The notes under the pieces are model-generated. The model saw nothing but the letters and a program-made list of their open reading frames with translations, had not been told where the DNA came from and did no database searches. 64,000 nucleotides of DNA from Alphaproteobacteria bacterium (GTDB lineage Bacteria > Pseudomonadota > Alphaproteobacteria > Bin95), in contig CBDBGH010000003.1 of NCBI GenBank assembly GCA_965205265.1, positions 4,672,001-4,736,000 on the forward strand, read 5' to 3'. Made by a program: the position numbers and the translations under genes. Of this stretch, positions 1-64,000 are shown one piece after another; within the stretch, counting starts at the first letter, position 1; each line of letters begins with the position of its first letter.

Positions 1-862
1 CGCGCTCGAAGGCCTCGCGCACGGTGAGGGAGCGGTCGTCCGGCCAGCGACGGTCGGCGGCGACGCCGTCGCACCAGGCGCGGGCCCGGGCGTTCAGGTC
101 GTCGAGGTCGCGCCAGGCGCGGGCGGCGAAGAAGTTGTCGCGCACATAGCGTATGGCGCGCTCCACGCGCCCCTTCTCGTTGCCGCGCGCGACCGCGACC
201 GGCTTGGGCAGGAAGCGGTAGCGGGCGGCGAAGTCGAGGAGCCGGGGGTTGAACCGGATGGCGTCGCCCTGGCGCTCCAGCACGACGCTCTTCAGGTTGT
301 CGTACCATAGCTCGCGGGGCACGCCCTGCCAGGCCTCGAAGGCCTCGACATGGCCGCGCAGGAAGTTGTCCATCGCGGCATTGAGGTAGAAGTGCAGGAA
401 GATGCGGCGCGAGTAGCTCAGCACCATCACGAAGCCCATCAGCGGGCGCTCCGCGCGCCCGATCCTCACCTTGCCGAAGTGGGCCCAGTCCACCTGGGCC
501 AGCTCGCCGGGCAGGGTCTTGAGGCGCAGATAGGCCTCGGCCACAGGCCGCGGGCGCTCCGGCGCGATCATGCGCCGGAAGTGGCTCTGGCTGCCCCGGT
601 AGCCGCGCTCGACCGCCATCTGGTAGAGCCGGCTGGCTGGCAGCCTGGGCCAGACCGCCAGGGTCTGGCGGATGAAGGGCCGGAACGGATCGATCATCGA
701 AGCCCTGCGCCGCCTCTCACGCGCGGGCGCCCCGGCGGCCGCTACCGCGCGCTCGACCGTGCCGTGGTGGACGCCGAGCTGGCGCGCGATCGTGCCGATC
801 CTCCACTTCTCGGCAAAATACAGCCGCTGGATCTCGGCACGGGTCTGCTTGTCGATCGCCAT
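1..862 (-). CDS. istA: IS21 transposase IstA (partial, runs off window)
   Basis: Manual translation: [36 protein letters not shown] (HTH); [22 protein letters not shown] and [13 protein letters not shown] motifs. Confidence 0.9.
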
Positions 863-863
863 C

Positions 864-1298
864 TCACTCCCTTCGCGCCTGGCGCAGGCCCGGATAGACC
901 GCCAGGCCGCAGAACCGACCGCAGCGCTCGCAGCGGAACACCCGGGCGGGACGGTCGGGCCCGAAGGGCCGGGTTCCGGACCGCCCCGCCGGTATGCGCG
1001 CCACATCAGGACGCCGGCGCGCGACGGTCAAAGGGTGATGCGTCACTTTCTGCGCGATGGCCCGAACTGCCGGCTGCCGCACACGGCGCCGTTCGCGGTA
1101 GCGCCGCTGGCGCTCGGCATGCTTGTGACGGCCCCGGCGGCTGTTCTGGTAGCGCTGCCCCGCAAGGCGCACCGACCGACGCCGCGCCCGCCCGCTGCAA
1201 CGCGGCGAACAGTAGATATGGCCAGAGTCGCAGCGCCGGCAGAGAACCACCTGGCGGCGGCACAGGGCGCAGGTGAACAGGCGGGCGGCGTTCCTCAT
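864..1298 (-). CDS. Small Cys-rich, basic, putative zinc-binding protein upstream of istA
   Basis: [34 protein letters not shown]...CERCGRFC; stop abuts the istA start. Confidence 0.7.
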
Positions 1299-1680
1299 CG
1301 CGACCGATGAGAACGGGGTGGACCCACGCCCGGACGCGCACGATACTGCGCTTCCGGGCCGCGCCTTGCATGGCTCGGGGGGTGCGGCGCCGGTCGTTGC
1401 CACCAAGCCAACGGGGCCGGCGCCGCATCGTTCTCAGAAGCCCCAGTCTACCCCCTGCCGCAGCCCGGGAACGGCCAACCCGGTCGCCAGGACGTCGCCG
1501 CCCTCCGGGAGGCGAAAATCTCAACGCGACGGGGGCCGAGGACTCCGGTCGGGCTACGCCCTCCTTCCGTCCTCGGCCCCCGTCATAAACCCGGCCGCGC
1601 CTGTCTCACGCTGTTTGTCGTGCGCACCACAAAAGCGCGCTACGCCAGCAAATATGCGCCCTTTATGATAATCACCGACA

Positions 1681-2242
1681 GGCGGTTGAGCCACAGATGT
1701 CCGGCGAGCGAAGCGGCCTCGTGACTGATGCCCTCCATGAGGCAGCCGTCGCTGGCGACGACATAGGTCCGATGGTCGACAAGATTGCCGAAACGCGCAT
1801 TCAGGATGCGCTCGGCAAGCGCCATGCCGACGGCGTTCGCGAGTCCCTGGCCGAGCGGGCCGGTCGTGGTCTCGATACCGGTGGCATGACCGTGCTCCGG
1901 GTGGCCCGCTGCGCGGCTGCCGAGCTGACGGAAGCTCCTGATCTCGTCCATCGTCATGTCAGCATGGCCGGTGAGATGGAGGAGCGCGTAGAGCAGCATG
2001 GAGCCGTGACCAGCCGAGAGCACGAAGCGGTCGCGGTCGGGCCAGTCCGGCGCAGTCGGATCGAACTTCAGACAGCGGGTGAACAGCACCGTCGCCACGT
2101 CGGCCATGCCCATGGGCATGCCGGGGTGGCCGGACCCGGCGGCCTCCACGGCGTCCATCGCCAGGGCGCGAATGGCGTTCGCCATTGCGCGTTCCGAAAC
2201 CTGGCTCGTCGCCCTGTCGCTCACGTCTCGACTCTCCGGCAT
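1681..2242 (-). pseudogene. tkt: Transketolase, N-terminal fragment truncated by insertion
   Basis: [13 protein letters not shown]...[41 protein letters not shown]; similarity ends abruptly after NRL. Confidence 0.9.
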
Positions 2243-2726
2243 GGAGGGCCCGGACGGGCCCGATTCGATCCGCGGCACCTTGGCTTTGGTCTCCGGGAGC
2301 GTCAACCGGCGCGTGATCCTCAGCCGCGGCCTTCTGCTCTTCGGCCGGCCTCGACCGCCCGTCATGGGCGTGGCTTGGGTTTGTGAGCGGGAGGAGGAAT
2401 GGAGGGCAAGCAGGCTTCTCGGAGCTTGTTGTGAACAAACAGGTTCTGGCATCCTCTGCATATCGCTGATCTGAATTCGGGCGAGCATCATTAGATGCGG
2501 TGTGTGTCCAGGCTCCCGCCCTCCGTGCGGTCGAACAGGGCATGCACCGCCGCGATGCCCATTTGCCGCAACCCCGGCAACGGCAAGGAGTTCCAGCCGT
2601 CGGGCGCTTGAGCGAGACGACCGCCAACGATTCCTGGACCGCCAACGATTCGTGAGCGCGTCCGCGTCGCCTTCCCTTCGGCAAAATTGCGCATGGCGAG
2701 CGGTCAGGCGCGGGTTCTGGACAGCG

Positions 2727-4473
2727 CTACGCCGCTATATCTGCCGTCGGACGAAGAGGCACGCGGAAGAAGAGGGCGGCGGCAAATGACAGGACCGTCA
2801 TGGCGGCGATGATGGAGAAAACGTCGTTCAGCGCCCCGGCCAGTGCCGAGACCAAGGAATCGTTCAGCATGCCCGCAAGAGCGGCCCCGGCCGGCTCAGC
2901 TCCCGTGGTCTGCGCCATCAAGGACTCCGCAAGGAACCGATCAGCCAACGCTTCGGGGCGGCTCTTGAGAGCATCGAGTTCACTCGGTGAAAACGCCTCC
3001 CTCACGCGGTTGGGGACGGTCTCGTCGAATGCCAAGCGGAAGCGCTGCTCCATCACCGCGCCCAGCACGGCGATACCCAGCATGCCGCCGAGCGACCGGA
3101 AGAATTGCAGGCCCGCGGTCGCTGCGCCCACGAGAGCGAACGGGACCGTATTCTGCACAGCAAGCGAGAGCGTAGCCACGGTCGCGCCGAAGCCGAGCCC
3201 GACGACCGAGACATAGAATGCGCATGCGAGCAGGCTCGTCGTCTCGTTCATGGTGGAAAGCGGATACATGCCAAACACCATGAGGCCGGTGCCGGCCAGC
3301 GCCTGGAGCCGGTAGTGTCCGCCGGCTCTCGAAAGCAACTGTCCCGAGACGATTCCGCCGCCGACCATGCCGAGGAGTATGGGAATCAGGAGATAGCCGC
3401 TGATGGTCGCCGATATCCCCAACACGACCTGGAAGAACAGCGGCAGGAACAGCACGCTTCCGTAAAGCCCCAAACTGGTCAGCAGCGTGACGACGACGGC
3501 CACGCCAACCACCCGATCGGCATAGATTCCCAACGGCATGACGGGCACGGACGCCTTGGTCTCAAGGACCACGAAAAGCCCGCTCATCGCCAGCCCGAAA
3601 GCGAGCAGGCCGAGTGACGACGACGGCCACGCCAACCACCCGATCGGCATAGATTCCCAACGGCATGACGGGCACGGACGCCTTGGTCTCAAGGACCACG
3701 AAAAGCCCGCTCATCGCCAGCCCGAAAGCGAGCAGGCCGATGATCTGCGGCGTGTCCCAGCCGTACCGCACGCCGCCCAGAGAGAGCGCAAGAAGAAGGG
3801 GGACAACGGCGAGGGCCAGCGCCACCATGCCGGGAAGGTCGAGCCGCGGAGTCTTCGCGGCCCGACCGCGGGCGGGATAGTTCTTCGCGATCAAAGCTAG
3901 AATCGGGATGCCGGCCAAGGCGATCAGGATGAACGCCCACTGCCAGGAAAGCCGCTCGGCGACCAATCCGCCCAAGACCGGCCCTGCGACGGAGGCCACG
4001 CCGAAGGCAGCACCGAGCAGGCCGTGATACTTGCCCCGGTCTTCGGGTCGGAACAGGTCGGCGATGGAGACGTAGCAGCAGGTCATGACGACCCCGCCGC
4101 CGATCCCCTGCAGGATCCGGAACGCGACAACCTGGGTCATCGAAGTACTGACGCCGACGAGCCAGGAGCCGGCGATGAACACCGCCATGCCGACGATCAG
4201 GAAGCGCTTGCGTCCGTGGATATCGCTCAGCCTGCCCGCAATGGGAGCGATGACGGTCGCCGCGACGATGTAGGAGGTCACGGCCCACGTGTAGCGCTCG
4301 AATCCGCCGAGATCGACGACCATCAACGGCAGGGTCGTGGCAACCACGGTCTGGCTCAGCGCTGCCAGGAACATGGCCAACATCACGCAGATCATGGCCG
4401 GCATCACCAGGCGCGGAGGGGGCGCCACGAAATCCTGGTCAGCCGACGCTCCGCAAGCGGAGTCAGCCATCAT
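2727..4473 (-). CDS. DHA2 (EmrB/QacA-like) MFS efflux transporter, frame broken by a 127-bp duplication
   Basis: [11 protein letters not shown] motif A and many TM helices; removing the duplication leaves 1620 bp in one frame. Confidence 0.85.
3487..3740. repeat. Perfect 127-bp tandem duplication (3487-3613 and 3614-3740)
   Basis: Direct comparison of the two units. Confidence 0.95.
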
Positions 4474-4509
4474 CAGCCCCGCCGGCGCGGCCGGTGATAG
4501 AGTGGCCGC

Positions 4510-5727
4510 TCAAGGAGCCTTCTTCCGGCCCGGTCGACGTACCAGACCGTAGGCGCTGTAGCCCCAGCGGGACAGGGTCGAGAAGGCATATCCAGGTGTC
4601 AGGAACCGTTCGCGGACTGGCAGGAATTCGTTGGCATCGAGATCCTCGATCGCCGACAGCACGCGGTCCAACAGAGCGGTCGCCAGGTCGCAGCGTCGAC
4701 GGTCGGTCACATCGAAACCGCCGCATCCCAGAATGCAGGCCACAAAGGCACCGAGGATGTTTTGTCGGTAGCTGCGCCAGCAATCCTCGAATGTCCAGTT
4801 CCTGGCCCCCATGCGGCAGACGATGTCGTGGTATTCCTCCAAGGCTTCCCGCTCGATCCGGCGGCGGGTGTCGACAGGAACGCTTGTCGCCAGGAAATAT
4901 GCCACGTCGTAGAGGCCGCAGCCCGATCCGCAGCCCTGCCAGTCGATCGCGGCAAAGCCGTCCTTGGCCCCCGATGCCGAAGAACAGACGAAGAACATGT
5001 TCTCCGCCCGGTAGTCGCCATGGACCAGCGTCATCGGGGTGGTCGCGATGTTGGCGAAGTGGGCGGCGACCCGCGGCCCTAGCGCTTCGGCAAACCTGCG
5101 CAACTCGGGCGAGAACCGGCTGCTGAAGTGTTCGAGTACGGAGGGTAGGCATATCAGATAGACCGTCTGAAGGATTCGCGCGCATCGGGTGTTGAGGGTG
5201 TCGTAGAGGCTTGATAAGGGTGGCCGGTCGGCTGCGTTCCAATACTGCCCGTGCATCCGGGCAGCCTCCTGCAGGGCAAGGCGCGCCCGCGCGTCTTCGA
5301 CGCCGACCGACTGGGGGATGGTCTCCATCGGGTGCATATCTTCGAGCACCAGAACGAAGCGGTGGTCGCGTGCCTCGAACGCGCCATAGTATAGGGAAGG
5401 CGACCGCATCGGCGCATTCGCTGCCGCGCACCGGTAGTAATCGTACTCCCGCTTGTGCAGCGACAGCCATCTGGCGAACCGCAACGCCTTTCCGTCGGTT
5501 CCCGGCAGTTTGACAATGACTGTCCCGGGTATCGGGGACGAGTCGTCGCGGGCGATCAGGCGGCAGCGCAAAACGGTACCGAACACATTGGTTGCCGTCC
5601 CCAGATTGTCAACTTCGACCGAATCGACCCGCGGTGCGCCAAATAACCCGCTGGCGGTCAGCGCCTCCTGCATCCATGCGACGGTGATGTCTTGCGGGCT
5701 GTCGCAAAGCAGCGATCGAACCGTCAC
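4510..5727 (-). CDS. APH/choline/ecdysteroid-kinase-like phosphotransferase
   Basis: VIVK, HGDYRAENM and IDWQ motifs; GTG start overlaps the P450 TGA stop (GTGA coupling). Confidence 0.85.
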   Translation of the reverse strand: MTVRSLLCDSPQDITVAWMQEALTASGLFGAPRVDSVEVDNLGTATNVFGTVLRCRLIARDDSSPIPGTVIVKLPGTDGKALRFARWLSLHKREYDYYRCAAANAPMRSPSLYYGAFEARDHRFVLVLEDMHPMETIPQSVGVEDARARLALQEAARMHGQYWNAADRPPLSSLYDTLNTRCARILQTVYLICLPSVLEHFSSRFSPELRRFAEALGPRVAAHFANIATTPMTLVHGDYRAENMFFVCSSASGAKDGFAAIDWQGCGSGCGLYDVAYFLATSVPVDTRRRIEREALEEYHDIVCRMGARNWTFEDCWRSYRQNILGAFVACILGCGGFDVTDRRRCDLATALLDRVLSAIEDLDANEFLPVRERFLTPGYAFSTLSRWGYSAYGLVRRPGRKKAP

Positions 5728-7791
5728 GCCCCACGCCTCCGCTCGCCGGTCACCCGAAATCGGAACGAGGCGTCGGGATGGGACGCCGGCATGTGCCTGA
5801 TCCGGAGGGGGCGGTCGGGCCGCTCTAACGCGATATCGACCTCGCGGACGATGGTTGCCAGGGTGAACATGACCTGCACCTCGGCGAAGCCGCTTCCGAG
5901 GCAGCGGTGTCTGCCCAGGCCGAACGGAACGAACGCCGGGGGGGGGGGGCTGTCGGAAACGTTCGATGTCGAAACGCTCCGGTTCCGGAAAGCACTCCGG
6001 CAGGCGGTGGCCGACCGACGTGCCGATGAGGATCTGCGCACCGGCTGGAATCCGAAAGCCGCGGAAATCGAATGCGTTGGACACGATACGCATGACCACC
6101 GGAACCACCGGATACATGCGCAGCGTCTCAAGCACGACGCGGTGCGTGACGTCAAGTACGCGCAGGTCCTCCACAGCAGGCGTTCCCCGGTCGAACACGG
6201 CATCGACCTCCGCTCTCACCTGCGCGAGCAGGTCCGGATGCTTCAGCAGGGCGTAGAGCATATACGAGCAGGTACTCGAGGCAGTGTCGAGACCGACGAA
6301 GTAGGGTCCGAGAAAGGCCATCATGTAGTCGGTCTCGGAAAGGAATTGCGGATCCTGCCGGTTCATCTCCAGCAATTCGTCGATAAAATCCGGGGGCTTG
6401 CCGTCGCGGATCTCCGGTCGGTGCACGTCGAGGATCTTGGCGTACAACTTGTCCACGCCCCGGCGGGCACGCCGGAAGCGGGGCCGGAGCGCCGCCAGCT
6501 TCGGCCATCGGCGCAGGATGTGAACATTGAGCAGCGTCTCGAGAAAGACAACCAGATCGTCCACATGCTCCCGCGAAGAGATGCCGGTCAGCGAGAGGCC
6601 TGTCTGTTCGGCGACGATCCGTTGCATGGCCTGCTGGGTCGCTACCGGTCGGTCGCGCGGCCATGCGGCGATGCTGCGGCGGGTGACGTCGAGGAAGTCG
6701 CCCAGCCTGGCCTCGATGACCTTGGGAGAATAGGCCTTGGCCAGCAACTTGCGCATACGAAGATGCTCGCTGCCGTCCATGCCCACCACCAGATGTCTGG
6801 TTCCGGTGGCGAAGCTGAAGTCGCGCCAGAGCTCGTGGGTGCGAAGGTGGGTACTCCCGATCTTCGTCAGAAACTTGATCGCGTCAGGACCGGCAAAGGC
6901 GATGAAGCGCCGGTTGAACGCCCGAACGCGAAAGATCGGGCCGTGCTTGCGATACTCTCTGGCGAGAAACGCAGTGAGGTCGCCGGCCATGTCGAAGGCG
7001 TTGCCGGCAAGCGGCCATCCCGCCGCCGCCGGAATCTCTTCATGGGAACGGGCAGCCACCTCCGTTGTCGCCTTGGGGTCGATCCGTCTGGCGGCCGCCG
7101 CGACCTCCCGACCAACCAGATCCAGCCCCGCGATCCAGTCGATCCGGTCGCGCACGCCAGCCAGTTCCTCGCGGGAAAGAATGCTCTCGAAGACACCGCA
7201 GGCCGCGGCCAGGCTAACGATGAGGAGATCGCGTGGGTCGGGAACATCCTCGCTGAAGATCAGCCGCATGATCCGGAACTGGACGTCCTCGGAGGTCGTC
7301 TTGTCCGCGACCGGATAGCGGCGCGTGCGTGCTACCGGGCGCGAGAGAAAGACGAGGCCGTTGGCCTCGGCTTCCAGAATCCCGCGCGCTACCAGCCGGT
7401 CTCTCGCCCGACTGTTGATCCTGTCGCCGCGCCCGGCGACCCGCTCGAGCCAGAAGGCGCTGTCGCGAACCTCCACGTGTGCCGCGATGTCAGACAGGAT
7501 CGGGTCAAGCAGATCATCGCCCGTCGGCGCAGGGTCGACCACGAACAGGTGATCGGGATCGGTGTCGATGCGGTTCTCCAGCGCCAAGTCCATCAGCACG
7601 GCCCCGGCCATCACGAGGTCCCGGCCGCGCGCCGGAAGCGAGAATTGAAGATCACCCTTCTCGGTATCTAGGACGAGAAGGAATATCTCTTCCGTTATCG
7701 TCAGCGCGTCCGTCCGTCCCGCTTGACGTTCACAACCAGCCGGCTGGGACGTGTCGCTGGAACGGCACGCATCGTTACTCGCGTCACTCAT
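5724..7791 (-). CDS. GPP34/GOLPH3-like domain fused to cytochrome P450, frameshifted at a G12 tract (5938-5949)
   Basis: N-terminal LTITEEIFLLVLD...AGAVLMDLALENRI (GPP34-like); P450 motifs VGLDT, ETLR, PERF; heme motif FGLGRHRCLG lies in the other frame. Confidence 0.85.
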
Positions 7792-7906
7792 CTTCGTTGC
7801 GACTCTTTCTGGGAGCTACCGTCGGGCTAGGCAGAATCATATGGATGCGGCCTTCAACCAGATGTCGTCGTTCGAAAAACACAGCTCACATCCCTCAGAT
7901 CGACAA

Positions 7907-7934
7907 TTGACAGTAGAACACACGGAAGTATATT
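7907..7934 (+). promoter_or_regulatory. Putative sigma70 promoter for the OMP gene
   Basis: TTGACA-16 bp-TATATT, then AAGGA before ATG 7955. Confidence 0.55.
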
Positions 7935-7954
7935 GATACATCTAAGGAATAGAT

Positions 7955-8776
7955 ATGACCAGCATACCATTTTCCGGAGCCACTGCAATTCTTGTTGCCG
8001 CGGCCCTAGCGCCGCTCGCCGCACCGGCCAGCGCGCTGGCGGCCGATTCGCCGTGGTATCTGGGCTTCCAGGTGCCAGTCATGTTCATTGACGATACCAA
8101 ATCCAAAGTGACCGGCAGCAATATGCTCGCCGTACCACCAAGTCCAACTCCGGTTGCGGTCCCCTACAGCGGAACGGCCACCTCCGAATACGATGCGGGG
8201 TTCAAGATCGCCGGCATGGTGGGCCACAGGCTCGGCGGCGGCCTGCGCGTCGAGGGCGAAGTGTTCTTCTCGCGCGCTAGGGTGGACAAGCAGACCTATG
8301 GCAATATCGTCTCGGCGGGGATGTCAATTCCCATAGAGGTGGCTACCCCGGTCTCGGGCAACGCCGAACAGATTGGCGCGTTTGCGAATGTCTGGTTCGA
8401 CATCCCGACGGGCTCCGACTGGGTGCCCTATATCGGCGGCGGTGCCGGCTTCATCCGCACAGACCTAGGCAGCTTGGAATATGACGACAACAAGCTGACG
8501 CAGGACCTCTTGGACCTTAACTTAGGATCCAACGCGCCGCAATTGCCTCCCGGCTTCGTCCCGTCGATTTCGTCGAGCGATACGCAGTTCGCTTGGCACT
8601 TGGGCGCCGGGGTGGGCTACCGGCTCGACGACAGCACCACGCTCCAGTTCGGCTACCGCCTGCAGACCACGCGGAACTTCGAGTTCGACGGCAGGAATGC
8701 CCTCGGCAACAGCATCGAGGTGAGGACTGAATTTCGGGCGCATCTGTTCGAGGTCGGAGTGCGGACGACCTTCTGA
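7955..8776 (+). CDS. Outer-membrane beta-barrel protein (Opa/P44-Msp2/OmpW-like)
   Basis: Signal peptide, PYIGGGAG, FAWHLGAGVGY, C-terminal Phe. Confidence 0.85.
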   Translation: MTSIPFSGATAILVAAALAPLAAPASALAADSPWYLGFQVPVMFIDDTKSKVTGSNMLAVPPSPTPVAVPYSGTATSEYDAGFKIAGMVGHRLGGGLRVEGEVFFSRARVDKQTYGNIVSAGMSIPIEVATPVSGNAEQIGAFANVWFDIPTGSDWVPYIGGGAGFIRTDLGSLEYDDNKLTQDLLDLNLGSNAPQLPPGFVPSISSSDTQFAWHLGAGVGYRLDDSTTLQFGYRLQTTRNFEFDGRNALGNSIEVRTEFRAHLFEVGVRTTF

Positions 8777-8916
8777 CGAATCCGCCCAGTCACCAGCGCC
8801 ATTCCGGCCACCAGCACCGCCATCGCCGCCGTGCAGAGGCCGGCCAGCACCAGCGGTATCAGCCATCTGTCATGATCAACCATGACCGCCATCCCCGTGC
8901 CCGGGGACGCCCGGCC

Positions 8917-9147
8917 TCACGGCGATATCCTGCGTTCGGCAGCCCACGCCTCCAGATGGTCGCCCCGGTAGCGCACGCAGCCCCCGAAGCGGTGGAACCA
9001 CGGCCCCTCCCCGGTGATGCGCCAGCGCGCCAGCGTCGCCAGGGAAAGCCCGAGCCGGGCCGCCGCCTCGCGGGTGTCCACATACCCCCGCTCCCCGCCA
9101 CGGGCCGGCCGGGCGGTTCCTCCGCGGGCAACGCCGGCCGCGGCCAC
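8917..9147 (-). CDS. Excisionase-like HTH (HTH_17) domain
   Basis: YVDTREAAARLGLSLATLARWRITGEGPWFHRFGGCVRY; start uncertain, possibly the frameshifted tail of the upstream ORF. Confidence 0.65.
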   Translation of the reverse strand: MAAAGVARGGTARPARGGERGYVDTREAAARLGLSLATLARWRITGEGPWFHRFGGCVRYRGDHLEAWAAERRISP

Positions 9148-9149
9148 GG

Positions 9150-9518
9150 GGCGCCGGTCAGCAGCGCCGGCATCGCGCCGGCGCGGGCACGGACCTCATG
9201 CCGTTCGGCCGGGCTCGCAAGCGACCGCATCGCCGCGCGCACCGCCTCCACCGTCGCCAGCGTCGGCGACACGCCGCCCAGCAGATGCGCGACGAAGGAG
9301 GGGTTGCCCGTCGCCTCCTGTCCGAACAGCGAGCGCTTGATCCCCGTCACCGCGAGAAACGCCTCGACCTCCCGGCGGAAGGCGGGGCCGGCCGGCGGCG
9401 CGCCCATGACGGCGAGCGCCCGGTCCACTGTCCCGAGGCGCAGGTTCCGGCCGTTGCGCACCGAGGCGACGAAGCCGCGGTCGCCCACCGCGGCCGCGCC
9501 GAACGCCCCGGCGCTCAT
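9150..9518 (-). CDS. Hypothetical protein with two tandem Cro-like repeats (possibly degraded)
   Basis: Repeated units ..VEAW..GMSAGAFGAAAVGDRGFV.. and ..VEAF..GIKRSLFGQEATGNPSFV..; boundaries approximate. Confidence 0.45.
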
Positions 9519-9971
9519 CCCGCTCCGGGCGCACCAGGCCTCGACCGCCCGCAGGAACCGGGCCGCCAGGGATCGGGCGGGACTGTCTCCGATGCCTTCA
9601 TGCCAGGACAGATAGGAAACGCGGACCGGCGGGGAAACCGCCTTCGATATGGCAAATCCCGCGCTTCATGCCCCTGGCGGCGCATGCCGCGCATGCCCGG
9701 CGCTGCAGGATGACAAGAATCTCTCGGGGTTATCCGTCGTGCGACCGGGCCACGCCATTTGCGGGGCTTCAATGAGGCTGCCACACATCCGCAACCGCTC
9801 CAGGCCCTCGGAAACACCGATGCCCCGGGGAGCTTTCAGTGTCGGGGCGGAGGGCCGGTCCGGCGCAGGCAATCCCATGGGAAGCGGGGGAACTTCACAT
9901 TGCGGCAATCATTGGCGGCGACCGGCGCCATTCGGCGGCGCCCGTCGGGGGTCGGACGGCGCGAACTCCGC

Positions 9972-11537
9972 TCATGCGGGTTCGGCGCGGATGTCGAGAA
10001 GGTTGCGCGCGTCGCGCCCGCAGGCCACGCCGACCAGGTGGACCGGGCCGTCGTGATCGGCGTATTTCTCCGCATAGCCCCGTTCGCGCATCTGCGCCAG
10101 CGCCGCATCCAGCGCGGCCGCGCCGCCGTCCTCGGTCTCCGCCATCTTGAACTCGATCACGAAGACCTGCCCGCCGAGCCGCAGCACCATGTCCGCCCGG
10201 CCGCGGGAGGAGGCCTCCTCCACCCGCAGGTCGGCGCCGACCGCACGCAGGCACATGTAGAGCAGGCTCGCATACCACGCCTCGTAGCGCGCGAGGTCCC
10301 CCGTCGCGTGCCACTGGTAGGGGATGCCCGACAGCCACGCACGCAGCGTCGCGCCGAAGCCCGCGAAGTCGTGCGCTTCCAGAAGCGCACAGAACTCCCG
10401 CCCCTGCTCCAGGGGCTCGGCGCCCTTCTTGCCCAGCCAGGCCAGCAGCCCGTCGTTCAGGCTGAGCCGGACCTCGAGGTTGGGATAGTCCAGCCGGTAG
10501 AGGATCCGGTGCCCCCGCCGCTCCTCGCCCGCGATGGTGAGGTAGCCGGTCTGGAAGAGCAGGGCCTCGATGCCGATGTCCCCGACATCGAACTTCGAGA
10601 CCAGCGCCGTGTCCGCCAGCCGCCCCTCCAGCTCCATCGGGCTCACCGACTGCTCCATCAGCATCCGGAACAGGAAGTCCGGAGACCCGGTCTCGAACCA
10701 CCAGGGGCGGAACTCGCGGCTGTCCAGCAGCAGCAGAACGTCGTAGGGGTTGTAGACCGGCTCCCCGCCGCGCCAGCGGTAGCCGTCGTACCAGGCGCGG
10801 ATCTCCTCCCGATCCAGCCCGTCGAGTTCCGGGCCGAACACTTGGTCAAGGTCCTCGTCCCGGTAGCCGCAGATCGCGGCGTAGCGCGGGTCGAGGCTGA
10901 TGTCCTTGAGGTTGTTGAGGCCCGAGAACAAGCTGACCTTGGAGAACATGCTCACCCCGGTGACGAAGACGAAGCGGACATGTTCGGCACTGTCCTTGAC
11001 GATGCCGTAGAAGCCCCGCAGCCAGTCCCGGTTGGCCCGCGCAAGCTCCGGGTCGTGAAGCACGTCCAGGATCGGCTTGTCGTACTCGTCCACCAGCACC
11101 GCCACCGGACGGCCGGCGGCGCCGTGAAGACGGCGGAGAAGGTTCCGGAGACGCCGCGGGCCGGTATCCGAGGTCCGGGCCGGCGCAAGATCGTGCTCGC
11201 TCTCGATGCCCTCCAGCTGCTCGATGATGTCTCCTTCGATCTCGCCCGGTTCGTTGTACTTTCCGCCGAAGCTCAGCCGCACCACCGGGTGCGGCGCGGA
11301 CCAGTCCCAGTGCGGATGGATGTTCAGCCCCCGGAACAGCGGCTCGTGGCAGGCGAACAGCGACCGCAGCGTGTCGAGCAGAAGGCTCTTGCCGAAGCGG
11401 CGCGGACGCGACAGGAAGTAGTGGCGCCCCTCGTCCACCAGCCGCCGGATCAGCGGCGTCTTGTCGACATAGTAGAAGCCCTCGCTCCGGATCGTCCGGA
11501 AGTCCTGGATCCCGATCGGAAGACGCTGCCGGGTCAT
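9972..11537 (-). CDS. AAA-ATPase-like protein with C-terminal PD-(D/E)XK nuclease domain
   Basis: LPIGIQDF, YYVDKT, SRPRRFGKS (Walker A), LVDEYD, GRADM..VIEFK. Confidence 0.92.
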   Translation of the reverse strand: MTRQRLPIGIQDFRTIRSEGFYYVDKTPLIRRLVDEGRHYFLSRPRRFGKSLLLDTLRSLFACHEPLFRGLNIHPHWDWSAPHPVVRLSFGGKYNEPGEIEGDIIEQLEGIESEHDLAPARTSDTGPRRLRNLLRRLHGAAGRPVAVLVDEYDKPILDVLHDPELARANRDWLRGFYGIVKDSAEHVRFVFVTGVSMFSKVSLFSGLNNLKDISLDPRYAAICGYRDEDLDQVFGPELDGLDREEIRAWYDGYRWRGGEPVYNPYDVLLLLDSREFRPWWFETGSPDFLFRMLMEQSVSPMELEGRLADTALVSKFDVGDIGIEALLFQTGYLTIAGEERRGHRILYRLDYPNLEVRLSLNDGLLAWLGKKGAEPLEQGREFCALLEAHDFAGFGATLRAWLSGIPYQWHATGDLARYEAWYASLLYMCLRAVGADLRVEEASSRGRADMVLRLGGQVFVIEFKMAETEDGGAAALDAALAQMRERGYAEKYADHDGPVHLVGVACGRDARNLLDIRAEPA

Positions 11538-12132
11538 TGCCCTCTCCCTGCGCAGCGCCGGGCCATGTGGCGCGCGCGGGAGTTTTTCCTGCCGCCGTCC
11601 CGGCACCCTGCATTCCCGGCGACGCTACTCCTTCGCAGGACCCCGGGCAAGCGCCGTTGCCGCGCGGATTCGCATGGCGTGGAGGCGTGGCAACGAATTC
11701 CTGTTTGCAACGGGCCGCTGTTTTTCCTAAACACAAGGAGGTTGAAAGGCTCGCTGCCGCTGTTCTGCGGTCGCCATCAAGTCCGGCAAGGAAGGTCGAG
11801 GTCATGACGGCCACCGTGCTGACACGGATTTCGTATTCTGTGCAATCGCGGGGGTACGGGGGGCTGAGTTCGGTGGTCTGTTCGCCGTTCGCCGCCATCA
11901 CTTCCTGAACGAACGAATACGGAAATCGCGCTCGAATGCCCGTCAGGTTTGAACCAAAGAGACCAGACGGGTCGTTGCCGATCCCTTCTGCTCGGCCCTT
12001 CCCGCTCATACTCATGCGGATTCGACGCGGTTGTCGAGAAGGGTCCGCGCCTCGCGCGCCCTGGCCAGCTGCGGGCATCGCTCCGGCTCACGCCCAGCGC
12101 ATCTTGTGCCTTGCTGGCGCCGACTTTACGTA

Positions 12133-12320
12133 AGAGCCTGACCCGAAAAGAGTTGAGCGGTTTCAATGGTTTGTGATTCTGTTCGGTTACGAAGCAGAAC
12201 GGAGCCACGCATGCCCTGGACCGAAACCGCTCGCCGGGAGTATCGGCGGGACTGCCCGCGCTATGCAAGCGATATGACCGACGGTGAATGGGCGCCGATC
12301 GAGCCCTTCATGCCGTCGCC
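12133..12320 (+). pseudogene. IS5-family left end and transposase N-terminal fragment
   Basis: MPWTETARREYRRDCPRYASDMTDGEWAPIEPFMP from 12211, then truncated. Confidence 0.75.
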
Positions 12321-13095
12321 CTGCCGAGAGAGTTCTGCCGGCGCATCGGCTGGCTCAAGCCCGACGGCGACCTCAAGGACATGATGGCCAAGGTGACCAT
12401 GCTCGTCATGCACCGCGACGGCGTGATCGAACTGCCGCCGCCAAGGGGCAAGCAGGGCCGACCCAGGCCCATCGTCTTCGGACCCGATACCGAGCCGCCG
12501 CTGTTCCCTGCCCCGAAGACCCTCGACGAGGTGCGCCCGCTCGACATGCGCATCGTCGTGCGCAACACCCGCGAAGGAAAACTCTGGAACGAGTTCGTCG
12601 CCCGCGACCACGATCTCGGCTACAAGCCCCTGGTCGGCGCCCAGATGCGCTACGCCGTCCATGACCGAAACGGCTCGCCGCTCGCCATGCTCGGCTTCTC
12701 CACCGCCGCATGGAAACTCGCCCCGCGCGACAACTTCATCGGATGGACGCCCGAGACGCGCGAGAAGAACCTGCCGATGGTGGTCGACAACCCGCGCTTC
12801 CTGATATTGCCATGGATCGCGGTCCCCAACCTCGGCTCGCACATCCTCGCCATCGTGCGACGACGCCTGCCCATCCGACTGGACCGAGCGCTACAACATC
12901 ACCCCCGTGCTCATCGAGACCTTCGTCGAAACCCCGCGCAACACCGGCGCCGTCTACAACGCGTCGGGCTGGACCCGCGTCGGCGCCACACAGGGAAGAG
13001 GACGCTACGACCGCAACAAGCTCTGCGACAAACCCAGAAAAGACATCTGGCTCCGGCCCCTCCGGCGCAATTGGCAGCGAACCCTCAATCGCTGA
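12321..13095 (+). pseudogene. DUF4338-domain protein fragment (5' truncated, frameshift near 12875)
   Basis: LWNEFVARDHDLGY..GAQMRY, RDNFIGW, NPRFLILPW..PNLGSHIL; continues in another frame as LIETFVE..GAVYNASGW. Confidence 0.75.
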
Positions 13096-13246
13096 TCAGT
13101 GTCGCGTTCCACGGCTCGCCCGAAGGCTTACGGCCAGCCGGGCGAAGCAAGAAGACTGTAGCCTTTCTCCGTGATCTGGCGAACGATGTCCTTCGCCTTG
13201 CAGCGACAGCCCCCAGACGGTAAGCATCCGGTGTGGACCGCAGACG

Positions 13247-14180
13247 ATGAATTGCGTGGACTTCCGCCACCGGGACGATTTGCGGGCGGAGCCGCAGGTC
13301 GGCGCCGCGCCCCTGCTCTACGCCGCCCATTTCCGGGGCGGAACGCTGGTCTGGCCGAAGGCGATGCGCAAGCCGAACGCGATTCGCGTCTCGGAACGCA
13401 GCCGGAAATGGCTGTGGCCGAACCGCGGCAGCTACGTGGTGACCCGGCGGTTCACGGCCAAGGAAGAGCGGCGGCGCGTGGTGGCGTCGGTGTATGATTC
13501 GGACCTGCCGGGCGGGCTGGTCGGCTTCGAGAACCACCTCAATGTATTTCATGCCGGCCGCGAGGGCATGGAACGCGACCTGGCGCACGGTCTTGCGCTG
13601 TATCTGAACAGCAGTCTCGTCGACCGGTACTTCCGGCAGTTCAACGGCCACACCCAGGTCAACGCGGCAGATCTGCGGTCGCTGCGGTATCCGGATCGTG
13701 CGACGCTGGAGCGTCTGGGGCGTGCGCATGGGGACGGTGCGCCGCCGCAACGGGACATCGACGCAGCGATTGAACAGGAGGTCGCCGACATGGCGGAAGA
13801 CGGGAACCCGCTCGAAGCGCAGCAGAAGATCGAGGATGCGCTGGCGATCCTCACGGCGCTCGGCATGCCGCGCGGCCAGCGGAACGACCGCTCCGCGCTG
13901 ACCCTGCTCGCGCTCCTCGACCTCCGGCCGTCGGGTGCCTGGCAGGACCTGCGGCGGCCGCTGATGGGCATCGCGCCGATCATGGACTACACGCGCGAAC
14001 ACTATGGGCGGGAGTACGCGCCGAACACGCGCGAGACATTCCGCCGGCAGACCATGCACCAGTTCGTGGAAGCTGGGATTGCGGTCTACAACCCCGACGA
14101 TCCCGGGCGGCCGGTGAACAGCCCGAACGCCTGTTATCAGATCAGCGAAGAGGCGGTGCGCGTCATCGCCACCTGGGGCG
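13247..14180 (+). pseudogene. BsuBI/PstI-like R-M remnant: MTase C-terminus in frame with REase N-terminus
   Basis: GFENHLNVFH, YLNSSLVDRYFRQFNGHTQVNA, then YAPNTRETFRRQTMHQF..RPVNSP; both ends truncated. Confidence 0.8.
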
Positions 14181-14817
14181 CCGATGGCCGCCAGCCGCGC
14201 GGAGGGCGCGTCGCCCCGCGCGCGGGCCCCTCCCGTGGACTACGGGGACAAGCTACCGCCGAGGCCCGTGGTGCATTTTTACTCCGCCGCTCTGGCGCAT
14301 AATCCCGCCGCCGTTGACACGGGCGCCTTCCCGCCGCCGTCATCATGTGCACGAACCGCTTGTCCGCGCTCGATCCCGTCGTGCGGCGAAGGGCAGCAGA
14401 CATCCTGCCGTTTGGGCGACCGGACGATCATCAGCGCGGTGCCGTCCTCGGCCCGCCCCTAAAGGAACTCGGGCTTACCGAACAGCATGTGGACGCGCTC
14501 GTGGCGGCAACGGGTTCGCGCGATGGGCAAGCCTATGGTTTTACCTTTTCCGATCTGACGCAGCGGCTCCTGCCCGCGATCGTGCTGGATGCCTATCCGG
14601 GGCAGCCGGTCGGCGCAGCGCGGACGCTGGACCTTGCGAAGCAGATGACGCCTACGCCGCCGTTCAAGGATGGCAACTCATGAGCGCGACGGGTGGTACG
14701 GGAACCGGGATCGTCCGAGACGTCAGGTCGCTTCGAAAGCGGCCATTGACCGGCACGATACCCTGAAGGTAACCAGATTCGCCGCAGAAGACGCCGAATC
14801 GACCCGTGCTTCGGCGA

Positions 14818-15573
14818 TCAGTGTTCGGAGTTCGAACGGAACACTGCATCGAGAGTTGGCGCATCAAGCACGGCATCGAGCCACCGGTCGAGCTGTTTGA
14901 GGTCGGCACTGGCAATGCGCGCCCGGGTAACATCGGGCAGGCGGCCGAAGCGGCGATCAAGCAGCCGAGCAAGCGTTTCGGACTTGCCTTCTGCCAGACC
15001 TGCGGTCTTTCCCTCGGCGATCCCTGCGGCCTTGCCCCGTGCTTCGCCCTGTTCGAGCCAGACCTGGGCTGCGGTTCCCATCAGTGCCTCCACTTCTTCG
15101 GGGTCAGTGCCGGCGCGCTTGAGCGCGGCCTCGATGCGCTCGGGCGACAGGCTGACCTGTTCAGCGATGTAAAGTAGCATGTAGCGTCCGAACTCGCTAT
15201 CGGAAATCGCCACCACCAGCGCGTCGGCCTCCGCCTCGGTGACATCGTCGGCGAAGGCCCGGGCCAGCGCGAGCAGGGCGCTGCGCACGGCCGCGTCTGT
15301 CGAGAGATCGTCCGGGTCCATGCGGGAGAGATCGTGCAGCGCGTAGGTTCCGAAGGCGCGGGCGAGATGGTCGAGACCCTCGGGGGCGTCGATCATCTCC
15401 GCGATCGAGAGCGGCACGGTCCACGGTTCGCGGCCGTTGAAGAAGACCATGGGGATGACCAGCGGCAGCCGCCCGGCGGGCAGGTTTCCACTCTCGATGT
15501 CCGCCATCCAGAGCCGCAGGACGTAGCGCATCAACTGAAGCGGCGTGCGGGCATCGGCTCGTGCCTTATGTTC
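14818..15573 (-). pseudogene. Rpn-family (Transposase_31-like) nuclease, C-terminal part
   Basis: EHKARADARTPLQLMRY, PLVIPMVFFNG..W, GEARG repeats, DUF4351-like tail. Confidence 0.85.
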
Positions 15574-15859
15574 TAATGCCGCAAAAATTTTAATGCCGCG
15601 TTTCCGGTATCAGCCCCTTGCTGCACTTGGGTTTCGGGTCCGGAAAACGCGGCATTAATCGGTGGCTTCACAGGGTACCCGTTCCGCTTGATTGCGGCGC
15701 GTCAATCAAGCTGAGACGTTTGCGTCAATCAGGATGAGACGGGGGAAGGCGGCGGCCTGGAACGCAGGGAGGGCGTAGCCCGACCGGAGTTCCGGGCCGC
15801 CGGCTCGAAAAATTTCCCCCGGGCCTTCTGGCGGCCAGGGCCGGCCGGGCGAACGGTGA

Positions 15860-18228
<2,369 letters not shown>

Positions 18229-18552
18229 GCCGCCGCCTGCTCAGGTAGAGCGGCCACGACAATCAGGGCCCGCGGGGATCGTCTCCGCGCGCCGTCTCTT
18301 CTCCGACCCGACGGCCTGCCGCGACAATCAAAACCATTCCCGAAAACACTGTTTGTCGCGCCGCGACAATCAAAACCGGAAACCGCTTGCAATCCACCCC
18401 CCGCGCGGCAATCATCAACTCGCCGCTGCCGCCGGGAATCTCATCCTGATTGACGCGCAGCTCTCACCCAGATTGTCGCGCCATACGCTTGATCGCACCC
18501 GGCTGGCTGCGACTGTGCTCTCCATGGGTCAACAGGCACATGGAGAGTTATC

Positions 18553-19809
18553 ATGCCATCAAAGACCAATCACGATGCTGCCGCCCGCCTTGGCGTGAGT
18601 TGGCTGACGCCGTTGCGGGCGTCGTTTCTGGCCGACCTGAAACGGCAGGGCTATGCGCCGGCGACCGTTCGGGATTACGCGACGTCGCTCAAACGGTTTC
18701 AGGAGGAGATCGAGGCCCGCTGGCTGGGTGCCAACGACCTGGACGCCGGAACCCTGAGGGATGTGGAGGACGCCATTCTGGCCTGTTCTTCTGCGGCTCC
18801 CCGGCGCCATCGACGTTTCCATCTCCGCCGATTCGTCACCCACTTGGCGGCCGAGGGGGTGATCGCCGCACCGCCGGTTCCGGAACCGCCTCCCGGTTGG
18901 CTTGAGGAACTGGGCCGGACCTACGGTGACTGGCTGTGCCGGCACCGGGGCCTGGTACCGTCCACGATCCGGTATCGCCGGTGGTTCCTGAAGCGGTTCC
19001 TGACGTTCTGCTTCGGGGGAAAATCCGGTGATCTCAATGGTATCGGCGCTGCCGACATCCGGGCGTTTCTTGACCTGCCGCCGGGTCGGCCCTCGACCGG
19101 ACCGGGCCTTGCCAGTCGGGCAGACAGCCTGCGCTGTCTGTTCCGGTTCCTGTTCGCCACCGGCCGGACTCACGCCGACCTGAACCTGTGCGTACCGAAG
19201 GTCGCAGCGCCGAGCATGCATGGAGCCGCCGTCGGCCATCTCTCGGCAGAAGACATTGCGGCCCTGGCCGAAGCCGTCCGTGGCGACACCGTGCGCGCAC
19301 GCCGCGACCTCGCGGTGCTGCTGCTGCTGGCCCGGCTCGGGCTGCGGTCGCAGGAGGTCACGGCGATCCGGCTGGCCGACATCAACTGGCCATCCGGAAC
19401 CCTTCTGGTGCGCGGCAAGGGCGACCAGCATGCCGTCATGCCGTTGCCCGTCGATGTCGGCGAGGCAGTTGTGGACTACCTCCTGAACGGCCGGGCCGGA
19501 TCGGAACAGCGTCTGTTTGTTTCGGTACGGGCGCCGTACCGGCCGTTCCGAGGTTCGAGCTTCATTCGCAGGATGCTCCAAGAGGCGTTCGCCAAGGCCG
19601 GCCTGGCGGTGCCGGAGGGCGGGGTTCGCTGCCATCTGCTGCGCCACAGTCTCGCCGCCCAGCTGCTGGACCGCGGTGCGTCGCTGGAGGAGACCGGCGA
19701 CGTGCTGCGCCACCGACTGGCGCGGACCACGACAATCTATGCCCGCTACGGCATCGGAGCCCTGCGGCCGTTGGCCCGGCCCTGGCCGGCACCGGGGGAG
19801 GACGACTGA
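18553..19809 (+). CDS. ritA: RIT tyrosine recombinase A
   Basis: LGLRSQE, HLLRHS, LRHR..TTTIY. Confidence 0.88.
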   Translation: MPSKTNHDAAARLGVSWLTPLRASFLADLKRQGYAPATVRDYATSLKRFQEEIEARWLGANDLDAGTLRDVEDAILACSSAAPRRHRRFHLRRFVTHLAAEGVIAAPPVPEPPPGWLEELGRTYGDWLCRHRGLVPSTIRYRRWFLKRFLTFCFGGKSGDLNGIGAADIRAFLDLPPGRPSTGPGLASRADSLRCLFRFLFATGRTHADLNLCVPKVAAPSMHGAAVGHLSAEDIAALAEAVRGDTVRARRDLAVLLLLARLGLRSQEVTAIRLADINWPSGTLLVRGKGDQHAVMPLPVDVGEAVVDYLLNGRAGSEQRLFVSVRAPYRPFRGSSFIRRMLQEAFAKAGLAVPEGGVRCHLLRHSLAAQLLDRGASLEETGDVLRHRLARTTTIYARYGIGALRPLARPWPAPGEDD

Positions 19810-20759
19810 TGACCAGCTTCACGGATCGTCTCGACCAGTGCCTGGCGGAACGCCGCCGCTACGGTGGTAACTGGCTGTCCCAGGCCCGATCGGTCCGACC
19901 GTTCGCCGCCTTCGCCGACCGCCAGCGCGCGGACCGGATCACGACCGAGCTGTTCCTGCGCTGGAAGGAGGGGTACGGATCCGCCGGCCGGTCGACCTGG
20001 ACGGTGCGGCTGGCGGCCGTGCGCGTCTTCGCCACCTGGCTGAAGGGCATCGACCCGCGCACGGAAGTTCCGCCCCTGGGACTGGTCCCGGGCAGCTCCC
20101 GCCGGGCGCGGCCCTACATCTTCTCCGACACCGAGATCCGCAGCATCGTGGCCGAGGCGGATCGGCTGCCTTCCTGTACGGGACTGCGCGGACTGACGTA
20201 TTCCACGCTGTTCGGGTTGCTGGCCGTCACCGGCATGCGTATCGGCGAGGCCGTCGCGCTGGACGGGCGGGACATCGGTCTCGATGCGGGCCTGATCCGG
20301 GTTCGCCATGCCAAGGGCGGCCGCAGCCGCACGGTACCGATCACCGGATGTACGGCCGAGCGCCTGCGGGAGTACCGCGTCAGGATGACGGCCGTCCTCG
20401 GCCGCACCCCGGACGCCTGGTTCTGCGGCAGCATGGCCGGGAACCGGATGCTCCGGGGTACCGCGCAGCAGAACTTCGCCAAGGTCGGCCGCAGGCTCGG
20501 ACTGCGGCCGCCGCAGGTGAAGGGCCGCACCGTGCGCGGTCCGCACCTGCATGACCTGAGACACACCTATGCCACGAGGACGCTGCTCGACTGGTTTCGG
20601 CGGGGCCAGGACGTCGACGCCGAGATGTACAAGCTCAGCACCGTACTCGGCCACACGTGTCCCGGCGGCACCTACTGGTACATCGAGGCCGTACCGGAAC
20701 TGCTGGCCCTGGCCAGCGAACGCTCGGGAACCGCACCCGACCGGAGGGCCGGATCATGA
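19809..20759 (+). CDS. ritB: RIT tyrosine recombinase B
   Basis: TGMRIGE, HDLRHT, LGH..TYWY..PELL. Confidence 0.88.
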   Translation: MTSFTDRLDQCLAERRRYGGNWLSQARSVRPFAAFADRQRADRITTELFLRWKEGYGSAGRSTWTVRLAAVRVFATWLKGIDPRTEVPPLGLVPGSSRRARPYIFSDTEIRSIVAEADRLPSCTGLRGLTYSTLFGLLAVTGMRIGEAVALDGRDIGLDAGLIRVRHAKGGRSRTVPITGCTAERLREYRVRMTAVLGRTPDAWFCGSMAGNRMLRGTAQQNFAKVGRRLGLRPPQVKGRTVRGPHLHDLRHTYATRTLLDWFRRGQDVDAEMYKLSTVLGHTCPGGTYWYIEAVPELLALASERSGTAPDRRAGS

Positions 20760-21751
20760 GCGGGCACCCATTGGCCCCGCATCTGGCAGACTTCTTCCAT
20801 CATCGCCTGAACGGGCAACTCAACGCCAGCGAACATACGGTGAAGAGCTACCGGGACGCCATGAAGCTACTGCTGACCTTCGCTCAGAAGCAGCTGGGCC
20901 GCGAGCCGATGCGGCTGGAAGTCGAGGACATCGATGCCGATCTCGTCTGCCGGTTTCTGGACCATCTCGAGACGGACCGGAAGAACAGCATCGCCAGCCG
21001 AAACATCCGGTTGGCCGCCATCCGCTCCTTTTTCACGCATGTCTCCCGCTGCGAGCCAGCCCTGCTCGATCACTGTCGGAAGGTGGGCTTGCTGCCCGGC
21101 AAGCGGCAGCGCAAGCCGACGGTCCAGCATCTCGACGAGGCCGAGATCCAGGCCCTGCTCGATGCCCCGAACCTCGATACCCGCACGGGCCGGCGGGACC
21201 GGGCGATCCTGCTGCTGCTGGTACAGACCGGACTGCGGGTCGGTGAGCTGATCAATCTTGACCTCGGCAACATCAGCCTCCAGGGTCAGGCCAGTGTCTT
21301 CTGCCTCGGCAAGGGACGCAGGGAACGCTCGACCCCGCTCCGGCAGGATACCGTGCAGGTGCTCAGCGAGTGGATGGAGGAACGGGCCGCCGGCGCCGGC
21401 GACCCGCTGTTCGTGAGCAACCGGAATCGGCGACTCAGCCCCGACAGTGTCCAGCAACTGGTGCGCCGGCATGTCGAACGGGCGGCCCGACAGTGCCCGT
21501 CACTATCGGCCAGGCGGATCACTCCGCACAGCTTGCGACACACCGCAGCCATGCAGCTTCTGCGTCATGGCCGGTCAATCACCGTTATCGCCTTGTGGTT
21601 GGGACACGAATCGACCATGACGACGATGAAATACCTGCATGCGGATCAGAGGATCAAGCAGGAGGCCATGGAACTGACGCGGCCAGCGGACGTCCCACCG
21701 GGGTGCTACCAGCCAACTGACGAGGTGATGGCCATGCTTAACGCCCTGTGA
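20756..21751 (+). CDS. ritC: RIT tyrosine recombinase C
   Basis: TGLRVGE, HSLRHTAAM, IALWLGHES..TTMKY. Confidence 0.88.
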   Translation: MSGHPLAPHLADFFHHRLNGQLNASEHTVKSYRDAMKLLLTFAQKQLGREPMRLEVEDIDADLVCRFLDHLETDRKNSIASRNIRLAAIRSFFTHVSRCEPALLDHCRKVGLLPGKRQRKPTVQHLDEAEIQALLDAPNLDTRTGRRDRAILLLLVQTGLRVGELINLDLGNISLQGQASVFCLGKGRRERSTPLRQDTVQVLSEWMEERAAGAGDPLFVSNRNRRLSPDSVQQLVRRHVERAARQCPSLSARRITPHSLRHTAAMQLLRHGRSITVIALWLGHESTMTTMKYLHADQRIKQEAMELTRPADVPPGCYQPTDEVMAMLNAL

Positions 21752-21841
21752 AGCCACCGATTAATGCCGCGTTTTCCGGACCCGAAACCCAAGTGCAGCA
21801 AGGGGCTGACACCGGAAACGCGGCATTAAAATTTTTGCGGC

Positions 21842-21881
21842 ATTGGAACATTTATGCCGAATTCGGCATAAATGTTCCAAT
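21842..21881. repeat. Perfect 40-bp palindrome at the RIT right end
   Basis: ATTGGAACATTTATGCCGAA|TTCGGCATAAATGTTCCAAT. Confidence 0.95.
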
Positions 21882-22120
21882 AATGCGTACACCGTGGCCG
21901 AGGCGCCGTCCTTCATCCGCACCCGGAAGATGGCGTCCGCCTGCGTGGCCCGGCCGTCGCCGTCGATGGCGGTGCCCTCGATGTGTTCGGGCGCATGGTC
22001 GGGGTCGAGCCGTTCGCGGACCTCGGGCGGCAGGTCGTCGCGAAGCAGGGCCGCGGCGCGTCCGGGATCGGAGACGAGCTGGCGGAACAGGGCGTCGTGC
22101 CGGGCCGGGGGCAGGGGCAT
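21872..22120 (-). pseudogene. Rpn-family nuclease, N-terminal part
   Basis: MPLPPARHDALFRQLVSDP...QADAIFRV...VYALLEH. Confidence 0.85.
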
Positions 22121-22164
22121 GCGGGGTCTCCAGACGGTCTCAGGTTGCGGCGGCGACCTGTGCA

Positions 22165-23469
22165 CTACGGCAGAGAGTGCCCGTGACATGGCTCCCGGGC
22201 AACACGGGAATCGCCTGCGGTCGGTGCCGCCGGGGCCATCAGGGCCTCGATCCGGTCGGCGATCCGTTGGGCCGGCTCGCGCAACTGGGCGAGGGTCCAG
22301 TCGGCGGCATAGCCCTCGGTCACGTCGTTGGGCCGGGCATGGTTGACCAGTCGCTTGGTCAGCGAGGGCGGCAGCATCAGCTCGCGCTCGGCGACGGTGA
22401 TGAAGCAGTTGCGCAGCCCGTGAAACCAGAACTTCGCCCCGCCGGCCTTGCCGATGCGGGTGTAGAGATGGTGCGGATCCTGCACATGGCCGGTCGCGCT
22501 TGTGGGCGACGGGAACACCCACTCCCGAACCCAGTCGGGCAGGTCTGCGGACGCCGCCCGGCGCCGTTCGAGAATAGCCGCGAGCTGCCGGGTGACGGGA
22601 AGCTCCAGCGGAACGCCGGTCTTGGTCTCCTCGACCCGGAAGGCGAGGGCCTCGCTGTCGATCCGCTCCCAGCGCAGGGTCAACACCTCCTCGCGGCGCA
22701 TGCCGGTGTAGAGCCCGAACCAGAGCGCGTCGCGGATCGCCGGGTTGTGGACCTCGACCTCGATGCCCCGGCGCCAGCACGGCAGCACTTCCGAAGGCGC
22801 CGAGATCTTGCGCCGCGCCTTGCGGTGGAACTTGCCGCCGCCGGCAAGCCAGAGATCGACCGGATTGCGCAGTCCCTCCTGGTCGACGCAGGGCCGGCGA
22901 TAGATCGAGCGCAACAGCGACATCGCCCGGTTGGCCGGCGACCAGCCGTGGTCTGCGGTGATGCGGTTGAAGCGGGCCTCGACGTCCCGGCGGGCGATCA
23001 GGTCGAGGGGACGGGCGAGCCAGTCGCCGAGATAGCGGTTTGCCTCGTAGCGGTAGAGTTCGTCGGTGCGCTTCGACCGCTCGGGATTGGCCTTCATGTA
23101 GTCCTCGAAGGCCTCGCCGAGCGTGGGCATGCGGCGGGCCTCGGCGCGCTCCTCGGCCGGATCGTTGCCGCCGGCAACCTTGCCGAGGATCTCCTGCGCC
23201 TTCCTGCGCGCCTGGTCGACGGTGACCGCGCCGAAGCGGCCGAGCGAGACGCGCTTGTTGGGCGCCTTCCGGCCGCCGTCGCCGACGCGGTAGTTGACGA
23301 TGAAGGTCCGGGTGCCCGCCGGGTGGATGCGGACGCCGAAGCCGGTCAGCCGGTCGTCCCAGGCGATCCACGAGCGCTCGGCAGGCTGGAGCGTCTCCAC
23401 GGAGCGCTTGGTGAGTGTCGTGCGCACCCTGGCGGTGCGTTTTCCGGAAGTCGGTTGCATGGGGGGCAT
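22165..23469 (-). CDS. Tyrosine integrase with arm-binding (DUF4102-like) domain
   Basis: WDDRLTGFGVRI, YTGMRREE, HGLRN, LVNH..TEGY; start codon approximate. Confidence 0.9.
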   Translation of the reverse strand: MPPMQPTSGKRTARVRTTLTKRSVETLQPAERSWIAWDDRLTGFGVRIHPAGTRTFIVNYRVGDGGRKAPNKRVSLGRFGAVTVDQARRKAQEILGKVAGGNDPAEERAEARRMPTLGEAFEDYMKANPERSKRTDELYRYEANRYLGDWLARPLDLIARRDVEARFNRITADHGWSPANRAMSLLRSIYRRPCVDQEGLRNPVDLWLAGGGKFHRKARRKISAPSEVLPCWRRGIEVEVHNPAIRDALWFGLYTGMRREEVLTLRWERIDSEALAFRVEETKTGVPLELPVTRQLAAILERRRAASADLPDWVREWVFPSPTSATGHVQDPHHLYTRIGKAGGAKFWFHGLRNCFITVAERELMLPPSLTKRLVNHARPNDVTEGYAADWTLAQLREPAQRIADRIEALMAPAAPTAGDSRVAREPCHGHSLP

Positions 23470-23640
23470 CGTGCCACCGCGCAAGCGAAACGTCAACACT
23501 TGCGTCAACACGCGGAATCAACTTCCAGCTGTCGCCATCTGTCAGGGGTCGCGGTTGACAAACCGCCAAAGGCATGCAATACCTTGGTTTATCATACTCC
23601 AGCGCACGTCAGGCGGCGTGATGCGCAAATCTCCGCGAGA

Positions 23641-23685
<45 letters not shown>

Positions 23686-25102
23686 CCGAGACCGACATTC
23701 CCGGCCTGGGCGTGTCGGTTTCTCCTTTCCCGGCCCATTCGAGGATGGTTCCGAGGTCGCCATGGAGTGCGGCGTGCATCTCGCCGCGCTTCGCGCCGGG
23801 GGTGAGCACGATGCGCTCGATCAGCCCCCGGATGGCGGTCGCCGCCGCGCCGCGGTCCTCGGGATGGTCCAGCGCCTCGGCGAGGCGCTCGACCTTGCGG
23901 CGGTAGACGAGGGCGATGTTGGGGTGGATGTCCGGGAGGTCGGCCGGAACGGCGGCGAGGCGTTCGTTCAACGCGTCCTGGCGCGCTTCCAGCTCGCGCA
24001 GCCGGTCCACCATGCCCCGGACATAGCCACCGTCCTCGATGACCGAGATCATGGCGGCGATCTTCCTCTCGATCTCGGCGAGTTCCTTGCGGTCGCTCGC
24101 GCCCGAGGCGCGGCGCTCGCGGTTGAGCCGGTTGGTCTCTTCGGCATATGCCTTCATCGCCTCGGCGGCGGCCTTCGGCGCCATCAGCCGGTCCTTCAGC
24201 CCGGCGAGGACGCGTTCCTCGATCTCTGCGCGGCGGATGCCCCGGCCGTTGGCGCAGGACCCCGTCATGACGTGGCTGGAGCAGCCGTAGCGGTCCTGGC
24301 CGCGCATGGAACAGGGGCCGCCGCAGACGCCGCATTCGAGCAGGCCCGAGAGCAGGTGCCGGGGCCGGTGGGCGCCGTTCAGCCGGTTGGAGCGCGCGCT
24401 TTGCGTGGCCGCGATGACGGTGGCGTATTGCACCGTGATTTCGCCCTGGCGGTCCTTCACCGCCTGCCACAGTTCGTCGTCGACGATGCGGAGCTCGGGA
24501 ACCTCGGCGACGATCCACTCCTCCGGCGGGTTGATGCGCGAGACCCGCCTGCCGGTCTCCGGGTTCTTCATGAAGCGCAGCCGGTTCCACACCAGCCGGC
24601 CGATATAGAGTTCGTTGTTGATGAGGCCGGTGCCGCGCTTCGCATGGCCCCGGACGGTGGAATCGGTCCACAGCCTGCCGGACGGGCCGGGGACGGCCTC
24701 GTCGTTCAGCCGCCGCGCGATCGCGCGCGGGCTCGCGCCGGAGGCGAACTCCCGGAAGATGCGCCGGACGATCTCCGCTTCCGCCTCGTTGATCCGCCGC
24801 TCGCCCCGGATCGGCTCGCCGGCGGCGTCGACCGCCTTCACCACATCGTAGCCGTAGCAGAGCCCGCCGCCCGACTTGCCGGCCTCCACGCGGCCCCGCA
24901 GGCCCCGATGCGTCTTCGCCGCGAGATCCTTCAGGAACAGCGCGTTCATCGTGCCCTTGAACCCGACATGGAGTTCGTCGATCTCGCCCTCCGCCAGCGT
25001 CACCACCGTCACCCCGGCGAAGCGCAGGTGCTTGTAGAGCGTCGCCACGTCCGCCTGGTCGCGGCTCACCCGGTCCAGCGCCTCCGCGACCACGACCTCG
25101 AA

Positions 25103-26439
25103 GGGCCTTACAAAGATGAGTTGACGGCGTCATGCCGCCAGCATCCCTGCGTTTTCACGGATCGCAGGGGTCCGCAAGCCGGAACGCCCCTCCCCGTGCA
25201 GCAGCGCCAGTCCCCGACGCCGGATGTTGCTGCCGGCATTCGCGTCGGCATGGTCCGCATGGCCGCAGGCCGTGCACTGGAATTCGGCCCGCGAACGCCG
25301 CGAGCCGGCATCGACATGGCCGCAGGCGGCGCAGGTCCGGCTGGTATGGGCCGGGTCGACCGCGAGCAGCCGTCCCGCCTTGTAGCCGAACATGAAGCGC
25401 AGTTCCGCCCATCCCGTGGCCAGGATGACGCGGTTGAGCCCGGCCTTCTGCCGGACCCGGGCGCCCGGCTCCTCTGTCGTGCCCCGGGCGCTGCGCGTCA
25501 TGTTCCGGACCCGGAGGTCCTCGACGGCGACGGTATGGGCGGCGTCGGCGACTGTCCGCGAGACATGGTGGCGCCAGTCGCACCGCATCCCGGAAAGGCG
25601 CCGCCTCGTCTTCGCCAGACGGGCGCGGGTGCGCTCCCGGCGCCCGGAGCCGCGCTTCTGGCGCGCCAGACGCCGGGCAAGGCGCTTCGCCCTCGCCTCC
25701 AGCCGCCGCGTATCCGGGGCATGGAACAGGCGGGCTTCCGGCCCCGGACCGCTCGCCGCCACCTGGCCAGCGTTCATGTCCACCCCGATGACGCTGTCGT
25801 CATCCTCGTGGACCGCCGGCGCCGGGACCCGGTAGCAGACCACGGCGTACCACTTGCCGGCCTCGCGCTTCAGCACCGCCGAGACCGGCTCGCCATCCCC
25901 ATGCGGGTTGCCGCCCCGCCGGCGGACCGCAAGCGGGCCGAAACCCGGAAGGCGCAGGCAGGCCGCGCCGGACCCGCAGTCCGCGCCGGGCCGGGCCCGG
26001 TCCTCCAGCCTCACCCCCGAGACGAAGGAGAGGCTGTCGAACCGCCGGCGGGACCGGAACCGGGGAAAACCCGGCTTCTGGCCCGCCTTCACCCGCCGGA
26101 AGAAGCCCTTCATCGCCTCGTCCAGGCGCTTCAGCGTCCCGCGCTGCACGGCGACCGGAACGGCCGCCATCTCGGGGTCCTCCCGGCGGCACACCGTCAG
26201 GCTCTTCGCCTGGTCGATATAGGAGAGCGACCGCCCGGCCAGACGCCAGGCGTCGCAGCGTTCCTGAAGGGCGGCGTTGTACAACTGCCGCTGCGCCTCC
26301 AGAACCCGCTCCAGACGCCGCCAAACGGACCGGCGGCCCGGCAGAAGCCGGAATACCACCTGACGGTGCGTGAAGACCTCGCTCATGCGGCCGAACTGGA
26401 TACGATACACGGCAATGTCAACTTACCTTTGTAAGCCCC
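25103..26439 (-). mobile_element. Non-autonomous TnpB-only element with 23-bp TIRs and 8-bp TSD
   Basis: TIRs 25103-25125 and 26417-26439 (20/23 match); ACCTCGAA at 25095-25102 and 26440-26447. Confidence 0.9.
25130..26386 (-). CDS. tnpB: TnpB RNA-guided endonuclease
   Basis: LYNAAL, GFPRFR, RuvC GVDMN / VEDL / HADANA, CxxC..CxxC zinc finger; alternative GTG start at 26410. Confidence 0.93.
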   Translation of the reverse strand: MSEVFTHRQVVFRLLPGRRSVWRRLERVLEAQRQLYNAALQERCDAWRLAGRSLSYIDQAKSLTVCRREDPEMAAVPVAVQRGTLKRLDEAMKGFFRRVKAGQKPGFPRFRSRRRFDSLSFVSGVRLEDRARPGADCGSGAACLRLPGFGPLAVRRRGGNPHGDGEPVSAVLKREAGKWYAVVCYRVPAPAVHEDDDSVIGVDMNAGQVAASGPGPEARLFHAPDTRRLEARAKRLARRLARQKRGSGRRERTRARLAKTRRRLSGMRCDWRHHVSRTVADAAHTVAVEDLRVRNMTRSARGTTEEPGARVRQKAGLNRVILATGWAELRFMFGYKAGRLLAVDPAHTSRTCAACGHVDAGSRRSRAEFQCTACGHADHADANAGSNIRRRGLALLHGEGRSGLRTPAIRENAGMLAA

Positions 26440-26670
26440 ACCTCGAACATCCCCCGCCGCGCGTCCTCCAGCAGCGCCTGGACGCCGGGGCGCAGGATCA
26501 CGCTGTCGCCCGAGATGGCGGAGTCCCTGTAGGCGCCCGCCACCTTCCAGCCCTCGCGCGCGGCGCGCTCGCGGCAGATGCGGAACTGGTCCTCTATGGA
26601 AGCCGCCCGCTGCTGGTCGGACGAGTAGCGGGCATACAGCGCGCAGCGAAGGGGCATGATGAAGGGTCTC

Positions 26671-26889
26671 CTATCTCTCGCCGGCCTCCCCGGTCGGTGC
26701 ATTGTCGTTGGCCGCGGCGCGCCTGTCGAATTGCTCGCGCGCGATGCGCCGCCCGAGCAGCCAGGCCAGCCTCGCCACGGCGGCATCGACCCGCGCTTCC
26801 GGATCGTCTGTCCTGGCTCCCGGGCCGGGATTGTCGTTCGCCGCCGCGCCGCCCGTGGCGGCAATCCCGCGTTCCCCGCTCTCCGGCAT
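26671..26889 (-). CDS. Small hypothetical protein upstream of the serine recombinase
   Basis: 72 aa, co-oriented, LAWLLGRRIAREQF flanked by two AANDN repeats. Confidence 0.5.
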   Translation of the reverse strand: MPESGERGIAATGGAAANDNPGPGARTDDPEARVDAAVARLAWLLGRRIAREQFDRRAAANDNAPTGEAGER

Positions 26890-27072
26890 CCCCTCGCGCC
26901 TCCCGTAGCACCATGCTTCCGGGAACAGGTCTGGGTCCGCGGTCCGGCCCTGTCAAACCGGTCATGTATGGGAGTTCCCGCATCGAATCATCCCCTTGCG
27001 TGCCCTTGGCCGCCCCTGGCGCGGCATGCCGCGCCAGGGGGATGATCGACAAAAAATCGCCGGCCGCGCGAC

Positions 27073-27480
27073 TCATGATCCTTCCCGATCGAAGAGCGGA
27101 ATACCCATGGCGCGGGCGACGGCGGTCATGCGCTGGTCGTGGCTCGCGAGCGTCACCTCCTGACCGTTCTCGGCCAGATACGCGCACGACGCCAGATGCA
27201 GGGCGTCGAGGGTCCGCAATGTTAGCGGACCGGGGCCGGGAAACGCCTCCAGCGCCCGCGCCAGAACCCGCCGGCTCAGCTCCAGCAGCGCGACCCGCCC
27301 GAGCAGACCGCGGGCCGCCTCGCCATGCGACCCGGCAAGCCCGCGCCGGTGCAGCGCAGTCCATATCTCGTATTCCAGCAGCCGGCTGGAGACCAGGGTC
27401 TCGTCCCACAGCGAGACCGGCGGCTGTTGATCCTCGGTGAGGAGATGCGCAAGCGCGACCGACGTGTCGAGATAGATCAC
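27073..27480 (-). CDS. vapC: PIN-domain toxin
   Basis: MIYLDTS, LRTLDALHLAS. Confidence 0.9.
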   Translation of the reverse strand: MIYLDTSVALAHLLTEDQQPPVSLWDETLVSSRLLEYEIWTALHRRGLAGSHGEAARGLLGRVALLELSRRVLARALEAFPGPGPLTLRTLDALHLASCAYLAENGQEVTLASHDQRMTAVARAMGIPLFDREGS

Positions 27481-27770
27481 CGGTCGCGCCGGCTTTCGTC
27501 CAGCTCCGCCAGAACATCGTCCAACATGGCGACCGGCGGCGGCTTCGGCGGCATCCCCGAGCCGGACAGCGCCGGCGGCGCGAGAACGCCGGAGCGCACC
27601 GCGTCGGCCAGGAAGGCGTCGGCGAGGATCGGGCTCCGGGATTCCCTCAGCGGGCCGAGTTCCGCCACGACCTGATCGCGGTCGGTCACGAGAATCGTTT
27701 CGCCGGACGCCGCAAGCCGGACATATTCGCTCAGCTTGCTGTTCAGAACCTTGATCCCGACCGATCTCAT
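27477..27770 (-). CDS. Phd/YefM-type antitoxin
   Basis: MRSVGIKVLNSKLSEYVRLAASGETILVTDR; overlaps the toxin start. Confidence 0.85.
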   Translation of the reverse strand: MRSVGIKVLNSKLSEYVRLAASGETILVTDRDQVVAELGPLRESRSPILADAFLADAVRSGVLAPPALSGSGMPPKPPPVAMLDDVLAELDESRRDR

Positions 27771-27874
27771 GCGCTCAAGGTAGCGACCGATCGCTACCGC
27801 GTCAACCGCCAGCGCCACCGCCAGCGCCAGCGGCCCTGCCCGTCAGGTGTCCCCGGACCTCCTGCGCCGGCCGT

Positions 27875-28630
27875 CTACCGGTAGATGTCGAACGGAAAAT
27901 ACCGGGCGCTGATCCTGCGGTAGGCGCCGTCGGCGAGGATCGACCGAAGCGCCCGGTTCAGCCGGTTGCGAAGCGCGTCGTCTTCCTTGCGCACCGCGAT
28001 GCCGATGCCCTCGTCGAGACGGTAGCCGTCGCCTACGAAAGCGAAGCCGGCGCCCTCGGGGGTCCCGAGCCAGCTCCAGAAGCCGAGGCTGTCGCCGAAC
28101 ACCGCATCCAGCCGGCCCTCGACAAGACCCCGCATGAGCGCGTCCTGACCGGCGTAGAGCCGGATGGCGGCAACTTTCGACAGGTTGGCGTCCAGCCAGT
28201 CCGAAGCGACGGTGGCGCGCGCCGCGCCGACGGTCCGGCCCGCCGGCGCGGCGGGATCGAAACCGGAGCCCTTGCGGGCCACGAAGCGGACGACGTTGCT
28301 GTAGTAGCGGTCGGTGAAAGCCACCAGACGCCGGCGCCTGTCGGTGATCGACATGCTGGAGACGATGGCGTCGAAACGGCCGGCGCGCAGGGCCGGGATC
28401 AGCTCTTCCCAGTCCCGGCGGACGAAGGCGCATTGGGTTTCCAGACGCGCGCAGAGCGCACGGGCGATGTCGATGTCGAAGCCGACGAGCCGGCCCGCAT
28501 CGTCGACCTCGCTGAACGGCGGGTAGGTGGGGTCGACGCCGATGCGCAGCCTCTCCGGCGCCGCGTCACCGCCGAACGCGGGTGCACAGGACAGCAGGGC
28601 AAGGAGGAATGCTGCGACCAGCCTCTTCAT
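27875..28630 (-). CDS. Amino-acid ABC substrate-binding protein (orphan)
   Basis: Signal peptide, YPPFS, GFDIDIARALC, ITDRR. Confidence 0.88.
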   Translation of the reverse strand: MKRLVAAFLLALLSCAPAFGGDAAPERLRIGVDPTYPPFSEVDDAGRLVGFDIDIARALCARLETQCAFVRRDWEELIPALRAGRFDAIVSSMSITDRRRRLVAFTDRYYSNVVRFVARKGSGFDPAAPAGRTVGAARATVASDWLDANLSKVAAIRLYAGQDALMRGLVEGRLDAVFGDSLGFWSWLGTPEGAGFAFVGDGYRLDEGIGIAVRKEDDALRNRLNRALRSILADGAYRRISARYFPFDIYR

Positions 28631-28855
28631 GGAACCCCGAACCTCCGACATCGCCATGGCGGAACCCTATGCCGCCGACCCCGCCCGCGCCAGCGGAGAT
28701 TGAAGTCCGCCGCGAAAGACGACGCCGACAGCCTTGAAGGGTGCAACACCGGCATTGCCCGTTTCGAGACCTGCCCGACCTTCACGCGCGTTGTGGTCCG
28801 CATGGCGGTCAGGTTGTCGTGGCGGCGAACGGCGGTTCCCGGATATGCTTCGCCG

Positions 28856-29725
28856 ATGCTCGTTCCTGTGCCCGACCCCTCGCCCGTGGACCGCCCAGAG
28901 GCGGATCGCCAGCCGGATCTGTTCGACGGCCGCGGCCGGGCCGATGTCCGCAGCCGGCGGGAACATCCGGTCCGGCCGGTGCTACCCGCGCCGGCCTCGC
29001 TCGGCGACGACGAACTGGCCGGACGGTTTGCGGAGGCGGGGCCGTCGGAGATCGACGCGCTGTGCGCAAAGGTCGTCGCGCGGCCGCTGCCGGCGGCGGT
29101 TCCGGCGCTGGAGGCGCTTTGGCGCCGATTTCACGGTTTCGGCATCGATCGGCCGCTGCGGGAACAGTGCGCCGTGCTGGAGACGCTGGCGCGGCTGGAT
29201 GGTTCCGGGACGCGGGCCGCGCTGAGGCGGATCGTTCTTTCAGCGGGCCTGCCTACCTCGCTGCTGCCAATTGCGCTGCGGTCCGCCGCCGATGCCGGGG
29301 TGGTCCTTCCTGCCGCCTTCGTCGCGGATTTTCTCGAACATGACGACCCGGCGTTGCGCCGGGCGGCCTTCGACCTTGCGCCCGGAGCGAAGATACCGGC
29401 GCCCCGGCTCCGGGAGGGGCTGTCCGACCGGGATCTTCCGATCCGCCTAGCGGCGGCGGCCGCGCTGGCGCATCGGGGCGATGCCTCGGGCCGGGACGTG
29501 CTGATCGCCGAATTGACGGTCGCGCCCTCGACCGCGCTCGTCGAGGCGCTGGGCGCGCTCGGCGACGACGCGGCGATCGTGTCTCTCGGGCGCTGCGCGA
29601 TGCGCCGCCCGGAATTCGCGCCAGTCGCGGTCGCCGTCCTGCGCGACATGGGCAATCCGCGTGCCGACAGGCTTGCCGCCCGCCTGGAGGCGGGGCCTGC
29701 TGGACCGGGAGAAGGGGCGGGATGA
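28856..29725 (+). CDS. HEAT-repeat-like helical protein
   Basis: LEHDDPALRRAA, LSDRDLPIRLAAAAAL; stop overlaps the next start. Confidence 0.6.
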   Translation: MLVPVPDPSPVDRPEADRQPDLFDGRGRADVRSRREHPVRPVLPAPASLGDDELAGRFAEAGPSEIDALCAKVVARPLPAAVPALEALWRRFHGFGIDRPLREQCAVLETLARLDGSGTRAALRRIVLSAGLPTSLLPIALRSAADAGVVLPAAFVADFLEHDDPALRRAAFDLAPGAKIPAPRLREGLSDRDLPIRLAAAAALAHRGDASGRDVLIAELTVAPSTALVEALGALGDDAAIVSLGRCAMRRPEFAPVAVAVLRDMGNPRADRLAARLEAGPAGPGEGAG

Positions 29726-32223
29726 CGGCCGGCCGGCCGGCTCCGGATTCGTCCGCGCAGCACGACCTGCCTGGCATGGCGGGCGGCGGCGGGAGTGTCC
29801 CGACCGGCCGCGACGAGGCCGATGAGGCCGCACGGATTCGCGTCCGGCTTGCCGGCCTTGCCAAGGAGCGGGCGTCCCTTGAGACCCGGCTGGCGGAACT
29901 GGAACGGGCCCGCCCGGCCGTGCCGTACCGCGATCCGGCCGGGATGCCGGTGACGGACCGCTCGCCTCCGGATATGAAGATCGCGCTGTTCCGCGCGCTG
30001 TTTGCCGGCCGGGAGGACGTGTTCCCGCGGCGCTGGGAGAATGCCCGGACGGGCAAGGCCGGCTACGCGCCGGCCTGCGCCAACGAGTGGAAGCCGGGCT
30101 TGTGCGCCAAGCCGCGCGTGCGTTGCGGCGCCTGCCCCAACCGGGCCTTCCTGCCGGTGACCGACGCGGAAATCGCCGCCCACCTGCGCGGCCGCCATAC
30201 CGTCGGCGTCTATCCCCTGCTTCCGGACGGGACCTGCCGGTTCCTCGCGGCCGACTTCGACAAGGCGGCGTGGCGCCGCGACGCCGGGGCCTTCCTGGAC
30301 GCCTGCCGGTCAAAGGGGGTGCCGGCGGCGCTGGAGCGTTCGCGTTCGGGCCATGGCGGCCATGTCTGGCTCTTCTTCGCCGAACCGGTGTCCGCGGCGC
30401 TGGCGCGGCGGCTGGGCTCGCATCTGCTGACCGAGGCGATGGCACGCCATCCGGACATCGGGTTCGGTTCCTACGACCGGTTCTTCCCGAGCCAGGACAC
30501 GGTGCCCGAGGGCGGGTTCGGCAACCTGATCGCGCTGCCCCTCCAGGGCCGGCCGCGCGCGGACGGCAACAGCGTGTTCCTCGACGGGAACCTCGAACCC
30601 CATGCCGACCAGTGGGCGTATCTGTCGTCGCTGCGGCGCCTGCCGGAGGCAGAAGCGGAAGCGATCGTCGGCGAGGCCGCCCTTCGGGGCCGGATCGTCG
30701 GCCTGCGCCTCCCGCTGGAAGACCCCGAAACGGACGGTGGCGAAGAGCCTTGGGCCGCGCCGCCGTCGCGACGCCGAGCCCTGCCGCCCCTCTCCGGACC
30801 GCTGCCGGAGCGGATCGGGGCCGTGCTGGCGGACCGGCTTTACGTTCCGCGCGCCGGCCTGCCGCCGGGCCTGGTCGACCGCCTGGTGCGTCTGGCTGCG
30901 TTCCGGAACCCGGCCTTCCATGCCGCCCAGGCGATGCGGCGGTCGACTTGGGGCATTCCGCGCATCGTCGCCTGCGCCGAACTGCTCCCGAACCACGTGG
31001 CCCTGCCGCGCGGCTGCCGCGACGAGATGGGGTCGATGCTGGCGGAACACGGTATTGCGCTCGATGTCCGCGACGAGCGCAATCCGGGCCGACCGGTCGA
31101 GCCCGCCTTTCTGGGCGCGTTGACCCCCGAGCAGAAATCCGCCGCCGACGCGCTGCTGGCGCACGAGACCGGCGTGCTCGCGGCGGCGACCGGCTTCGGC
31201 AAGACGGTGGTCGCGGCCTCGGTCATCGCCGCGCGCGGGACGAACACGCTTGTCCTCGTTCACCGCCGCCAGCTGATGGACCAGTGGCTCGCCCGGCTCG
31301 GGGCGTTCCTTGACCTGCCCGCCTCCGCCCTCGGGCGGATCGGCGGCGGGACGCGCCGGCCGAGCGGCATGGTCGACGTCGCGGTGATCCAGAGCCTGGT
31401 GCGCAGGGGCGAGGTCGACGACATCGTGGCCGGCTACGGGCATCTCGTGATCGACGAGTGCCACCATCTGCCGGCAGTCAGCTTCGAGACGGTGGCGAGC
31501 CGCGCGAAGGCGAAATACGTGCTCGGGCTGTCGGCCACCGTGACCCGCCGGGACGGGCACCATCCGATCGTGTTCATGCAGTGCGGTTCGGTCCGGTATC
31601 GCACGCAGGCGAAGGCGGAGGCCCGGCGGCGCCCGTTCCGGCATCGCGCGGTGCTGCACGGCACGGCCTTCCGGCTGCCGGAGGACATGGGCGGGAAGCG
31701 CCCGGCGATCCAGCGGCTCTACGGGCTGCTGGCGGCGGACGGGGCACGCAACGACCTGATATTCGATGGCGTGCTGGCGGCGTTGGAGGCCGGGCGCTCG
31801 CCCATGGTGCTGACCGAGCGCCGCGACCACGCGGAACATCTCGCCGGCCGGCTGGAGGGCTTCGCCCGCAACGTCGTGCTGCTCAGGGGCGGGCTCGGCG
31901 TGCGCCGGCGGCGCGAGACCGCGGAGCGGCTCGACGCCATTGCCGACGGCGAGGAACGGGTGCTGGTCGCCGTCGGACGCTATGTCGGGGAGGGGTTCGA
32001 CGACGCCCGCCTCGACACGCTGTTCCTGGCGATGCCGATCTCCTGGAAGGGTACGCTTGCGCAGTATGCCGGGCGGCTGCACCGCCGGCATCCGGCCAAG
32101 CGCGAGGTGGTCGTCCACGATTATGTCGACCGCGCGGTGCCGGCGCTCCGGCGGATGGGCGAGAAGCGTATCCGGGGATACCGCAGCCTCGGCTACACGG
32201 TCGAGGACGGCGAGTTGCCTTGA
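29722..32223 (+). CDS. AEP-like primase domain (TOTE-type) fused to an SF2 helicase
   Basis: LFAGREDVFPRRW, FLAADFD, RSRSGHGGHVW, GNLIALP; ATGFGKT, DECHH, QYAGRLHR. Confidence 0.85.
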   Translation: MTAGRPAPDSSAQHDLPGMAGGGGSVPTGRDEADEAARIRVRLAGLAKERASLETRLAELERARPAVPYRDPAGMPVTDRSPPDMKIALFRALFAGREDVFPRRWENARTGKAGYAPACANEWKPGLCAKPRVRCGACPNRAFLPVTDAEIAAHLRGRHTVGVYPLLPDGTCRFLAADFDKAAWRRDAGAFLDACRSKGVPAALERSRSGHGGHVWLFFAEPVSAALARRLGSHLLTEAMARHPDIGFGSYDRFFPSQDTVPEGGFGNLIALPLQGRPRADGNSVFLDGNLEPHADQWAYLSSLRRLPEAEAEAIVGEAALRGRIVGLRLPLEDPETDGGEEPWAAPPSRRRALPPLSGPLPERIGAVLADRLYVPRAGLPPGLVDRLVRLAAFRNPAFHAAQAMRRSTWGIPRIVACAELLPNHVALPRGCRDEMGSMLAEHGIALDVRDERNPGRPVEPAFLGALTPEQKSAADALLAHETGVLAAATGFGKTVVAASVIAARGTNTLVLVHRRQLMDQWLARLGAFLDLPASALGRIGGGTRRPSGMVDVAVIQSLVRRGEVDDIVAGYGHLVIDECHHLPAVSFETVASRAKAKYVLGLSATVTRRDGHHPIVFMQCGSVRYRTQAKAEARRRPFRHRAVLHGTAFRLPEDMGGKRPAIQRLYGLLAADGARNDLIFDGVLAALEAGRSPMVLTERRDHAEHLAGRLEGFARNVVLLRGGLGVRRRRETAERLDAIADGEERVLVAVGRYVGEGFDDARLDTLFLAMPISWKGTLAQYAGRLHRRHPAKREVVVHDYVDRAVPALRRMGEKRIRGYRSLGYTVEDGELP

Positions 32224-32795
32224 ACAAGAGCTGACCTTCGACGGCGTGTCCGAACAGGATTGCCAAGGCTGCCAGCGGTTCTCCCGCCGGCCTCAGGCCT
32301 TGACGCCGCAGCGCTCCCGGATCGCCCCGGCCAGCGCCGCCACCCCGCGCCGCGGCGCCTTGAGGACCTTCGGCCCGCGCAGCACGGCCGTCGCCTTGTG
32401 CGGGATTTCCGTAGAGGTCCAGATCGCGGCGAGATCGCACCAGTCGAGCAGCGGCCCGACCGTCCGCCGGTTGGGCGTGGTATCCTCGGTCACGAAACGC
32501 AGGGCGAGCCGGCCGGCGCAGAGCCGTTCGAGTTCGCCGCGCGTCCCCGGCGAGCCGCCCGCCACCAGCAGTTTCGTCCAGCCCGCACGCGCCATCGCCG
32601 CCAGCATGCGCTCCACCGCGCGACGGCCGGCAGGCCGGGTTCCGGCAGTGCCGCACGAAGGCCCGGCCGAGCGCCCGATCCACCGCATCGACCTTGCCGG
32701 CGGCGATGCGGCGCTTGCCGGGCCGGGTCAGCCCCTCCCGGCAAAGCAGCGCCCAGCGCCCGGTCGCCCTTGCCCTTGCCCTTGAAGCCGTCAAT

Positions 32796-32833
32796 ATATT
32801 AACATTGAAACTAGATATTAACATTGAAACTAG
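32796..32833 (+). repeat. AT-rich 19-bp tandem direct repeat upstream of the lipoprotein
   Basis: ATATTAACATTGAAACTAG x2. Confidence 0.9.
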
Positions 32834-32873
32834 CGCCTGTCTAACGGGGGGCAGGTCAGGAGACCCTAGCGAC

Positions 32874-34373
32874 ATGCACACATGCAGAAACCTGATGGTT
32901 GCTTGGATGGCGGTTCTGATCCTGGGATTGGCGGCCTGCGGCGGCTCGTCATTGCGGGTGGAAACGCCGGCCGAAAAGCAGAAGGCAAGGGTCGAGACAG
33001 CTATCGGGAACGCAAATACGAAGGTTCTGGAGTTGAACAACAACTCTTCCGACGAGGACTTCAAGGCCGCCGAAATGGCCGTATCGGCCGCCAAGCAGGC
33101 CCTGGCGGACGCCAGCAAGCTGTCCGCTTCCGAAAGGACGGAGCGGGAAAACAGGATCAAGAGGCTCGACGCGAGAATCGCGGATGCAAGGAAGAATACC
33201 GCCGATGCCCGCGAGACGCGGAGGCTACAGATGGCGGAAGAAGCCAGAAGACTGACAGCAGCGATGTCTGGAGACCCGATAACCGGCATCAGGGCCGTGT
33301 TGACGCACGGAGCGGCCCCGAACATGTCGGGGACGGTGCCGGGCAGTCCGGCGACAGAGGTCAGCGGGTTGGAGACAGCCGCTGCCGTCGGCGCATCGAC
33401 AGTGGCCGGTTGGCAACGGGGCCTCTACACGGCACGTGAGGGGGAGACCGCGGACACGGTGACGCTCTATACCAACATTGACCCTCCCGGCAGCCGCCCG
33501 TTCAGCGGCGAGAACGGCAAATACAGCGCCGCCAACGGGCTGGACGACGATGGCAACCTGCCGATTGCCGATACCACCGACACGACGCTGATCGTCTCTT
33601 CCGGATTCCCCGGGGGACCGGGGCTGCGGCGGCATGAGCCCGGCGCGGGCGGCACGGTGCTGGTGCCGGGCAGCTTCGACAGCGCTCCGGGCACGTTCAC
33701 CTGTACACCGACAGAGGAGAGCCCTTGCCTGTCCTCGATAAAGGCTGGCGGTGGCTACGCGCTGACTGGCGGCATTGGCTGGAAGTTCGTGCCGGAAAAG
33801 GCCGCCTTGGTACAGAAGCCGGACAGTGAATACCAGTATTTCGGATTGTGGCTGAGAGAGACCGGCGGCGTTTATGCGATAGGCGCGTTCCATGGCGGGG
33901 CAGGCGCTGCAGCGGACGAGTTTGCTCATCTTGCGGCACTCCAGGGACGGGCGGCCTATCGCGGCCCTGCGGCTGGCAAGTTCGCCATCCAGCGCCCGCC
34001 CGGCGAGACCGAGGCCGGCGACTTCACCGCCACGGTAGAGTTGCGGGTGGACTTCAAGGACGACACCGCACCCGGCACCGTGGAGGGCACGGTGAACAGC
34101 TTCATGGTGGAAGGCCAGGCGAAGGACTGGTCGGTTGCGCTCGGATCCGCCGCGATCGGCACTCACGGCACGATTGCTTCGGGCGGCACCGATACGGCGC
34201 GCACCCGCTGGACCATCGCAGGCATCAAAGCCGAGACGACAGCCACCTGGAGCGGTCAGTTCCACGAGGCAGACTTGGACCGCACCCCGACCGTGGCGAT
34301 CGGCAAGTTCACTGCCATCCACGGCACCACCGGGCGCATGACCGGCGCGTTCGGGACCACGAGGCAGCGATAG
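32874..34373 (+). CDS. Surface lipoprotein with coiled coil and TbpB-like C-terminal barrel
   Basis: Lipobox LAAC; YFGLWL, AAYRGPAAG, MTGAFG. Confidence 0.7.
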   Translation: MHTCRNLMVAWMAVLILGLAACGGSSLRVETPAEKQKARVETAIGNANTKVLELNNNSSDEDFKAAEMAVSAAKQALADASKLSASERTERENRIKRLDARIADARKNTADARETRRLQMAEEARRLTAAMSGDPITGIRAVLTHGAAPNMSGTVPGSPATEVSGLETAAAVGASTVAGWQRGLYTAREGETADTVTLYTNIDPPGSRPFSGENGKYSAANGLDDDGNLPIADTTDTTLIVSSGFPGGPGLRRHEPGAGGTVLVPGSFDSAPGTFTCTPTEESPCLSSIKAGGGYALTGGIGWKFVPEKAALVQKPDSEYQYFGLWLRETGGVYAIGAFHGGAGAAADEFAHLAALQGRAAYRGPAAGKFAIQRPPGETEAGDFTATVELRVDFKDDTAPGTVEGTVNSFMVEGQAKDWSVALGSAAIGTHGTIASGGTDTARTRWTIAGIKAETTATWSGQFHEADLDRTPTVAIGKFTAIHGTTGRMTGAFGTTRQR

Positions 34374-34419
34374 ATGACCGCAACCGAGCAGAGCCGGGTT
34401 TCGTGCGCCGGTTCAGAGA

Positions 34420-34506
34420 CACTGGCTCCCTTCAAACGGGTCAACACAACCCTCGGCAACATCAAGAGTGCCATCGCCGGAACCTACCGAAAGCTCGGTC
34501 CCGATG
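34420..34506 (+). pseudogene. IS1595-family transposase C-terminal remnant
   Basis: FKRVNTTLGNIKSAIAGTYRKLGPD. Confidence 0.6.
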
Positions 34507-34799
34507 ATGGGGTAGTCCAGCTCACAGTCCGGACGCCGCCCTGTTCCGCATGCTGGCCGGGCGGCTCGCCGCCTCCGGACCCTGATCCCCAAGGCGTCGT
34601 GCCCCGCCAACCCGAGACCCTTCAAACCCCAACCCCGACACCGACGAACTCAAACCACGGCGCTACGAAGGCGCCGAACACTTCCCCCTGCGCGCGCAAA
34701 ATTAGGAGATAATCTCTGCCTCCCAAGAATAAATCGGGCTAGAAGCCCTTCAGGACGGTCGTTCAGGTGAGCATGCCAGCAAGTGGCCCGGCCCTCCCG

Positions 34800-35391
34800 A
34801 TGACCGCCTTCACCGAGTCAGAGGTCGAGGCGGCGGCGCTTGAGTGGCTTGAGGGCCTGGGCTGGCATGTTGCCTACGGCCCGGACATCGGCCCCGACGG
34901 GCCGGCGGCCGAGCGGGCGGACCATGGCGCGGCGGTACTGGAGCGGCGTCTGCGCGATGCGCTGGCCCGGCTCAATCCCGACCTTCCGGCCGCAACGCTG
35001 GACGACGCCTTCCGCAGGCTGACGCGCCCGGAAGGAACGACGCTCGAAACCCGCAACCGCGCCTTCCACCGGATGACGGTCGAGGGCGTCAATGTCGAAT
35101 ACCGGAACGCGGAGGGCGCGCTCCGAGGCGCCCAAGTGAAGGTCATCGACTTCGACGATCCCGGCAACGATGACTGGCTGGCGGTGAACCAGTTCACCAT
35201 GGTGGAGAACGGGCGCGAGCGCCGGCCCGACATCGTGCTGTTCGTCAACGGCCTACCGCTCGGCATCATCGAACTCAAGAACCCGGCGGACGAGGACGCG
35301 ACCGTCTGGACGGCATGGCGGCAGTTGGAGACCTACAGGGCGGAGATCCCGTCCCTGTTTGCGATGAACGCGGCGCTGGTCGTCTCGGACG
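34800..35391 (+). pseudogene. hsdR: Type I restriction subunit R, N-terminal fragment
   Basis: [43 protein letters not shown], then similarity is lost. Confidence 0.88.
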
Positions 35392-36182
35392 GCCGATCGG
35401 GAGCAGGCCCCGGTGTCTCCTCGCCAATCCCGTCATCGGCAGCGTCAGCAGCATCTGCCGCCTCAGCACCGTCCTCGTCGCGATCATCCCGCCCGAGGAC
35501 ATCGCAGACATCGCCTTCGAACGCATCCATGGTGCAGTCCTCCCGTGCTGGCGAAAGGGCTATCGAACGCCATCACCTCACATATAGGAAGGTGGGCCGC
35601 CCGCACCGCTTACGAAACATGCGAACCCGCACGGTCGCCGGCAGCGCGGGCCGCACCGATAATCCCCCCGGTGCGCGAGCCGTTTCGCAATTGCCATGCC
35701 GCCATGTGCTTCCTGTACTGCCGCTCGGAAGCCGCGCGGCGGTCCGGGGACTATCCCCGCAAGTGCGCGGCGGGCGCTGCCGCTTAAGCGCCGCTCGGGC
35801 TGAAGGCTTGTCGCACAACGGCTTTCATCGCCCGGCGGATGGAGCGGCCAGGAAGCGGGGTCGGGACGCCCTTCGGCGCGTGGTTCGTCACACCCGACGC
35901 ATCTGTGATGCCTTTTCGCTTTATAGCGCGACAATCTGGGTGAGAGCCGCGCGTCAATCAGGATGAGATTCCCCGGCGGCATCGGCGAGTTGATGATTGT
36001 CGCGCGGGGCGCGGATTGCAAGCGGTTTCGGATTTTGATTGTCGCGGCGCGACAAACAAGGTTTTCGGAGAGCGTTTTGATTGTCGCGGGGGGGCCGTCG
36101 GGTCGGAGAAGAGACGGCCCGCGGAGGCGATTCCCGCGGGCCGTGAGTGTTGTGGCCGCTGGGCCGATCTGGCGGCAGCGGT

Positions 36183-38530
<2,348 letters not shown>

Positions 38531-38712
38531 CTACTCGGAAAAACGTCACCGTTCGCCCAGCCGACCGACCCCGCCAGAAGGTCCAGGAAAAATTTTTTGA
38601 GGCGGCGGCCCGGAACTCCGGTCGGGCTACGCCCTCCCTCCGTTCCGGGCCGCCGCCTTCCCCCGTCTCATCCTGATTGTCGCCAGCGTCTCAAGCTGAT
38701 TGTCGCGCCGCA

Positions 38713-38899
38713 CACGGTGAAGGGGATGGTCGAGGGCACGGGCGGACAGCTGGCGGCGGCGCTTGCGGTCGGCGCGGCGCTGGTGGGTTCGGTGCTGCGC
38801 TTCAACGCGATGCAGCTTCTGGGCGCGGTCGGCGTCGGGGTGGCGGCGGGCGCCGGCACCGGCATCGTGACCGGCCTGGTCGGCACGGCGATCGTCTGA
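38713..38899 (+). pseudogene. traA: Conjugative pilin, 5'-truncated
   Basis: Two hydrophobic helices directly before traL; no start codon or signal peptide after the IS end. Confidence 0.65.
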
Positions 38900-39192
38900 T
38901 GAACGACGCTGAGCGCCACGGGATCCCGCGCCGTCTCGACGATCCGGAGCGCTGGCTGTTCTGGACCCTCGACGAGGCCGGCGTGCTGCTCGGCCCGGCG
39001 GTGCTGGGCCTGGCCGCGAACGCCTTCGTGGCGGGTCTGACGGCCGGCCTCGGCGCCTGGTGGCTGCTGCGGCGCGTCAAGCGCGGCGGCGGGGCCAACA
39101 TCGCGCTCCATGCGCTCTACTGGTTCCTGCCCGACTTCGTGCTGCGTCTGAAGGCGGCGCCGCCGAGCCATGTGCGGCGGTACGCGGGATGA
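38899..39192 (+). CDS. traL: TraL
   Basis: IPRRLDDPERWLFWTLDE..LYWFLP..PPS. Confidence 0.9.
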   Translation: MNDAERHGIPRRLDDPERWLFWTLDEAGVLLGPAVLGLAANAFVAGLTAGLGAWWLLRRVKRGGGANIALHALYWFLPDFVLRLKAAPPSHVRRYAG

Positions 39193-39740
39193 GGCGGGCG
39201 GCGATGGAGGCGGGGCGGCGCCGGGCGCGGGATGCGCGTCTGGCGCTGGCCGGGCTGCTGGCGCTCTCGGTGCTGGCCAACCTGGTGCTGGGCCACGGCC
39301 TGGCGACCCGCGACCGGGTGACGGTGCTGCTGCCGGCGGTGTCGGGCCCGGCCTGGGAGGTCGGCGGCAGCTGGGCCGGGCGGCGCTATCTGGAGGATGC
39401 GGCGCGCACCGCGGCGGTGACGCTGCTGACGCTGACGCCGGAGAACGCGGGGCATGTGCGCACGGCGGTCGCGCGGCTTGCCGCGCCCGAGGCCCGCGGC
39501 GCGCTCGGCGCCTGGGTGGCGGCGGAGGCGGAGCGGATGGCCCGGCGCGATCTTGCGACCGCCTTCTACCCGCGCCGCATCGAGAGCGCGCCGGACGCGC
39601 TCACGGTCGAGATCGCGGGCGAGCTGGCGACCTGGGTCGGGCGCGAGGAGGTCTCGCGGGCTGCCAAGGCCTACCGGCTCGCCTTCCGCCTCGACGGCGG
39701 CCGGCTCGGCCTGCTGCGTTTCGAGCAACTGGAGGATTGA
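39189..39740 (+). CDS. traE: TraE
   Basis: N-terminal TM, YLEDAAR..LLTLTPEN, AFYP; position in operon. Confidence 0.85.
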   Translation: MRRAAMEAGRRRARDARLALAGLLALSVLANLVLGHGLATRDRVTVLLPAVSGPAWEVGGSWAGRRYLEDAARTAAVTLLTLTPENAGHVRTAVARLAAPEARGALGAWVAAEAERMARRDLATAFYPRRIESAPDALTVEIAGELATWVGREEVSRAAKAYRLAFRLDGGRLGLLRFEQLED

Positions 39741-39742
39741 CC

Positions 39743-40510
39743 ATGACACCCACGAACAGGCGGCGGCGGTTCGCGTTGCTGCTTGCCTTGCACCTCGCCG
39801 GCGTCGGCGCGCTGGCGGCGCCCGCGGCGGCGATGCAGATTCTCGAGGCGGTGGACCACGCCGAACTGAGTGCGTGGATCTCCGCCGACGCGGTCAGCCG
39901 GATCGCGCTTGCGGGCGACCGGATCGCGAAGGTGGTGCGGGCGCCCGGCGGCTACGCGGTCGAGCACGACCCGGCCTCGGGCGACCTCTATCTCCGGCCT
40001 GCCGGACCGGGGTCGGCGGCCGGTGCGCCGGTGACGCTGTTCATCGGCACCGAGAAAGGCTTCACCTACCGGCTGACGCTCGATCCGGGGCCGGGGGACT
40101 CGGCGCAGATCCTGATCCGCAATCCGGAGGCGCTGGCGCCGGAGGACGCGGCCCCGGCGGCGGCGGCGGGACGCATCGGCGCGCTGACGGCGCTGATCCG
40201 GGCGGTGGCGACCCGCATGCCGCTTGCCGGCCATGTCATCGAGCCGGGCGGCGGGGCGGAGGCCGGCGCACCCGGCCTCTCGCTGATCGAGACCTGGCGG
40301 GGTCCGCGCTTTGCGGCGCATGCGATCGAGGCCGGCCCGGATGCGACGGACGCCGCGGGCCTCGCCGGGACCATGGCCGGACTGGCGGGGATCGGCACGA
40401 TCGCGGCGGTGTGGCTGGGCGGCCCGGGGACCGGGCCCACCGGCGGCAGGCTGGCCGTCGCGGTCACCGAAGCGCGGGCCGGCGCGGCCGGCGGGGGAGT
40501 CCCGCGATGA
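39743..40510 (+). CDS. traK: TraK
   Basis: Signal peptide, VSRI..DRI, GDLYL, LFIGTEKGFTY. Confidence 0.85.
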   Translation: MTPTNRRRRFALLLALHLAGVGALAAPAAAMQILEAVDHAELSAWISADAVSRIALAGDRIAKVVRAPGGYAVEHDPASGDLYLRPAGPGSAAGAPVTLFIGTEKGFTYRLTLDPGPGDSAQILIRNPEALAPEDAAPAAAAGRIGALTALIRAVATRMPLAGHVIEPGGGAEAGAPGLSLIETWRGPRFAAHAIEAGPDATDAAGLAGTMAGLAGIGTIAAVWLGGPGTGPTGGRLAVAVTEARAGAAGGGVPR

Positions 40511-41730
40511 GCGCGCCGGCGGCAAGGGACGGCGAGTCGCGCCGGGCCCGGCGCAGCCAGCTGGTGCTGTTCTCGGCCCTGGCGGCGGCGGGGCTGGCGC
40601 TGTTCGCGGCCTGGATCGCCGGGGGAAGCGGCGGGGCGCCGCGTCCCGAGGCGCGGATCGATGCGGAACTCGCCGGTCCGGGCACGGCGGAGGACAGCTG
40701 GATCCGGCGCTCGGAGCAACGGCTCGGCGGGATCGACATGCGCCTGCGCGAACTGGAGACCGAGGCCGCCGATCTCGCCCGCGAGAACGAGCGGCTGCGC
40801 CGGCAGCTCGCCACCGATGCGGGCGACGCGCGCCGGACGATCGACAGCCAGGCGGCGGTGATCGAGCAGCTGCGCCGCGACCGGGTGGCCGGTCCGGCCG
40901 AGCCGGGCGGGGCCATGTTCCCGCCGGCAGGCGCGGCGCGGCAAGTGGACGGGCCGGAGACCGGGCCGGAGCCGGGCGAAGTGCCGCCGCTGATCGAGAC
41001 CTTCCGGCTCGACGATGCCGCGGCGCCGTTCGGCGCCTCCGGAATCCGCGCTCTCGACGTCTGGCTGCCGGCGGGGAGCCACGCCGAGGCGGTGGTGGTG
41101 GCGGGCGTCGACGCCTCGGCGTCGGTCGCCTCCCAGGGCGATCCGCGGCCGGTGCTGCTGCGGATCACCGGCCCCGCCTGGACCGCCGCGCCGCCGGGTT
41201 CGCCGACCGCGATGCGGGTCGATCTCGCGGGCTGCACGGTGACCGGGGCGGCGCATGGCGATCTCTCCTCGGAGAAGGTCTATGCGCGGCTGCAGACCCT
41301 GACCTGCGCCGGGCCGGAGCCCGGCACGGCGGTCGAGACCCGGGTGGCGGGCTTCGTGGCCGGGGCCGGCAAGACCGGGGTGCGCGGGCCGGTGGTGAGC
41401 CGCGAGGGGGCGCTGGTCGAGAAGGCGTTCCTGGCCGGGCTGGTCTCCGGTGTCGGCGAGGGGGTTTCGGGGGCGTTCGCGCCGCAGGCGGTGGCGACCG
41501 GCGGCGGCGCGGCGGTCGCCAACACCGGGCTTGCCGACATCGGCCGCGCCGGCCTCGGCGCCGGCGCCTCGTCGGCCGGGCAGAAGGTGGCCGACTACAT
41601 GATCCGGCGGGCCGAGCAGTATCAGCCGGTGATCCAGCTCCAGGCGGGGACGCCGGTGACGGTGGTGTTCATCGAGGGCGCCTGGCTCGACGGGCGCGAC
41701 GCGAAGCAGGGAGGAAACGATGGTCGATGA
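40507..41730 (+). CDS. traB: TraB (VirB10-like)
   Basis: LPAGS, GVDA, GDLSSEK, YMIRRAEQYQPVI. Confidence 0.9.
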   Translation: MSAPAARDGESRRARRSQLVLFSALAAAGLALFAAWIAGGSGGAPRPEARIDAELAGPGTAEDSWIRRSEQRLGGIDMRLRELETEAADLARENERLRRQLATDAGDARRTIDSQAAVIEQLRRDRVAGPAEPGGAMFPPAGAARQVDGPETGPEPGEVPPLIETFRLDDAAAPFGASGIRALDVWLPAGSHAEAVVVAGVDASASVASQGDPRPVLLRITGPAWTAAPPGSPTAMRVDLAGCTVTGAAHGDLSSEKVYARLQTLTCAGPEPGTAVETRVAGFVAGAGKTGVRGPVVSREGALVEKAFLAGLVSGVGEGVSGAFAPQAVATGGGAAVANTGLADIGRAGLGAGASSAGQKVADYMIRRAEQYQPVIQLQAGTPVTVVFIEGAWLDGRDAKQGGNDGR

Positions 41731-42256
41731 AACCGGAACGACGGGCCGGCCGCGGACTGCGGCGATGGCCGTTCTGGCGGCGCTGGCGCTGGCGGGCTGC
41801 GCCTCGGGCCATGTGGGCGAGGACTGGCAGTGTCCGCTGGCCCAGGGCGCGGTGTGCGCCAGCGTCGCTGCCGCCGATCCGGCCGTGCCCGAGGCGGGGA
41901 CGGCGCTCCCGCCCGACGCCATGGGGGCCGAAGACCGCGCCGATGGATCCGCCGATGCGTCCGCTGCGGCGGTGCCGGACTGCGATTCCGGCTGCAGCCC
42001 GTTCGGCTGGCTGGCGCGGCTGTTCGCCCCGGCGGATGAAGATGCTGCGGCGCGGCCCGACGGCGCCGGCCCGGCATCGGAGGTGCCGGCCGCCGCTCCG
42101 CTTCCGGACGAGGACAGCCCGTCCGGCGAGGCCTTGCGCGCGCCGGATCGGATCGCCCGGGTCTGGATCGCGCCCTGGGTCGATGCGGACGGGGTCTGGC
42201 GCGAGGCGTCCTGGGTGCGGGTCGTGATCGCGCCGGCGCGCTGGAGGCTGCCGTGA
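41720..42256 (+). CDS. traV: TraV lipoprotein
   Basis: LAGC lipobox, RVWIAPWVDADG. Confidence 0.85.
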   Translation: MVDETGTTGRPRTAAMAVLAALALAGCASGHVGEDWQCPLAQGAVCASVAAADPAVPEAGTALPPDAMGAEDRADGSADASAAAVPDCDSGCSPFGWLARLFAPADEDAAARPDGAGPASEVPAAAPLPDEDSPSGEALRAPDRIARVWIAPWVDADGVWREASWVRVVIAPARWRLP

Positions 42257-44799
42257 GCGGGATCATGGCCCGGCTCGCGGACCTGTTCGAGACCCCGGCG
42301 GCGCTGGTCGATCTCCTGCCCTGGCGCGCCTTCGACGAGCGCAGCGAACTCCATGTCAATGCGGCCTCGGTGGGCTTCGTGCTGGAGGTCCCGCCCTTCG
42401 CCGGCATCGACGCCGAGACCCTGGGGGCGCTCGCCGGCACGCTGGCCGACGCCGCCCCGGAGCGCTGCACGGTCCAGGCGATCCACTGGGCGAGCCCGCG
42501 CTTCGGCGCGGCGCTCGACGACTGGGCCGGGCCGCGCCGAAGCGCCGGTCCGGTGCAGGCCGGCATGGCGCGCCGCAGGCGCCGCCTCTTCGACGGCGCC
42601 GGCTGGCGTCCGCTGCATCCGGGCGGCGCGCCCTTCACCCTGTCGGACTACCGGGTCTTCGTGACCGCCTGCCTGGCGGGACCGCCCGGCCCGGCGTCCG
42701 AGACCGCGCTTTCGGCCTTCCGCCGGGCGCTCGAAGGCACGCTGGCCTCGGCCGGGGCGAGCGCACGCCGGCTCGGCCCCGACGGCCTGCTCTCGCTCGC
42801 CGCCGAACTGGCCGCGCCGCAGACCGCGCCCCGGCCCGAGGCCGGAACCCCCACCCCGCTGCACCGCCCGCAGCGGCGCTGGTCGCCGCGGGACCCGCTC
42901 CACCTGCAATGCGCCGCGCCCGGCCGCGCACTCTCCGTCCATCCCACCGGGCTGGTCTTCCACGACCCGGACGGGAGCGACGTGGCGGTGCGGGCGCTCA
43001 CGGCGCTGGCCTTCCCGGAGGCCTGGCCGGGCTGGCGCGGCAATGCGCTGATCGGCGACTTCCACCGCGACTTCCTCCAGCCCGGCTGTCCGGTGCTGAC
43101 CTGTCTCACGATCATGACCGGCGAGGCCGCCGACGGCGAGCGGGCGTTCCTGAAGAGCGCCCGCGCCACCCAACAGGCCGGCACCGGCCTTGCCCGGTAT
43201 CTTCCGGGCCTGCCGGAGAAGGCGCGCGACTGGCAGTTCGTCACCGAACGCCTCAAGGACGGCGAGCGGCTGATCCGGGCCTGCTACACGGCCTGCGTCT
43301 ACGTGCCGCTGGAGGCCATCGATGCGGCAGAACAGGCGGTGCGCGCGATCTATCACGGCCAGGGCTGGCGCATGGCGGCGGAACGCTACATGCAGCTGCC
43401 CTCCTGGCTCGCCTGTCTGCCGATGGTTCCGGCCGGAGGCCTCGACGCCGACCTCGTCCGCATGGGGCGGATGAAGACCCTGCTGACATCCTCGGCGATC
43501 AACCTTGCGCCCATCCATGGCGAGTGGCGGGGCCAGGCGCCGGACCCGGACAGCCCGCCGGTCCTGTTCCTGATCGGGCGCCGCGGCCAGCCGGCCGGCT
43601 GGTCGCCCTTCGCCAACGAGGCCGGCAACTACAACGTCGCCGTCACCGGCAAGTCCGGGTCGGGCAAGTCGGTGCTGATGCAGGAGCTGGTGACCGGGCT
43701 GATCGGCGCCGGCGGCGAGGCGGTGGTGATCGACGACGGGCGCTCGTTCCAGCACACGGCGGAAGCGATGGACGGCGCCTTCATCGCCTTCGGCAAGGAC
43801 CCGGCCTGCCTCAACCCCTTCGCCATGATCGATGCCGCCACGGCGTCCCATGACGGCGACTACCGCGAGGAGTGCTTCGCCATGCTGGCCGGGGTCATCG
43901 GTCGCATGTGTCGGCGGCGCGGCGGCATCGACGACATCGAGGCGGCGCTGATCGCCGAAGCCGTCGCGGCGGCTTGGGACGAGGCCGGCAACGCCGCCGA
44001 TCTCGGCGCGGTCAGGAAGAACCTCGAGGCCCGCGGCGTCCGCCGGGCGAAGGACATGGCGACCGCGCTCGGCCCCTGGTGCCCGGGCGGGCCGATGGGA
44101 AGGCTGTTCGCGGGAAGCGACGTCCCCGATCTGGAGAACGCGCTCACGGTGTTCGAACTCGCCGAACTCAAGGGGCGCGGCGACGTCCAGGCCGTCGTGC
44201 TGATGCTGGTGGTCTTCCTCGCGACGCAACGCATGTATCACGGCCCCCGCACGCGGGCGAAGGCCATCGTCATCGACGAGGCCTGGGACCTGCTCTCCGG
44301 CGAGGACTCCAGGGCGTTCCTCGAAGGCGCGGCCAGACGCGCCAGAAAATACCGGGGTTCGCTGATTACCGGCACCCAGTCGGTCAACGACTACTACGCC
44401 AACCCGGCGGCCCGCGCCGCCTGGGAGAACTCGGACTGGGTGATCTTCCTCGCCCAGAAGGACGAATCGGTCGAACTGCTGAAGTCCGAGAAGCGCATCC
44501 ACTGCGATCCCGGCATGGAGAGGGCGCTCAAGAGCCTGACCACGGCCGACGGGAGATACGCCGAACTGGTGCTGCACGGCCCGGACGGCTGGCGGGTGGC
44601 GCGCCTGGTGCTCGATCCGTGGTCGGTGGCGCTGTTCTCCTCGCGCGGCCCCGCCTTCGCGGCGGTCGAGCGGCTCAAGGCCGAGGGGCTGACGACGATC
44701 GAGGCCATCGACCGGCTGGCTGGCGGTGACGGAACCGCGGGCGCCGGAACCGGGCAATCCGGACCATCGCAAACGACAGCAACGGGAGAGACTGCATGA
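42253..44799 (+). CDS. traC: TraC ATPase (VirB4-like)
   Basis: NYNVAVTGKSGSGKS, IDEAW, RRARKY. Confidence 0.93.
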   Translation: MSGIMARLADLFETPAALVDLLPWRAFDERSELHVNAASVGFVLEVPPFAGIDAETLGALAGTLADAAPERCTVQAIHWASPRFGAALDDWAGPRRSAGPVQAGMARRRRRLFDGAGWRPLHPGGAPFTLSDYRVFVTACLAGPPGPASETALSAFRRALEGTLASAGASARRLGPDGLLSLAAELAAPQTAPRPEAGTPTPLHRPQRRWSPRDPLHLQCAAPGRALSVHPTGLVFHDPDGSDVAVRALTALAFPEAWPGWRGNALIGDFHRDFLQPGCPVLTCLTIMTGEAADGERAFLKSARATQQAGTGLARYLPGLPEKARDWQFVTERLKDGERLIRACYTACVYVPLEAIDAAEQAVRAIYHGQGWRMAAERYMQLPSWLACLPMVPAGGLDADLVRMGRMKTLLTSSAINLAPIHGEWRGQAPDPDSPPVLFLIGRRGQPAGWSPFANEAGNYNVAVTGKSGSGKSVLMQELVTGLIGAGGEAVVIDDGRSFQHTAEAMDGAFIAFGKDPACLNPFAMIDAATASHDGDYREECFAMLAGVIGRMCRRRGGIDDIEAALIAEAVAAAWDEAGNAADLGAVRKNLEARGVRRAKDMATALGPWCPGGPMGRLFAGSDVPDLENALTVFELAELKGRGDVQAVVLMLVVFLATQRMYHGPRTRAKAIVIDEAWDLLSGEDSRAFLEGAARRARKYRGSLITGTQSVNDYYANPAARAAWENSDWVIFLAQKDESVELLKSEKRIHCDPGMERALKSLTTADGRYAELVLHGPDGWRVARLVLDPWSVALFSSRGPAFAAVERLKAEGLTTIEAIDRLAGGDGTAGAGTGQSGPSQTTATGETA

Positions 44800-45470
44800 C
44801 GCAACGGACCGGCGGCGCACGGGCGCCGCTCTCATGGCCGGACGATCCGGAAACGGTGACGGCGGCCGACATCGACTTCGAGGCGCTTTCCCATGTGCTG
44901 GCCAATGCCTGCCGGCGGGGCGGCTGTCTGCGCGTCTACCACTCGGTCGCGGCCCATGCGGTGATCGTGTCGGAGGAGATCGAGGCGCTCGACGGGCTGG
45001 AAGACGCGGACCGCCGGCGGCTGGCGCTGCATGCGCTGCTGGCGGACGCGCCCTCGGCCTGGCTGCCGGGCGGGCCTGCGGAGTCGCAGCGCGCGGCCGA
45101 ACGCAGGTCGAGGCTCGCCGCCGGGGTCGAGGCCGCGGTGCGCGAGGCGGCGGGCCTTGATCCCGTGCTGGCCGATGAGCATGCCGAACTGCTGCGCCTG
45201 GTCTCGCGGATGACCGCGGCGGCCGAGCGGCGGGACCTCGGCGGCGCCGCGGACGGGGGCGCCGCCTTCCCGCCCCTGAAACGGCGCATCCGCGGCATCG
45301 GCCCGGGCCGCGCCGCGAAGCTCTGGCTCGAACGCTTCCAGGCGCTCGCCGGACCGCCCGGAAGTGCCCCGCCGGCCCAGGCGCCGGCAAACGGAACCGA
45401 AGGAGAGGCCGCCGATGGCATCCGCTCGAAGGAGGACACGGACGATGAAACGCAACGGAACGCAGCGTAA
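44796..45470 (+). CDS. Degenerate HD-domain (YfbR-like) protein
   Basis: DIDFEALSHVLANACR..HSVAAH..LLADA. Confidence 0.6.
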   Translation: MTQRTGGARAPLSWPDDPETVTAADIDFEALSHVLANACRRGGCLRVYHSVAAHAVIVSEEIEALDGLEDADRRRLALHALLADAPSAWLPGGPAESQRAAERRSRLAAGVEAAVREAAGLDPVLADEHAELLRLVSRMTAAAERRDLGGAADGGAAFPPLKRRIRGIGPGRAAKLWLERFQALAGPPGSAPPAQAPANGTEGEAADGIRSKEDTDDETQRNAA

Positions 45471-45702
45471 GCGGCGGGGTGCGCCGCCCGGTCTCAGGGT
45501 CGTGCGCGACGCCGAGACGGTGTTCCGCGCCGCCATCCTGGCCGGGGTGCTCTCGGCCGAGCCGGGGGACCGCAACTGGGCCGGCCACTACTTCTACATG
45601 TTCCATGACGAGGACGGCACGGCGTGGTTCAAGCACCGCGATACTCGCGCCCATGTCACGATGCCGGCGCGGCGGGCGGCGGCGGCCTGGAGCGGGGCGT
45701 GA
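45445..45702 (+). CDS. Small hypothetical protein
   Basis: Overlaps both neighbours; YFYMFHDEDGTAWFKHRDTR. Confidence 0.55.
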   Translation: MKRNGTQRKRRGAPPGLRVVRDAETVFRAAILAGVLSAEPGDRNWAGHYFYMFHDEDGTAWFKHRDTRAHVTMPARRAAAAWSGA

Positions 45703-46085
45703 ACGAGCTGCGCCTCCTCGTCGCGGCCGTCCTGCTGTCGGCGGGCGTGGCGGCGGCGGTCGCTGCCGCGACGGTGCGTCTCGCCGACAATGGCGGGCCG
45801 CGCCTTGCGACCGTGCGGCTGGCGGAGATCGTGGCGGAGCGGGCGGGCGACGCGGCCCGCGCCGGCCTGCCGGCGGCGGCGACGGCGGCCGAAGCCCGCA
45901 TCTGGGCGGCGGCGCTGGAGGATGCGCTCGCTCATGTCGCGCGCCGCGGCCGGGTCGTCCTGCTGCCGGCCCGCGCCGTGGCGGCCGGCGCGCCCGACCT
46001 CACGGCCGAGGTCGAGGCGGCGCTGGCTGCCGTCCTCGCCCATGCCGCTGCCGGTAGCGCACTGCCGCGGGGAGACGGGCGGTGA
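45699..46085 (+). CDS. trbI: TrbI-like protein
   Basis: N-terminal TM, VLLPARAVAAGAPDLT. Confidence 0.7.
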   Translation: MNELRLLVAAVLLSAGVAAAVAAATVRLADNGGPRLATVRLAEIVAERAGDAARAGLPAAATAAEARIWAAALEDALAHVARRGRVVLLPARAVAAGAPDLTAEVEAALAAVLAHAAAGSALPRGDGR

Positions 46086-46666
46086 CGATCCGGCGCCCGG
46101 GATTCTCGCGGTGCGCGGCCAATTCGCGGCGCGGCCGGAGGATCGGACTTGCCGTCATGGCCGCGCTGGCGGCGCTGTGGCTCGCCGCCGCCTCGCGGGT
46201 GCATGTCAACGCCAGCTGGTCGGACGGCGCCTGGGGCTATCTCCTGCTGCCGCTGTTCGGCGCGGCCCCGGAGATCGGCGACCGGGTGCTGTTCGCGCCC
46301 CCGGAGACGCTGGCGTCTCCGGCGCCGTATCTCAAGACCGTGCGTGGCTTGCCGGGCATGACCGTCGCGGTCGGAACGCAGAGGACGGTCCTTCTCGACG
46401 GCGTTCCGGCCGGCCGGGCCAAGACCCACGCCCTCGACGGGCGGCCGCTCGCCGCGGTCGTCCCGGGCGTCATCCCTCCGGGGCATTACTACCTGCACGC
46501 GGATCACGCCGACAGCCATGACAGCCGCTATGCCGAGATCGGCCTCGTGCCGCGCGCCCGCATCCTCGGGCGCGCCGTCGCCCTGCCGGATCTGCCCTGG
46601 CTCGGACTCGAGGGGCCTCTCGCCGGGCCGGAGGATGCGGAGACGCCGGCGGAGGCGCAGCGATGA
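46082..46666 (+). CDS. S26 conjugative signal peptidase (pilin processing)
   Basis: NASWS, YLKTVRGLPG, SHDSRY..GLV. Confidence 0.85.
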   Translation: MTIRRPGFSRCAANSRRGRRIGLAVMAALAALWLAAASRVHVNASWSDGAWGYLLLPLFGAAPEIGDRVLFAPPETLASPAPYLKTVRGLPGMTVAVGTQRTVLLDGVPAGRAKTHALDGRPLAAVVPGVIPPGHYYLHADHADSHDSRYAEIGLVPRARILGRAVALPDLPWLGLEGPLAGPEDAETPAEAQR

Positions 46667-47310
46667 GACGCCCGACCCCGCCTTCCCTCCCGGCGCTCTG
46701 CGCCGCGCTGATGCTGGCTGCGCCCGGTTCGGCGATGGCGAAGGATCTCGGCGTGCGCGGCGCGACCTGGCCGGTGGCGGAACCGGACCTGCTGATGCAG
46801 ATCGAGGCGCGGCTCGTGGAGATGCAGCGTTCCGGCGAGATGGCGCGCTTCGAGGCGCAAGCCCGCGCGCGGGCGCGGCAGTCCCTGGAACAGCCGGATC
46901 CCGTGCCGGGCATCGCGCCGGCGCGCGAGGAGAGGAGCCGCCTGTTCGATCCCGCCGTCACGGTCGCGCAGGACATCCGCGGCCCGGACGGCGCGCTGAT
47001 CGCGGCCGCCGGAACCCGGATCGACCCGCTGGAGCGGGTGGCGCTGACGCGGGCGCTGCTGTTCGTCGACGGCCGCCGCGAAGCGGAAATCGCCTGGGCG
47101 CTGGCACATGCCCGCCCCGCGAAGATCGTGCTGCTCGCCGGACGGCCGCTCGATCTGATGCGCCGCCACGGCCGGCCTTTCTTCTTCGATGCGGGCGGAC
47201 GCCTGGCGGCGCGCTTCGACATCGCGGTGACGCCGACGCTGGTCGAGCAGGAGGGCGGGCTCCTGCGCCTCACGGAAATCCCGATCGAAGAGACGAAACA
47301 GGAGGAGTGA
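46663..47310 (+). CDS. traW: TraW
   Basis: DLGVRGATWPVAEPDLL, FDP, FFDAGG. Confidence 0.9.
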   Translation: MRRPTPPSLPALCAALMLAAPGSAMAKDLGVRGATWPVAEPDLLMQIEARLVEMQRSGEMARFEAQARARARQSLEQPDPVPGIAPAREERSRLFDPAVTVAQDIRGPDGALIAAAGTRIDPLERVALTRALLFVDGRREAEIAWALAHARPAKIVLLAGRPLDLMRRHGRPFFFDAGGRLAARFDIAVTPTLVEQEGGLLRLTEIPIEETKQEE

Positions 47311-47314
47311 ACCG

Positions 47315-47704
47315 ATGCTGAACATGAACCGGGCGACGCTGGTCGGCCATGCCGGGCGCGCCCCCGAACTTCACGGTCTGAGGAACGGCGGCAAGGCAGC
47401 GACATTCAGCCTCGCCACTGCCGAACGGTGGAAGGACCGGGACGGCAAGGCCGTCGAGGCCACGCAATGGCATCGCGTCGTCGTGTACGGCCCTGGCGCC
47501 GAGACGGTCGGCAGGATGCTGAAGAAGGGCGATGCGGTGATGGTCGAGAGCCTGCCCCGGACCCGATCCGGGGGCCGCATCGCCACCCGGACGTACCAGG
47601 CCCGCGACGGCGTCGAGCGCAGCGTCACCGAGATCGTCGTCTCGGGGCCGCAGGCCATGGTGAACGTGCTGGCGAGGCGGCGGACGGAGGATGGCGGCCG
47701 ATGA
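47315..47704 (+). CDS. ssb: Single-stranded DNA-binding protein (tail-less) with 8-aa insertion
   Basis: NRATLVGH, FSLAT, TQWHRVV, TEIV. Confidence 0.88.
   Translation: MLNMNRATLVGHAGRAPELHGLRNGGKAATFSLATAERWKDRDGKAVEATQWHRVVVYGPGAETVGRMLKKGDAVMVESLPRTRSGGRIATRTYQARDGVERSVTEIVVSGPQAMVNVLARRRTEDGGR
47549..47572 (+). repeat. 24-bp hairpin insert, copy 1 (in ssb)
   Basis: AGCCTGCCCCGGACCCGATCCGGG = SLPRTRSG. Confidence 0.85.
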
Positions 47705-48696
47705 CCCAGCGCGTCCTTCCCCTGGCGGCTCTTCTTCTGGCGATGCTGTGGTCGGCGCCGTCGGCGGCGCAGACCTGCACCGGGCGGTTCGTCAACCCGA
47801 TCTCGGACGTGTGCTGGGAGTGCCTGTTCCCGATCTCGATCGGGCCGGTGACCGTCGGCAGCGCCTCGGGCGCGCCGGACACGCCCAACCCGTCCTCGCC
47901 GGTCTGCGTCTGCGGCTCGCCCATCCCCCGCATCGGGCTGGCGCTCGGGGTGTGGGAGCCGGCAAGGCTGGTGGACGCGACCCGCGCGCCGTGGTGCTTC
48001 CCCAATCTCGGCGGCCTCGCCATCGACCCCGGCCTGCCCGCCGGGCGCGGCCGCACCGGCGCCTCGGGCGGCGACGGCGCGGCCGGCTCGGTCTGGCACG
48101 CGCACTGGTACAGGTATCCGCTGCTGTCGTGGATCGGCGCCCTGCTCGACCTCGGCTGCCTGGAGGGCGGCTCGCTCGACATCGCCTGGGTCTCCGAACT
48201 CGATCCGGCCTGGCTCGACGACGAGTTGTCGTTCCTCTTGAACCCCGAGGCGGCGCTGTTCGCCGGCCTGCCGGCCCAGGCCGCCTGCGCCGCCGACTGC
48301 GCGGCCGCGACCGCGGCCCTGCCGCTCGATGCCCTGTTCTGGTGCGCCGGCTGCCAGGGCGGGATGTACCCCCTGACCGGCAATGTCGCCGCCCATGTCG
48401 GCGGTGTGCAGGCCTCGCTGCTGGCGGCCCAGCGGCTGGTCTACCGGCTGCACCGCACGGGGATCGCCTGGGGCACGTCCGGATCCGCCGCGCTCTGCGG
48501 GCGCTACCCGATGCCGGTGATGAAGAAGTCGCAGTACCGCTGGCAGATGACCCAGCCGGTGCCGGCCACGACGCCGATGACCGGCTGCAACCCGACGGGG
48601 CGCTCCTCGGTGCTCTGGGAGACGCTGCGCGAACTGCCGGTGGCGGGCGAGAACTTCGGCTACCTGCTGTGGAGGAAACGCAATTGCTGCACCTGA
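47701..48696 (+). CDS. traU: TraU
   Basis: CTGRFVNPISDVCWECLFPI, WRKRNCC. Confidence 0.93.
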   Translation: MTQRVLPLAALLLAMLWSAPSAAQTCTGRFVNPISDVCWECLFPISIGPVTVGSASGAPDTPNPSSPVCVCGSPIPRIGLALGVWEPARLVDATRAPWCFPNLGGLAIDPGLPAGRGRTGASGGDGAAGSVWHAHWYRYPLLSWIGALLDLGCLEGGSLDIAWVSELDPAWLDDELSFLLNPEAALFAGLPAQAACAADCAAATAALPLDALFWCAGCQGGMYPLTGNVAAHVGGVQASLLAAQRLVYRLHRTGIAWGTSGSAALCGRYPMPVMKKSQYRWQMTQPVPATTPMTGCNPTGRSSVLWETLRELPVAGENFGYLLWRKRNCCT

Positions 48697-48749
48697 CCGA
48701 AAGCCTCGGACAGCGCACGCAAGCCCTCGTCCGGGACGGGCTCGCCGCG

Positions 48750-49475
48750 ATGCTCGTTCTCGCGCTCTGCTGCGGGCCGGCGCTGGCCGGGGATCCTGCG
48801 CCCTCTCCGGAAGACCGGGCGCGCAGCCTGGCCGACGAGGCGCTGCGCCGGGCGGGCGAAGATGGCAATGACGCGCTGGGCGCCTGGACGCGCGGCGTCA
48901 TCGGCCGGGCGCTGGAACGCGCGGGAGAGACCGCGCGACGGACAGTTCCCGGAACGTCCGGGCCTTCCGCCGCGCCGCTGGCGGCCGAACGGCATGCGGT
49001 GGCGACCGGCACGGGCCTCTCGGTCCGGCCGAACTCCGGCGAGGTGATCGTCTTCCTCAGCCTGTCGGTTCCGCCCGCGAGCTGGCGGCAATGGGCGGAC
49101 GACGCGGCACGGGCGGATGTTCCTCTGGTGCTGCGCGGCGTGGGCGAAGGCGGCTTGCCCGAGACCGCCAAACTGATCGCCGCACGCCTCGACGGGGCGG
49201 AGGCCGGGAGCCTGCCCCGGGCTCGATCCGGGGTCGCCATCGATCCCCGGCTGTTCCGCCTGTTCGGGGTGACACGGGTCCCGGCGGTGGTCGTCGCGCC
49301 CGGCGGCGTGCCGCCGTGCGCGAGCCGTGGCTGCGCCGGGGACCCGCCGCCGGACCATGACCTGATCGCGGGGAACATCGGCCTGATGGCGGCGCTGGAA
49401 GCGGTCGTCGCCCAGGGCGAAGCCGGGCGCCACACCGCGCGCCGGCATCTCGAACGGCTGCGCAGGGAGGATTGA
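48750..49475 (+). CDS. trbC: TrbC (F-type)
   Basis: VFLSLSVP, LVLRG, IDPRLF..VPAVV. Confidence 0.85.
   Translation: MLVLALCCGPALAGDPAPSPEDRARSLADEALRRAGEDGNDALGAWTRGVIGRALERAGETARRTVPGTSGPSAAPLAAERHAVATGTGLSVRPNSGEVIVFLSLSVPPASWRQWADDAARADVPLVLRGVGEGGLPETAKLIAARLDGAEAGSLPRARSGVAIDPRLFRLFGVTRVPAVVVAPGGVPPCASRGCAGDPPPDHDLIAGNIGLMAALEAVVAQGEAGRHTARRHLERLRRED
49209..49232 (+). repeat. 24-bp hairpin insert, copy 2 (in trbC)
   Basis: AGCCTGCCCCGGGCTCGATCCGGG = SLPRARSG. Confidence 0.85.
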
Positions 49476-50620
49476 CGATGATGACGGAACGGTCTGAATC
49501 CTATGCGGACCGCGTCCCGGCCGCCGTGGATCTCGCCGCGCGCATTGCAAGGCTGCTGGCCTGGACGGCGATGTTCGCGCTGGTCTGCCTGATGCTGTGG
49601 ATCGTGTCGGCGCAGGCGGAGGAAGACCCCCGGGCCGCGGCGCGGGCCATCGGCACGGCCGGCATGGCGGCGGCCGGCGCCATCGCCCGCGACGCCGCGA
49701 AGGCTGCGGATGTGCCGGGCCATGCCGGCACGAACCTGCCGGAGCGCGGCCTCGCGGACCCGATGATGGCAGGCGCGGCGCAGCGGCGCCTGGCCGACCC
49801 GGACGATCCCGGCGGCCTTGCCGGGCGGACGGTGAGCGAGGGCGCGGCGGTCCGCCCGGACGTTGCCGTGACCGTCGCCGATCCCGGCGTGGCGCGCGGC
49901 AAGGCCGTCGCCGCCGCTCCCGAAGCCCCTGCCCACGGCGCGGCGGGCCTCGCCTCGGGCGGTGTTGCCGCCTGTCGGGCCGGGGTCGCCGATGCCGACC
50001 GCGGCGGGGCCTGCGGCAGCGTCTCCTGGTGCGTCGGCGCGGACTGCGGGACGGTCGCGAGCCAGGCCAACACCGGCTTCGCCGAGGCGGCGACCCGGCT
50101 CAACCTGGCGGTCGGCATGGGCGGCGAGGGGTTCGACCCCGTGAGCCTGAGCATCTTCACGGGCGAGCGCCGGACCTGCCGCATCCATTTCGGCGGGCTG
50201 GCCAACTGCTGCACGAACTCCGGCCTGCTGTCCGGGCTTGCCAACTGCTCGGCCTCGGAGGTGGAACTCGCCCAGGAGCGCGGCGCCGGCACGACCCGCT
50301 ATCTCGGATCGTACTGCTCGAAGCGCGTCTTCGGCGTCTGCCTGCGGCGCTCGCGGGCCTGGTGCGTGTTCGGCTCGAAGCTCGGGCGCATCCTGCACGA
50401 GCAGGCGCGCCCGCAGCTCGGCATCGGCTGGGGGAGCTGCCGGGGGTTCACGGTGCCGGAGGTCGAGCGCATCGACTTCGCCGTGCTCGATCTGTCGGAG
50501 TTCACGGACGACCTGCTGGACGGCGCGAAGCAACCCGCCGTCGCCCTGCCCGAGGCCGGAGGCGCCCGGACATTCATGCAGGACCGGGTGCGCGACTTTT
50601 ACCGGAGGAACCCGCGATGA
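49472..50620 (+). CDS. traN: TraN (short form)
   Basis: Cys-rich; CVFGSKLGRILHEQARPQLG, CRGF..IDF..DLSEF. Confidence 0.88.
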   Translation: MTMMTERSESYADRVPAAVDLAARIARLLAWTAMFALVCLMLWIVSAQAEEDPRAAARAIGTAGMAAAGAIARDAAKAADVPGHAGTNLPERGLADPMMAGAAQRRLADPDDPGGLAGRTVSEGAAVRPDVAVTVADPGVARGKAVAAAPEAPAHGAAGLASGGVAACRAGVADADRGGACGSVSWCVGADCGTVASQANTGFAEAATRLNLAVGMGGEGFDPVSLSIFTGERRTCRIHFGGLANCCTNSGLLSGLANCSASEVELAQERGAGTTRYLGSYCSKRVFGVCLRRSRAWCVFGSKLGRILHEQARPQLGIGWGSCRGFTVPEVERIDFAVLDLSEFTDDLLDGAKQPAVALPEAGGARTFMQDRVRDFYRRNPR

Positions 50621-51447
50621 CGGCGGCACGGCCTCCCGTCCGGCGGGTGCTGGCCCGCGCTCTTGCCGTGCTCGGCGTCTGGGCGGTGCTCGGGGCGCCG
50701 GCAGCGGGCGGGGAATGGCGGTTCTGGTGCAGCGATGGCGGGGCTTCGCTCGGCTGGCACTTCTACTGCGACCGGGAGGAGGAACGGCAGGACGCCGGGC
50801 CGGCCGTGACGCAGCCCGTCCCTCCCGCTGCCGGCGAACGCCCCGCCACCGAGCGTATCGAGGCCATGCGCAAGGCGCTGGAGGAGGCCCGGGCCGAGGC
50901 GATCCTCGATCCGACGCCGGAGAAGGTCACGGCCTATCTGCGCCTCCAGCAGGAGACATTGCAGAAGGCCGCCGCCTTCTCCGACGCCTTCCGCCGCACG
51001 GTGTGGGCGACGCCGGAACTGGACTACACGCTGAAACGCCCGGTGGGGGCGCTTGCCCGCCAGGTCTGGTCGGACGAACGCCGGGCGGCGCGGGACCGGG
51101 CGCTGGCCGGCCTGAAGGACCGCTACGGGCTGATCTATCTCGGCCGTGCCGGCTGCGCGGGGTGCAAGGTGTTCGGCCCGCTGCTGCGCGCCTTCGCGCT
51201 GCGCCACGGCCTCGAGGTGCTGGCGGTCTCGCTCACCGGCGCGGCGCTGGAGGGCTGGCCCGAGGCGGTGGCCGACAACGGCCGCGCCGCCCGGCTCGGG
51301 CTCGGCGACGCCCCGGTCCCTGCCTTGGCGCTGTTCGACACGAAGACGCAACGCGTGCTGCCGGTCGGCTTCGGCGTGATGGCCGAGGACGTCATGGCGC
51401 AACGCATCTTCGCGCTCACCCAACTGGAGCCCGGACATGATTACTGA
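50617..51447 (+). CDS. traF: TraF (thioredoxin-like)
   Basis: GWHFYCD, PELDY, CAGC, VPAL. Confidence 0.88.
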   Translation: MTAARPPVRRVLARALAVLGVWAVLGAPAAGGEWRFWCSDGGASLGWHFYCDREEERQDAGPAVTQPVPPAAGERPATERIEAMRKALEEARAEAILDPTPEKVTAYLRLQQETLQKAAAFSDAFRRTVWATPELDYTLKRPVGALARQVWSDERRAARDRALAGLKDRYGLIYLGRAGCAGCKVFGPLLRAFALRHGLEVLAVSLTGAALEGWPEAVADNGRAARLGLGDAPVPALALFDTKTQRVLPVGFGVMAEDVMAQRIFALTQLEPGHDY

Positions 51448-52909
51448 GAACGCCCGCGTCCATATCGACCGTATCCGGCTTCGGCTGCGCCGGATGGCGT
51501 TCGGCGCTCTTCCATGCGCCGTCATCGCCGGGCTTCTGTCCGCCGCAACACCCGCCGATGCCGACGTGCTGTCGGAGATGGAGTCCTTCTGGCGCGGCGC
51601 GGCGGTGAACGTCACCGGTCCGACCGCCTTCGACGGCCAGGCCTCGGGCCACTGGACGCTCGGCAACCTCTATCTCAGGGCGCCGGTGCGCGCGGAGCAG
51701 ATCGCCACCGCGAGCCTGCCGTCGTTCCGCGCCGGCTGCGGCGGCATCGACGCCTTTGCCGGCGCGTTTTCCTTCATCGACTCCGACCAGCTGATCGCCT
51801 TCGGCCGCGCGGTGGCCCAGAACGCCGCCGGCTTCGCCTTCGAGCTGGCGCTGGAGACCATCAGCCCGGTGATCGCCGAGACCATGTCGAAGCTGCGCGC
51901 ACTCGCCCAGTGGGTGAACGCCCAGAACCTCAACTCCTGCGAGACCGCCCAGGCGCTGGTCGGCGCCGCCTGGGCGAAGAACGACCGGGCCAGCGCCGCC
52001 ATCTGCGCCGCCATCGGTATGTCGCAGGGCCTGTTCTCCGACTACGCCGCCGCCCGCCACGGTTGCGGCGCCGAGGGCAAGCGGAACTCGACGCTGGCGT
52101 CCGCTTCCGGGGCGATGGCCGACCAGGTGCCGGTCAACGTCAACTACGCCTGGAAGGCGGTGCGGGCGTCGGCCTTCCTCGCGGGCGATGCGCAGCTGGC
52201 GGAGTTCGCCATGGCGGTGACCGGCACGGTGATCGTCACCGCGCCGACATCCGACGGCGACGCCTCCGGCCCCCGGGTGCGCATCCTGGAGCCGCTGGCG
52301 CTGGACCGGCGCGTCACCGAGACGCTGATGGAGGGCGGCGGCAACCTGCCGGTCTACAGTTGTGACGAGACGTCGCGCTGCCTGAACCCGACATTGGCGA
52401 GCGTCACCATTCCCGCCGACCGGGGCTTCCGGGCGCGGGTCGCCGGCCTGCTGCGCGACCTGGTGGACGCGGTGCGCACCGACACGGCCCCGCCGCCGGC
52501 GGCGCTGGGGCTGGTCAACCTCACCACGCTGCCGGTCTACCGGGTGGCCAATGCGGCGGCCGCCTACCGGGGCGCGGTGGTCGAGCAGGAGATGGATGTC
52601 CTCGCCGAAGCGGTGGCGCTCGATGTCATGCAGGTCTGGCTCTCGGACCTGCACCGCATGGTCGAGGAGCGGGCCGGAACGCTGGACATCGCCGACGGGG
52701 ACCAGCTGCGGCGCTGGCGCGAGGGGCTGCGGCACAACCGCATCGCCATGGCGCGTCATCGCAATGAGGGCCTCGCCCGCTTCAACACGGCGCTTGCCGT
52801 GGTCGAGAAGCTGCGCCTGATCGAGACCGAACTCGCCGGCGCGCTCTCGGCCGACCTGCGCGCCGCGCTCGCCTTCGCCAGAGGCGGCGCCGGGGCCGGG
52901 GCGCGGTAG
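51437..52909 (+). CDS. traH: TraH
   Basis: LPSFRAGCGGIDAFAGAFSFI, NSCETAQ. Confidence 0.92.
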   Translation: MITENARVHIDRIRLRLRRMAFGALPCAVIAGLLSAATPADADVLSEMESFWRGAAVNVTGPTAFDGQASGHWTLGNLYLRAPVRAEQIATASLPSFRAGCGGIDAFAGAFSFIDSDQLIAFGRAVAQNAAGFAFELALETISPVIAETMSKLRALAQWVNAQNLNSCETAQALVGAAWAKNDRASAAICAAIGMSQGLFSDYAAARHGCGAEGKRNSTLASASGAMADQVPVNVNYAWKAVRASAFLAGDAQLAEFAMAVTGTVIVTAPTSDGDASGPRVRILEPLALDRRVTETLMEGGGNLPVYSCDETSRCLNPTLASVTIPADRGFRARVAGLLRDLVDAVRTDTAPPPAALGLVNLTTLPVYRVANAAAAYRGAVVEQEMDVLAEAVALDVMQVWLSDLHRMVEERAGTLDIADGDQLRRWREGLRHNRIAMARHRNEGLARFNTALAVVEKLRLIETELAGALSADLRAALAFARGGAGAGAR

Positions 52910-52924
52910 GGGCGGGGACGGCAG

Positions 52925-55849
52925 ATGTACGAGCTCTTCACCCTCGGCGGCGGGACCTACCTGGTCGACCTGCTGAACGCGGTGGCCGCGATCACCTCGG
53001 GCGGCGCCTATGTGACGCTGGCCCAGCTCGCCGGCATCGCCGGCCTCGGATGGATCCTGTTCCGCACCGCCTTCGGCGGCTCGTGGAAGGACAACGCGAA
53101 GTGGATCCTGCTGTTCGCCGCCGTGTGGGGGGCGATGATCGTGCCGAAGGCGACCGTGCGGGTGGTCGACCGGCTCGATCCGGCGCTGGCGCCCGCCGTG
53201 GTGGCCAACGTACCGATCGGCCTGGCGTTCTTCGCCTCGCTCACGTCGCAGGTCGGCGACGGCCTCACCCGCCTCACGGAACAGGCCTTCGCGCTGCCGA
53301 ACGACCTCGCCTACCGCCGCCACGGGCTGATCTTCGGGGCGCGGCTGGCGGCGAAGGCGACGCGGCTGGAGATCACCGACGCGGTGTTCGCAAGGAACGT
53401 CCGCAACTACGCCCGCCAGTGCGTCTTCCCGGCCCTGCTGCTGGGCCATGTCTCGGCCGACGATCTGCGGGAGAGCACCGACATCTGGTCGCTGGTCACC
53501 GCCACCGGCTCGCCCTCGGCCGGGGCCTCGCCGGCGCGCATGGTCGAATTCGCGACAAGGCAGCCCGCCTCCGGCGCCGGGGCGACGCCGGTCGACCGGC
53601 AGGTCGTCACCTGCCGGGATGCGGCGGGACGGCTGAACGGCCAGTGGAACGCCGAGATCGCGCGCGCCGGCGCGGTGTTCGGCCGGCGCATCTTCCCGGA
53701 CGCCGGGACCGGGGCCCTGGCGCGCGCCGAGCTGCTGGCGGCGCTGCCGGCCGCCCACGGCTTCCTGATCGGCGCGTCGCGAAGCGCGGCCGAGATCATG
53801 CGCCAGCAGATGGTGCTCAATGCCGTCCACGACGCCGGCGAGCAGTGGGCGGCGGAAGCCGGCAACGCGGCGGCGCTCAGGGCCTATACCGAGGCCAGGG
53901 CGGAGGCCCAGACCGTCTCGGCCTACCGCGCCATCGGGCGCCAGGCCGAGACCTGGGTGCCGCTGCTCCGCATCGTCTTCGAGTGCCTCTATGTCGGGGC
54001 CTTCCCGATGGCGGTGCTGCTGATGCTGACCCCGGCGGGGACGGCGATCTTCCGCTCGTATGTGACCGGGCTGGTCTGGCTCCAGTCTTGGGGGCCGCTC
54101 TATGCGGTGCTGCACCGCATCGCCATGGGCGAGGCGGCCGAGCGCATGGGCGCGGCGGCTGCGATGCCGGGGGGCGACGTCGGCATCTCGCTGGTCGCCC
54201 AGGCCGGCATCCGGGCGGTCGCCGCCGATGTGGCGGTGATGTCGGGCTACCTCTCCATGTCGGTGCCGTTCCTGGCCGCCGCCCTCGCCTACGGCCTCTC
54301 CAAGGCCACCGTGCTCGCGACCTCGGTGCTGGCGGTCGGCCAGGACGCCGCAAGCTCGGCGGCGCATGAGGGAACCACCGGCAATCTCAGCCTCGCCAAT
54401 ACCGGCTACGACACCCACCGCTTCGCCACCCTGGAGGGGCGCCAGATCCGCACCTCCCCCCATGTCGATACCGGCCGCTACACCGGCTATGCCCCCGCCG
54501 GGGCGGCGATGACCGTGACCGGCGACGGATCGGTGGTGGCGGACGCGGGCGCCGCCACCAGCCGCATCCCGGCCGCCGGGGTCAGGCTCTCGGAGTCGCT
54601 CGCCACCAGCCACGAGACCCGCGCCGCGCAGGCCCGCGGCCTGTCGCGCCACTGGTCGGCCGAGGCGGGCCAGGCGCGCAACGCCGCCGTCACCGACGCC
54701 ACCGCCATGATCGAGCGCTACAGCCATGACGTCAGCACCGGCGAGGCCTTCGCCCGCGGCGTCAGCGAGAGCGAATCGAGCCAGGCGCAGGCGCTGGAGT
54801 CGCATGTCGAGAAGCTGGCGGAGACCGCCGGCATCACGCGCGACCAGGCGGCGGTGCTGGCCGGCCAGGCGAGCGTCGGCGGCGGCTGGGACTTCATCGT
54901 CAGGGCGCGGGCGGACGGCTCGGTGATGTGGCGCGGCCAGACCATCGAGGCCGAAGCCTGGAACCGCATGAAGGAGTACGACCGCCAGCACGGCGTGAGC
55001 GAAACCTGGGGCCGCGTGGCGGACGCATCCAGGCGGTATACGACCCAGACTGGGGATTCCGGGCATTCGAGTCTCGATGAGAGCCTGTCGGCCAACCTGA
55101 CCCGCATGCAGAGCTTCCAGGAGCGGGCGTCGCTGGCGCGCCAGGAATCCGAAAGCTGGTCGGAACAGGCGGCGCAGGTGCGCAGCGATGCCCAGGCGAT
55201 CGAACGCGAACTCGGCCAGCCATTCTTCGCCTGGCTCACCGAACGCCCGGGCCTCGACGGAAGGCCGATCGGCGCCGCCGGCGCCATGCGCCTCGCCTCG
55301 CCCCAGACCCCGGAGGATGCCGAGGCGCTCCGCGAGCACGCCGCCGCCTTCATCGCCGACCATTATCCCGCGCCCGCCGGGCCGGATCCCGCCACGGTCG
55401 GCGGGGCGGCCGACTACGAGGGCGCGGCGGGCGTGTTGCGGGAGGCCCATGCCGGCGAGACCGCGGCCGCCCATGGCGGCTGGGCGCAAGGCGTGCGCGA
55501 CCGGGCGCAGGACGCCGGCGCACCGATCCCCGGCGAAGTCGAGGCGCAGACGCTCGAGGCGCGCGCGGCGACCAGGGCCGACATGTCCGTGAAGGAGGCC
55601 GGGCGCGAGGCGCGGGCCGGGATCGCGCGGGAGGACGCACGGGAAGGCCGCGCACGCGTGGCGGTCGAGACAGAGAAGCCCTTTGATCGCCATGCCACGG
55701 AAAGCCTGCCGGTGGTCGGCGACTGGCTCGCCGGCCAGCTGTTCGGCAGCGCGCAGAATGCGGCGCCCGACGGCGCTGCGGGTGGTTCGCGGGAGGACGC
55801 GGATCGCCCGGCCCGGCCCGAGCCCGGCTGGCGGGACCCATCGCCATGA
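52925..55849 (+). CDS. traG: TraG (F-type mating-pair stabilisation)
   Basis: MYELFTLGGG..LNAVAA, VANVPIGLA, WLQSWGPLYAVL. Confidence 0.92.
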   Translation: MYELFTLGGGTYLVDLLNAVAAITSGGAYVTLAQLAGIAGLGWILFRTAFGGSWKDNAKWILLFAAVWGAMIVPKATVRVVDRLDPALAPAVVANVPIGLAFFASLTSQVGDGLTRLTEQAFALPNDLAYRRHGLIFGARLAAKATRLEITDAVFARNVRNYARQCVFPALLLGHVSADDLRESTDIWSLVTATGSPSAGASPARMVEFATRQPASGAGATPVDRQVVTCRDAAGRLNGQWNAEIARAGAVFGRRIFPDAGTGALARAELLAALPAAHGFLIGASRSAAEIMRQQMVLNAVHDAGEQWAAEAGNAAALRAYTEARAEAQTVSAYRAIGRQAETWVPLLRIVFECLYVGAFPMAVLLMLTPAGTAIFRSYVTGLVWLQSWGPLYAVLHRIAMGEAAERMGAAAAMPGGDVGISLVAQAGIRAVAADVAVMSGYLSMSVPFLAAALAYGLSKATVLATSVLAVGQDAASSAAHEGTTGNLSLANTGYDTHRFATLEGRQIRTSPHVDTGRYTGYAPAGAAMTVTGDGSVVADAGAATSRIPAAGVRLSESLATSHETRAAQARGLSRHWSAEAGQARNAAVTDATAMIERYSHDVSTGEAFARGVSESESSQAQALESHVEKLAETAGITRDQAAVLAGQASVGGGWDFIVRARADGSVMWRGQTIEAEAWNRMKEYDRQHGVSETWGRVADASRRYTTQTGDSGHSSLDESLSANLTRMQSFQERASLARQESESWSEQAAQVRSDAQAIERELGQPFFAWLTERPGLDGRPIGAAGAMRLASPQTPEDAEALREHAAAFIADHYPAPAGPDPATVGGAADYEGAAGVLREAHAGETAAAHGGWAQGVRDRAQDAGAPIPGEVEAQTLEARAATRADMSVKEAGREARAGIAREDAREGRARVAVETEKPFDRHATESLPVVGDWLAGQLFGSAQNAAPDGAAGGSREDADRPARPEPGWRDPSP

Positions 55850-55854
55850 ATCGC

Positions 55855-56229
55855 TCAGCGCAGCCAGTCGTTGTTGCGCAGCAGTCGGTCCTCCTGGTCG
55901 CCGAGCCACTGGTAGCGGCCGGTGCGGGACGCGAACTCGTCAGTCTCCCCGTCGTCCTCCGTAAACCGGAAGCAACGGAAGACGCTCCAGTCGCGGTCGC
56001 GGATGCCGCGCCGGAGCGCACAGGCGAGGCTCGCCAGCGCCGTCCAGGCGAGGGCCGCCAGCCACAGCGGCCCGATCGCCTCTGCGCCGGCGCCGGTCGC
56101 CAGCGCCGCGGCGGTCCAGATCGCGGCAAGCGCGAAGCCGCCGGGCACGATAAGGCGCTCGGCGCGGGTCGGCCGGGAGGGATCTCCCGGCCGGTGCGGG
56201 CTGTCACCGGATGTTCGCGTCATGTTCAT
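55855..56229 (-). CDS. Small two-TM membrane protein convergent with traG
   Basis: Two hydrophobic segments and an acidic tail. Confidence 0.55.
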   Translation of the reverse strand: MNMTRTSGDSPHRPGDPSRPTRAERLIVPGGFALAAIWTAAALATGAGAEAIGPLWLAALAWTALASLACALRRGIRDRDWSVFRCFRFTEDDGETDEFASRTGRYQWLGDQEDRLLRNNDWLR

Positions 56230-56396
56230 GTCCTCCGAGCATACCGGAAACTCCGGAAAACGGAATCCCCCGGGGTAGTCCTCGGGGAAGTCCCTGCGGG
56301 ATCCTCCGGCGCCCGCCCCCGTCCGGGGCGCCTTCGCCCCGCCTCCGTCCGGCTCCGCCTCCGGCCGGCGCTTCCTGCGGGGACCGGGCGGGCGTG

Positions 56397-58532
56397 ATGC
56401 GGGGCCTCGGCGGCAGCACGCTGCGGGGCGGGCAGACGGTCTTCCATGCGATCCGCATGTGGGGGCAGATGTTCCGCGCCGCGATGCTGTTCGCGGCCTT
56501 CACCACCGTGGTCGTGCCGGCCTGGACGCTGTGGCGCCAGACCACCGGGGCGGAATGGTACGCCTCCGGCATGGTGACGTTGGCCGAGGTCAAGCTGGTC
56601 CTCGGCTACCGGCCGGACGCGGGCCAGGAGATCCGCTTCGCCGACGGCACGCGGCGCGTGATGCGCATCCGCGACATCGCCGCCTCGGCCCCGGCCCGGG
56701 AGGCGCGTGAACGCGTCCGGGACGAGATGTTCGCGAGCGCCGGTCTGGGCCTGGCGGCGGGCGGCGGGCTGATCGGGCTGTTCCTGATCGTATTCTGGAT
56801 CCGCGGCGCGCAGCTCGGCCGCCAGCGCCGCATCCGGGGCGCCGAGATGGTGACGGCGAGGGAGCTGAGGCGCCGGCTGCAACCGCCCCATGAACGCCTG
56901 CTGGGTCTCCTCCCGGGCACCGCCCGGTTGCGCCCCTGGAGCATTGCCGGCATCCCGTATCCGGAGCGCGCCGAGACCCAGCACACCATCGTCTCCGGCA
57001 CCACCGGGTCGGGCAAGACGGTGCTGATCGCCGACCTGGTGGCGCAGGTGCGCGCGCGGGGCGAGCGCTGCGTGATCTACGACAAGATGGGGAGCTACAC
57101 CCGGTCCTTCTTCGATCCCGCCCGCGACGTGCTGATGAACCCGCTGGATGCAAGGGCGCCGCGCTGGTCGCCGTTCCTGGAGGCCCGCAACCCGCGCGAC
57201 TTCGACATGATGGCCGCCGCGCTCATCCCGCAGCAGAAGGATACCGTCGATCCGTTCTGGGTGACGGCGGCGCGCCAGTTGTTCGCCAACGGCGCCGGCG
57301 TGCTCCGCGAGAAGGGCGTCACCGAGAACCGGGTGCTGGTCGACCACCTGCTCAAGACCGATCTCACGGCGCTCGCCCAGGCGATGGAGGGGACGGTGGC
57401 GCAGTCCATCGTCGATCCCGACAATCCGAAGACCGCGCTCAGCGTGCGCGCCATGCTGACCGCCAACCTCTCGGCGCTGGAGTTCCTGCCGGACGAGGGC
57501 AGGCCATTCTCGATCCGCGAGTGGATCTCGGACGAGAACCGGGGCGGGTTCCTGTTCCTCACGTCGAGGGGCGACCAGCACGCCTCCCTGCGCGGCCTCA
57601 TCTCGACCTGGCTGGAGATCGCGGTCAACGCCATGCTGTCGCTGGACCAGCGGGACGACCGGCGCATCTGGGTGGTGCTCGACGAGCTTCCCACCCTGCA
57701 CCAGGTGCCGAGCCTCCAGCCGGGGCTGGCCGAGAGCCGCCAGTTCGGCGGCTGCTTCGTGCTCGGGGTCCAGGTCGCCTCGGCGCTGCGCGACCTCTAC
57801 GGGCGGAACGGGGCGGAGACCATCTCCGGCCTCTGCGGCACCCGCGTGGTGCTGGCGGCGCCGGACCGCGACACCGCGCAATGGTCGGCCGACAGCCTCG
57901 GGCGCAGCGAGATCGAGGAGGTGACCGAGGGGTTCAGCTACGGCGCCAACACCATCCGCGACGGCGTGAGCCTGACGCCGCGCCGGGAACTGCGGGCGCT
58001 GGCGCTGCCCTCCGAGATCATGCGCCTCGCCAATCTGGAGGGGTATCTCAAGTTCCCCGGCCCCTTCCCGGTCGCCTCGATCCGCCTCGAATACATCGCA
58101 CGGCCGAAGGCGGCGGAGCGCTTCGTGCCGCGTGCGGACCGGGGAGCGGAGGCCGCCGGTGACTCCGGGAAGGCCGGAACGGCGCCATCGGCTTCCGGTG
58201 TTGCGCCCGGCGGCGGCATGGCGGTTCCCGACCTGCCGGACGAGATCGGGGAAGGCTCCGAGGCAGGGACGCCATCGGCGTCGGGAGATGCGCCGGAGGC
58301 CGCCCCGCGCCAGGGCGAGCTGGAGCTTGTTACGCTGGCGGGCGAAGCCGCTGCGGCGCCGGAAGGCGATGGCGCAGCAGTCGCTCCGGCAGGGGAACCG
58401 GGCGATCCGGTAACGGATGACGGGCCGTCCGCAACCGGCGCGAAGGCGCAGGCTGCGTCCGCCGGCAACCCGGCATCGCATGACCGGGCCGGGTCGCATC
58501 GGGACGGCGGCCGGCCCTCCGAGTGGCTGTGA
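56397..58532 (+). CDS. traD: Type IV coupling protein TraD
   Basis: GTTGSGKT, IYDK, DPFW, LDELPTL, ESRQFGG. Confidence 0.93.
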   Translation: MRGLGGSTLRGGQTVFHAIRMWGQMFRAAMLFAAFTTVVVPAWTLWRQTTGAEWYASGMVTLAEVKLVLGYRPDAGQEIRFADGTRRVMRIRDIAASAPAREARERVRDEMFASAGLGLAAGGGLIGLFLIVFWIRGAQLGRQRRIRGAEMVTARELRRRLQPPHERLLGLLPGTARLRPWSIAGIPYPERAETQHTIVSGTTGSGKTVLIADLVAQVRARGERCVIYDKMGSYTRSFFDPARDVLMNPLDARAPRWSPFLEARNPRDFDMMAAALIPQQKDTVDPFWVTAARQLFANGAGVLREKGVTENRVLVDHLLKTDLTALAQAMEGTVAQSIVDPDNPKTALSVRAMLTANLSALEFLPDEGRPFSIREWISDENRGGFLFLTSRGDQHASLRGLISTWLEIAVNAMLSLDQRDDRRIWVVLDELPTLHQVPSLQPGLAESRQFGGCFVLGVQVASALRDLYGRNGAETISGLCGTRVVLAAPDRDTAQWSADSLGRSEIEEVTEGFSYGANTIRDGVSLTPRRELRALALPSEIMRLANLEGYLKFPGPFPVASIRLEYIARPKAAERFVPRADRGAEAAGDSGKAGTAPSASGVAPGGGMAVPDLPDEIGEGSEAGTPSASGDAPEAAPRQGELELVTLAGEAAAAPEGDGAAVAPAGEPGDPVTDDGPSATGAKAQAASAGNPASHDRAGSHRDGGRPSEWL

Positions 58533-58533
58533 C

Positions 58534-61518
58534 ATGCTCTCGATCGGGGCGCTCGGGTCGGCCGCCCAGGGCTCGCACTACTACGAGCGCGACGGATATT
58601 ATTCGAAGGACGACCCCGCGCACCGCGAGGCCAGCGCCTGGGCCGGCCGGGGGGCCGAAGAACTCGGCCTGAAAGGCCCGGTCGATCCGGAGACCTTCCG
58701 TGCGGTCCTCGAAGGCAAGGTGCCCGACGGATCGGGCACGGAACTCGGCCGGCGCGGCCGGAACGGGGAGATCCTCCACCGCCCGGGCCGCGACCTGACC
58801 TTCAGCGCCCCGAAGTCGGTCTCCCTGGCCGCGCTGGTCGGCGGCGACCGGCGCATCGTGGCGGCCCACGACCGCGCGGTCGCGGCGGCCCTCGGCTGGA
58901 TCGAGCGCCACGCCGCCGAGACCCGCATGAAGGACCCGGCGACCGGGCGCATGATCCGCGCCGGCAACCAGAAGATCGTCGCCGCCACCTTCCGGCACGA
59001 CACCTCCCGCAATCTCGATCCGCAGCTTCATACCCACGCCGTGCTCGCCAACATGGTGCAGGGCGGAGACGGCAAATGGCGCACCATGGCCAACGAGAAG
59101 CTCTACGGCGCCAAGATGCTGCTGGGCGCGCTCTACCGCAGCGAGCTTGCCGCCGGGCTCTCCCGGCTGGGCTACGGGATCGAGAAGACCGATGCCGACG
59201 GGCGCTTCGAGATCGCGGGCGTGCCGCGCGCGGTGGTGCAGGCGTTCTCCACCCGCCGGGCGGAGATCGAGGCGGCGATGGAAGCGCGCGGCCTCGGCGC
59301 ATCCGCCGACAATCCGCGGCTGGCGGAGCGGGCGGCGCTGATGACGCGGGCCGCCAAGCGCGACATCGACCGCGAGGAACTGGCGGGCGTGTGGGAGCGT
59401 CAGGCCGCCGATCTCGGCTTCGATGCGAAGGGATTGGCCGCGGCGGCGCTCGAACGGTCGGCCGCGCAGGATCGGGAAGGGGGCCGGGCGCATGACGACA
59501 TCGGCGGTGGACTGCCGCAGGCCCAGCGGCCGCTCGCCGCGCCGGAGCGGGCGGCTGGAAGCGAGCCCGGAGCAGGGATCCCGCCGGCCGCGGCGGAGGC
59601 GGTGGCGTGGGCGATGGCGCATCTCTCGGAACGCGAGGCGGTGTTCGCCCGCACCGATCTCCTGGCCGCCGCGCTTGCCCACAGCCCCGGCGCCGTGGTG
59701 ATCGAAGAGGTCGAGCGGCAGGTCGCGGGGCTGGAGAAGGCCGGGGCGCTGCACGCGGTGGACATGCCGGGCGCGGCGGACTCGCTGGCGACGGACCGGA
59801 CCGTCGGCGAGGAGCGCGAGACGGTGGCGCTGTGGCGCGGCGGCCGCGGTCGCGGCCGGGCGCCGATGCGGAGATGGCAGGTGCAGGGACATCTCCACAG
59901 GGGCCCGCTCACCGCCGGGCAGAAGGAGGCGGTGAAGCTGATCCTGTCGGCGAAGGACCGCACGGTCGGCGTCCAGGGCTACGCCGGGACCGGCAAGACG
60001 ACGATGCTGAACCGCGCCCGGGCGCTGGCGGAGAAGAAGGGATACCGGATGGCCGGGCTCGCGCCCTCGGCCTCGGCCGCGCAGACGCTGGCCTCCGAGG
60101 CCGGGATCGGGAGCGAGACCCTGCAGCGCTTCCTCGCCCGCCATGCCGGCGTGGCCGAGGGCAGGCTGACCGGCAAGGGCGCGCGCGAGATGCGCGCGGC
60201 CTTCGCGAAGACCATTCTGGTGGTCGACGAGGGTTCGCTCGCCTCGACCGTGCAGACGCGCGACCTGCTGCGCATCGCCAACGCGTTGCGCGTCCCCCGC
60301 GTGGTGCTGGTGGGCGATGCGAAGCAGCTCGACGCGGTGGACGCCGGCAAGCCCTTCGCGCAGCTCCAGGCCGCCGGGATGGAGACCGCGGTGATGGACG
60401 AGATCCTGCGCCAGCGCGATCCGGCGCTGAAGGACGCGGTCGAGGCGAGCCTCAGGGGCGACATCGGCCGCGCCTTCGCGAAGCTCGGAGGCAACGTCGC
60501 CGAGGTGAAGCCCGACAACATCGCCGGCGCGGTCGCCGCCCGCTGGCTTGCGCTCGACGACGAGGCGCGCGCCAACACCGGGGTGATGGCCCCCTCGCAC
60601 GCACTCCGGCAGCAGGTCAACGGCCATATCCGCGACCGCCTCGCCCGCGATGGCCGCATCCACGGCCCGGCGGTGGCGAGCGAGCGGCTGATCTCGCGCG
60701 GCTGGACCAATGCCGAGAAGGCGCTTGCCGCCAACTACGTCGCGGGCGACGTGGTGGCGTTTCACCGGCCCTACAAACGGATCGGCGTCGAGAAGGGCGA
60801 CGAGCGCACCGTTGCGGGCGTCGATCGGCCGGCTGGCGCGGTGCTGCTCGACGATGGCCAGGGCGGGCGGGTCGCGTGGAAGCCGGAGGAGATCGGCGGC
60901 CGCCGGGGCGGCAGCGAGGTCTACCGGCGCGAGGAGATCGAGCTTCGGGCCGGCGACCGCATCCGCTGGACCCGCAACGATGCCGGCCTCGGACTGGTCA
61001 ACAGCCGCACGGCCGAGGTGCTGAAGGTCGCGAACGGCCGGGTGGCGTTCCGCCTGGAGGACGGCAGGACGCTCGAACTCGGCCGGGGCGACCCGCAGCT
61101 GCGCCATCTCGACCATGCCTGGGCGGCCACCGTACACGCCTTCCAGGGCCGCACGGTGGACAACGTCATCGCCGCCATGGAGGCCAGGCACAAGCATCTG
61201 ACGACCCGGAAGAGCTTCTATGTCGAGATCAGCCGGGCGCGCGACCGGGCCGAGCTGGTGACAGACGACGCGGCCGACCTTCGGGCGCAGCTCGAAGCGG
61301 TCACCGGCGAGCGCATCGCGGCGCTCGATGCCGTCGGCGGGATGACGCGCGAGGCGCCGGAGAAGGCGCCCGAGGCCGCGCGGGCGCCTGAGGCCGGCCG
61401 CGAAGGCGACGCGCGGGACGGCGGCGGCAAGGATCGTGAAGCCGCGACGACGCCGGCGAAGGAGCCGGAGCCGCTCGCGCCGGAGCGCGGCAGGGGAGGC
61501 ATGGACCTTGGACTGTGA
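58534..61518 (+). CDS. traI: MOBF relaxase-helicase (TrwC/TraI-like)
   Basis: YYERDGYY, DLTFSAPKSVS, HDTSRNLDPQLHTH, QGYAGTGKT. Confidence 0.95.
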   Translation: MLSIGALGSAAQGSHYYERDGYYSKDDPAHREASAWAGRGAEELGLKGPVDPETFRAVLEGKVPDGSGTELGRRGRNGEILHRPGRDLTFSAPKSVSLAALVGGDRRIVAAHDRAVAAALGWIERHAAETRMKDPATGRMIRAGNQKIVAATFRHDTSRNLDPQLHTHAVLANMVQGGDGKWRTMANEKLYGAKMLLGALYRSELAAGLSRLGYGIEKTDADGRFEIAGVPRAVVQAFSTRRAEIEAAMEARGLGASADNPRLAERAALMTRAAKRDIDREELAGVWERQAADLGFDAKGLAAAALERSAAQDREGGRAHDDIGGGLPQAQRPLAAPERAAGSEPGAGIPPAAAEAVAWAMAHLSEREAVFARTDLLAAALAHSPGAVVIEEVERQVAGLEKAGALHAVDMPGAADSLATDRTVGEERETVALWRGGRGRGRAPMRRWQVQGHLHRGPLTAGQKEAVKLILSAKDRTVGVQGYAGTGKTTMLNRARALAEKKGYRMAGLAPSASAAQTLASEAGIGSETLQRFLARHAGVAEGRLTGKGAREMRAAFAKTILVVDEGSLASTVQTRDLLRIANALRVPRVVLVGDAKQLDAVDAGKPFAQLQAAGMETAVMDEILRQRDPALKDAVEASLRGDIGRAFAKLGGNVAEVKPDNIAGAVAARWLALDDEARANTGVMAPSHALRQQVNGHIRDRLARDGRIHGPAVASERLISRGWTNAEKALAANYVAGDVVAFHRPYKRIGVEKGDERTVAGVDRPAGAVLLDDGQGGRVAWKPEEIGGRRGGSEVYRREEIELRAGDRIRWTRNDAGLGLVNSRTAEVLKVANGRVAFRLEDGRTLELGRGDPQLRHLDHAWAATVHAFQGRTVDNVIAAMEARHKHLTTRKSFYVEISRARDRAELVTDDAADLRAQLEAVTGERIAALDAVGGMTREAPEKAPEAARAPEAGREGDARDGGGKDREAATTPAKEPEPLAPERGRGGMDLGL

Positions 61519-61662
61519 CGCCGTCGGCACGGAGAAATTGGCGGGGCGGGGCCGCCTGGCGGCCGCGCACTCCTGGCGCGCCGGGACGACGTGCGGGTTG
61601 TCGATGGCGCCTTGCGGTGACCCGGTCCCGGGACCGAACGGACCGCAACCGGACCCGGCGCG

Positions 61663-62037
61663 ATGAGCCGGGAGGAACGAAACGATGCCGCGAACGGCGG
61701 GGAAAGGGCCGGCGAGGTCCGCAAGACCCGGGGCATCCGGTTCTCGGAATCGGAGTGGGAGACGGTCAGGAACGCGGCGGCGGCCCACGACATGCCGGCG
61801 GCCGAGTTCGTCCGCGAGAAGATCCTGGCGCTCGCGCGCGGCGCGGAAGGTGCGGGCCCGACCCGGGTTCCGGCGTCGATGGCGCCGCTGATCGAGCGGA
61901 TGTTCCGCTACACCTGGTTCCTGGCGACGGAAAGGCGCAGCGCGATGCTCCGCGAGGGGCGCGGGGACGAGCTCGACCGGCTGGTCGCGGAGGCCAGGGC
62001 CTTCCAGGAATCGCTGGGCCGGAACCCGTCGGAGTGA
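61663..62037 (+). CDS. Ribbon-helix-helix relaxosome accessory protein (putative)
   Basis: RKTRGIRFSESEWETVRNAAAAHDMPAAEFVRE. Confidence 0.7.
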   Translation: MSREERNDAANGGERAGEVRKTRGIRFSESEWETVRNAAAAHDMPAAEFVREKILALARGAEGAGPTRVPASMAPLIERMFRYTWFLATERRSAMLREGRGDELDRLVAEARAFQESLGRNPSE

Positions 62038-62090
62038 GCGCAGCCGGCGGCGCACGGGACGCCGCTGGCGCGGTCTGCACCGCAAATCGC

Positions 62091-62330
62091 GTGTATCGGT
62101 CGTGTATCGGCGGTGGTTTTGTCGTGTCCGGGCGTATGCCGGTCGTGTATCGGTTGCGGCATGCGGCGCCTGACGCCGCCTGAGCGATGACACGCCGTGT
62201 GTATCGGTGCGATACACGCTCGATCCAACAACAGTCAGGCGTCCACAGGCGCCTTCAGATCACGTCGGCGCATGTGAGGCGATGCCAGCGCACGTATGCG
62301 GCGTCCCGCAGCCTGCTGCGTCGGGTGTGA
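62091..62330 (+). promoter_or_regulatory. Candidate oriT
   Basis: GTGTATCGG repeats, hairpin 62199-62217, F-like nic TGCGTCGGGTGT at 62317-62328. Confidence 0.6.
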
Positions 62331-62546
62331 GAACCACGCGCCGAAGGGCGTAGAAATCATCACTCCGCCCCCGCATCCGCGAAGCGCCGCAAGGCCAGTT
62401 CTGACAATGGCTTGCAGCCCGCGCGGCGTTTGAGTGCGGCACTTCCGGCCCTTCCGATCTTCGAACCCGACGCCGTTCCCCGGCGTGTCCTGGGTGTTCC
62501 CCAACGGGGGCTCCTGCGACCGGCAGACAAGGGAAGGGGTCGGAAG

Positions 62547-63698
62547 ATGCCGAACGGAACGAAGAGGACGAAGATCACCGAGGCGCGGGCGCGCGCCTTC
62601 GCTGCTGCGGACGGGCGCGAGGCCGTGCTGTGGGACAGCGCCGCGCCGGGCCTCGGCCTGCGGGTGCGGGCGAAAGGGCGCAAGACATGGATCGTGCACC
62701 GGCGCGCGGGCGGCTCCGTCGTCAGGCGGACGCTCGGCGCGCTCGACGAACTGACGGTCGAGGATGCGCGGCACGCGGCGCGAGCGCTGCTCGCCGATGC
62801 GGAGACGGGCGGCGCACCGGCGACGGTGCCGACGGTGCGGACGTTCGCGCCGGCGTTCCTCGCCGACTGCGCCGAACGCTGGAAGCCGGCGACGCGGCGC
62901 GCGCACGCGGACGGCATGAACCGCTTCATCCTGCCCGTGTTTGGCGGTCGGCGCGTCGATTCGATCGGCGCGAAAGATGTGCACAACTGGTTCGACGATC
63001 TGTCGGCCAGGCGGGCGGGATCGGCGAACCGGGCGCTGGCGGTGCTGTCGTCGATGATGAAGCACGCGGAGGCGCTCGGCCTGCGGCGCGAGGACTCCAA
63101 CCCGTGCAAGGGGCTGCGGCGGCGCAGGACCGGCTTCGAGGCGCACTACCTGACGGACGACGAGTTCGCCGCGCTTGGGCGGGCGCTCGACGGCGCGGAA
63201 GCGGAATGGCCGGTCGCCGTCGCCGCGCTGCGCTTCCTGCTCCATACCGGCGCGCGCAAGTCCGAGGCTCTGCGGCTCAGGTGGGAGCATGTCCACGGCG
63301 ACCGTGTTGTGTTGCCCGACAGCAAGACCGGTCCGCGCACGATCCGGCTCGCATCGCCCGCCCGCGCCGTGCTCGCGGCGCAACCCCGGCGCGACGACTG
63401 CCCGTGGGTGTTCGCGTCTCCCTGCGGCGGCCCTGCGACGGTGGACAGGGCATGGAACGCGGTCCGCGCGGCGGCGGGTCTGCCGACGCTGCGCATTCAC
63501 GATCTCCGCCACAGCTATGCGGCGGTCGCGGTCGGCGGCGGCGAGGGCCTGCGCATCGTCGCCGGGCTGCTCGGCCATGCCGACATCCAGACCACCTTCG
63601 GCTATGCGCACCTTGCCGAGGGCTCCGTGTTCGAGGCCGCGAACCGGGTCTCGCGCGGCCTTGCCGCCATGCTCGACGGCGGGGAGGCGGACCGATGA
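62547..63698 (+). CDS. Tyrosine integrase with arm-binding domain
   Basis: LWDSAAPGLGLRV, TGARKSE, HDLRHS, LLGH..TTFGY. Confidence 0.92.
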   Translation: MPNGTKRTKITEARARAFAAADGREAVLWDSAAPGLGLRVRAKGRKTWIVHRRAGGSVVRRTLGALDELTVEDARHAARALLADAETGGAPATVPTVRTFAPAFLADCAERWKPATRRAHADGMNRFILPVFGGRRVDSIGAKDVHNWFDDLSARRAGSANRALAVLSSMMKHAEALGLRREDSNPCKGLRRRRTGFEAHYLTDDEFAALGRALDGAEAEWPVAVAALRFLLHTGARKSEALRLRWEHVHGDRVVLPDSKTGPRTIRLASPARAVLAAQPRRDDCPWVFASPCGGPATVDRAWNAVRAAAGLPTLRIHDLRHSYAAVAVGGGEGLRIVAGLLGHADIQTTFGYAHLAEGSVFEAANRVSRGLAAMLDGGEADR

Positions 63699-64000
63699 CC
63701 GAACGCGCCCGGCTGACCGATGCGCTCGCGCTCGCGGCCCGTCCGCGCGAACGCGAATACGCCGTCCACGATACCGCCCTTCAGGGCTTCATGCTGCGCG
63801 TCCAGCCCAACGGCGCGCGATCCTGGGTGTTCCGCTTCCGGCGCGACGGCAAGCCGTGCCGGGTCACGCTCGGCAGGCCGGAGGCGGTAAAGGCCGACCG
63901 GGCGCGCGCTGCGGCGCTCGCCTTCCTCGCCCGCGAGAAGGGCGTCGGCGATTCTCTGCCCCTTCCCGCTTCCGGCCCGACGCTGGCGAAGTTCGCCGTG
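63695..64000 (+). CDS. Second tyrosine integrase, N-terminal part (runs off window)
   Basis: MTERARLTDA..VHDTALQGFMLRVQPNGARSWVFR; ATGA overlap with the previous gene. Confidence 0.8.
   Translation, partial: MTERARLTDALALAARPREREYAVHDTALQGFMLRVQPNGARSWVFRFRRDGKPCRVTLGRPEAVKADRARAAALAFLAREKGVGDSLPLPASGPTLAKFAV

Follow-up and report, generated by a model that had tools for sequence, protein, structure and literature searches.

An IS1595-type transposable element carrying tnpB, with a predicted omega-RNA scaffold that would extend through the right terminal inverted repeat

The accepted role of the RNA-guided nuclease TnpB is to restore IS605 and IS607 elements after scarless excision, a role that is not obviously transferable to DDE transposons that make target site duplications (TSDs). 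The IS1595 family comprises insertion sequences together with passenger-carrying or transposase-less derivatives. TnpB branches associated with DDE transposases have been reported, with IS630 as the family named in the sections of that study available to us (Altae-Tran et al., 2023, PNAS, PMC10691335), and the accessible part of a 2026 review names ISL2, IS630 and IS1031 and regards the rarity of TnpB-DDE pairings among prokaryotes as an open question (PMC13565253). IS1595 has no match in the main text of PMC10691335, and the clade described here may be one of its branches DDE-1 to DDE-6. Neither source, in its available sections, describes a terminal inverted repeat (TIR) as paired scaffold, a TSD as the seed of a guide or a bias in the flanking base, and no link between TnpB and IS1595 was found in the literature searched, judging by titles and abstracts. 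For ISDra2, of the IS200/IS605 family, the sections of PMC10097598 consulted describe a guide-RNA scaffold of 116 nt in which the pairing of positions -6 to -2 with -102 to -106 immediately precedes the guide. In Fanzor systems, guide RNAs are described as overlapping the right inverted repeat/TIR, and some TAMs agree with the insertion site (Jiang et al., 2023, Sci Adv, PMC10530073, in the portion available).

The locus described here resembles ISDra2, as far as the latter is set out in those sections of PMC10097598, in a predicted RNA that covers the tnpB 3' end and the right end, in a scaffold of ~116-118 nt, in a guide taken from the flank, and in a pseudoknot that joins the last ~6 nt to a site ~105-110 nt upstream. 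It differs from ISDra2 in having TIRs and an 8-bp TSD where ISDra2 has hairpin ends and no TSD, in a host genome without Y1 TnpA and a predicted guide whose first 8 bases are the duplicated target, and in a single upstream G in place of a 5-nt motif equal to the transposase target (TTGAT). The predicted guide RNA overlaps the right TIR of a transposon with TIRs and a TSD, as is described for Fanzor, but Fanzors are eukaryotic or viral and their RNA reaches further past the ORF (both from the same portion of PMC10530073), whereas here 4 nt separate stop codon and TIR and the scaffold is nearly all coding sequence. Like IS1595-family elements, the locus has an 8-bp TSD, TIRs that, like those of the genome's transposase-bearing members, start with GGGG, and a passenger gene between the ends; it departs from them in having no transposase inside and a passenger nuclease whose predicted RNA would use the TIR.

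A tnpB gene within an IS1595-type element

The window analyzed is a 64,000-nt stretch of the genome of an Alphaproteobacteria bacterium (GTDB Bin95; GCA_965205265.1, contig CBDBGH010000003.1, positions 4,672,001-4,736,000, forward strand), and element coordinates are read on its minus strand. The element occupies window positions 25103-26439 (minus strand, 1337 bp), with 23-bp TIRs, an 8-bp TSD and one gene, an intact tnpB (25130..26386; likely ATG at 26386, with the frame open back to a GTG at 26410, and stop at 25132-25130). The encoded protein matches the Pfam families OrfB_IS605 (6.7e-14) and Cas12f1-like_TNB (9.6e-14), and shows full-length homology to the ISDra2 TnpB chains (PDB 8H1J, 8EXA; E = 3e-25) from query residue 15 (residues 15-402), with the RuvC residues conserved. 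Of the catalytic D-E-D, D211 and E297 do not vary among 25 homologues and D389 is kept in at least 90% of them, so that a RuvC-like D-E-D and a zinc-ribbon/TNB domain are both present.

The left TIR (GGGGCTTACAAAGGTAAGTTGAC, 26417..26439, 23 bp) was delimited from the boundaries of full copies, and the right TIR, which reads GTCAACTCATCTTTGTAAGGCCC in the RNA sense (25103..25125), is identical to it at 20 of 23 positions. These repeats are flanked by TSD copies of sequence TTCGAGGT at 26440..26447 on the left, as read from the contig joint of an empty allele, and at 25095..25102 on the right. Between the tnpB stop and the right TIR lies a gap of 4 nt (25129-25126), as the preliminary description of this DNA had noted. 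The genome holds seven full copies with 99.85-100% identity, six of which have perfect 8-bp TSDs, and one 518-bp fragment; the remaining six copies have unrelated flanks. Similarity among the seven breaks off exactly at 25103 and 26439, and a DNA contig of run X6 confirms these ends: in it, 25094 adjoins 26440, with 1345 bases omitted, 8 of them ambiguous. Relatives in other genomes, with 34-78% protein identity, have the same TIR type and 8-bp TSDs at their borders. In another run, X2, contig depth over the element was 25-100x the flank depth.

To place the element among known families, we surveyed the genome for transposases. No Y1_Tnp match was found in this genome (completeness 98.98%), and control genomes do match. 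Seven IS1595 transposase genes (DDE_Tnp_IS1595) are present, all outside the element, and one of them lies within a 2840-bp element (C3:1919671-1922510) that itself has 23-bp TIRs and an 8-bp TSD; its TIR is identical to the right TIR studied here at 20/23 positions and to the left TIR at 19/23 (counted by eye). Within the 1337 bp, only tnpB matches a protein family, in a scan from which overlapping listed frames were set aside. Because there is no Y1 TnpA, and because seven IS1595 genes are present, one with a near-identical TIR, we classify the element, on sequence grounds, as a non-autonomous IS1595-family derivative carrying TnpB. Its movement by an IS1595 transposase in trans is suggested by the TIR similarity, the TSD length and the recent gain in copy number. 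Co-occurrence of transposase and TnpB is uninformative on this point: an IS1595 transposase occurs in all four genomes of the taxonomic family that bear TnpB, but equally in all 16 other searched genomes of the genus.

Other assignments were considered and rejected. An autonomous IS1595 member would carry a DDE_Tnp_IS1595 gene, which is lacking inside the element, and a place in IS200/IS605 is at odds with the 23-bp TIRs and 8-bp TSD in a genome devoid of Y1_Tnp. The IS607 family was discarded too, since the adjoining serine recombinase is a split target and not a gene of the element, which has TIRs and a TSD. Elements of IS200/IS605 have subterminal hairpins at their ends and are mobilized by a Y1 HUH TnpA, those of IS607 contain a serine-recombinase TnpA, and neither family has TIRs or a TSD. 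MITEs with related TIRs also occur in the genome, but past the TIR they have no visible likeness to the scaffold (by eye), and with similarity limited to the TIR they were ruled out as stand-alone guide RNAs.

The predicted omega-RNA scaffold

A covariance model and comparative pairing predict an omega-RNA scaffold of 118 nt at 25103..25220 (minus strand). It would begin with helix H1 (25220-25216/25208-25204), followed by H2 (25198-25194/25160-25156), H2b (25190-25187/25170-25167) and H3 (25183-25180/25174-25171). An upstream segment would then pair with the middle of the TIR to form H5 (25149-25142/25118-25111), a 7-bp hairpin, H4, would span the ORF end and the inner TIR (25140-25134/25128-25122), and a pseudoknot would join the H1 loop (25214-25209) with the last 6 nt of the TIR (25108-25103). 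In scaffold positions, the first hairpin here extends from -118 to -102, with the loop at -112 to -107 lying opposite -6 to -1.

The covariance model matches the window at 25233-25103 with 119.6 bits. When 23 right ends are aligned with MAFFT, 92.8% of cells are paired vs 80.1% in shuffles (0/500 as high), double-sided changes occur in 81 cells vs 24.2 in shuffles, and slid controls are 34-47% paired. Similarly, 59 sequences aligned to the model, an alignment that had been fitted to the nested helices, are 93.7% paired vs 79.0%, with double changes in 255 cells vs 66.8. In H5, both sides change at 5 of 5 pairs, in the 23- and the 59-sequence alignments alike. In an alignment-free comparison (n = 23), the upstream segment and its own TIR reach -8.05 kcal/mol vs -4.28 kcal/mol with the TIRs of other elements, and none of 10,000 permutations gave cognate duplexes as low. 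Moreover, G-U pairs in the conserved helices are compatible with the tnpB-sense strand only. Folding of the scaffold as a single sequence was not better than shuffles (z = -1.23 and -0.94); the evidence for a more-than-chance fold is comparative. The pseudoknot is less well supported than the nested helices: 88% of its cells are paired, mostly as invariant G-C, a compensatory change occurs at only one of its six pairs, and many relatives require a one-base bulge or have a U-U mismatch. Collectively, the comparisons identify the last ~118 nt as a conserved, covarying predicted RNA fold across 23-59 relatives, with the whole right TIR within it; a structured RNA over the gene 3' end and right end with a guide-adjacent pseudoknot is thus predicted by comparison, as in TnpB systems.

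The preliminary description had argued that the omega-RNA necessarily extends into the right TIR, and this is supported, with the inner, middle and outer TIR in conserved helices or the pseudoknot; the covariance model across homologues that it had proposed finds the fold conserved through the TIR. Of the pairing segments that it had pointed out, CACGG..CCGTG is H2, in which 97.4% of cells are paired and which covaries in relatives. CCCTGCG..CGCAGGG does occur in the sequence, but is specific to this copy and at shuffle level in relatives (48.4% paired vs 49.4%; 357/500 shuffles at or above the observed value). Its statement that a canonical IS605 right-end hairpin is missing is right insofar as TIRs and a TSD are present and no Y1 TnpA occurs in the genome, but the right end is not free of hairpins, given the 7 bp at 25140-25122.

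A search of 24000-27500 against Rfam at a permissive threshold gave nothing relevant (the best match, LAGLIDADG-2 within the ORF, scored 29.7 bits vs a gathering threshold of 94.9), and a sigma-70 promoter scan of 24950-26600 gave no site. The terminator scan returned a single site, H4 followed by a U-rich run (1 found vs 0.5 expected). The RNA data comprised one library, whose share of the words was 0.04, and a run guessed to be RNA; their contigs on the window cover the flanking recombinase gene only and none of the element, and are uninformative on its expression.

Guide, flanking base and insertion target

Because the right TIR lies entirely inside the paired scaffold fold, the guide probably starts at the element boundary and consists of the TSD plus flank. 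The predicted guide, TTCGAGGTCGTGGTCGCGGA (25083..25102, minus strand), comprises the right TSD copy as its putative first 8 nt and 12 nt of flank; a guide of 16 nt would end at 25087. This geometry, with the TIR in the scaffold, was one of two offered in the preliminary description, and it agrees with the conserved pairing and the ISDra2-like distances. In the mechanism that we propose, a DDE transposase whose gene lies elsewhere in the genome would move the 1337-bp element in trans, and the right TIR would do double duty as DNA site of the transposase and as the 3' third of the RNA scaffold. The inner TIR bases would close H4, the TIR middle would pair with the upstream segment in H5, and the last 6 nt of the TIR would form the pseudoknot with the first-hairpin loop directly before the guide. 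The guide (here TTCGAGGTCGTGGTCG...) would consist of the 8-nt TSD and then 8-12 nt of flank; it would match the uninterrupted (empty) site, in which the base before the protospacer would be the base 5' of the TSD. Most likely, it would serve to cut alleles that are empty or have undergone precise excision; through recombination with an occupied copy, the element would then be retained or spread. Taken as a whole, we consider it probable that the tnpB 3' end doubles as omega-RNA in an element moved by an IS1595 transposase, with the TIR in the scaffold, a guide of TSD plus flank, and cutting of empty alleles as the most likely use. The data show the anatomy of the element, its copy number, the conserved covarying fold with the TIR inside it and the G bias; we infer the production of the RNA, the guide start, the role of G as a TAM and cleavage itself.

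The element is inserted in a large serine recombinase gene, whose 5' part lies at 26448..26655 and whose 3' part, also outside the element, lies at 23642..25102 (both minus strand); intact paralogues continue through the site. The 3' part matches the Pfam families Recombinase (4.1e-23) and Zn_ribbon_recom, and the Resolvase profile at positions 67-144 only. Two intact paralogues of the split gene occur in the genome (contig 3, positions 3441028 and 3558941), and both have GGGATG upstream as here, identity to the predicted guide over at least 26 nt and flanks with 90-96% identity to this locus. These are perfect empty targets, uncut and unoccupied; their persistence argues against strong or efficient cutting by TnpB. 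Because the two share a genome with the element, they constitute a natural experiment.

In the insertions compared, the nucleotide immediately 5' of the left copy of the TSD (here 26448..26448, minus strand) is G in 25/26 cases. Across candidate loci it is G in 28 of 30, or 26/27 without the three that have repeats of another family, while the mirror C after the right TSD occurs in only 7/30. With the right end set by the covariance model, G is found in 23/24 loci, and when the loci are taken together with the six TSD-bearing copies of this genome, G stands at 31/33 vs 9/33 for the mirror C (Fisher p = 2.5e-8), leaving two of the 33 insertions without the G. Positions -2 to -12 have no further enrichment that would indicate a longer TAM. 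The preliminary description had derived a TAM of ..GGATG and proposed to compare the bases upstream of TSDs; the last G recurs in that comparison, but the other bases, and with them a longer motif, do not. No recognizable TSD pair was found in 34 of the 58 relatives with the RNA; 17 left ends were found in 31 of these 34, with G in only 11/17. At the element's own right junction, there is always a C where the empty site has G. On this sequence pattern, the G looks like a one-base TAM, which to our knowledge would be unusually short for TnpB.

Competing readings and wider setting

The second guide offered in the preliminary description would place the end of the scaffold at GTCAA(C) and use the outer 17 nt of the TIR as a constant guide to related transposon ends. 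That outer part is roughly guide-sized, and its first 12 nt recur unchanged in the TIR of the transposase-encoding element (contig 3 position 1919671). We nonetheless regard this reading as very improbable, and with it the idea of two alternative guides: the TIR middle covaries with the upstream segment and cognate duplexes are stronger, the last 6 nt lie opposite the first-hairpin loop at the spacing of the ISDra2 pseudoknot, and a TIR that is paired to its last nucleotide cannot double as guide. A TIR guide would, in addition, match its own template and leave the G 5' of the left TSD unexplained. It is also unlikely, if less so, that the fold is real but serves no guide, acting instead as a stabilizer or terminator at the tnpB mRNA 3' end or as subterminal transposase-binding repeats, with TnpB an idle or otherwise-used passenger. 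In favor of this are the sole terminator-like site, the subterminal sequence that some relatives (L027, L039, L052) repeat at both ends, the RNA contigs confined to the recombinase gene and the persistence of two perfect targets. Against it, the G-U pairs suit one strand only, relatives vary in the TIR middle and so do not conserve the U-rich tail, helix order and pseudoknot distance are those of the solved ISDra2 omega-RNA, TIR-less Actinobacterial relatives fit the same model with an end in ...GGAATCCCC, and the TnpB catalytic residues are conserved.

The more serious doubt concerns the left G. Scaffold and guide could be as we propose while the G reflects no TAM but the target preference of the mobilizing transposase, perhaps through unequal TIR tips, which we hold to be possible but somewhat unlikely. 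A related TnpB-less IS1595-family IS in a genus-mate is strict outside its TSD, with A before it in 14/14 insertions and T after it in 12/14 (insertions derived by copy-to-copy comparison; the TIR tips of this control differ), so that IS1595-type transposases can read bases outside the TSD, with a symmetric preference there. The tips of TnpB elements are, moreover, often unequal, with GGGG on the left vs GGGA/GGGC on the right. However, the control bias is mirror-symmetric and the one seen here is not, given the scarcity of C on the right, and 18 non-TnpB elements of this genome with the same TIR have left G in 10/18 and mirror C in 4/18 (several of them share one target sequence). In addition, the C at the right junction vs the G of the empty site is what self-avoidance would need.

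If we return to the TSD-plus-flank guide with a one-base TAM, a wider scenario can be sketched, which we advance tentatively and would not yet bet on: a widespread TnpB lineage may have been taken over by IS1595-type DDE transposons, with the TIR recruited as the 3' third of the scaffold, the TSD as seed and G alone as TAM, and the nuclease may filter which insertions persist and in which orientation. What may have made recruitment of the TIR possible is an ancestral RNA whose end was already ...AAUCCCC, which on reverse complementation gives GGGGATT, the IS1595 tip. If true, this would amount to an RNA-guided drive on a cut-and-paste DDE transposon in bacteria. The locus offers a testable layout for a TnpB-DDE pairing, in which the transposase site is RNA scaffold, the guide is seeded by the TSD and a flank base is orientation-specific. 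Should the TAM reading be true, the combination of a compact TnpB and a TAM of a single base would be of interest to genome editing as well.

As to distribution, most occurrences of this TnpB lineage in the present analysis are in metagenome-assembled genomes, marine and sponge-associated, that span several phyla.

Ends, copies and family of the tnpB element

The tnpB gene is the only gene of a 1337-bp element on the minus strand (positions 25103-26439 of the window), bounded by a 23-bp left terminal inverted repeat (TIR), GGGGCTTACAAAGGTAAGTTGAC (26439-26417), and by a right TIR (25125-25103) that is its imperfect inverse, matching at 20 of 23 positions. A direct 8-bp target-site duplication (TSD), TTCGAGGT, flanks the element (26447-26440 and 25102-25095, minus strand). 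Seven full copies, 99.85-100% identical, occur in the source genome together with a 518-bp fragment; identity among the full copies ends exactly at 25103 and 26439, and six of the seven have perfect 8-bp TSDs within unrelated flanks. The copy lacking a TSD, whose flanking octamers differ, lies on the contig that contains the window (contig 3, 4855744-4857080, ~119-121 kb past the window end), with the 518-bp left-end fragment 6 kb away (contig 3, 4849554-4850072), which suggests recombination or rearrangement between copies.

The tnpB open frame spans 25130-26410, and its likely start is the ATG at 26386, because residue 15 of that frame is where alignment to solved TnpB chains begins. The protein carries OrfB_IS605 (6.7e-14) and Cas12f1-like TNB (9.6e-14) domains in Pfam, and its match to ISDra2 TnpB is full-length (E = 3e-25). 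D211 and E297 do not vary among 25 aligned homologues, and D389 is almost constant. What the preliminary description had observed was confirmed, including the four bases between the tnpB stop codon and the right TIR.

The element is inserted within a large serine recombinase gene, which it splits. That gene is the insertion target rather than a partner of the element, since intact paralogues run uninterrupted through the site, the resolvase domain is cut, and an empty allele exists. In the downstream piece of the recombinase gene Pfam detects no more than the final part of the resolvase domain, and a DNA contig from sequencing run X6 connects 25094 to 26440, with eight bases ambiguous, and is the empty allele with a single TSD copy. 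Contigs from another run, X2, compared over 24900-26600, break exactly at 25103 and 26439; their depth, which is not a copy number, rises from 10-77 in the flanks to 700-2500 across the element, the pattern that many copies in that organism would produce. At 23640-23700 the window resembles the 3' portion of a tRNA gene (...GGTTCAAATCCTGCCCCCGCAACCACC) and may retain an attachment-site remnant beside the recombinase gene; ARAGORN detected no tRNA in 23300-23900.

Membership of IS200/IS605 or IS607 was ruled out, since TIRs and a TSD are foreign to both families. At 98.98% completeness the genome yields no match to a Y1 TnpA, and it encodes seven IS1595-family DDE transposase genes, one of them inside an element of 2840 bp that is flanked by an 8-bp TSD and whose 23-bp TIRs agree with those of the tnpB element at 20/23 (right) and 19/23 (left) positions, counted by eye. 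Given the TIRs and TSD, the absence of Y1 TnpA, the presence of IS1595 transposases and the TIR likeness, we infer a non-autonomous IS1595-type element mobilized in trans. Related TIRs in this genome also border several larger elements and short repeats of 190-250 bp with 8-bp TSDs (for example contig 3, 42319-42552, 980248-980495 and 1205672-1205919); several of these repeats occupy one octamer, TCATGTTT, in both orientations, which suggests a hotspot or nesting within another repeat. Two further types of IS1595-family element, L186 (contig 3, 2077504-2080339 and 2716265-2719100, 2836 bp each) and L187 (3938753-3942998, 4246 bp), bounded by TIRs and perfect 8-bp TSDs, carry their own transposase and restriction-modification passengers, according to Pfam a D12-class adenine methyltransferase in one type and a DNA methylase with an XcyI-like endonuclease in the other.

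A predicted RNA fold that includes the right TIR

Folded on its own, the putative omega-RNA (the TnpB guide RNA) is no more stable than expected by chance (z = -1.23 and -0.94), and an Rfam search returned no matching family. Comparison of 23 right ends provides strong support for a predicted fold, of which four helices were recovered by RNAalifold and three further pairings were added by inspection. In the MAFFT alignment, standard pairs fill 92.8% of pair cells versus 80.1% when shuffled (0/500 shuffles as high) and 34-47% in a slid-partner control, and 81 cells bear double-sided changes versus 24.2 expected. The covariance model derived from it matches the window at 25233-25103 (119.6 bits) and yielded 91 matches with E of 0.01 or less in a search of 96 sources; in 59 model-aligned matches 93.7% of cells pair versus 79.0%, the alignment being biased to nested helices. 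On the minus strand the helices are H1 (25220-25216/25208-25204), H2 (25198-25194/25160-25156), H2b (25190-25187/25170-25167), H3 (25183-25180/25174-25171), H5 (25149-25142/25118-25111) and H4 (25140-25134/25128-25122). Two pairings at the 3' end of the gene had been proposed from the sequence; CACGG..CCGTG is recovered as H2, while CCCTGCG..CGCAGGG is not conserved (48.4% paired versus 49.4% in shuffles).

In the predicted fold the inner TIR forms the 3' strand of H4 and the middle TIR that of H5. TIR variants differ by sublineage (e.g., ...CTTTCT..., ...ATCGAT..., ...GTATAT...), and each time the upstream strand of H5 is altered to match, with changes on both sides at 5/5 counted pairs in both alignments. 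In an alignment-free test each upstream segment paired more strongly with its own TIR than with those of other elements (-8.05 versus -4.28 kcal/mol; n = 23; 0/10,000 permutations as low). Kinship inflates such figures, yet they draw on several different TIR variants. G-U pairing in these helices is possible on the tnpB-sense strand only.

The H1 loop, GGGACU, is complementary to the final six TIR nucleotides, which read AGUCCC in most close relatives and AGGCCC in this copy. Of these cells 88% pair, and a few compensated variants were read by eye (loci L034, L044, L048 and L075), but a compensatory change was counted at only 1/6 pairs, so that the pseudoknot is suggestive rather than proven. 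The persuasive point is its geometry: counting back from the guide start, the loop at -112 to -107 would pair with -6 to -1, comparable to the ISDra2 TnpB cryo-EM structure, described with a 116-nt scaffold and a pseudoknot of -6 to -2 with -102 to -106 abutting a 16-nt guide (PMC10097598). If the architectures are homologous, the guide would begin at the first base past the TIR, since the ISDra2 pseudoknot directly precedes the guide; the predicted guide is then the TSD together with adjoining flank, TTCGAGGTCGTGGTCG(CGGA), at 25102-25087 (or to 25083) on the minus strand. A scaffold that takes in the TIR, with a guide starting at the element boundary, is in our view fairly probable. Of the two arrangements put forward in the preliminary description, this geometry favors the one with the TIR in the scaffold and the TSD plus flank as guide; the alternative of the TIR itself as guide would require a single-stranded TIR and is unsupported.

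A one-sided G and the persistence of intact targets

The base 5' of the TSD, which precedes the predicted protospacer in the empty site, is G in nearly all insertions: 25/26 in the first insertion set, 28/30 candidate loci in an independent scan blind to that base (26/27 without three loci whose repeats fall outside the family), 23/24 where the covariance model placed the right end, and 31/33 when family-type loci are joined with the source genome's six TSD-bearing copies. No other flank position was enriched in the first insertion set, and the longer target-adjacent motif (TAM) proposed earlier, ..GGATG, shrinks to its final G. At the equivalent position of its own right junction the element always has C, so that occupied and empty sites would be distinguishable, the pattern that a one-base TAM would give. 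Whether this G is a one-base TAM we regard as an even question, the rival source being target preference of the transposase. IS1595-family transposases can read bases beyond the TSD: a TnpB-less ~1026-bp IS1595-family element of a genus-mate genome (G016; L188-L203; TIR tip CCTGCTTATC) inserts at CA-N8-TG, with A before the TSD in 14/14 cases and T after it in 12/14. That preference is strict and symmetric, whereas the bias here is one-sided, the mirror C 3' of the right TSD occurring in 9/33 versus G in 31/33 (Fisher p = 2.5e-8), which speaks against the transposase as its source. Eighteen TnpB-less elements of like TIR type in the source genome, several sharing one target sequence, have the left G in 10/18 and the mirror C in 4/18. 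No TSD pair was found in 34 of 58 relatives with the RNA; 17 left ends were located in 31 of these, with G in 11, and two of the six exceptions look by eye like one-base boundary shifts.

In a search for RNA data, contigs of the one library with any signal covered the flanking recombinase gene and no part of the element. The recombinase gene that the element splits also has two uninterrupted paralogues in the source genome (contig 3, 3441028 and 3558941), with flanks 90-96% identical to the window locus across 0.6-2.9 kb. Both sites share GGGATG upstream with the window locus and are identical to the predicted guide region over 26 nt in one and 49 nt in the other, and neither is broken or converted. 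Intact perfect targets argue against efficient cutting by TnpB with the predicted guide; expression may be low, the TAM stricter than G or the insertion very recent, or cleavage may not occur at all. Judged from sequence, empty-site cleavage in this genome would be less probable than a TAM role for the G.

Relatives and known systems

DDE-linked TnpBs are already known as a kind of system: Altae-Tran et al. (2023; PMC10691335) report associations of TnpB with DDE transposases and inverted terminal repeats, as well as solo TnpBs that seem to be mobilized in trans, in a main text from which IS1595 is absent. A review from 2026 lists ISL2, IS630 and IS1031 and calls prokaryotic DDE pairings rare, for reasons unexplained (PMC13565253), and Fanzor guide RNAs are stated to overlap the TIR (PMC10530073). 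By titles and abstracts, a search for TnpB together with IS1595 found no paper on the link. Features that appear to be new are the link to IS1595, a scaffold in which the entire TIR is paired, a guide whose seed would be the TSD, and the one-sided G.

The association of TnpB with these TIRs is old: homologues at 34-78% identity share like TIRs (GGG[G/A][A/C]TTA...) and AT-rich 8-bp TSDs at their borders, and they occur in a genus-mate and in MAGs labelled as Thalassobaculaceae, Paracoccaceae, Rhodothermales, Pseudomonadales and others. At actinobacterial homologues (~37% identity) no TIR pair was found, and TIR-less loci among them (L076, L080-L092, L094-L097, L099, L102, L103 and L105) match the RNA model, the match ending in ...GGAATCCCC. 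In most of these, ~20 nearly constant, hairpin-forming nucleotides follow (CGCCTTCAGGCGGGGGAGGA or close variants), which might represent either a fixed guide or a hairpin preferred as target. GGAATCCCC is the reverse complement of GGGGATT, the tip of the source genome's transposase-bearing IS1595 elements, and the right end may have been pre-adapted for capture by the 3' tail of the RNA.

Follow-up and report, generated by a model that had tools for sequence, protein, structure and literature searches.

TnpB, the ancestor of Cas12, has a role in transposon retention that has been worked out for the IS605 and IS607 elements, which excise without a scar and make no target duplication; there, the nuclease cuts the emptied site, and repair from the sister copy keeps the element. 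The Fanzors reportedly occur in inverted-end transposons of eukaryotes and viruses, as is attributed to Bao and Jurka in 2013 and to Saito and colleagues in 2023, and the subgroup names and end consensus of the IS1595 family are said to go back to ISfinder and to Siguier and colleagues in 2009.

A link to DDE transposases has been described for six TnpB branches (DDE-1 to DDE-6), all with inverted terminal repeats, and mobilization in trans was presumed for lone TnpBs lying within ends of this kind (Altae-Tran et al. 2023, PNAS, PMC10691335), in the main text of which article the name IS1595 has 0 occurrences. In the pertinent part of a 2026 review (PMC13565253), the DDE families with TnpB are given as ISL2, IS630, and IS1031, and the IS200/IS605 elements are described as having neither inverted ends nor duplication. 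Both the association of TnpBs with DDE transposases and the occurrence of lone TnpBs inside DDE-type ends were thus already known in 2023, so that the novelty which the original prediction implied for a TnpB in ends of that type was set too high. No report of a TnpB in IS1595 ends was found in a search of the openly accessible literature, supplements excepted.

The locus described here shares with the DDE-1 to DDE-6 TnpBs a prokaryotic TnpB between inverted terminal repeats, a tnpB 3' end near the transposon end, and the occurrence of lone TnpBs in ends of a transposase-bearing type. Unlike in those branches, however, no transposase is present in cis in this lineage (0 of 26 loci), so that a neighborhood survey would not link the lineage to a DDE family. 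The resemblance to Fanzor1/Fanzor2* consists in a TnpB-family nuclease carried by elements of the cut-and-paste type, often non-autonomous, with inverted ends and duplications, and in an end predicted within the RNA scaffold, for which location within a guide-RNA scaffold the ends and duplications of the Fanzors are the precedent (Yoon et al. 2023, PMC10711439); the present element differs in being bacterial and of the IS1595 family, its protein being a compact canonical TnpB and its 8-bp duplication varying with the site. With the lone tnpB elements of the IS1341 type it has in common a size of ca. 1.3 kb, tnpB as the sole gene, an omega-RNA over the tnpB 3' end, and a scaffold homologous to that of IS605-type sisters, whereas inverted ends and a duplication set it apart from that IS200/IS605 group. 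Closest within the IS1595 family are the ISNwi1-like members, passenger-carrying forms included, which likewise have GGGG-TTAT ends and duplications of 8 bp, and passenger genes are known in the family; but the present element lacks a transposase gene and has as its cargo an RNA-guided nuclease whose RNA would use one inverted end structurally.

Results

Element, copies, and insertion site

The window is the whole stretch analyzed, 64,000 nt of contig CBDBGH010000003.1 (assembly GCA_965205265.1), to which the coordinates of Table 1 refer. The element extends over 1337 bp (25103-26439) between 23-bp inverted ends that are complementary at 20 of 23 positions (87%), with ACCTCGAA on either side as a perfect 8-bp duplication. 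This anatomy, claimed from the single locus in the original prediction, was borne out by seven full, near-identical copies in the genome, accompanied by one 518-bp piece. The boundaries of the repeat unit coincide exactly with the inverted ends, and a perfect 8-bp duplication, of different sequence at each site, flanks six of the seven copies, the remaining one being without. Inverted ends, duplication, and copy pattern together are far beyond chance; the element has multiplied to seven copies in this genome, which spread was recent because the copies are near-identical.

The insertion interrupts a large serine recombinase, which is restored upon deletion of the element plus one copy of the duplication. 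That reconstruction, likewise proposed beforehand, agrees with two uninterrupted recombinase paralogues of the same genome (94% and 90.6% identical), which contain the 8-mer once, reading ...RRGMFEVVVAEALDR..., and which we used as proxies for the empty site.

Table 1. Features of the tnpB element and its insertion site in the window.
Feature	Positions	Strand	Basis
Interrupted large serine recombinase, C-terminal part (Recombinase, Zn_ribbon_recom, rest of Resolvase domain)	23642..25102	-	Frames, Pfam, paralogue comparison
Predicted guide, first ~20 nt of the flank past the right end, starting with the 8-bp duplication	25083..25102	-	Scaffold model end at 25103
Target-site duplication at right end, ACCTCGAA on + / TTCGAGGT in tnpB sense	25095..25102	.	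8-mer present once in both intact paralogues
Predicted omega-RNA scaffold, 128 nt	25103..25230	-	Covariance model R1, 131.8 bits; covariation counts
RE, the inverted repeat (23 bp) of the right end, with which the predicted omega-RNA scaffold terminates 3'	25103..25125	-	Inverted-repeat pair and cognate-specific pairing with the adjoining interior
tnpB, longest frame 426 aa from GTG	25130..26410	-	ORF, Pfam, NCBIfam, homologue alignment
Left-end inverted repeat (LE), 23 bp; + strand shows its reverse complement	26417..26439	+	Inverted-repeat pair; no cognate-specific interior pairing
Target-site duplication at left end	26440..26447	.	Sequence, comparison of copies
Interrupted serine recombinase, N-terminal part (N-terminal half of Resolvase domain)	26440..26864	-	Frames, Pfam, paralogue comparison

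The TnpB protein

The sole long frame of the element is that of tnpB, whose homologues begin near the ATG at 26386, corresponding to a product of 418 aa. The protein encoded by the frame matched the Pfam families OrfB_IS605 (52.6 bits, cut-off 30.5) and Cas12f1-like_TNB (51.7 bits, cut-off 26.3) as well as the NCBIfam model guided_TnpB (182.2 bits against a cut-off of 100). The RuvC triad D211, E297, and D389 is intact, as is the CxxC...CxxC zinc finger (C360, C363, C379, and C382) that lies between RuvC-II and RuvC-III; in an alignment of 40 homologues D211, E297, and the four cysteines show no variation and D389 has a conservation of at least 90%, so that the earlier description of a sole TnpB gene with all the RuvC acidic residues and the zinc finger held good. 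The closest solved natural structures are those of the ISDra2 TnpB (8h1j and 8exa, E ~3e-25), and a designed TnpB-like nuclease aligned over the full length. We infer that this TnpB cleaves DNA in an RNA-guided and TAM-dependent fashion.

The link to IS1595

The genome contains 50 end-like sites (at most five mismatches) and 12 small elements with related ends, a perfect 8-bp duplication being present in 9 of the 12. It also contains a 2840-bp element (C3:1919671-1922510) with perfect ends, matching the right end of the TnpB element at 20 of 23 positions, and with an 8-bp duplication; the 332-aa protein of that element was recognized as DDE_Tnp_IS1595 (E 1.3e-41), Zn_ribbon_IS1595, and NCBIfam IS1595 (204.7 bits), and extra genes are also aboard. 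A search of the genome for a transposase bracketed by matching ends, as advocated in the original prediction, has thus led to an autonomous IS1595-family element, which finding supports the proposal that the TnpB element has IS1595-type ends and is moved in trans by a DDE transposase; the 2840-bp element would be the best candidate source of the mobilizing enzyme. Less fortunate was the accompanying claim of an IS1595-like transposase remnant at about 34420-34506, a segment for which we obtained neither a tblastn match to the IS1595 transposase of the genome nor a Pfam match (E up to 10 in each search); the loss of this remnant is nevertheless harmless to the IS1595 reading because seven intact IS1595-family transposase genes are present elsewhere in the genome.

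IS1595 transposases are present in all four other genomes that carry the TnpB lineage, and in two of them the same end architecture was seen on an element. The IS1595 elements here and in genomes G015 and G425 have in common a GGGG-TTAT...TTGAC layout and 8-bp duplications, and in this genome and G015 such duplications also flank the IS1595 elements that bear a transposase. Since the frames of the TnpB element include no DDE transposase with an N-terminal zinc ribbon, and since an IS1595 transposase lies beside TnpB at none of the 26 loci of the lineage, the element is non-autonomous. We read it, with a probability of roughly four in five, as a non-autonomous DDE transposon of the IS1595 family whose cargo is a complete TnpB module comprising the nuclease gene and an omega-RNA scaffold.

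Two other assignments were considered and set aside. Membership in IS200/IS605, the IS1341 group included, disagrees with the 23-bp inverted ends, the 8-bp duplications at six of seven copies, and the absence of a Y1 gene from the element; membership in IS607 disagrees with the inverted ends and duplications, the adjoining serine recombinase being the interrupted target gene, outside the element.

The predicted omega-RNA

In the covariance model R1 the scaffold consists of a stem A, a hairpin B enclosed by a long-range CACGG/CCGUG stem, and a stem C that includes the right end. Between the loop of stem A and the last 6 nt there is a likely pseudoknot, with five of the six pairs formed in the window copy, and the predicted scaffold overlaps the last ~33 codons of tnpB. 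Model R1 gave 24 matches of 62-132 bits, of which 23 end at the outer base of the previously located right end, whereas the remaining one, L069, has no recognizable end. Full-length though weaker matches (22-47 bits) were obtained in the IS605-type sisters.

In an alignment fitted to model R1, whose RNA partly overlaps coding sequence, 81.7% of the cells were paired versus 62.4% in shuffles. The covariation score, from that same model-fitted alignment, was 0.370 versus 0.127 in shuffles, none of 500 of which reached it, and slid controls gave at most 0.114. Of the 18 rows, 17 retain at least five of the six pseudoknot pairs, and compensatory changes are seen in L029, L044, L065, and L056. A raw comparison of duplex energies between ends and interiors showed nothing because the G+C content of the ends acted as a confounder, which double-centering removed: the right end then paired specifically with its own upstream sequence, an equally low value being reached by 0 of 20000 permutations for 13 representatives and by 3 of 20000 for 9 representatives. 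For the left end and its adjoining interior we found no cognate-specific pairing (1998 of 20000 permutations). RNAalifold recovered the structure only in part from plain MAFFT alignments, the single-sequence fold of the 3' region was no better than shuffles (z = -1.21), and an Rfam scan of the element returned no family above threshold and no omega-RNA family.

According to the model, then, a structured omega-RNA overlaps the tnpB 3' end and terminates at the transposon boundary, and the comparison of sequences indicates that this covarying structure and the 3' RNA region of the IS605-type sisters are homologous. Because the predicted structure ends at the outer base of the right end, that inverted end would double as 3' stem and as pseudoknot strand.

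Distribution of the lineage

TnpBs with related ends on either side occur at 76-78% identity in G015, at 57% in G425, and at 36-71% at metagenome loci, the hosts being another species, another family, and metagenomes, down to ~36% identity; the end sequences of the distant elements co-diverge. Among the 14 two-ended elements outside this genome, seven have perfect 8-bp duplications, each different, and the other seven are without, so that the expectation that TnpB homologues would combine such ends with an 8-bp duplication of their own was upheld for the ends down to ~36% identity and for the duplication in only half of the instances. In a tree of 84 TnpBs, all 18 end-labeled rows fall on one side of a branch, a single change of label being sufficient, and 64 unlabeled rows lie behind a branch with a support of 99. 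The sisters of the end-bearing lineage are IS605-type TnpBs, two of which (L073 and L099) adjoin Y1 TnpA genes.

Scanning genome contigs with the single TnpB protein gave four loci, one of them within the lineage, and a plasmid collection contained no relative at E up to 1e-40. On viral contigs there were 71 relatives (identity 38% or lower), and among the 30 longest of these none had convincing IS1595-type ends. Two weak one-sided matches to the end motif were seen on viral contigs.

Discussion

Age of the association and identity of the ends

Seven near-identical copies, and hence a recent spread, in a genome rich in small elements with related ends (12 pairs) might suggest that an IS605-derived lone tnpB element had by chance landed in a small IS1595-type element and that the composite had spread here only. 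Against such nesting stand the same architecture around TnpBs of 36-78% identity elsewhere, with co-diverging ends; the clustering of the end-bearing TnpBs on the tree; and a right end that covaries with the upstream RNA and forms the 3' end of a conserved scaffold. Furthermore, no second, inner set of IS605-type ends need be postulated, and within this genome model R1 matched the seven tnpB copies only and none of the small elements (150 of ~7000 candidates scored). Chance nesting is thus already largely refuted, and we regard it as highly improbable. The original prediction would have fallen had the homologues mostly borne IS605/IS607 ends, or had an IS605 derivative merely landed in such a small element, and the ends shared down to ~36% identity, together with the right end lying within the conserved RNA, speak against both. 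Since the right end appears to be built into a conserved 3' RNA structure, the TnpB in IS1595 ends is, on the sequence comparisons, an old and stable fusion.

Improbable as well, albeit less so, is that another DDE family with 8-bp duplications moves the element and that the likeness of its ends to IS1595 is superficial. Ends that begin with GG and duplications of 8 bp are known outside IS1595 as well, and with no transposase ever adjacent the link is one of end similarity alone; but that similarity amounts to 20 of 23 positions with a bona fide IS1595 element, as close as between the two ends of the TnpB element itself, and the shared layout and duplications of the IS1595 elements here, in G015, and in G425 likewise count against a different family.

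Guide, target sites, and a proposed mechanism

As the predicted scaffold stops precisely at the right inverted end, the guide is expected to start with the duplicated eight bases; and since the duplication differs by site, those bases cannot belong to a fixed scaffold and would make up the first 8 nt of the guide. The alternative that the inverted end itself serves as guide was rejected, the scaffold model reaching the last base of that end, also in the IS605-type sisters.

On the reading of an IS1595-type transposon with a TnpB module as its cargo, we propose the following course. The whole lineage probably goes back to a single ancient capture of a TnpB module of the IS605 type, whose RNA would by then have terminated in ...TCCC, which is complementary to the GGGA... 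with which these IS1595 ends start. A transposase of the IS1595 family, supplied from elsewhere in the cell, would bind the ends and move the element; transcription of tnpB would continue beyond the right end, and TnpB would trim the read-through transcript, flank included, to the omega-RNA, whose guide would be the first ~16-20 bases of the flank, the first eight of them being the duplicated target bases. Upon loss of the element, the restored site (left flank, one 8-mer, right flank) would match the guide and be cut by TnpB, and repair from the sister copy would reinstate the element; the occupied site would be spared because the target there is preceded by terminal bases of the element itself. 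In its full form, the proposal is that one old capture of an IS605-type TnpB and its omega-RNA between IS1595 ends gave rise to a large, active bacterial lineage, always as a transposase-less IS1595 passenger, in which one inverted end is read as DNA by a DDE transposase and used by TnpB as RNA 3' stem and pseudoknot, and in which the guide always begins with the duplicated eight bases; we advance it tentatively, as a possible rather than a probable history. Any benefit from homing would depend on the route of IS1595 transposition, which may be cut-out or copy-out.

The architecture may be right and TnpB nonetheless not serve homing, acting instead on other targets (rival elements, plasmids), aiding transposition in another manner, or being a selfish cargo without benefit; this we judge rather unlikely, though it deserves to be taken seriously. 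No conserved TAM-like motif precedes the duplication at the six duplicated copies (GGAGG, GCGCG, GGACG, GGATG, TGCCG, and ACACC), and two perfect 20-nt matches to the guide elsewhere in the genome, in intact recombinase paralogues and each preceded by GGGGGATG, are both uncut and empty, which state would mean either that the context lacks a TAM, or that the nuclease is idle, or that the guide model is wrong. In addition, DDE cut-and-paste elements are argued, in the relevant part of the 2026 review, to gain less from a TnpB-type nuclease, as DDE excision already leaves a break (PMC13565253). Opposed to this are the catalytic residues and RNA scaffold, conserved over a deep lineage, and a guide that would change with every insertion, because the scaffold, like that of the IS605 relatives, stops where the element does, which arrangement suits a role at the own locus better than one against a fixed external target.

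The nuclease-RNA module known from scarless elements would now be found in a DDE transposon with a variable 8-bp duplication, one inverted end being part of the RNA. If homing by TnpB works here, RNA-guided retention also serves bacterial DDE transposons with variable duplications, and the element is a compact bacterial counterpart of the Fanzor situation. Three questions become testable in bacteria: whether RNA-guided homing aids cut-and-paste DDE elements, what TAM is required when a different enzyme picks the target, and how one sequence evolves under the constraints of both transposase binding and RNA folding. Other 'lone' TnpBs may belong to transposon families that are invisible to neighborhood-based surveys, and seven near-identical copies plus a candidate transposase in one genome constitute a ready experimental system.

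Additional observations

Four DNA sequencing runs gave no evidence of excision of the element, the element-skipping contig and the other joints being paralogues. That contig, from run X6, omits exactly 1345 bases (1337 + 8) and belongs to a ~93% identical paralogue, so that the search for an empty recombinase allele has yielded the two intact paralogues as proxies and not the allele itself. An Rfam match to LAGLIDADG-2 inside tnpB (29.7 bits against a gathering threshold of 94.9) was sub-threshold and was taken as chance. A promoter scan of the element found no sigma-70-like site, and it placed one terminator-like hairpin at the tnpB stop codon and right end.

Element Anatomy and the TnpB Protein

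The 8-mer ACCTCGAA occurs twice in the window sequence and encloses, as the original prediction had described, an element of 1337 bp whose 23-nt ends are 87% complementary (20/23). The sole long open frame within this element, on the minus strand, encodes 426 aa and matched Pfam OrfB_IS605 and Cas12f1-like_TNB, both over their cut-offs, as well as the NCBIfam model for the RNA-guided endonuclease TnpB family (182 bits; cut-off 100). Among 40 aligned homologues (51–76% identity) D211, E297, and the zinc-finger residues C360, C363, C379, and C382 were invariant, while D389 was kept in at least 90%; profiles and alignment thus agree with the claim that the only gene is a TnpB with three RuvC acidic residues and a zinc finger, and its catalytic set is intact. 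The nearest solved natural proteins were the ISDra2 TnpB structures (E ~3e-25). Because homologues start near the ATG at 26386, the window TnpB may be 418 aa long. An Rfam match to the LAGLIDADG-2 RNA inside tnpB was discarded as probably due to chance in G+C-rich sequence (29.7 bits versus a gathering score of 94.9).

Coordinates of the features considered (C3, a contig of the window's genome, G000; L-numbers, extracted loci)
Feature	Source	Position	Strand	Locus
8-mer copies	window	25095-25102; 26440-26447		
tnpB element	window	25103-26439		
Right end, 3' side of tnpB	window	25103-25125		
Left end	window	26417-26439		
tnpB frame	window	25130-26410	minus	
LAGLIDADG-2 match (rejected)	window	26047-26172	minus	
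518-bp left-end fragment	C3	4849555-4850072		L008, L028
Full copy without duplication	C3	4855744-4857080		L004
Intact recombinase paralogue, 94% identity	C3	3440579-3442500		
Intact recombinase paralogue, 90.6% identity	C3	3558516-3560425		
2840-bp element	C3	1919671-1922510		L009 (1001-3840)
Small element	C3	42319-42552		L011
Small element	C3	4278783-4278974		L012
Helicase gene		1538-2965		L056
90-nt inverted repeats	metagenome	40-129 / 1833-1922		L040
Other inverted ends		69-89 / 1417-1437		L057
Other inverted ends		530-547 / 1897-1914		L111
40-nt inverted repeats		2899-2938 / 4245-4284		L050

Copies, Duplications, and the Empty Site

In the window's genome, 5.70 Mb in three contigs, the element has multiplied recently: we found seven full-length copies of ~100% identity plus a 518-bp piece of the left end, the boundaries of the repeat unit coinciding exactly with the inverted ends. 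Around six of the seven copies there are perfect 8-bp direct repeats, all different (in the tnpB sense, AAAGGAAA, AAAGCAGA, AAACGTTC, TTCGAGGT, AAAGTTGT, and TTCTACGA), and one copy has no 8-bp duplication. The duplicated 8-mers are A+T-rich, in a genome with a G+C content of 68%. The 518-bp piece lies 6 kb from the duplication-less copy and may have been left behind when copies of the element rearranged.

The gene interrupted by the window copy encodes a large serine recombinase, whose Resolvase, Recombinase, and Zn_ribbon_recom domains are divided between both flanks. When we looked for the empty recombinase allele, two intact paralogues emerged in the same genome: the flanks aligned on them overlap by exactly 8 bases, and both read ...RRGMFEVVVAEALDR..., with one TTCGAGGT only. 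In the DNA sequencing run X6, one contig lacks 1345 bases (1337 + 8); it was considered as an excision product and rejected, since it is ~93% identical to the window and therefore represents a recombinase paralogue. With the window copy and both paralogues, the genome contains three recombinase-bearing elements related to one another. The interrupted recombinase is located in a region of the window rich in mobile elements, with a tyrosine integrase (Arm-DNA-bind_3 plus Phage_integrase; 22165–23511) on one side and a PIN/Phd_YefM-like toxin–antitoxin pair (27073–27818) on the other; ARAGORN found no tRNA gene within 21500–28000.

Related IS1595 Elements in the Same Genome

Scanning the genome with the 23-mer end at up to five mismatches gave 50 sites, which were distributed among the tnpB copies (15), small elements (24), a single-copy element of 2840 bp (2), and solitary positions (9). 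The 24 sites correspond to 12 small elements of 192–248 bp, nine of them with perfect 8-bp duplications; all 12, two of which are given in the table, lie on C3 and are without a transposase. The 2840-bp element is bounded by perfect 23-bp ends, with TCATGTTT as the duplication. It encodes a 332-aa protein in which the IS1595 zinc ribbon accompanies DDE_Tnp_IS1595 (E 1.3e-41) and which scores 204.7 bits with the NCBIfam IS1595 model. Its end agrees with the right end of the tnpB element at 20/23 and with the left end at 19/23 positions, a likeness as close as that between the tnpB element's own two ends. Duplication size and ends are therefore as in co-resident IS1595 elements, which supports the predicted reading: judged by those two characters, the tnpB element is a non-autonomous IS1595-family element, presumably of the ISNwi1-like subgroup. 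An IS1595-like transposase remnant proposed at about 34420–34506 found no support, nor does this reading need it.

Seven IS1595-family transposase genes are present in total in this genome; a further element, in four copies, has GGGGATTATATAC-type ends and 8-bp duplications. The 2840-bp element also holds passenger frames, one of which codes for a putative lipoprotein of 277 aa whose TbpB_B_D match is weak and sub-threshold (22 bits; cut-off 26). Five elements, the 2840-bp one and four of the small ones, occupy the same 8-mer (TCATGTTT or its complement); their flanks are similar, which looks like targeting of a repeated sequence.

Breadth and Origin of the Lineage

Another species of the same genus (G015) carries TnpBs 76–78% identical to that of the window, and a decayed copy at 55–63%, in 1.32–1.35-kb elements with related ends, two of three with perfect 8-bp duplications; in another family of the same class (G425) a 57% homologue lies between such ends. 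Among 80 metagenome loci retained from 456 relatives, ten are flanked by such ends left and right and four have one on the right side only (protein identity 36–71%), the remainder being mostly without them. As to the check whether homologous TnpBs carry the ends together with different 8-bp duplications, homologues of 36–78% identity do have the ends; in seven of the 14 two-ended elements outside the window's genome there is a perfect duplication, every one different, and the other seven have no perfect duplication. A tblastn search of 26 loci belonging to the lineage (flanks of ~0.5–3 kb) revealed no IS1595 transposase; IS1595 transposases are present in all four other genomes with the lineage, and the same end architecture recurs in a 1724-bp IS1595 element of G015 and in a left end of G425. 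In L056, a member of the lineage where the right end alone was recognised, a DnaB-type replicative helicase gene stands directly upstream of tnpB, and in L040 the tnpB element is nested between 90-nt inverted repeats ~90% alike and may be inside a larger element.

In a maximum-likelihood tree of 84 TnpBs (the window's plus 83 of 88 tabulated loci, the five left out, L029 included, having no 300-aa open frame), all 18 rows labelled with ends, four of them from the right end alone, lay together on the same side of one branch, a single label change being enough. A branch with an SH-aLRT support of 99 has 64 unlabelled rows behind it; L069 and the long-branched L070 were unplaced. Next to two sisters, L073 and L099, lie transposase genes of the Y1 (IS200-like) type, and the nearest relatives of the lineage are therefore IS605-type.

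A Predicted Omega-RNA Ending at the Element Boundary

Nucleotide-level conservation covers the last ~125 nt of the elements, including elements whose proteins are only ~36–40% identical. From the folds of 19 elements we derived a common structure, consisting of stem A, a long-range CACGG/CCGUG stem around hairpin B, and stem C, for which the right inverted end supplies the 3' strand. The resulting covariance model (R1; 128 positions, 33 pairs) gave 50 matches in 99 sources (476 kb), one of which we rejected as spurious. A top group of 24 scored 62–132 bits, and 23 of these, six from loci outside the model-building set, end at the outer base of the right end located beforehand; the predicted, conserved, structured RNA thus ends at the element boundary. 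L069 was matched without having a recognisable end. A lower group of 25 full-length matches (22–47 bits) lies at the 3' ends of other tnpB genes. In the window's genome only the seven tnpB copies were matched (150 of ~7000 candidates scored), and R1 found no match on the 192–248-bp elements.

In an alignment fitted to R1, so that the figures lean towards the model, 81.7% of cells were paired versus 62.4% in shuffles, 35 of 39 pairs had changes on both sides, and the covariation score was 0.370, a value reached by none of 500 shuffles, versus 0.127, with slid controls at 0.114 at most. A test on double-centred duplex energies needs no alignment and is independent of that fitting. It showed the best pairing of each right end to be with the upstream sequence of the same element: among 20000 permutations, none was as low for 13 representatives and three were for nine. 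The left end gave nothing comparable in the same test (1998 of 20000). Furthermore, the six terminal bases of the right end are able to pair with the stem A loop: 17 of 18 rows keep at least five of the six pairs, compensatory changes being seen in L029, L044, L065, and L056, and over a wider alignment the pairing is 67%. This resembles the guide-adjacent pseudoknot described for TnpB and Fanzor RNAs (PMC10711439). The IS605-type sisters terminate in ...GGAATCCC or ...AAATCCC at the same R1 positions. An ending in TCCC therefore seems to be an ancestral feature of the RNA, and TCCC is complementary to the GGGA with which these IS1595 ends begin.

Proposed Mechanism

We propose that an IS1595 transposase would mobilise the tnpB element in trans. 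The tnpB transcripts would run on into the flank and be processed to omega-RNA, self-processing by TnpB being reported in PMC10278001. The guide would then be the first ~16–20 flank bases, of which the duplicated 8-mer comes first. Were an empty site restored, TnpB would cut it and a sister copy would serve for its repair, as in IS605/IS607; the occupied site would escape cutting, since the target is preceded there by the end of the element itself. Against the functional part of this proposal counts the fact that no TAM-like motif is visible 5' of the duplications, as does the finding that both intact paralogues remain whole, although they contain perfect matches to the 20-nt guide predicted for the window copy, each match preceded by GGGGGATG. 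To our knowledge, excision of IS1595 elements has not been established so far.

Relation to Known TnpB Elements

According to a 2026 review (PMC13565253), IS200/IS605 and IS607 elements have neither inverted ends nor duplications, so that the tnpB element, which has both, falls outside those families, from which its nuclease and RNA nevertheless come. The general kind, a TnpB in DDE-type ends, has already been published: Altae-Tran et al. (2023; PMC10691335) describe six TnpB branches associated with DDE transposases, every one with inverted terminal repeats, and solitary TnpBs between such ends for which they presume mobilisation in trans. The present lineage may be one of these six branches; IS1595 is absent from the main text of that paper, and the DDE families listed in the review are ISL2, IS630, and IS1031. 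Our literature search found no paper joining TnpB to IS1595 ends. What appears to be new is IS1595 as the family; an association strictly in trans, hidden for that reason from neighbourhood surveys; a variable 8-bp duplication that should open the guide; and a right inverted end shown to belong to a covarying RNA that has its homologues in the omega-RNAs of IS605-type elements.

In the sister clade, L057 and L111 have in common an inverted end of another type, 18–21 nt long and starting with GGTAGTGTCTCAGTTTG, and the TnpB of L050 is flanked by 40-nt inverted repeats; these three loci may represent further TnpB lineages inside the ends of other DDE families.
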